A stretch of 18,844 nucleotides of DNA. Origin: a bacterium. Its GTDB lineage: Bacteria > Zhuqueibacterota > Zhuqueibacteria > Oceanimicrobiales > Oceanimicrobiaceae. Location of the stretch: assembly GCA_046757025.1 (NCBI GenBank), contig JBHHXN010000099.1:1-18844 (forward strand), written 5' to 3'. Under the pieces are notes generated by a model that had not been told where the DNA came from, made no database searches, and was given only the letters and a program-made list of their open reading frames with translations. This document shows, piece by piece, positions 1-18,844 of this stretch; the first letter of the stretch is position 1; the number at the start of each line of letters is the position of its first letter. The translations under genes were made by a program, and so were the position numbers.

Positions 1-1660
1 CCTGCAAATACACCCGCCTCAACTTCACATCCACGTAAAACAAATCCTCTGCTACTTTGAATTCATCAGGGTGAATGTCGCCGAGCTCGGTTGTCTGCCA
101 GGAGTGAGTCGGATAAATAAATTCAAATTTACCTCTGGAAGTTGTGACTTTAATCGGCATTTTAAAATCGGCGACGTCTGCCTTCCATCGGTAACGGGCG
201 GTTACTTTGTTTCCTTTTTTGGTTACTGTAATTTCCAGTTCAGGTATGTTTATATTTTTTAAGTATTGCTCGAACAAATAACTAAAATCTTTGCCGGTTT
301 TTAAATTCACAAATTCAACAATATCGTTTGTGGTGATGGTTTGATACTTAAACTCTGAGGCAATGCCATGAATTACTTCAAACCACAAGCTGTCATTATC
401 GATGACATGGCGCAGGGTATTGAGAAAGAGCGAACCTTTTGGATACATGTCGCCCGATCCCTGGTGATTGACGTCGTAGGTGCCAATGATGGGCCGGTCG
501 TTTCGGACGTCCTGTTTCTTGCCATTCTGGTATTGGAGTCCGGCTTCATACCCGTGAATGCATTCCACATAGAGCGCTTCGCTGTAGGCCCCAAAGCTTT
601 CATGAATCCACATATCGGCGATGTCTTTTGAGGTTACGCTGTTGCCCCACCATTCGTGCGCGCTCTCGTGAATGATGATAAAATCAAACGTGATCCCCAC
701 TTCAGATGACCCTTTGCCTTTGTAACCGTATCGAAACTTATTTCCATACGCAATTGCCGTCTGGTGCTCCATACCCAGGTGCGGCGATTCAACCATTTTG
801 TACCCGTCTTTGTAAAATGGAAATTTTCCAAAGAGCTTCTCAAAACAGGCCAGCATCGGCTTGACCTCTTGAAACTGTTTTTTCGCTTTATCGAGATTGT
901 AGGGCATGACATAGTAATCAAGGGTGAGGGTATCGCCATCTTCGTTGACATAAATATCATCAAAATGGGCATACTTTCCGATGTTGAGCGTGACATTGTA
1001 ATTGTTGATTGGGTAGCTCATGAACCAGTCCCAGCGCGTCCAGCCCTCGGGTAACTCAGTTTTTTTCCTAAGGCGGCCGTTCGAAATATTCATGAGACCC
1101 TCTGGAACCGTGACGCTCAGCAGCATACTATCTGGTTCATCGGACTGGTGCTCTTTATTGGGCCACCAGAGATAAGCGCCGTCTCCTTGAACCGTAACAG
1201 CCACCCAGGGGTTGTTGTTTTCATCCTTCGACCAGACAAAGCCGCCGTCCCAGGGAGGTCTTGAGGCTTTTTGCGGCTTGCCGGAATAAAAGACCCGAAT
1301 AGAATGTAGATTGCCAGTTTCAAATTTCTCCGGAAATTGAACAAACACAGCGCCGTGTTCCCGCTCATATGACAGGGATTTGTCACCAAACATGATTTTG
1401 TCGATTTTCATTTTCTCAACTAAATCGATCTGCATTTTATCAAAATTGGAGACCACTTTAAATTGGATAGTGTTGCTGCCCGCTATAGTCTTTGTTTCCG
1501 GATCGACTTTGACATCGAGATGATAATAAGTAACATCATAACAGGTTCGCAAAGACGTCAGCATGCCGCGCAGCGTATCCGCTCTGGTAAAAGTCTGCGC
1601 AAAAATAAACTTGGCGCTCGCAAGAAACAGGAACATAAGGTAAATTTGTTTTGCTCTCAT
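1..1660 (-). CDS. Secreted M1 family zinc aminopeptidase, 3'-partial (runs off the window edge; at least 553 aa)
   Basis: Absent from the ORF track because there is no stop inside the window. Hand translation from ATG at 1660 (AGGA upstream) gives MRAKQIYLMFLFLASAKFIFAQTFTRADTLRG, a signal peptide. It contains LGMEHQ (GxMEN-type motif, ~770-790) and HESAH-x18-E (HESAHEWWGNSVTSKDIADMWIHE, HESAH at 656-670). The frame stays open to base 2. Confidence 0.92.
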   Translation of the reverse strand, partial: MRAKQIYLMFLFLASAKFIFAQTFTRADTLRGMLTSLRTCYDVTYYHLDVKVDPETKTIAGSNTIQFKVVSNFDKMQIDLVEKMKIDKIMFGDKSLSYEREHGAVFVQFPEKFETGNLHSIRVFYSGKPQKASRPPWDGGFVWSKDENNNPWVAVTVQGDGAYLWWPNKEHQSDEPDSMLLSVTVPEGLMNISNGRLRKKTELPEGWTRWDWFMSYPINNYNVTLNIGKYAHFDDIYVNEDGDTLTLDYYVMPYNLDKAKKQFQEVKPMLACFEKLFGKFPFYKDGYKMVESPHLGMEHQTAIAYGNKFRYGYKGKGSSEVGITFDFIIIHESAHEWWGNSVTSKDIADMWIHESFGAYSEALYVECIHGYEAGLQYQNGKKQDVRNDRPIIGTYDVNHQGSGDMYPKGSLFLNTLRHVIDNDSLWFEVIHGIASEFKYQTITTNDIVEFVNLKTGKDFSYLFEQYLKNINIPELEITVTKKGNKVTARYRWKADVADFKMPIKVTTSRGKFEFIYPTHSWQTTELGDIHPDEFKVAEDLFYVDVKLRRVYLQ

Positions 1661-1696
1661 TCTTATATCCTAAATGGTAAACGCAAACAAAATCAA

Positions 1697-2746
1697 TTAG
1701 CGGTCGCCGTCAGCAAGCAAAGAACGGGTTGCCACTGCTAATACAGGGTCGCTGCTTCGCTCACTTTTTGAACTATCTACAAAAATATCAGGAGGGATGC
1801 CCATACCCTCATAGGACAGTCCATCGGCGGCGAAAACTATTTGTGGTGTCAAGGAATAAAACCAGCCATTGGGCAGCTCTTTACCAATTTTTTCTCCATG
1901 CGCCCCGGAGGTTGTGTCACCCATGGTTCTGACATGGGGCAGCACCTTAAAAGCGAGCACCGTTCTTTCAGCGGCACTGACGGTATAACGATCCGTGAGA
2001 ACAACAACAGGACCTGCATATTGAGCATTACCTTTAGGTTCTATGTACCAATTAACTCTGGGTGCAAAGTCATTGGGCCCTGGTCCGCTCTTCGCTTTCG
2101 AGCTAAAAGCAAGCCTTCTTTGATCGGCAAACCTGGATGCAAACAAAAGGCCGTTGCGAAAATCACCACCGAAATTATGTCTTAAATCGATGATAACCCC
2201 TATGATTTCGAAGTTTTTCATAAACTCTAAAATACCATCGAGCACAGAAGGTTCTAATGTCTCAAAATGTTCAATGTGCAGATAACCAAGGTTATTGCTA
2301 CCTTCAATTGAACCTTTAATAACTCCAAAGGTAAAGGGGCCGGAGACGACAAAGTCATTTTGGAGATAAATCGTAGTAATTTTTTCTAAGTCGAAAAAAG
2401 GGTCACCAATCCTCAATCTAATAATTCTGTTCGCATTCCAAAGCTCTCGGCGTGGCGCAGTTAACGTTACGTGCGCGTCATCTAATTTTGCAAGCATTTG
2501 GGTGAAAATTTGGTAAAGCTCCTTGTTGCTTATATAGTCGTTGACTCGCGGTCGAAACGTCTCGAACACCTGAGCCCAATCGGTATTTCTCTGCTCAAAA
2601 GGTCCATATTGGTCCTTAAACGTGGTCCACAGGACCATGAAATTTTCTACCTGTGAATCGGCTGGTTCGTTCTCAAAGAACATATTTTCACAGCCGAAGG
2701 CTACAAAAGCGCTGAGCCAAAGGACGATAATCGTTTTCCCGAGCAT
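1697..2746 (-). CDS. S41 family peptidase lipoprotein (Tricorn C1-like helical domain plus S41 domain, no obvious PDZ)
   Basis: Lipobox-like VAFG-C19. S41 motifs IIDLRHNFGG, TVSAAE (catalytic Ser), GDTTSGA and EGMGIPPD. The N-terminal ENF..LW...Y..F..RN.DW segment and L.D.HV are typical of the Tricorn C1-like domain. Confidence 0.9.
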   Translation of the reverse strand: MLGKTIIVLWLSAFVAFGCENMFFENEPADSQVENFMVLWTTFKDQYGPFEQRNTDWAQVFETFRPRVNDYISNKELYQIFTQMLAKLDDAHVTLTAPRRELWNANRIIRLRIGDPFFDLEKITTIYLQNDFVVSGPFTFGVIKGSIEGSNNLGYLHIEHFETLEPSVLDGILEFMKNFEIIGVIIDLRHNFGGDFRNGLLFASRFADQRRLAFSSKAKSGPGPNDFAPRVNWYIEPKGNAQYAGPVVVLTDRYTVSAAERTVLAFKVLPHVRTMGDTTSGAHGEKIGKELPNGWFYSLTPQIVFAADGLSYEGMGIPPDIFVDSSKSERSSDPVLAVATRSLLADGDR

Positions 2747-2749
2747 GAT

Positions 2750-3562
2750 TTAAAAATTATATACAAAACCGATTTCAAAGCTGTTTCTGAGTATCGCGGC
2801 TTTCAAGAAATTAGTAGATTTCAGATACTCAAATTGATAGGCCAACAACAGTTGTGTGACGGAGGATAAGAATCTCCTATAAAAAATACGCGCATGGATG
2901 TCTAGAAAGTCGGTGAAGACTGCAAGCTCACCATTTTTAGTTACGTGTATAAAATCGGAAAATGCCTTTAACCGCTCTTCATCGGAAATTGCAAAAGTGG
3001 AGCGCGCAACCCAGGCCACCAGCGGAAAACCCGTCTCAATGTTCAAAGATTGGGTTGGGGACAATTTAAGGGTTCCTCGTGTCCACGCTGACAATGAGTA
3101 CGCGACAACAGTGCCATTGTTTTTAACCGGGCCAAAGTGGTACTCCAAATAATTGAAATCGCCCTCAAGAAATCCACCAACAAGAATTTCGGTTTTATCC
3201 TTTCGGAAAATGTTTTTGCCAAAAAGATAGTGAAGACGAATCGTCAGGGCTTCACTGTTTGAAGTCTCGTGTGGTTCACCTGAAATGAAATAAGAAAATT
3301 GATCTGATGCTCGAACATCTATCTGACTCAATGCAAATCCCACCCGGTGCAAGCCGTTTTTGGTTCTGCGCTCGTAGAATAACTCTCCCATTAGCAAAGA
3401 ATTGCCGCGATAAATTAAGGGGGATAAGATCAGATCCTGGCTGCGATAATCCTGCGGCCCCCAGCTTAGTCCAAATGCATTTTGGTGGTCGGCTGGTGGT
3501 TGGGAGAATGCGGGAACGTTAATGAATAAAATTACAAACACAAGAATACGGCAATGCAGCAT
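2750..3562 (-). CDS. Exported protein, probable outer-membrane beta-barrel of unknown function
   Basis: Signal peptide (MLHCRILVFVILFINVPAFS), alternating amphipathic aromatic-rich strands, and a C-terminal beta-signal ending FEIGFVYNF. Its stop is only 3 nt from the S41 start codon. Confidence 0.7.
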   Translation of the reverse strand: MLHCRILVFVILFINVPAFSQPPADHQNAFGLSWGPQDYRSQDLILSPLIYRGNSLLMGELFYERRTKNGLHRVGFALSQIDVRASDQFSYFISGEPHETSNSEALTIRLHYLFGKNIFRKDKTEILVGGFLEGDFNYLEYHFGPVKNNGTVVAYSLSAWTRGTLKLSPTQSLNIETGFPLVAWVARSTFAISDEERLKAFSDFIHVTKNGELAVFTDFLDIHARIFYRRFLSSVTQLLLAYQFEYLKSTNFLKAAILRNSFEIGFVYNF

Positions 3563-3613
3563 ATGCGACTTCAGGACCTCAGATTAAGTTGATGAATGAA
3601 GCGAGAAATTGCC

Positions 3614-6600
3614 CTAAATCGCCTGTTCAAATCCAAACACCCAACGAAAATGAAAATCTTTTTCATCAGGTAAAGACTTGCTCACCCAAAATGGGAAGTC
3701 CAGGCGAATGGTCAGGTTACGGCCGCCAGTGAAAATCGTGTACCAGTTATCCGGCAGCCGTGTTTGAAAGCGGACGCCCACGCCGGCGTCCGCGAAGATA
3801 TCTTCATTGGAACCTACTAAACCCATGGCGGCAATATCTGCAAAACCGACAAGAGCAGTGCTGCGGAGAAACGAGCTAAGGAACCCGAGCCGAAATTTCG
3901 GCTTCAACTGTTTTCGGACTTCAGCATTTACAGCAAAAAGCTCATCTCCGATTATAGGTTGATTATAATACCCGCGGAGATTGCCGCCACCCGGCAAGTG
4001 ATAGTGCAATCCGTTGGGAAGCGCGCCCTGACTTCGGAGGTAAAAGCGTTTGAAGCGGTCGCGGGGATTGGCGCCGTCAAGAAAAATCAGGTCTTGAATG
4101 GGCGCATCTTTTGAATCGAGAATTTTCTTGCCAAAAAATCTGACAAAGATGCCATCTTTGTTTTTAGGAAACCAAAATTTCAACTCGGTAAAAACAGTAT
4201 TATAATTAAAGTCGCTGCCCCAGTCTTTTTGCGCCGAATCAAATCCAAAGGATAGATTTGTAAACCAATTAAAACCTCGCGGATTCAGCGAATAGCGAAC
4301 AGAAGCCTTATTGACAATCCCAACCTGCCAGGTGGATATAGTTGTACCATCAAATTCTCTTTGGGAATAAAGCTCCCGCCTTCCGCTCAACTGCCGTGAA
4401 TGATTAAAGCCCACTTGGATTCGATGCTGCGGCGGAACGCTCAAATTTTGACTCTTAATGAAACTGAGATATGAATCAATTTCGAAGCGGCCTTCCATTT
4501 TCTGAACCATCACCACCCCCTGCGTCCTGCCGCCTAATGGCTTGATTTGACCGGAATATCTGAATTGGTAATCCAGTTCTTGCGAGTCGGTACCGTACCA
4601 CAGACCTAATTCTGCATTTCTTTGCGAGCCCTGCCAGCCTTTAAGCCTTCCGCCTATTCGCGTCTTATCAACTTTGTTATACCAGCCACTGGGCCGCCAG
4701 GTAATTAGAAGTGCATCTCGGGGACGAAACGACATATTCGGATATTCAAATTGAAAAATCGCTCTTAAAGGACCGTTGTTGAAGCGCGAGTTTTCCAAAA
4801 TGGCATCTTCGGGATCAAGAGTAACTTCTTTGGGTTGGCTTTTGGTCAGGAAGGTTACCTTGCCAACTTTTTCAAAACCGTCCCATCTTTTTAAATGGCT
4901 TTCGCCGGTTTTCGTCGTGAGTTGTACATCCACAGGCATGGTGCCGTTATCTTTCTTTATGATGTGCACGTCCGTCTGCCAGAGAGAATCGACTTTGCGT
5001 TTTTCCACTTTGCCTAAACTGTAATCGACGGTCATGGTTTTGTCCAGCCACTGATCAAAAAACCATTGCAAATCCATGCCGCTGACATCCTCACAAACTT
5101 TCTGGAAGCGGGCTCTGTTCACATGTTTGAATTTCCAGCGGCTAAAATATTCATGACAAATTTTTTTGAAAATCTCATCCCCGACCACATATCTGAGCAT
5201 GTCGTAAAAAAAAGCGCCTTTCGTGTAGGCATTAATGCTGTATCCCGCCCCATCCAAAAAGGTGTGTGCAGGTTTCGAAATCGGCTCGTTGTGTCCGGAG
5301 TTCATGTAAAAAAGCGCCGTATCCCGATTGCGCCCTCGACTGGTTCTTGCCGGACGGTGCTTTTGCAGCCAATTCGCACGTTTCAAGCTCGCCTGTCGGT
5401 CAAATCCCCACTTCCCGTAGCGACTCTCCATGTACCAGCGGGTTTGAAATGAAGTAAAGCCTTCATCTAACCAGGCTTCTTTCCATTCGTTGTTGCCCAG
5501 AATTCCGAAGAAATAAATATGCCCCACTTCGTGCAGAATCAAGCTCTCCCTTTCCGAGCTGTTCATGACCAGCATGGGGTACTCCATGCCGCCTCTCAAA
5601 AGTCCGTGCGTGACAGTCAACTGCGGATAGGGGTAGCGGCCGAATTTCTCAGAGAGCCATTCCAAAGCTCTGGCGGATCGTTTGGGAACTGTTCTGCTCC
5701 ACCGGCTTTTTACGCCTGACCGATAGAGAACGTGGATCGGAATGCCGTCCCATTCACCCGATTCGTACAAAAAATCTGGACAGGTCAACCAGGCAAAATC
5801 ATGAACGTTTTCGGCTCGAAATCTTACTTTTCTTTGACTGCCTCGTTTTGACTGTTCGCGCATGTCAGATTTGATTTTTTTGAATCGCTCAAGCCATTCT
5901 GTATTCGACAAAGATGTATCCACACGAACCAAATCCCAGCCGGGATCCCCCGCCACCAATTTACCAGTTGCGCCCACGATATATTCGAAGGGCACGTTGA
6001 TCGTGACGTCGAAAGTACCGAATTCGCCGTAAAATTCGCCAGTATAATGGAAAGGTTCGGCATTCCAGCCGTTTTCGTCGTAAACGCAAACTTTGGGGTA
6101 CCATTGGGCAAAGTCGTATTGAGTTCCTCGATAGCCGGCCCGCCCTGCAAATTTTCTAACCTTCAAATAAAAAGAAAGCTCAACAGTCAAATTGCCGCCC
6201 GGAGGCAAAGGCTCAGGCAAATCGGCTTCTAAAATGGTATCGTCGACTTTAAAAGCACTCAGCGACCTCTCCTGCTGGCCGCTGTTCTTATTGATAATCC
6301 GAAAAAATTCAATTTGAATATAGCCGGCGTCCTTTATGTCTGAAAGAAGTTTGCGGTAGTATTGACTTGCCTCTTTTGCATGAATGGTGTTGTTGTTGCG
6401 ATAGGCATTTGGGTAGAGATGAAGGTAGAATTTCCTCAGTGTGTCAGGCGAATTATTTGTGTATTGAATTGTTTCTCGACCGGAAAGGGCGTGTTCAGCA
6501 GGCAGCAAAGTAACATCCATCGTATAATGAACCAATTGCTGCCAGTATTTTTCGTTAGCATGGAGATCTGCAAAAAAGAGTAAACTCAGGATGGAAATGT

Positions 6601-6619
6601 AAATGCGCATTGAATTCAT
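3614..6619 (-). CDS. M1 family metallopeptidase fused to a C-terminal Omp85/BamA-like beta-barrel
   Basis: Signal peptide, GGMEYP, and HEVGH-x18-E (HEVGH at 5519-5533). The C-terminal ~360 aa carry Omp85-type motifs SDFNY, GGGNLRGY, NAEVR, FAD, DAGVGVR and IRLDF, ending WVFGFEQAI. RBS GAGGGG precedes ATG 6619; an alternative ATG lies at 6610. Confidence 0.88.
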   Translation of the reverse strand: MNSMRIYISILSLLFFADLHANEKYWQQLVHYTMDVTLLPAEHALSGRETIQYTNNSPDTLRKFYLHLYPNAYRNNNTIHAKEASQYYRKLLSDIKDAGYIQIEFFRIINKNSGQQERSLSAFKVDDTILEADLPEPLPPGGNLTVELSFYLKVRKFAGRAGYRGTQYDFAQWYPKVCVYDENGWNAEPFHYTGEFYGEFGTFDVTINVPFEYIVGATGKLVAGDPGWDLVRVDTSLSNTEWLERFKKIKSDMREQSKRGSQRKVRFRAENVHDFAWLTCPDFLYESGEWDGIPIHVLYRSGVKSRWSRTVPKRSARALEWLSEKFGRYPYPQLTVTHGLLRGGMEYPMLVMNSSERESLILHEVGHIYFFGILGNNEWKEAWLDEGFTSFQTRWYMESRYGKWGFDRQASLKRANWLQKHRPARTSRGRNRDTALFYMNSGHNEPISKPAHTFLDGAGYSINAYTKGAFFYDMLRYVVGDEIFKKICHEYFSRWKFKHVNRARFQKVCEDVSGMDLQWFFDQWLDKTMTVDYSLGKVEKRKVDSLWQTDVHIIKKDNGTMPVDVQLTTKTGESHLKRWDGFEKVGKVTFLTKSQPKEVTLDPEDAILENSRFNNGPLRAIFQFEYPNMSFRPRDALLITWRPSGWYNKVDKTRIGGRLKGWQGSQRNAELGLWYGTDSQELDYQFRYSGQIKPLGGRTQGVVMVQKMEGRFEIDSYLSFIKSQNLSVPPQHRIQVGFNHSRQLSGRRELYSQREFDGTTISTWQVGIVNKASVRYSLNPRGFNWFTNLSFGFDSAQKDWGSDFNYNTVFTELKFWFPKNKDGIFVRFFGKKILDSKDAPIQDLIFLDGANPRDRFKRFYLRSQGALPNGLHYHLPGGGNLRGYYNQPIIGDELFAVNAEVRKQLKPKFRLGFLSSFLRSTALVGFADIAAMGLVGSNEDIFADAGVGVRFQTRLPDNWYTIFTGGRNLTIRLDFPFWVSKSLPDEKDFHFRWVFGFEQAI

Positions 6620-6655
6620 TCAATGATTCCCCTCTTTGAGCAATTCATAAAATAA

Positions 6656-6684
6656 AACATACAAATTTTGCAGGAGAGAATCAA
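6656..6684 (-). promoter_or_regulatory. Possible sigma70-type promoter for the peptidase operon
   Basis: Minus strand TTGATT (6684-6679), 17-nt spacer, TATGTT (6661-6656), about 40 nt upstream of ATG 6619. Confidence 0.35.
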
Positions 6685-6742
6685 GAAAGAAAGCGGTCTG
6701 CGCTTCACCCGCTCTGCGTCAAGTTCATTCAAAAGAAAATCG

Positions 6743-6782
6743 TTGACATTTTTTTTGTGAAAATGACAATGTTCGTGTACAC
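6743..6782 (+). promoter_or_regulatory. Possible sigma70-type promoter followed by a GTGTACAC palindrome
   Basis: Perfect TTGACA (6743-6748), 16-nt spacer, GACAAT (6765-6770). The palindrome GTGTACAC at 6775-6782 overlaps the expected start site. Confidence 0.35.
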
Positions 6783-6806
6783 CCCAGCGCGGCGAAGTCG
6801 CACTGG

Positions 6807-6892
6807 CAAACGCGAAACGTGAGATGTGAAACGTGCCCCTCAACATGGTGTGTTGGGGAAGGGCACGTCTCACGTTTGACGTCTCACATCTC
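6807..6892. repeat. Inverted arrays of 7-bp tandem repeats around a short hairpin core
   Basis: Left arm CAAACGC GAAACGT GAGATGT GAAACGT (6807-6834). Core GCCCCTCAACA-TGGTG-TGTTGGGGAAGGGC (6835-6864). Right arm ACGTCTC ACGTTTG ACGTCTC ACATCTC (6865-6892), made of reverse-complement-like units. Confidence 0.85.
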
Positions 6893-6926
6893 ACAATAAT
6901 CCTCCAAAGAAAACATGTCATACTTT

Positions 6927-6971
6927 TTGCAAAAAAATGCAAAGATAATACTATAAAATGTCAATGTACAT
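6927..6971 (+). promoter_or_regulatory. Possible antitoxin promoter with ATGTACAT operator-like palindrome
   Basis: TTGCAA (6927-6932), 16-nt spacer, TACTAT (6949-6954). ATGTACAT lies at 6964-6971. TGTACA is the operator core known for E. coli yefM-yoeB and P1 phd-doc. Confidence 0.4.
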
Positions 6972-6993
6972 GAAATTAAGAATGAGGACTGTT

Positions 6994-7158
6994 ATGATTA
7001 AGGTTTCAGCAACAAAGTTGCGCAAACACCTGTTTGACTATCTGGACAGAGCGGCAGCAGGCGAGACGATTGTTATCCAGCGCAATAACGAGGAAGTTGC
7101 ACGGCTGCCGATAAGGTGGAGTTTGATGCGGCCGTCTGCACTCAGCTTATGGTTCTGA
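6994..7158 (+). pseudogene. Truncated Phd/YefM-family antitoxin (N-terminal DNA-binding domain only)
   Basis: RBS GAGGA (6984-6988) then ATG 6994: MIKVSATKLRKHLFDYLDRAAAGETIVIQRNNEEVARL, a typical Phd/YefM N-terminus. Similarity stops at ~7107, and the rest is an out-of-frame read into transposase DNA. No toxin gene follows. Confidence 0.8.
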
Positions 7159-7706
7159 ATCGCTGCGTTGACCCGATGAGTAAGCTTGCGCTCTCCGAAT
7201 GGCAGAAGACGGTGTATTTCGAAGGCCAGAAGTCATTTGACTATCACCAGATTCTGCGACCGTTAGATTATTTGGAGAAGATCCGGGATGAATTAGAAGG
7301 CGTTCTTTTTGAGAAGCAATTGGATCTTTTTCATCAAAGCGTTGACCTGGTATTTTTTGATGTCACTTCCACCTACTTTGAGGGCGAGGGGCCAGAGATG
7401 GCCGAGAGAGGCCACTCTCGAGACGGCAAGCCTGAGAACAATCAGATCATTCTGGCGTTAGCCATCACCAAAAGCGGCTTAACCATTGGTCATGAGATTT
7501 ACGAAAGGGGCCGCAAAGATTCTCAAACGGTGGTTGAGATGCTTCAGCGGCTCAAATCGCGCTTTCAGATTGACCAATGTATTTTTGTCGGTGATCGCGG
7601 CATGGTCAGTGCGGATAATATCGCTGAGTTAGAACGTATGAACTATGAATATATCTTTGCGCTTCGCAAACGCCGCCTCAGAGAATCCGCTGAGGTGCTT
7701 GAATAA
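7108..7706 (+). pseudogene. Internal fragment of an IS1634-family DDE transposase
   Basis: Motifs MVLNR..DP.SKL, LVFFDVTSTYFEG, GHSRDGKP, Q.ILAL, and IFVGDRGM. Only about 200 aa, against roughly 500-600 aa for the family. The N-terminus and the third catalytic residue region are missing, and I found no terminal inverted repeats. Confidence 0.85.
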
Positions 7707-7725
7707 ATATTTTCAATCAGGGAAT

Positions 7726-7754
7726 CCTCCCGCAGCCTCTGAACCTGTGGGAGG
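7726..7754. terminator. Stem-loop between convergent genes, possible terminator
   Basis: CCTCCCGCAG (7726-7735) pairs with CTGTGGGAGG (7745-7754) around a 9-nt loop, 8 nt past the stop of the 2472-aa gene. There is no clean U-tract. Confidence 0.4.
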
Positions 7755-7762
7755 TTAGCGGA

Positions 7763-10700
7763 CTATTTCAACAATGTCATTTTCCTGGTTTTTACAAACT
7801 CTCCTGCAATCATCCGAATGAAGTATATCCCAGATCCTACTAGCATACCTTGGCCATTGGTTCCATCCCATTCTATAGTATAATGTCCTCCCTCCTGTTT
7901 TTTGTCTAATAGTGTTCTCACTCTTTGCCCCAAGATATTGTAAATCCCCATTTGAACTTGAGTTAGCTTAGGCAATGTGTACTGGATTGTTGTTGTCGGA
8001 TTGAAGGGATTCGGGTAGTTGTGAGATAGAGAATATGTTTCTGGTAATAGGGACTCGTCTCCATCAGCTATCCCCGTGGCAAACCCTTCTGTGATATTCA
8101 AGGTACTGTCTATTGGCGCACTCGTCAAAACTTCCACGAGGCCGGATGGCCAGCGCACGACAATAGAATCAATTTGGATGGCCTTGCCTAATCCAAACGA
8201 GATCGGCAAACTGCTTTGTGAATGATAAGCCGGATTGTTGCCATCTGCTTCTCTAATCTGCACCAAATCACCCGCCACAACCTTGAGTCGGGTGCCTAAC
8301 CCTTCCTTATTGCTGCGGGTACCCGATAAACGAACCTTTAGCCAGTGGTTGCTGTTTCGGTTATTTCTGTTAAGGAGATTAAGGCCGCGACTATTTGCTA
8401 CAAAGATATCCAGGAAACCGTCGTTGTTGTAATCCCAGAATCCTCCACCAGGGGAGAAGGACGGCTCCTGAACGTTGGCCAATTCGCCAATCTCCGTAAA
8501 TGTCCAGGCCGGAGGTCCATTGTTTCGATAGAGCGCATTTTCCGGATTGGGGTGCTGCCCACTGTTGGCGACGAAAATATCCAGGTAGCCGTCATTATTG
8601 TAGTCTCCAAACATGGAAAGCGTACCATCTCCAGTGTCGCCGACTTCTGCTTGATCAGTTACATCGGTGAAATCCCAGTCCGGGGGACCGTTGTTTTTCA
8701 GCAGGACGTTGGCATGTTTGGATTGAAATCTGCCGCGAATGATGTAAATGTCCAAGTAACCATCGTTGTTGTAGTCGCCGAATACGGCTCCTCGACAGCG
8801 GTTACCAAAGTTGGCTCCGGCCTGAGGAGCGACGTCAGTGAATGTTCCATCGTCGTTGTTGCGATAAAGCAGGTTATTCCCAGTGTAGGTTGTAACATAA
8901 ATGTCGGAGTCTCCGTCGTTGTCGTAATCACCGAAAATACATCCATGGCTCGTGCCGTTATAGCCCACACCCGCACTCTCTGTCATATCGGTGAATTCCC
9001 AGTTTGGTGGACCATTGTTCTTGTACAGCACATTTGGCGAATTCCAATTAGCCAGATACAGGTCGAGGTAACCGTCGTTATCAATGTCGCCGAAGGCAAA
9101 ACCGTTAACGCTTCCCTGATTCACAAAACCTGAGTTATCCGAAACATCCAAAAACGTTCCGTCCCGTTGATTCTCTAACAGTACCTTCAATCCGGAATTT
9201 GCTAAGAACAGATCAGGAAAGCCGTCATTATTGTAATCAATGAAAGCTGGGCCACCTCCGGTGCTGTCATTGCTCACCCCTGCCTGTGTCGTTACATCGG
9301 TGAAGCTGAAGCTCTGAGATCCTGAGTTTTGATATAGGTGATTACTGCCGTTGTTATAAACATAAATATCCAAGTCTTTGTCATTATCATAGTCGGCCAT
9401 GGCAAAACCGTTTGTTTCGCTAAGATCATCCAGACCGGAATTCACTGCGATGTCGGTGAATGTACTGGTTTCTTCCTCAGTGATTTGAATGAATTGGTCG
9501 CTTTGAACGGTTGTTAAGGTATTGACCAGCCCACCTGGCCATCGGACAACCAGACTATCTATTTGCTCAATAGTACCTAACCCAAATGAAACTGCCAAAC
9601 CGTTGTGTGACCCGGTGCCGCCACTCACTTCCCGGACCTGCGTTCCAGATGCAGTTGAAATCATAACACGGGCCCCGACAGCACTTCGGTTGCTTTTGGT
9701 ACCAACAAGCTTGACTGCAAGCCAATGATTATTGTTTCCATTGTTGCTGTAGAAAACATTCCGATTGCTTGACCTGGCAACATAAATGTCGATATCGCCA
9801 TCCTGGTCGTAGTCCGCCAACGCACATTTCGTGTCGTCGCCGGTATTTCCAACATCAGATGCTATGGAGATATTTTCAAAGGTTCCATCGCCATTATTAC
9901 GATAGAGAATGTTTGCTGAGGAAGGATTGGAATTGACGATATATAGGTCTAAATACCGATCATTATCAGCGTCACCCCATTTTGCCGACTTTGCGTTTTC
10001 ACCACTACCCACGAGACCTGCCGATTCAGCAACGTTCGCAAAAAATCCGGCACCGTTATTCTCATAGAGCTGGCTGGCTGAAGAATCGGCAATAAAAATA
10101 TCAAAAAAGCCATCATTGTTATAATCCCCGACTCCAACGCTGACACCGCTAGCGTTGGACAACCCGACCGCTGATGTGGCATCAGAAAAGGCACCATCGC
10201 CGTTGTTTCGTAGATACTTATTTTCCTTACTTTGGGCACTTGTGACCACCAGGTCCAAGTCTCCGTCATTATCAAAATCCGCAAACGCACTTTCACGGCC
10301 GTCAACGATGATATTTAGACCCACTGAATCCGAAACTTCAGTAAAGGTGCCGTCGCCATCGTTTTCAAAAAACAGACATGAGTTGGGACTGACTTGACTG
10401 ACAAACAGGTCCAAGTCGCCATCATTATCGGTATCTGCAAAGGAAGCACCAAAACATTCCTCGATTTCCCCTAGCCCTGCTGAGCCAGACACATCAGAAA
10501 ACGTTCCATCACGGTTATTTCGATATAGCTGCCGCGCAAATAGATCGGTATATCCATCACTATCATAATCGCCCCAGATGGCTACGCGGGAGCTTGCTGT
10601 TATGCCGGCAGTGGTTGAAAGATCGGAAAAAGTGCCGTCCTGATTATTCTGATAGAGCTTGTTGGTACCTGATGGTACTGCAACAAAGAGGTCGGGATAA

Positions 10701-13700
10701 TCATCATTGTTGAAGTCACCGAAAGCAACAGAAACCCCGTCCTGTGAATCGTCCGTGCCTGATAGGGTTCCGTTGTCTGAAAACGTGGGTGCTGTCCCCG
10801 AGATGACGAATAGCTCTTGACTGTTGTAGCTTTCAATCGTGTCTCTCACCGAACGGACAACATAATAACCTTGCAGATAATTTCCAACGTAGTATTGGTT
10901 CAAAGACAATGGCGCGCTATTCAACTTTTTGTACGGCCCCCCAGTGCTGCCTGCTCGATAGACATTATACTGGCCAAGATAATTGTGGTGCCATCTCAGG
11001 TATTGCGCGCTATTAGACGCTTTCATTTCTTCAGTACGGATTGTTCCTGACGTTTTACTGGCCATTGCAAGAATACTCGAGCCTTGTGTCTGACCTGTCT
11101 GGAAAATCGGAGCTGGCAAATTCGCTCCGCCCCAGATACCCATGTCATTTCTGAGACCACCTTTTGCTGGAGACAAAGCGAAGCCTGGGTTGTTTGGGTC
11201 TTCCAGATCATTAAACTCAGTGGCAGGATCCCCTGCATCGATACAAACAGAACCAGAGTTCAGTTCGAAGTCATGCACAGAAACGGTTGGTGCGGCTGCT
11301 GGATTCTTGAAATCTGGAAAGCCGTTATCCAGATTTCCTCCTGTATTAATACACCGCTCGCAGAGCGGAAAGCCGAGAAGGTTATTATATCCTACTTCCA
11401 CCCGGGCAGTTGAGCTGGCCTCACTATGAACGGGCGTTCTGTAAGTACCGCTGCTCAAGATATTGTTCTTAACCAACACCAGAGTGCTTTCCCACTGTGG
11501 GAGAAAAGTATCCTCAAATATTGGATAACCAGTTGCAGAGGTCCATCGCGGTAAAATCACATTATTGACAATTTGCGCCCTGCTGTTGCTGGAGCGAATC
11601 CCATGCTTGCCGTAGTCCAATATCAAATTGTTGTTGATTTCTACATTACTGCGGACAATGCTAATTCCTGTTTCGATATCATAAATTACGTTCCCACTAA
11701 CGGTTGGAAAAGACCTTTCAATATAGATACCGGTGGTCCCTTCACTCCCTTTATGAATGACGTTGTTGACCAGGTTGGTATTTCGTCCAAATATCACGTG
11801 GATGCCAGTTAATGCAAAATCTGAGATTTCACAACTGTCTACCTGAATCGGTTGAGGTTTATTCGCAAATCCGTTATACTCGATGCTTCTACCGGCATAT
11901 TCTATCTTGCAGTGTCTCAAGATGCTGCCGCTACTTGAAGGATTGATGATAATACCAGTCCAATCGCTGGCGGTTGGCGAAGTACTGCTAGAGGTAAAAA
12001 CGATAGGAGCGTCTTTGGTGCCAACAGCTTTCAGGGTACCGTTTACTCTAATTTTTATTTTATTTAGCGGGTGACCTGTTTTAGGCTCAGCTTTAATGGT
12101 GGTGCCAGGTTCAATGACAAGTATCTCAGATTTATCGACAACATAGTCCGTGGTCAGGTTGATCGTTCCAGACCATCTCCTTACTTTCGGAACAGCGAGA
12201 CCGTGGTTGTTGGTGTTCCATGAGTCGTGTTGAGACTGTCCCCAAGCTGTTTTGTCTCTATCATACGGCGTATCGAGATCCCAGACAAAGATGCCCCCTG
12301 ACGTGGTCCCTGAAGCAATTTCAATATCACCATCACCATCGAGGTCCAGCAAAACAGGGGTAGTCAAAGACATGTTGACAGCTCTCTTCGGAAATCCGTT
12401 GACCACGCTGCCGTCATGATTCCAGGCAGATATCCGCTCCTGGCGATCCGCGGCCACGACCTCACTGACTCCATCTCCATCCACATCGCCGATCAGCGGT
12501 GTTCCTCTGATCGAGAATTGCATGGGCCAACCAGAAAGCAGGCTGCCATCATGGTGCCAGAGGTACATGCGATCATACTCATTGACAGCAATTTCCACAT
12601 CACCGTCCCCATCCACGTCGCCCACTGCCGGAATGCTGCCCCACATATCTTTCTGAGTTGATTGCGGCCAGCCTGCGCCAAATGGTTGGGCATTGTGATG
12701 AAAGATATAAAAAGTCTTCTCTGCGCCAACGGCGATTTCCAGGTTGCCGAAATTATCGAAGTCAGCCAGAGTCGGGGCTGCGCTGAGCTGGCTATTGAAC
12801 GTTAGCGGCCAACCAGAAAAGTCGGCTCCATCCCCATCTAAAACCTTGAGAAGAGATGAATTCTGCCAGACACTGGCGATAACTTCAACATCACCATCAT
12901 TATCCAGATCGCCGAGCGCGATACCGTCCCACAGCGTTGTTGACGGGAACTTGGATTGAATCGGCCACCCGTTAACTGCGTCGCCAGTGTGGTGAAATGC
13001 CTCAATGCTACTCCACGTACTCACTACGATTTCCAGATCGCCATCATTGTCTAAATCACCGACGGTAGGAGTTCCTGGGATATCGGGCACAAACTGCGGC
13101 CAGTTTCCTGAAAATGGTTGGCCATCACCTTTGAAGACATAGAGTCGGTATCTTTGTGATCGATCATCTTCTGTTCCACTCACAATGATTTCCAAATCAC
13201 CATTGAAATCAAGATCTGCCAGAGCAACAGGTCTCAGAACATAATCGCCGGGTAGAATTATCGGCCAACCATTGACCACTGAGCCATCGTGGTGCCGTGC
13301 ATGGATGGCTCCGTTTACACCCACAAAGCCATCACTGACAATTTCGATATCTCCGTCTCCGTCGATATCGCCGAACTTTAGGGATTCATTTATTCCGCCT
13401 TGTTGAAATACTGGCCAGCCAGCCTGCATTTGCCGCTCTAGATAGACATGTACAATGTCCATAGCAACGCCGTTAGCGTCGAAGACAGAGAGCCTTATTT
13501 GGTACAACCCTGATTCTAGTTGCGTGTTGTCCCAATTAACCAGTGTGCCCTGATTGACCGATGTTCCTGAACCAATTTCTATCCAGTTCAACGGCATGGA
13601 GGTTCCGCCAGCATATTCGACTTTGTAAGACTCGCCAACAGCGGTGCCTGTGATGTCGATCGGTCCAAACAAAGCAGTGTTTACCTGGGGGAACTGAATC

Positions 13701-15181
13701 TGCGCTACCGCTGTGCTTGACAACTGGAGCTGCAAAGCCGCCAGCACATTGATCCGGCCGCTGCCAATAGGAAAATCCGACCTTATTGGCTCTGCGGAAT
13801 ATTTTATGACATCATAAATGTCGTCAACCGAATAGTCAGGGTAAAGTGAAACGATAAGCGCCGCCAGGCCGCTAACTAATGGTGCCGATGAACTTGTACC
13901 GGAAGCAAAGGCATAGCTGCTATTCAAGTCGGTAGAGTAGATGTTTGTTCCTGGGGCGGCAACATCCACCCAATCTCCATAGTTCGAAAAGCCAGCTCTG
14001 TTGTCCGCTTCATCGGTAGCTGCCACGGACAGAACCTTGGCCAGTGCGGCCGGATAGACTGCAAAGGCGCTGTTTTCATTACCTGCGGCTCCGACCAGGA
14101 CAACTCCCAAAGAATAGGCATAATCAACAGCGCTCGCGTAGGTCAGTCCCCCTCCTCCTCGAAAGCTCATGTTCACAACAGAAGCGCCGTTATCGGCCGC
14201 ATACTCGAGAGCGCGGCTTGCAGCGCTCGTAACGATCGCTCCTCTAGGGTTCGGGGGTGGCGTCTTGTACCCTACTCTCAGCGACATGATCTTGCAGTTC
14301 CAGGCCAGACCCGCGATTCCGATGCCATTATCTGTTGCAGCAGCGGCAATCCCGGAGACAAATGTTCCATGCCCGTGGAGGCTTCTGGGATCGTTGTCCT
14401 CTGGTCCCGGATCTTCACCTGGAAATACCGAACCTGCCGGAATGTTCAGGAAGTCCCATCCTCTAATATCATCGACATAGCCATTGCTATCGTCGTCAAC
14501 ACCGTTATCTGGTATTTCATCAATATTGTGCCATATTTTTGAAGCCAGATCAGGATGCATCCAGTCTACGCCCGTATCAATGATGCCAATGGCCACATTG
14601 AAAGCGCCCTTTTCTATGTCCCAACCTTCAGTAGCTCTGATTTTTTCGAGGCCCCACTGCTGTGTAAAATCGGGATCGTTTGGCACGATTTCCTGGACGT
14701 AGAAGATGTAATTCGGCTCAGCATACTCAACAGCGGGGTCTTTCTGGTATTCTCGGACAATAGAAAGGACATCCACATCTGGACTAAATCTGATTTTGTA
14801 AATGTTTGAAAGGTTTGGAACTTTTACCCTTTTGCCTTTAACCGTAATCATGCCATAGACATCTGGCTTCACAGCAGTCTTGAATACTTTTTCCATTTCG
14901 ATAGCGTTAAGGCGAGCATTTAGTGCATCAATCATCGAATCAGTCGTCTTAATCGTGCCCCCTACTTTTTGCAGGCGGATATTAACATCGTCCTTGAACT
15001 TTACCAATATTTCTCCCGGGACAAACTCCGGATTATCTGGATCATGTCTAACAGGTTCCTCCCCTGTTCTAAAGCCTGGGGATACCGCATGGTTGTTGAA
15101 TACAAAAATGAAGAGCAGTAGAGTCAAAAATGCAGCTAAGGCTTTTCCCGCTCTTTTTCGAAAAAATTTCTTTAGTCTCAT
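7763..15181 (-). CDS. Large secreted S8 (subtilisin-like) serine protease with FG-GAP repeats, right-handed beta-helix, two VCBS/ASPIC-UnbV (CRTAC1-like) modules and a T9SS-type/FlgD-Ig C-terminal domain
   Basis: RBS AGGAGG. Signal or anchor sequence, then a propeptide (VPGEILVKFK...VEYAEPNY). Catalytic triad D202 (IIDTG), H271 (HGHGT), S430 (SGTSSSAP) and oxyanion motif AAGN. DxDxDG-GWP repeats at ~12200-13420 and beta-helix at ~11430-12170. Two GDYDNDG repeat blocks each end in NHWL.V.L.G..SN...G.R...FGLG...IDS.VVRWP.G. The C-terminus reads NYPNPFNPTT...WDG...SGIYF...RKMTLLK. Confidence 0.92.
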   Translation of the reverse strand: MRLKKFFRKRAGKALAAFLTLLLFIFVFNNHAVSPGFRTGEEPVRHDPDNPEFVPGEILVKFKDDVNIRLQKVGGTIKTTDSMIDALNARLNAIEMEKVFKTAVKPDVYGMITVKGKRVKVPNLSNIYKIRFSPDVDVLSIVREYQKDPAVEYAEPNYIFYVQEIVPNDPDFTQQWGLEKIRATEGWDIEKGAFNVAIGIIDTGVDWMHPDLASKIWHNIDEIPDNGVDDDSNGYVDDIRGWDFLNIPAGSVFPGEDPGPEDNDPRSLHGHGTFVSGIAAAATDNGIGIAGLAWNCKIMSLRVGYKTPPPNPRGAIVTSAASRALEYAADNGASVVNMSFRGGGGLTYASAVDYAYSLGVVLVGAAGNENSAFAVYPAALAKVLSVAATDEADNRAGFSNYGDWVDVAAPGTNIYSTDLNSSYAFASGTSSSAPLVSGLAALIVSLYPDYSVDDIYDVIKYSAEPIRSDFPIGSGRINVLAALQLQLSSTAVAQIQFPQVNTALFGPIDITGTAVGESYKVEYAGGTSMPLNWIEIGSGTSVNQGTLVNWDNTQLESGLYQIRLSVFDANGVAMDIVHVYLERQMQAGWPVFQQGGINESLKFGDIDGDGDIEIVSDGFVGVNGAIHARHHDGSVVNGWPIILPGDYVLRPVALADLDFNGDLEIIVSGTEDDRSQRYRLYVFKGDGQPFSGNWPQFVPDIPGTPTVGDLDNDGDLEIVVSTWSSIEAFHHTGDAVNGWPIQSKFPSTTLWDGIALGDLDNDGDVEVIASVWQNSSLLKVLDGDGADFSGWPLTFNSQLSAAPTLADFDNFGNLEIAVGAEKTFYIFHHNAQPFGAGWPQSTQKDMWGSIPAVGDVDGDGDVEIAVNEYDRMYLWHHDGSLLSGWPMQFSIRGTPLIGDVDGDGVSEVVAADRQERISAWNHDGSVVNGFPKRAVNMSLTTPVLLDLDGDGDIEIASGTTSGGIFVWDLDTPYDRDKTAWGQSQHDSWNTNNHGLAVPKVRRWSGTINLTTDYVVDKSEILVIEPGTTIKAEPKTGHPLNKIKIRVNGTLKAVGTKDAPIVFTSSSTSPTASDWTGIIINPSSSGSILRHCKIEYAGRSIEYNGFANKPQPIQVDSCEISDFALTGIHVIFGRNTNLVNNVIHKGSEGTTGIYIERSFPTVSGNVIYDIETGISIVRSNVEINNNLILDYGKHGIRSSNSRAQIVNNVILPRWTSATGYPIFEDTFLPQWESTLVLVKNNILSSGTYRTPVHSEASSTARVEVGYNNLLGFPLCERCINTGGNLDNGFPDFKNPAAAPTVSVHDFELNSGSVCIDAGDPATEFNDLEDPNNPGFALSPAKGGLRNDMGIWGGANLPAPIFQTGQTQGSSILAMASKTSGTIRTEEMKASNSAQYLRWHHNYLGQYNVYRAGSTGGPYKKLNSAPLSLNQYYVGNYLQGYYVVRSVRDTIESYNSQELFVISGTAPTFSDNGTLSGTDDSQDGVSVAFGDFNNDDYPDLFVAVPSGTNKLYQNNQDGTFSDLSTTAGITASSRVAIWGDYDSDGYTDLFARQLYRNNRDGTFSDVSGSAGLGEIEECFGASFADTDNDGDLDLFVSQVSPNSCLFFENDGDGTFTEVSDSVGLNIIVDGRESAFADFDNDGDLDLVVTSAQSKENKYLRNNGDGAFSDATSAVGLSNASGVSVGVGDYNNDGFFDIFIADSSASQLYENNGAGFFANVAESAGLVGSGENAKSAKWGDADNDRYLDLYIVNSNPSSANILYRNNGDGTFENISIASDVGNTGDDTKCALADYDQDGDIDIYVARSSNRNVFYSNNGNNNHWLAVKLVGTKSNRSAVGARVMISTASGTQVREVSGGTGSHNGLAVSFGLGTIEQIDSLVVRWPGGLVNTLTTVQSDQFIQITEEETSTFTDIAVNSGLDDLSETNGFAMADYDNDKDLDIYVYNNGSNHLYQNSGSQSFSFTDVTTQAGVSNDSTGGGPAFIDYNNDGFPDLFLANSGLKVLLENQRDGTFLDVSDNSGFVNQGSVNGFAFGDIDNDGYLDLYLANWNSPNVLYKNNGPPNWEFTDMTESAGVGYNGTSHGCIFGDYDNDGDSDIYVTTYTGNNLLYRNNDDGTFTDVAPQAGANFGNRCRGAVFGDYNNDGYLDIYIIRGRFQSKHANVLLKNNGPPDWDFTDVTDQAEVGDTGDGTLSMFGDYNNDGYLDIFVANSGQHPNPENALYRNNGPPAWTFTEIGELANVQEPSFSPGGGFWDYNNDGFLDIFVANSRGLNLLNRNNRNSNHWLKVRLSGTRSNKEGLGTRLKVVAGDLVQIREADGNNPAYHSQSSLPISFGLGKAIQIDSIVVRWPSGLVEVLTSAPIDSTLNITEGFATGIADGDESLLPETYSLSHNYPNPFNPTTTIQYTLPKLTQVQMGIYNILGQRVRTLLDKKQEGGHYTIEWDGTNGQGMLVGSGIYFIRMIAGEFVKTRKMTLLK

Positions 15182-15259
15182 TTTTTGGTCCTCCTATACC
15201 ACCGCAATAAGGTTCCAGAAATACCGGCCTTTGAACTGTTTGGGCCAAGTAGGCCGATC

Positions 15260-15364
15260 AGATCCGGATGCGCTTCCCGCATCATCGTCAAGATAGGCTC
15301 CAACTATAGCGCGGTTGCCACTGATGCAAACCGAAATTCCGAACCCCTCATCTGATTCCTCCTT
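15260..15364 (-). pseudogene. Relic: single FG-GAP (integrin-alpha-type) repeat behind an orphan RBS and ATG
   Basis: FGISVCISGNRAIVGAYLDDDAGSASGS matches one FG-GAP_2-type repeat. A strong AAGGAGG (15364-15358) with ATG at 15351 is in a different frame and stops after 15 codons. Confidence 0.65.
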
Positions 15365-15401
15365 TTGAGAAAAATTAGGCGTTAGAAGTGGCCTTACCAA
15401 C

Positions 15402-15938
15402 CTACTTCAGCAATGTGAGCTTTCTGGTTTGCACAAACCCCTCTGCCTGGATTCGATAAAAATAAATTCCGCTCGCCAGGCCTTTGGCCTTGAAATCGAC
15501 TTTATATTCTCCTGGCTGGAATTCTTCATCAACCAGGGTTGCTATTTCCCTCCCCAGCACGTCGTAAAGCTTAAGGCTTACTCTTGAGCGCTTTGGCACC
15601 GCAAATTGGATGACCGTTGTGGGATTAAATGGATTTGGATAATTCTGGTCCAGCCGAAACTCTTTCGGGAGTAGCGGCGATGCGATTTGCTCCACGCTGG
15701 TGATGATGTCGATATTCTGGAACCAGATGCCGCTTTGCAAAAGAATTGAGGCACCGCCTATTGTCCCTACAAAGGTCTGACCAACTGTGCCGTAGATCCG
15801 ATTGCTGCTGTTGGACACTACGGTGCCGCCGCTGCCAAAGACGCTGTTTTTGATTTTATTTTGCGCCGCTACTTGTGTGGGAAGGCACACGCCCCACAAA
15901 ACCAGCACAAGCAGAACATTTCTTATCGTGCTTTTCAT
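15402..15938 (-). CDS. Small exported protein with a T9SS type A-like C-terminal sorting domain
   Basis: RBS AAGGAG. Signal peptide ending VAA-Q, a short domain of ~50 aa (SVFGSGG...GTVGQ...LQSGIW), then ITSVE..LPKEFRLDQNYPNPFNP...LASGIYFYRI...TRKLTLLK. Confidence 0.88.
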   Translation of the reverse strand: MKSTIRNVLLVLVLWGVCLPTQVAAQNKIKNSVFGSGGTVVSNSSNRIYGTVGQTFVGTIGGASILLQSGIWFQNIDIITSVEQIASPLLPKEFRLDQNYPNPFNPTTVIQFAVPKRSRVSLKLYDVLGREIATLVDEEFQPGEYKVDFKAKGLASGIYFYRIQAEGFVQTRKLTLLK

Positions 15939-15968
15939 TTTTGTGCTCCTCTTATTGCACCCAATTGT

Positions 15969-18524
15969 TTATCGCATAGCTCCAGTGCTTACATGTTTTT
16001 CAGAGATAACCGACTTCAGCATCTCCCTTAGCTCCTCTATATCTTTTTGTTGTTCCTTTACCGCCTCGATCAGCACGGCAACTAGGCGAGCGTAGTCCAC
16101 AGATTTAGCATCTCTACCATTTTCCTCATACGCCACTACTTCCGGTATCACATCACCTACTTCTTCAGCGATCAGACCGATGTCATGCTTGCCGTCAGCC
16201 TTCCAGTCGTAGGAGACGCCGCGCAGGCGCTTGACTTTGTCGAGGGCGCCATTGAGGGTCTGGATGTTGGTTTTCCAGCGACGGGAGCTGTAGGTGGTCC
16301 ACCCATCAGCTATCGGGTCGGTAGCCGAGTTTTGTTGAATTGTTAGAATGTTACTTGGACCTGAGCCGGTGCCAATCCCAACGTTGCCACCGGCATGAAT
16401 GCGCATCCGTTCGTTACTGCCTTCCACAAAATGAATTGATGCTGGTGAAAACACCGTGCCGTATGCAACGGTCAAGTCATTGGTAGCTTGCACTGATTGA
16501 GCATTCAAGGAACTTAAGCTCAGGTTGCGGGTGGGAAAATTTACGCTGGTTGCAAGCAGACCCCCGTTTGCCGTAACCACTCCGCTCTTTCCAATTGTAA
16601 CCTGGGTTTCTCCGCTGCTCTGGAATTCGGCAATTGCACCGGAGATGCCTGCATGATTTGCCTGAAAGGCGCTTCCTGTACCAGCGTATTCTATTCGGAT
16701 GGCAGCTTGGTCATTTGCTTCATTTGTTGCTCTAAATATGGCGGCTCTACCAGTACCCGCTGTCCAGACATTAAGAGCGTCATTATTGTTATTATCAGGT
16801 AGAATGTGGAATAGCCCGGCTGGGCCGCCAACCCCCTCTACGATAGAATGAATTCCAAATCCTGTTCCCGTGATTTTTGTTAACAATCCAACGCCTTGAC
16901 CATTCGTAACAGCCATTAGAGCAGGACTCTCGTCCAATAGGTTATCAATTTCGAAAAGACCTGCAGGGCCATTACCATATTCATCAATCTGTGCCGATGT
17001 TTTTCCCGTTTGTGTAATGGAAAATACTGGTGTGTCAGGCGCGTTTGCCGATGCGGAAAAAGGCAAGGAAAGTCCGCCATTAGTATAGGCAGTCGTTTGT
17101 AAAGTGCCATCCGGAAACATAATGCCATCTTTGCCGGCTTCCCCGCCGATATGCAGCTTTGCTTCGGGAGTCCTCCCGATTCCAACCTCACCTGAAATAG
17201 TTACAATGCCTGCGCCTATTCGTCCGGCCCCAGTCTTTATGTGAACAGAACCGCCTTCTTCGTCACCGTGACCCGCCTGAATCACGACATCCCCACCGAC
17301 GTCACGGCCTTCACCCCCTTTTAAGTTTAGGATACCGCCGTCTTTGAAGGGACCGAATGAACCGGAGCGTCCGGCCTGAATGGTCAATTCCGTCCCCGTT
17401 CCAAATGTTGCATCTTGAACTCTGATTTTAGGGGAATTTTCGCTCGCAAAAAGTAAGTTCCCTTTGATGCTCAGTTTTTCTTCAGGCTCGGTAGTGCCGA
17501 TACCAACATTACCACGAGCATCTATAAAAACCGTATCCGGATCAGGATCGTTAAATCTGGTTTTTGACACGAGCCCTATGCTTGTACCAAATATCATCAC
17601 TTGACCGTTTCCTTTGCCTGAACCTGCTCGCAGAATCAAGTCTCCTCCCTTGTTTGAGGCATCGCCTGCTTCGAGGTTCAAATTTCCGCCCTCGAGGTCG
17701 CCGAAGCCTGCTTTCAAGGAGAGCTCGCCACCCTTTACATTGGTTCCTACCGTGCTCCCCGCATTTACGCTTAAGTCTTTCCCGCTGCCGCTTGTGACAA
17801 GCCCAACATCGATCTTTCGATCATCGTCGTTTGTAAAAAACATATTTCCATTAAGGTTAAGCCCTTCCTTAAAATTTGATGTTCCAATTCCGAGTTTTTT
17901 GTTTTCATTATCCCAGAGAAGCTCAGTATCACCGGAAACTTCTGAGTCCTCAGTCCAGAAAACTATTTGTCCTGCTTGCCCGGAACCGTTTACACCCCCA
18001 GCGGCACCGCCGGTGGCTGAGATATACAGCGTATCTTTACTTTGGGTAATAGTTACATTGGCACCAGCTGCAAGCGTCATCTCGTCCGTGATCGAGTTGA
18101 TGCTTCTGACGACCTCGCCGCTGGCAATCTTTTCTCCTGTCACAATACTGTCCGCAATGGATTGGGTATTAAAGCTATAGGGTGAACTGGTTAGTTTGAT
18201 CCTTGGTTTAAGTTCGGAATCCTGGCCAACAGAAATTCCCAGCCAGTATTGCCTATCAAAAGGAAGATCTATAGAAGTTACATTTCCCAGGACGGTATTG
18301 AACAATCCATTGGTTGTTGTGAGGGTTTGAATCTCAGACCATAGTGATGTGCCACTGCTTTCAGAATCGTACAATCTGAAAGTAAGTTGGTAATTGCCAT
18401 CGGCCACGACATTTCCGGAAGCATCGGTTAGGACACCCTGGTAGCTTATGGTTTGCGGTATTTGGCCCCAGCTAACAGATGCTGATAGAAGAAATGCTAC
18501 GAATAATGGTATGGAGCGTCTCAT
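15969..18524 (-). CDS. Secreted tail-fibre-like protein with C-terminal intramolecular chaperone (peptidase S74/ICA) domain
   Basis: RBS AAGGAG. Signal peptide ending SWG-Q. N-terminal domain QIPQTISYQGVLTD...WLGISV...ELKPR..LTSSPY. GNVGIGT-type and GG.L.L.AG repeats. Y-S746-SRRW-K751-TNI, then LRGVSYDWK, IGLIAEEV...PEVV and VDY..L..VLIEAVKE, followed by a coiled coil. Confidence 0.88.
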   Translation of the reverse strand: MRRSIPLFVAFLLSASVSWGQIPQTISYQGVLTDASGNVVADGNYQLTFRLYDSESSGTSLWSEIQTLTTTNGLFNTVLGNVTSIDLPFDRQYWLGISVGQDSELKPRIKLTSSPYSFNTQSIADSIVTGEKIASGEVVRSINSITDEMTLAAGANVTITQSKDTLYISATGGAAGGVNGSGQAGQIVFWTEDSEVSGDTELLWDNENKKLGIGTSNFKEGLNLNGNMFFTNDDDRKIDVGLVTSGSGKDLSVNAGSTVGTNVKGGELSLKAGFGDLEGGNLNLEAGDASNKGGDLILRAGSGKGNGQVMIFGTSIGLVSKTRFNDPDPDTVFIDARGNVGIGTTEPEEKLSIKGNLLFASENSPKIRVQDATFGTGTELTIQAGRSGSFGPFKDGGILNLKGGEGRDVGGDVVIQAGHGDEEGGSVHIKTGAGRIGAGIVTISGEVGIGRTPEAKLHIGGEAGKDGIMFPDGTLQTTAYTNGGLSLPFSASANAPDTPVFSITQTGKTSAQIDEYGNGPAGLFEIDNLLDESPALMAVTNGQGVGLLTKITGTGFGIHSIVEGVGGPAGLFHILPDNNNNDALNVWTAGTGRAAIFRATNEANDQAAIRIEYAGTGSAFQANHAGISGAIAEFQSSGETQVTIGKSGVVTANGGLLATSVNFPTRNLSLSSLNAQSVQATNDLTVAYGTVFSPASIHFVEGSNERMRIHAGGNVGIGTGSGPSNILTIQQNSATDPIADGWTTYSSRRWKTNIQTLNGALDKVKRLRGVSYDWKADGKHDIGLIAEEVGDVIPEVVAYEENGRDAKSVDYARLVAVLIEAVKEQQKDIEELREMLKSVISEKHVSTGAMR

Positions 18525-18712
18525 GATTTATTCTCCTTTCTAGTTTCTTGAAAAGCTCATTTGAGCCTACTCGAATTTTAATTTAAATTTAGATGAGCTT
18601 GCGTTTTTACAGGCGCCTGGATAAGTGATGGTCTTATTTTTCTTTTCCCACTAAATACTATCATTTTTTACCACCCAGAGTTGACTTCAAGCACTTCGTG
18701 CTCTATTCATAC

Positions 18713-18727
18713 TCAATAAGCGTGCCA
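18713..18727 (-). promoter_or_regulatory. Putative sigma54 (-24/-12) promoter for the fibre operon
   Basis: Minus strand TGGCACG-CTTA-TTGA against consensus TGGCACG-N4-TTGC. The -24 box and spacing are perfect, with C->A at -12. It points toward ATG 18524. Confidence 0.5.
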
Positions 18728-18829
18728 CAGGCGTTTGCCCAAAAATATAGCCCGGCGGTCTTTGCATAAGTGACTGTTTTTTAAGAGATGATGATAAAAA
18801 GGTACCCAGACGGAGGGAGTGAGGCGAAC

Positions 18830-18844
18830 GGAGGAAAGTATGTC
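18830..18844 (+). other. Probable start of a divergent gene at the window edge
   Basis: GGAGG-AAAGT-ATG with ATG at 18840. Too little sequence remains to identify a product. Confidence 0.4.

Follow-up and report, generated by a model that had tools for sequence, protein, structure and literature searches.

An M1 aminopeptidase joined to a predicted POTRA-less Omp85-type barrel, and its comparison with known Omp85 fusions

Nearest described systems

The published classification of Omp85 proteins holds 10 subfamilies (PMC4104836). Among them, the WD40-like Omp85 proteins (Heinz & Lithgow 2014, PMC4104836) have a POTRA-less Omp85 barrel preceded by an N-terminal gluzincin domain, and for most members Table S3 of that paper gives 1z5h (tricorn F3), 4kxd, 3qnf or 4ar1 as the "best aminopeptidase hit". 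The "Metallo" Omp85 proteins, called metalloprotease-Omp85, also lack a POTRA, and a periplasmic quality-control role was proposed for them (PMC4104836). In PlpD/FplA (patatin-POTRA-Omp85, "type Vd"), a hydrolase is joined to a 16-strand Omp85 barrel, and PlpD, the sole enzyme fusion tested so far, is periplasmic and not secreted (PMC11116518). Our literature search, judged by the records it listed, found no paper describing an M1-Omp85 fusion, PlpD and WD40-Omp85 being the nearest systems, in agreement with an earlier note on this DNA that knew of no characterised class of this kind. The WD40-Omp85 subfamily, whose gluzincin domain matches M1 structures, is a nearer precedent that the earlier note had missed.

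The window (the whole stretch of DNA analysed, 18,844 nucleotides) carries at 3614..6619 on the minus strand a single unbroken frame of 1001 aa, in which a signal peptide is followed by M1 domains I-III, a 21-residue linker and a C-terminal barrel. WD40-like Omp85 proteins have only a ~200-aa MA-type catalytic domain plus a beta-propeller, whereas here a full M1 region (domains I-III, GGMEYP) is joined directly; PD40 gave no Pfam match on the window protein, and there is no room for a beta-propeller before the barrel. The same genome encodes one WD40-type member (C11; Peptidase_MA_2 + PD40 + barrel), with which BLASTP aligned the window protein at the barrel end only (E 0.01), and the barrel profile gave WD40-type barrels E values of 7e-4 and 0.045, which is no improvement on those of other Omp85 barrels (6e-11, 2e-7). 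The "Metallo" proteins carry PF00149 and a further domain before the barrel, whereas the sole Pfam match on the window protein is PF01433, with none to PF00149. PlpD/FplA is described in PMC11116518 as a phospholipase with one POTRA, forming a homodimer with a strand-swapping lid; the window protein is instead a predicted zinc exopeptidase without POTRA, and its enzyme part is predicted to be periplasmic, as was shown for PlpD.

Like the four-domain M1 enzymes (tricorn F3, PepN, ERAP1, IRAP, PSA), the protein has domains I-III that superpose on theirs and keeps HEXXH-18-E, the motif Glu and the Tyr; unlike them, it has a predicted membrane barrel in place of helical domain IV, and GXMEN reads GGMEYP. 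With BamA, TamA, Sam50 and FhaC it shares the barrel fold (Z 16-20) and the lid-lock of loop-6 RGY and strand-13 FxDxG, but it has no POTRA, its 55-residue loop 6 bears a family-specific extension, and it falls below the PF01103 cut-off. The fusion appears to be a further, widespread Omp85 subfamily, missed by Pfam because the barrel scores under the cut-off, and its design appears unstudied.

The M1 region and the barrel

The features of the protein are listed in Table 1. The signal cleavage site was placed from the sequence, and a lipobox-like pattern occurred in 0/150 family rows. Promoter (10 vs 8.9) and terminator (7 vs 7.4) scans gave hits at chance level.

Table 1. Features of the M1-barrel protein and their positions in the window
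Feature	Residues	Position	Strand	Basis
Signal peptide (Sec, predicted), without lipobox	1-21	6557..6619	-	sequence; helix 2-19 in model
M1 aminopeptidase domains I-III, helical domain IV absent	22-615	4775..6556	-	PF01433, Foldseek, VIA
GGMEYP, variant of GXMEN exopeptidase motif	343-348	5576..5593	-	sequence; E346 in 138/150 rows
Zinc site HEVGH-x18-E (H363, E364, H367, E386)	363-386	5462..5533	-	141, 140, 140 and 144 of 150 rows, respectively
Catalytic Tyr (presumed)	465	5225..5227	-	Y in 141/150 rows
Linker, 21 residues, one short strand (620-624), no POTRA	616-636	4712..4774	-	DSSP/model
Omp85-type barrel (predicted), 16 strands	637-1001	3617..4711	-	DSSP, alternating hydrophobicity, VIA
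Periplasmic turn T3, predicted main docking point on 438-443, 455-459 (catalytic domain) and 86-88	724-730	4430..4450	-	contact pairs
Extracellular loop 6, extended, 55 aa, family motif GAxP..RSxG + lid-lock NLRGY (880-884)		3953..4117	-	model loops, family alignment
Lid-lock partner on strand 13, FADIA (FxDxG in the family consensus)	926-930	3830..3844	-	family alignment

Peptidase_M1 (PF01433) was matched at residues 354-524 (E 1.1e-18). The two M1 motifs that the earlier note had called intact, GGMEYP and HEVGH-x18-E, are in place together with Y465, whose role as catalytic Tyr we take from established M1 chemistry. All six catalytic residues are kept in the window protein and occur together in 138/150 family rows. 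In the GXMEN motif, the Glu is present in 138/150 rows and the Asn is replaced by Tyr in 132/150; as described in PMC10343166, the M1 motif Glu binds the free amino group of the substrate, and E346 would do so here. The best Foldseek matches were IRAP, ERAP1 and PSA (620-670 columns, E 1e-24 to 1e-21), and VIA superposed domains I-III on four-domain M1 structures with Z 27-33 and rmsd 2.6-3.7, including tricorn factor F3 (Z 32.6, rmsd 2.6, 452 residues aligned). With the catalytic residues in place, zinc exopeptidase activity is predicted.

The lack of room for POTRA repeats, also noted earlier, was borne out by the family: the span from N615 to P643 has 27-35 residues in 132/150 rows and 17-45 across all 150, too short for a POTRA between M1 domain III and the barrel, and the Pfam search of the window protein matched neither a POTRA nor an Omp85 domain.

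The AlphaFold2 full-chain model (pLDDT 94.4, pTM 0.92) was built from a 76-row alignment; a single-sequence run (pLDDT 33.8) was not used. In this model DSSP found 16 amphipathic strands at 637-997, with a short last strand (988-997). The barrel had been expected from ~4700 to 3617, and the predicted one begins at 4711; the ERAP1-like helical domain that would have spoken against it was not seen, residues 637-1001 forming a beta-barrel. A wide VIA search matched it to BamA 8xnb (Z 20.0), TamA (19.4-19.7), Sam50 (19.1-19.7) and FhaC/CdiB (16-19), against Z 13.2 for the best non-Omp85 barrel. M1 matches took up the listings of plain Foldseek and of its VIA re-scoring, and the barrel was tested only by the wide VIA search; searching PDB chains by sequence and by profile returned only M1 enzymes or chance matches, no barrel.

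At the sequence level, hhalign related the barrel to the Omp85 barrels of its own genome (P 97.9%, E 6e-13). When a deep barrel profile was run against the 5914 ORFs of this genome, three family members came top, followed at ranks 4-17 by 14 Omp85-type proteins, of which 13 are PF01103 matches and the 14th (C55) is, by eye, a second WD40-Omp85. Since Omp85-type proteins rank directly after the family members, the barrel call is not due to chance. Neither BamA (C9) nor the patatin-type Omp85 (C13) of this genome came within the top 30, so the barrel sequence is not specially close to BamA. At the curated PF01103 cut-off the window protein had no match; 2/42 relatives match at E up to 1, and one relative (P0041) passes the cut-off with E 1.2e-6.

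The lid-lock is defined by a loop-6 RG(F/Y/W) and a strand-13 FxDxG (PMC11358297, in its Fig. 3 legend). Here LRGY lies at residues 881-884 (3968-3979, minus strand), with R882 in 140/150 rows and G883 in 145/150. On strand 13, F926 is kept in 149/150 rows and D928 in 145/150, while position 930 is G in 106/150 and A in 42/150, including the window protein. GVGVR (946-950) and IRLDF (971-975) follow FAD, in the Omp85 order read earlier from the DNA. Fold, profile and lid-lock together predict a barrel of the Omp85/TpsB superfamily, and the architecture is an M1 aminopeptidase with intact motifs joined to a POTRA-less, predicted 16-strand Omp85 barrel.

Predicted position of the M1 region

The protein had been proposed as an autotransporter-like surface peptidase, with PlpD as a precedent. 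Both of our structure predictions place the M1 region in the periplasm, and PlpD itself keeps its enzyme domain periplasmic (PMC11116518). In the full-length model, 8/18 Omp85/TpsB VIA rows begin at model residues 379-444, within the catalytic domain, and pair it with residues that precede the barrel in the matched chain (TamA 199, 229; the barrel-only constructs of TamA start at 264 and 272). By this pairing the catalytic domain overlies the periplasmic POTRA position, with the overlap possibly amounting to a few residues, for POTRA as for domain IV, since only the end points of each alignment are given.

A linker-free two-chain prediction (23-617 + 628-1001) scored 0.64 vs 0.00 for the best control; the mark set on this score was reached by 116/157 solved complexes and 2/215 mismatched pairs, and halves of one protein, as docked here, pass more easily. 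Runs agreed in at least 86% of contacts, with partner pLDDT of at least 82. On the barrel side there are 22 confident contacts; they all map to the stretch up to and including the start of strand 1, to the end of strand 2 or to turns T1-T4, and none to outer loops L1-L8. The docking interface is moderately conserved (L726 in 62/150 rows). The two topology models share one 76-row alignment and are therefore not independent. No solved M1-barrel complex was among the matches of the PDB sequence, profile and structure searches, and mutual-information covariation over 245 rows, swamped by invariant columns, carries no information about contacts between the domains. The M1 region is thus predicted to be held on the periplasmic face of the outer membrane.

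In usual M1 enzymes, helical domain IV closes over the active site (PMC10343166). Coming after domain III, the barrel occupies the chain position of domain IV (Foldseek; PSA domain limits). In 27/50 VIA rows of the M1 structure comparisons, the alignment reaches model residues 724-729, which are matched with residues late in domain IV, and T3 touches 455-459, just ahead of the Y465 helix. By prediction, the barrel takes the place of this helical lid, which suggests that a membrane barrel can substitute for it, and that Omp85 barrels have found a second use as scaffolds of periplasmic hydrolases.

Proposed role and spread of the family

We consider the protein likely to be a periplasmic aminopeptidase anchored in the outer membrane, with its barrel predicted to take over from the M1 domain IV lid. 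Judging from the sequence, it would be exported by Sec and its signal cleaved, after which the cell's own BAM would insert the barrel (the genome encodes a separate five-POTRA BamA). The M1 region would stay in the periplasm, docking on turns T1-T4 as both models predict, and loop 6, through the motifs seen, would lock onto strand 13, likely closing the outside, so that the barrel mouth would be the roof of the substrate chamber. The zinc site would trim N-terminal residues of peptides arriving in the periplasm by other routes, a putative activity that would most likely serve nutrition or envelope peptide turnover.

A second proposal of the earlier note, a pore with a periplasmic peptidase as its cap, agrees with the predicted geometry, but its open pore sits poorly with a 55-residue loop 6 carrying the conserved lid-lock. 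A related import-and-trim reading, in which a gated peptide channel opens into the aminopeptidase chamber, so that uptake and cleavage of outside peptides form a single step, we hold to be rather unlikely. It shares the predicted periplasmic geometry. Loops L1, L2, L3 and L7 have only 2-5 residues each in the model, which would leave L4 and L6 to form an outer cover; the RSxG extension of loop 6 (R862 in 133/150 rows) is retained in stand-alone barrels, which suggests a lumen function; FhaC/CdiB, matched at Z 16-19, are channels; and peptidase genes often adjoin in close relatives. The lid-lock residues are nearly invariant, however, BamA-/TamA-type barrels are described as closed outward (PMC4104836, section 10), and the neighbourhood, compared across 22 loci, holds no conserved transporter or TonB partner. 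On this doubtful account, an Omp85 barrel would have been recruited to an M1 aminopeptidase as its lid and entry gate, with peptides passing the loop-6 gate to be trimmed in the chamber; if true, this would be an Omp85 protein for small-solute nutrition, not for protein assembly or secretion, across several phyla.

Less probable still is a role in envelope quality control or assembly, with an insertase-like lateral seam and an M1 region trimming the N-termini of outer-membrane proteins that are clients or have stalled. The short last strand, as in insertases, the T5-T7 side left free by M1 contacts confined to T1-T4, and inactive and M1-less relatives, in which the barrel can matter without catalysis, are consistent with it, as is the role of that kind proposed for other peptidase-Omp85 fusions (PMC4104836). 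There is no POTRA, however, a separate five-POTRA BamA is already encoded among the genome's 17 PF01103 matches, and an exopeptidase would be ill-suited to clearing stalled barrels; the patchy presence (46/105 near-complete genomes of the phylum match this query) and up to three copies in the own genome are also unlike a core assembly factor.

Export of the M1 passenger to the cell surface by its own barrel, as in a type Vd-like autotransporter, is very improbable: the layout of signal peptide, enzyme and C-terminal barrel suits it, the 21-residue linker could in principle span the membrane, and barrel-less M1 subfamily members (11/74 rows, some probably frameshifted) mean that the enzyme part can stand alone, but 0/22 confident barrel contacts fall in outer loops, the catalytic domain sits over the place of a POTRA, the lid-lock is intact, and the enzyme of PlpD, the prototype of type Vd, proved to be periplasmic; its authors call export of a folded 31 kDa domain, compared with ~595 passenger residues here, unfavourable (PMC11116518).

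The survey suggested earlier revealed a family: the fusion was matched in 77/167 genomes of the phylum, with relatives in several other phyla. All long proteins found by the barrel profile (95/95) carry PF01433, and their identical layout ruled out an assembly chimera. Across 22 loci there was no conserved partner gene, nor a conserved TamB-, Bam- or TpsA-type neighbour; a dedicated partner system of a downstream 270-aa protein and an S41 peptidase was rejected, as it occurs in 1/22 loci only.

At least one catalytic residue is missing in 12/150 rows, most of which retain the lid-lock (R882 10/12, D928 11/12), and among the 150 matches listed 10 proteins with a barrel but no HEXXH were picked by eye, five stand-alone (403-417 aa) and five of 615-661 aa. 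In some relatives, then, the barrel is more than an anchor, and these natural inactive and barrel-only forms are ready comparisons. A FastTree of the M1 parts (74 rows) gave 6 barrel/no-barrel changes, from which no conclusion on gain or loss was drawn because the tree is unrooted, the barrel was assigned by tail length and some of the no-barrel rows are probably frameshifts. Cultured Hymenobacter species carry divergent members, and relatives, where named, are called M1 peptidase or hypothetical protein.

Fold of the fusion protein

The window spans the whole contig, and an uninterrupted frame of 1001 codons at 6619-3614 on its minus strand carries, each at its stated position, the motifs listed in the earlier note. 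The sole Pfam match of its product is Peptidase_M1 (E 1.1e-18, residues 354-524), NCBIfam gave weak matches to aminopeptidase N and LTA4H that are far under the cut-off, and the nearest named relatives are annotated as KSB1 "M1 family metallopeptidase", so that the genome itself probably belongs to KSB1. The residues E346, H363, E364, H367, E386 and Y465 are all present, and the complete set was found in 138 of the 150 rows of an alignment of relatives (the family rows). A structure model, built from 76 of these rows picked for diversity and under a size limit, has a pLDDT of 94.4 and a pTM of 0.92. Its N-terminal part can be overlaid on the structure of tricorn factor F3 (Z 32.6, rmsd 2.6, 452 aligned), and likewise on PepN, ERAP1, IRAP and PSA, which identifies this part, as modelled, as M1 domains I-III.

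The C-terminal part is modelled as 16 strands between residues 637 and 997, with alternating hydrophobicity clear in most of them; loop 6 has 55 residues and contains NLRGY, strand 13 carries FADIA (together the lid-lock, as defined in PMC11358297), and strand 16 is short. In a search of 48,161 PDB representatives, the barrel matched D. radiodurans BamA (Z 20.0, rmsd 3.9, 292 aligned), together with TamA (Z 19.4-19.7), Sam50 (19.1-19.7) and FhaC (18.6), while the top non-Omp85 barrel reached only Z 13.2. The POTRA-less Omp85-type barrel that the earlier note had read from the sequence agrees with both structure prediction and PDB comparison; the linker, 21 residues here and 17-45 over the 150 rows, leaves no place for POTRA. 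When a barrel profile of the family rows was run against the 5914 ORFs of the same genome, 14 Omp85-type proteins occupied ranks 4-17. The hhalign probability to the Omp85 barrels of this genome was 97.9% (96.8% with an earlier, shallower profile). A language-model atlas returned unnamed clusters plus one with PF01103 on 38% of its members. Two results speak against the assignment: in the Pfam search the fusion itself fell under the PF01103 cut-off, and the genome's own BamA was absent from the top 30 of the barrel profile. As modelled, the C-terminal region forms a barrel of the Omp85 type.

Distribution, gene context and published relatives

Within the phylum, the barrel query found matches in 77 of 167 genomes, or in 46 of the 105 that are near-complete; in the family it matched 19 of 20 other genomes. 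The survey of this architecture suggested in the earlier note revealed a conserved layout: PF01433 was present on 95/95 proteins of 679-2000 aa recovered by the barrel profile (7997 best candidates scored). A 50%-identity library gave 586 matches at E <=0.001, and among the 150 listed, 62 have at least 900 aa, 52 of them with HEXXH-x18-E. An M1-side motif scanned across GTDB matched no fewer than 606 stretches, of which 80 were retained; their records are named as Fidelibacterota/Marinimicrobia, Gemmatimonadota, Krumholzibacteriota, Latescibacterota, Calditrichota and Bacteroidota, with cultured Hymenobacter among them. Among the sequences closed at the 3' end (74 rows, made up of 70 loci and 4 from the same genome), 63 have a tail of barrel length, and their E values with the barrel profile range between 1e-125 and about 1. 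The same genome has two paralogues, on contig C70 (60% identical) and contig C129 (cut by the contig end).

Features of the window
Feature	Position	Strand	Evidence
Barrel-less M1 aminopeptidase gene, 553 aa, reaches contig end	2-1660	-	Pfam
270-aa protein (C-terminal Phe) and S41 peptidase (lipoprotein-like N-terminus), between fusion and next M1 gene	1697-3562	-	No Pfam match for the 270-aa protein
M1-Omp85 fusion	6619-3614	-	
IS1634-family transposase fragment, directly upstream of fusion	7116-7706	+	NF033559, E 1e-49, profile 71-249 of 483
Secreted 2472-aa subtilase; FG-GAP repeats, two ASPIC/UnbV domains, FlgD/Por-type C-terminal tail	7763-15181	-	Pfam
851-aa protein with C-terminal Peptidase_S74 chaperone domain, then 178-aa protein with Por-type tail	15402-18524	-	

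The most widely shared neighbour of the fusion occurs in no more than 7 of 22 loci, and the 270-aa protein, by its sequence possibly a small outer-membrane barrel, and the S41 peptidase occur in the window alone (1/22); the fusion is therefore a one-gene unit. An M1 gene of about 555 aa lies 3' of the fusion in five relatives, as in the window. In place of the transposase fragment, seven related loci carry a gene for a PDZ protein close to the fusion, so that the window looks rearranged at this point.

In the accessible parts of PMC4104836, 10 Omp85 subfamilies are defined, none matching the M1-barrel layout, and PF01433 does not occur in the searched supplements. In its Table S3, WD40-like Omp85 proteins have M1-structure matches in their N-terminal domain; they are the nearest precedent in the published material covered, and their architecture differs from that of the fusion. 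PMC11358297 mentions WD40-plus-peptidase and metalloprotease subfamilies, and the portions covered of PMC12611786, PMC13067283 and bioRxiv 10.1101/2025.10.16.682753 contain nothing on an M1-barrel fusion. A search of literature listings, largely from journals open without subscription, found no published description of an M1-Omp85 class. The M1-Omp85 fusion is a real, conserved and apparently undescribed Omp85 subfamily, an added variant of the known enzyme-Omp85 fusions.

Side of the membrane and proposed function

With the full-length model, 8 of 18 Omp85/TpsB matches start at residues 379-444, opposite target residues N-terminal to the barrel, a stretch described in PMC11116518 as the site of the periplasmic POTRA; the same source reports a periplasmic enzyme domain for PlpD. 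Folding residues 23-617 and 628-1001 as two chains without the linker gave a docking score of 0.64 (best of three controls, 0.00), against a mark passed by 116/157 solved complexes and 2/215 mismatched pairs, counts that are only approximate with a custom alignment. The runs share at least 86% of contacts, with partner pLDDT of at least 82. All 22 confident barrel-side contacts lie on the short-turn side and none on outer loops L1-L8, while enzyme-side contacts take in 455-459, immediately ahead of the Y465 helix; both predictions draw on one shared alignment, and the two chains are halves of one protein. The surface-displayed autotransporter proposed in the earlier note is hence very improbable, with the M1 region predicted at the POTRA position and contacting the short-turn side only, and the enzyme is likely periplasmic.

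According to PMC10343166, M1 enzymes of the four-domain type have a helical domain IV next to domain III, and it forms a lid that closes over the active site; in the fusion, domain III is followed by the barrel. For 27 of 50 rows in the comparison with M1 structures, the alignment extends as far as model residues 724-729 in barrel turn T3, opposite residues from late in domain IV. Because these alignments report end points alone, they hint only weakly that the barrel occupies the position of the lid in space as well.

With moderate confidence, we propose that the fusion is an outer-membrane-anchored periplasmic aminopeptidase. The sequence, its motifs, their conservation and the spread of the family are direct observations. 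Fold, docking and side of the membrane are predictions, by which the outer membrane would hold the barrel, with the catalytic domain in the periplasm beneath this roof; the export route, closed lid, aminopeptidase activity and substrate are parts of the mechanism that we infer.

Barrels without an active enzyme

At least one catalytic residue is missing in 12 of the 150 family rows, where the lid-lock is mostly kept. Among the 150 library matches listed, ten chosen by eye share the barrel motifs and lack HEXXH; Pfam assigns an Omp85 domain to none of the ten, and nearly all retain the loop-6 extension. Five (library handles P0211, P0227, P0230, P0240, P0246) consist of a signal peptide and barrel only (403-417 aa), their atlas clusters being commonest in Balneolota, and five (P0197, P0198, P0235, P0244, P0248) have 615-661 aa with an N-terminal part lacking a Pfam name, which by eye may be a decayed M1 remnant. 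Such sequences show signs that the barrel may have its own job. Because these inactive or enzyme-less relatives keep the barrel, lid-lock and loop-6 extension, two further readings stay alive: a channel importing what the enzyme trims, which we consider unlikely, and a role in envelope quality control, which seems quite improbable.

The Omp85 set of the genome is unusually large, with 17 PF01103 matches and at least four Omp85-type genes missed by Pfam (three M1 fusions and a WD40-type gene on contig C55). On contig C2 (L052:100-1371), a POTRA-less 423-aa protein matches PF01103 and, below the cut-off, DUF5686 (E 8e-7), a hint that DUF5686 barrels may be Omp85-related.

What the first reader, a model, noticed from the sequence alone, without database searches (positions are those of the whole stretch)
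15402..18524. Secreted S74-chaperoned fibre paired with a minimal sorting-domain protein: candidate two-partner surface fibre system
Seen: the 851-aa protein has a Sec signal, a distinct N-terminal SYQG.L domain, a Gly-rich repeat shaft and a C-terminal S74 domain, but no barrel, lipobox or sorting domain. Thirty nt downstream lies a protein that is only a signal peptide, ~50 aa and a sorting domain. No phage genes are nearby. Known: S74/ICA domains trimerise phage tailspikes and fibres and then cleave themselves off, so a C-terminal sorting signal on the fibre itself would be lost. Inference: the small protein supplies the export or anchor signal in trans, perhaps by binding the fibre's N-terminal domain through its short beta-rich segment. 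That would make this a domesticated phage-fibre-like adhesin.
Basis: partly seen in the sequence, partly recalled or inferred. Interest (0 to 1): 0.75.

Follow-up and report, generated by a model that had tools for sequence, protein, structure and literature searches.

The report
Swappable-tag adaptor for bacterial surface fibres
A gene for a phage-like fibre protein that has no surface-sorting tag sits next to a small gene whose unnamed 50-residue head is predicted to slot into the fibre's base and is joined to a different surface tag in each bacterial lineage, so it is likely the still-unknown piece that ties such fibres to the cell.

Summary
Observation confirmed. The 851-aa protein is a relative of Bdellovibrio MAT fibres: its N-domain hits Bdello_MAT_N below cut-off and it ends in S74. 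The 178-aa neighbour is a signal peptide, a ~50-aa module of no Pfam family, and a T9SS CTD. The genome has SprA, PorU and PorV-family genes.

The pairing is real. In 151 same-phylum genomes, 110 of 125 module hits lie near a fibre N-domain, and 0 of 134 complete fibres carry a CTD. The module's C-terminal tag changes by lineage: T9SS CTD, YLP-box, IPTL-CTERM, dockerin or transmembrane tail. A divergent form ends myxococcal stalk proteins, one with a lipobox.

A 3:3 complex prediction passed: 0.67 against best control 0.00 (mark reached by 116 of 157 solved, 2 of 215 mismatched pairs; partner pLDDT only 39-44, runs agree in at least 53% of contacts). One module strand lies in a groove of the fibre's Ig-like N-domain.

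Best reading: a strand-donating anchor adaptor (0.68). T9SS piggyback export is unproven, and S74 cleavage is not the reason, since most fibres lack S74. This scan noted the pair before on other genomes (five notes). My searches found no paper on it.

The parts
15969..18524 (-). MAT-type fibre gene, 851 aa (P0001)
18465..18524 (-). Fibre Sec signal peptide, residues 1-20 (by eye)
   Evidence: homologues begin their conserved domain at the same Q
18177..18464 (-). Fibre N-domain, residues 21-116; Ig/FnIII-like beta-sandwich, weak homologue of Bdello_MAT_N; predicted adaptor-binding groove (I26-A35, L95, I97, V99, L105-L111)
16290..18176 (-). Gly-rich repeat shaft and tip, residues 117-745
   Evidence: sequence; partial PHROG tail-fibre hits
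16008..16289 (-). S74 intramolecular chaperone, residues 746-839; motif S746-S-R-R-W-K751
15939..15968 (-). 30-nt intergenic spacer with AAGAGGAG ribosome-binding stretch
15402..15938 (-). Adaptor gene, 178 aa (P0002)
15864..15938 (-). Adaptor Sec signal peptide, residues 1-25 (by eye, ends VAA|Q)
15714..15863 (-). Unnamed ~50-aa module, residues 26-75 (SVxxxGG..GTxGQ..G..GFW); low confidence when folded alone; strand N46-Q54 predicted to pair with the fibre N-domain
15405..15668 (-). Type A T9SS C-terminal sorting domain, residues ~91-178

Best explanation
The 851-aa protein is a likely trimeric, MAT-type adhesive surface fibre with no sorting tag of its own, and the 178-aa neighbour is likely an adaptor whose 50-residue head is predicted to donate a beta-strand into the fibre's N-terminal Ig-like domain while its T9SS tag would carry and fix it at the cell surface. 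Steps. (1) Shown: both genes have signal-like N-termini (by eye), lie 30 nt apart on one strand, and the pairing recurs across phyla. (2) Inferred from S74 and MAT biology: the fibre trimerises from its C-terminus and the S74 domain (S746/K751) cuts itself off, leaving the tip distal. (3) Predicted: module strand N46-Q54 pairs antiparallel with fibre strand I26-A35 and packs on L95, I97, V99, L105, P107, I109 and L111; the head is poorly ordered when folded alone. (4) Inferred from Porphyromonas T9SS: PorU removes the CTD and may link the new C-terminus to a surface glycolipid, leaving a ~60-residue lipid-linked staple. (5) Inferred from domain swaps: other lineages use the same head with their own sorting signal, so the fibre itself stays pathway-independent. 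The ~19-residue periodicity suggests one adaptor per trimer with one strand per subunit, but this is untested. Whether the fibre crosses the outer membrane riding on the adaptor through SprA is open (about even odds).
For: Adjacency starting from the fibre: 40 module ORFs in 38 of 69 loci, all on the fibre's strand. Starting from the module, in 151 same-phylum genomes: 93 of 125 hits have a listed N-domain within 10 kb, all same strand; 17 of the other 32 have one on re-fetch, and 6 more abut a fibre tail cut by a contig end. Phylum of a Chloroflexia genome: module in 10 of 61 genomes, N-domain in 9 of 61, all 9 with both, and copy numbers scale (22/30, 9/10, 6/8). On one complete 5.4-Mb chromosome each of 4 fibre clusters has one module. 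No CTD on 0 of 134 complete fibres and no fusion of module and N-domain. Tag swapping among the 150 best module proteins: 82 with CTD, about 15 with a YLP-box-like tail, others with dockerin, IPTL-CTERM or a transmembrane tail. A divergent C-terminal form (hhalign probability 61%, pairwise E 8e-5) ends large myxococcal stalk proteins, 14 of 30 directly upstream of an N-domain gene, and the one read in full has a lipobox. Complex prediction: score 0.67, best of 3 controls 0.00; the mark was reached by 116 of 157 solved complexes and 2 of 215 mismatched pairs (counts hold only roughly here); runs agree in at least 53% of contacts; partner pLDDT at least 38. Neither domain has a solved relative by sequence. 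SprA, PorU and PorV-family genes are over cut-off in the genome.
Against: No experiment. The partner's own fold in the complex is uncertain (pLDDT 39-44) and only module residues 14-31 have confident contacts. Inter-chain covariation on 106 pairs is at the noise limit: the best pair G25-I89 has z 5.1, equal to the 95th percentile of shuffled pairings. The 19-residue repeat has P 0.0025 at that offset but 0.08 after correcting for offsets, and hhalign found no off-diagonal self-match. Exceptions exist: 15 of 54 informative loci had no module nearby, 6 of 125 modules had no fibre nearby, and 3 of 18 re-fetched unpaired fibres had no module-like neighbour. One myxococcal genome has 38 N-domains and only 4 variant modules. 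GldM was not found in the genome (no control rang, so uninformative), and two secretin loci exist, so another export route is possible. No Bdellovibrio genome could be searched.
Confidence: 0.68

Rival explanations
1. Export pilot only: the module binds the N-domain to drag the tagless fibre through the T9SS (piggyback), after which the complex is released or the fibre is held by something else.
For: Same adjacency and predicted interface. The minimal protein is little more than head plus CTD. T9SS cargo can be released rather than anchored (PMC5445135, passages).
Against: The same head and pairing occur in genomes with no SprA match over cut-off (0 of 5), including Chloroflexia, which are monoderm (recalled). 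There it is fused to YLP-box, dockerin, IPTL-CTERM or transmembrane tails, or (divergent form) to a lipoprotein stalk.
Confidence: 0.15
2. Transient folding chaperone: the module completes the N-domain's sandwich in the periplasm, as chaperone-usher chaperones do, and is later displaced by the real surface receptor.
For: The predicted geometry is strand donation into an Ig-like domain, and the head weakly resembles the N-terminus of the Pam pilus protein PamT.
Against: A periplasmic chaperone would not need surface-sorting tags, long stalks or up to three tandem heads (7 double and 4 triple among 150). The N-domain folds confidently alone in AlphaFold2.
Confidence: 0.07
3. Co-regulated but independent cargo: the small protein is a separate secreted peptide kept beside the fibre by operon linkage and co-transfer.
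For: Fibre genes sit among other CTD genes (3 of 184 non-module CTD genes within 1 kb of a fibre gene). Orphans of both kinds exist. Kin genomes are not independent.
Against: Linkage survives changes of order (75 downstream, 18 upstream of 93), of phylum and of C-terminal tag, and the complex prediction passed against three controls.
Confidence: 0.08
4. Prophage tail-fibre remnant with an unrelated neighbour.
For: The S74 end matches many PHROG tail-fibre families and the chaperone region of a phage long tail fibre structure, PDB 6f45.
Against: Signal peptide present; no phage genes among the window ORFs scanned; the N-domain has no tblastn match in 50,697 phage records.
Confidence: 0.02

Closest known systems
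Mosaic adhesive trimer (MAT) fibres of Bdellovibrio bacteriovorus, S74 subgroup (Caulton et al. 2024, PMC10769870; NCBIfam NF053851)
   Same: Signal peptide, conserved beta-rich N-domain, variable shaft and tip, C-terminal S74 in some members only. 106 of 106 N-domains hit NF053851 at E<=0.1.
   Different: Score 28 bits against a cut-off of 60; S74 motif is SSxxxK rather than SDxxxK; non-Bdellovibrio host. [quoted passage not shown]
Type A T9SS cargo (TIGR04183 / PF18962), processed by PorU (PMC5445135)
   Same: The adaptor has a signal peptide and a CTD over cut-off; SprA, PorU and PorV-family genes are in the genome.
   Different: The cargo part is only ~50 residues, poorly ordered alone, and apparently serves a second, tagless protein.
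PamT, predicted tip protein of the CPR Pam pilus (PMC13278184; NF058579), and donor-strand assembly in Pam and chaperone-usher pili
   Same: 37 of 106 modules hit NF058579 weakly, always at profile positions ~3-89 of 241 in the 9 proteins inspected. The predicted binding mode is strand donation into an Ig-like domain.
   Different: Scores 14-34 bits against a cut-off of 240; the window's own module has no hit. No pilin, chaperone or usher genes here, and no polymer: one adaptor layer holding a trimer.
TANFOR-domain polymorphic toxins of Bacteroidetes (Jana et al. 2020, PMC7073777)
   Same: Large Sec-signal proteins encoded beside CTD-bearing genes and hypothesised to use the T9SS; 6 of 106 N-domains hit TIGR02542 weakly (best E 0.004).
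   Different: TANFOR proteins end in toxin domains; in the passages read no small adaptor or binding mode is proposed; the homology here is marginal.
Phage tailspikes and tail fibres with the S74 intramolecular chaperone (PF13884)
   Same: C-terminal S74 with Ser and Lys kept.
   Different: Signal peptide and a cellular N-domain with no match in the phage collection searched.

Membership tests
MAT fibres | Conserved beta-rich ~130-aa domain directly after the signal peptide | tested here: inconclusive
   Homologous (E 1.8e-6; 106 of 106 relatives hit, best 4.5e-14) but 28 bits against the NF053851 cut-off of 60. All-beta fold in the model.
MAT fibres | C-terminal S74 domain (S74 subgroup) | tested here: met
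   PF13884 57.6 bits, cut-off 22.
MAT fibres | SDxxxK catalytic motif | tested here: inconclusive
   Reads SSRRWK: Ser and Lys kept, Asp replaced by Ser. 21 of 34 S74 fibres in my set have SS, 13 have SD. Cleavage not tested.
MAT fibres | Mosaic: same N-domain, different tips | tested here: met
   Five N-domain fibres with different C-termini in the own genome; 34 of 134 with S74.
MAT fibres | Homotrimer | tested here: inconclusive
   Three N-domain copies were folded (pLDDT 83-85) but only the partner was scored; the full fibre was not folded.
MAT fibres | Surface exposure and ligand binding | not testable with these tools
   Needs cells.
Type A T9SS cargo (adaptor) | Signal peptide plus C-terminal type A CTD | tested here: met
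   TIGR04183 41.8 bits (cut-off 23), PF18962 40.8 bits (cut-off 27); signal peptide by eye.
Type A T9SS cargo (adaptor) | SprA translocon, PorU and PorV in the genome | tested here: met
   (PorV family: 17 matches over cut-off; the true PorV orthologue was not singled out).
Type A T9SS cargo (adaptor) | GldM/PorM motor | tested here: inconclusive
   No match in a 94.8% complete genome, and no control genome rang.
Type A T9SS cargo (adaptor) | CTD cleavage and glycolipid attachment | not testable with these tools
   Needs mass spectrometry.
PamT (NF058579) | Whole-protein score over 240 bits, with the truncated Ig domain | tested here: not met
   Only the N-terminal third of the profile matches, at most 34 bits; no hit for the window protein.
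Two-partner secretion (type Vb) | Partner is an outer-membrane beta-barrel transporter | tested here: not met
   Partner is 178 aa with a CTD sandwich only.
Prophage tail fibre | Phage gene context and phage-type N-terminus without signal peptide | tested here: not met

The most novel reading that the evidence does not exclude
A widespread, unnamed plug-and-socket display system: a three-repeat, 50-residue plug donates one beta-strand to each subunit of a MAT fibre trimer and can be fused to any surface address (T9SS CTD, YLP-box, IPTL-CTERM, dockerin, transmembrane tail, lipoprotein stalk, perhaps the PamT tip of CPR pili). In T9SS bacteria it would also carry a tagless trimeric fibre through SprA as a passenger, and a divergent lipid-anchored form would be the missing MAT anchor of Bdellovibrio.
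Probability: 0.35. Interest if true: 0.85.

Novelty: new variant of a known kind. Interest (0 to 1): 0.66.

Why it matters
Caulton et al. left open what the conserved MAT N-domain binds on the cell surface. This gives a named, testable candidate with a predicted residue-level interface. The module family is large (10,077 clusters at 50% identity with E<=0.001) and has no Pfam family. If the reading holds, it explains how one fibre family is displayed by bacteria with very different envelopes, it would be a case of passenger export or anchoring by the T9SS, and it offers a short peptide socket for surface display.

Tried and rejected
Fold searches of the N-domain model: Foldseek gave no match at E<=0.001; the wide search gave only generic Ig/FnIII sandwiches, best Z 6.9, rmsd 2.6 A, 84 aligned, so no specific family is named. 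Inter-chain covariation was not above shuffled pairings. hhalign self-comparison found no internal repeat; the profile periodicity test was only suggestive. A word-based search with one module of P0003, meant to reach CPR PamT proteins, returned only the query, so the PamT-fibre link is untested; the Atlas structure rows listing Minisyncoccota, Verrucomicrobiota and Pseudomonadota clusters are leads only. The Atlas was not reached for the N-domain. A viral-contig scan with the N-domain alignment could not be run; the phage question rests. Promoter and terminator scans gave no more sites than shuffles. No Bdellovibrio genome was reachable. The S74-cleavage rationale was rejected. Literature searches that found no paper on the pair: (open-licence PMC and bioRxiv only). 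In the MAT paper's supplements, two files were searched with no hit for T9SS, Bacteroid, lipoprotein or KSB1; one file of scanned pages was unreadable. Supplements of the Pam preprint were not seen and may bear on the PamT link.
Full report
Observation. The window's last two long ORFs are as described: 15969-18524(-), 851 aa, and 15402-15938(-), 178 aa, 30 nt apart, each with a ribosome-binding stretch. The fibre has a Pfam S74 domain at 746-797 and no sorting domain; the small protein has a type A T9SS CTD at 100-174. Signal peptides were judged by eye. The other ORFs scanned are peptidases and fragments, not phage genes. The genome (5.96 Mb, 94.8% complete) is likely from phylum KSB1 (inferred from the titles of related loci). 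It encodes SprA, PorU and many PorV-family barrels over cut-off; GldM was not found, which is uninformative because no control rang.

The fibre is MAT-like. Its N-domain hits NCBIfam Bdello_MAT_N at 28 bits (cut-off 60), and 106 of 106 relatives hit it at E<=0.1. Caulton et al. (PMC10769870; passages and the whole Discussion read) define MATs as signal peptide, conserved ~130-aa beta domain, trimeric shaft and variable tip, with or without S74, and state that the surface element bound by the N-domain awaits identification. A 2026 review (PMC13689555, passages) adds no anchor in the passages found. AlphaFold2 folds the N-domain as a beta-sandwich with block pLDDT 85-98 over residues 1-90; it resembles generic Ig/FnIII domains only (best Z 6.9). 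It has no tblastn match in 50,697 phage records, whereas the S74 end is phage-like.

The pairing is conserved. From the fibre side: 69 loci, 40 module ORFs in 38 of them, all on the fibre's strand, 35 of 40 within 400 nt. Of the 31 loci without a hit, 15 were cut by a contig end, 1 had a degenerate partner by eye and 15 had none. From the module side, in 151 genomes of the same phylum: 125 hits in 75 genomes; 93 had a listed N-domain within 10 kb, all on the same strand (only 150 of 238 N-domain hits were listed). Re-fetching the other 32 gave 17 with an N-domain, 6 beside a truncated fibre tail, 3 at contig edges and 6 orphans. In the own genome 5 of 5 module genes but 5 of 184 other CTD genes lie within 10 kb of a fibre gene (partly circular). 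The profile was trained on fibre-adjacent partners, eight loci overlapped the training set, and kin genomes are not independent, so these are counts, not tests. Of 18 hand-picked fibres with no listed module, 8 had one by profile at E<=0.5, 5 had a degenerate one by eye, 2 were at contig ends and 3 had none.

The tag changes, the head stays. The module defines 10,077 clusters at E<=0.001 and has no Pfam family. Among the best 150, it starts within the first 90 residues in 149; 82 end in a T9SS CTD, 16 matched my pattern for an LP tail (2 of these are false by eye, several true ones were missed), and others carry dockerin, IPTL-CTERM or transmembrane tails; 7 have two copies and 4 have three; none is fused to an N-domain ([48 of 150 scanned], 67, 91). 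In the phylum of a Chloroflexia genome the module occurs in 10 of 61 genomes and the N-domain in 9 of 61, all 9 with both; 35 of 48 modules lie within 10 kb of an N-domain. None of five such non-FCB genomes has SprA over cut-off. A Myxococcales genome with 38 N-domains had no module at E<=0.001, but a weak hit led to Cys-rich stalk proteins that end in a divergent module directly upstream of fibre clusters; the one read in full has a lipobox. This form occurs in 10 of 151 genomes of that phylum; 14 of 30 loci examined (3 of them training sequences) have an N-domain gene within 1.5 kb downstream. Profile comparison with the main module gives probability 61%, pairwise E 8e-5: suggestive, not proven. 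In a Bacteroidota sample the N-domain was in 9 of 41 genomes and the module in 5 of 41, one with a stop, with degenerate small CTD partners beside most of the rest. Across all loci, 0 of 134 complete fibres have a CTD and only 34 have S74, so S74 cleavage is not the reason for the missing tag.

Predicted binding. Three N-domains with three modules, each as a 106-row alignment, scored 0.67 (runs 0.64-0.69) against 0.00 for the best of three controls. The mark was reached by 116 of 157 solved complexes and 2 of 215 mismatched pairs; these counts hold only roughly for this job. The runs agree in at least 53% of contacts and the partner's pLDDT is at least 38, so its own fold is uncertain. The confident contacts are one module strand (N46-Q54 of the adaptor) antiparallel to the fibre's ISYQGVLTD strand in constant register (T33-R47, V31-Y49, Y28-V52), touching L95, I97, V99 and L105-L111. 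Neither domain has a solved relative by sequence. Folded alone, the head has block pLDDT 40-60 while the CTD has 98. The module shows Y-x-[ILV] at positions 2, 21 and 40; the 19-residue offset has P 0.0025, or 0.08 after correction, and hhalign did not detect a repeat. One adaptor per trimer is therefore a hypothesis. Covariation between the chains was at noise level.

Mechanism. Most likely (0.68) the head is a strand-donating plug for the fibre's base and the C-terminal tag fixes the plug to the surface. In T9SS bacteria PorU removes the CTD and can attach a glycolipid (shown for Porphyromonas, PMC5445135, passages; inferred here). Whether the fibre itself passes through SprA as a passenger is open; two secretin loci offer another route. 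Rivals: export pilot only (0.15), independent co-regulated cargo (0.08), transient chaperone (0.07), prophage relic (0.02).

Relation to known systems. It works like a MAT fibre, with membership inconclusive by score. The adaptor is a T9SS cargo by sequence. It is not a two-partner (type Vb) system and not PamT, although 37 of 106 modules weakly match the N-terminal third of the PamT profile. PamT is the predicted tip of the CPR Pam pilus (PMC13278184, parts 1-2 of 7 and passages; no mention of tail fibres or S74 in the main text). TANFOR toxins (PMC7073777, part 1 of 6 and passages) are a conceptual neighbour only. A review on folded-protein transport (PMC9251779, passages) gave no T9SS piggyback case. 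Seven searches (listings seen) found no paper on this pair in the open-licence library.

Earlier notes of this scan. Five unchecked notes describe the same pair on other genomes. They gave me the PamT lead and the lipid-anchored look-alike lead; I tested both in part. They are not counted as support.

Verdict. Real, widespread and apparently undescribed in print: a new variant of a known kind that makes an explicit open question testable. Interest 0.66.

Noticed in passing
G000:C58:12585-13073(-): A 162-aa protein made of a signal peptide, the fibre-type N-domain and a CcmD-like transmembrane tail (label recalled), at the end of what looks like a cytochrome c maturation (ccmABC-like) operon. 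Many same-phylum genomes have one weak N-domain hit and no module, possibly this gene.
   Followed up: no
window 15194-15400(-): 68-aa ORF with a single FG-GAP_2 repeat between the adaptor and the protease gene, with its own ribosome-binding stretch; looks like a relic of a deleted gene.
   Followed up: no
window 7763-15181(-): 2472-aa T9SS cargo: S8 subtilase, about 20 FG-GAP repeats, two ASPIC/UnbV domains and a CTD, 220 nt downstream of the adaptor on the same strand.
   Followed up: no
window 6958-7706(+): Phd/YefM antitoxin fragment running into a DDE transposase fragment.
   Followed up: no
G152 (L183, L186, L187-L216): A Myxococcales genome with 38 MAT-type N-domain genes, more than the 21 MATs reported for Bdellovibrio HD100, and Cys-rich stalk proteins ending in a divergent module.
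   Followed up: partly
G000:C83:1-1219(-) and C147:1-889(-): Module fused to larger cargo with cohesin- and dockerin-like regions (by eye; Pfam confirms cohesin and dockerin in similar proteins P0025, P0030), suggesting fibre-bearing scaffolds.
   Followed up: partly
G000 whole genome: 17 PorV-family genes over cut-off and about 185 CTD-bearing ORFs, with no GldM match.
   Followed up: no
NF058579 profile positions 3-89: The N-terminus of the PamT profile resembles the module, hinting that CPR Pam pili could carry MAT-type fibres at their tip.
   Followed up: partly
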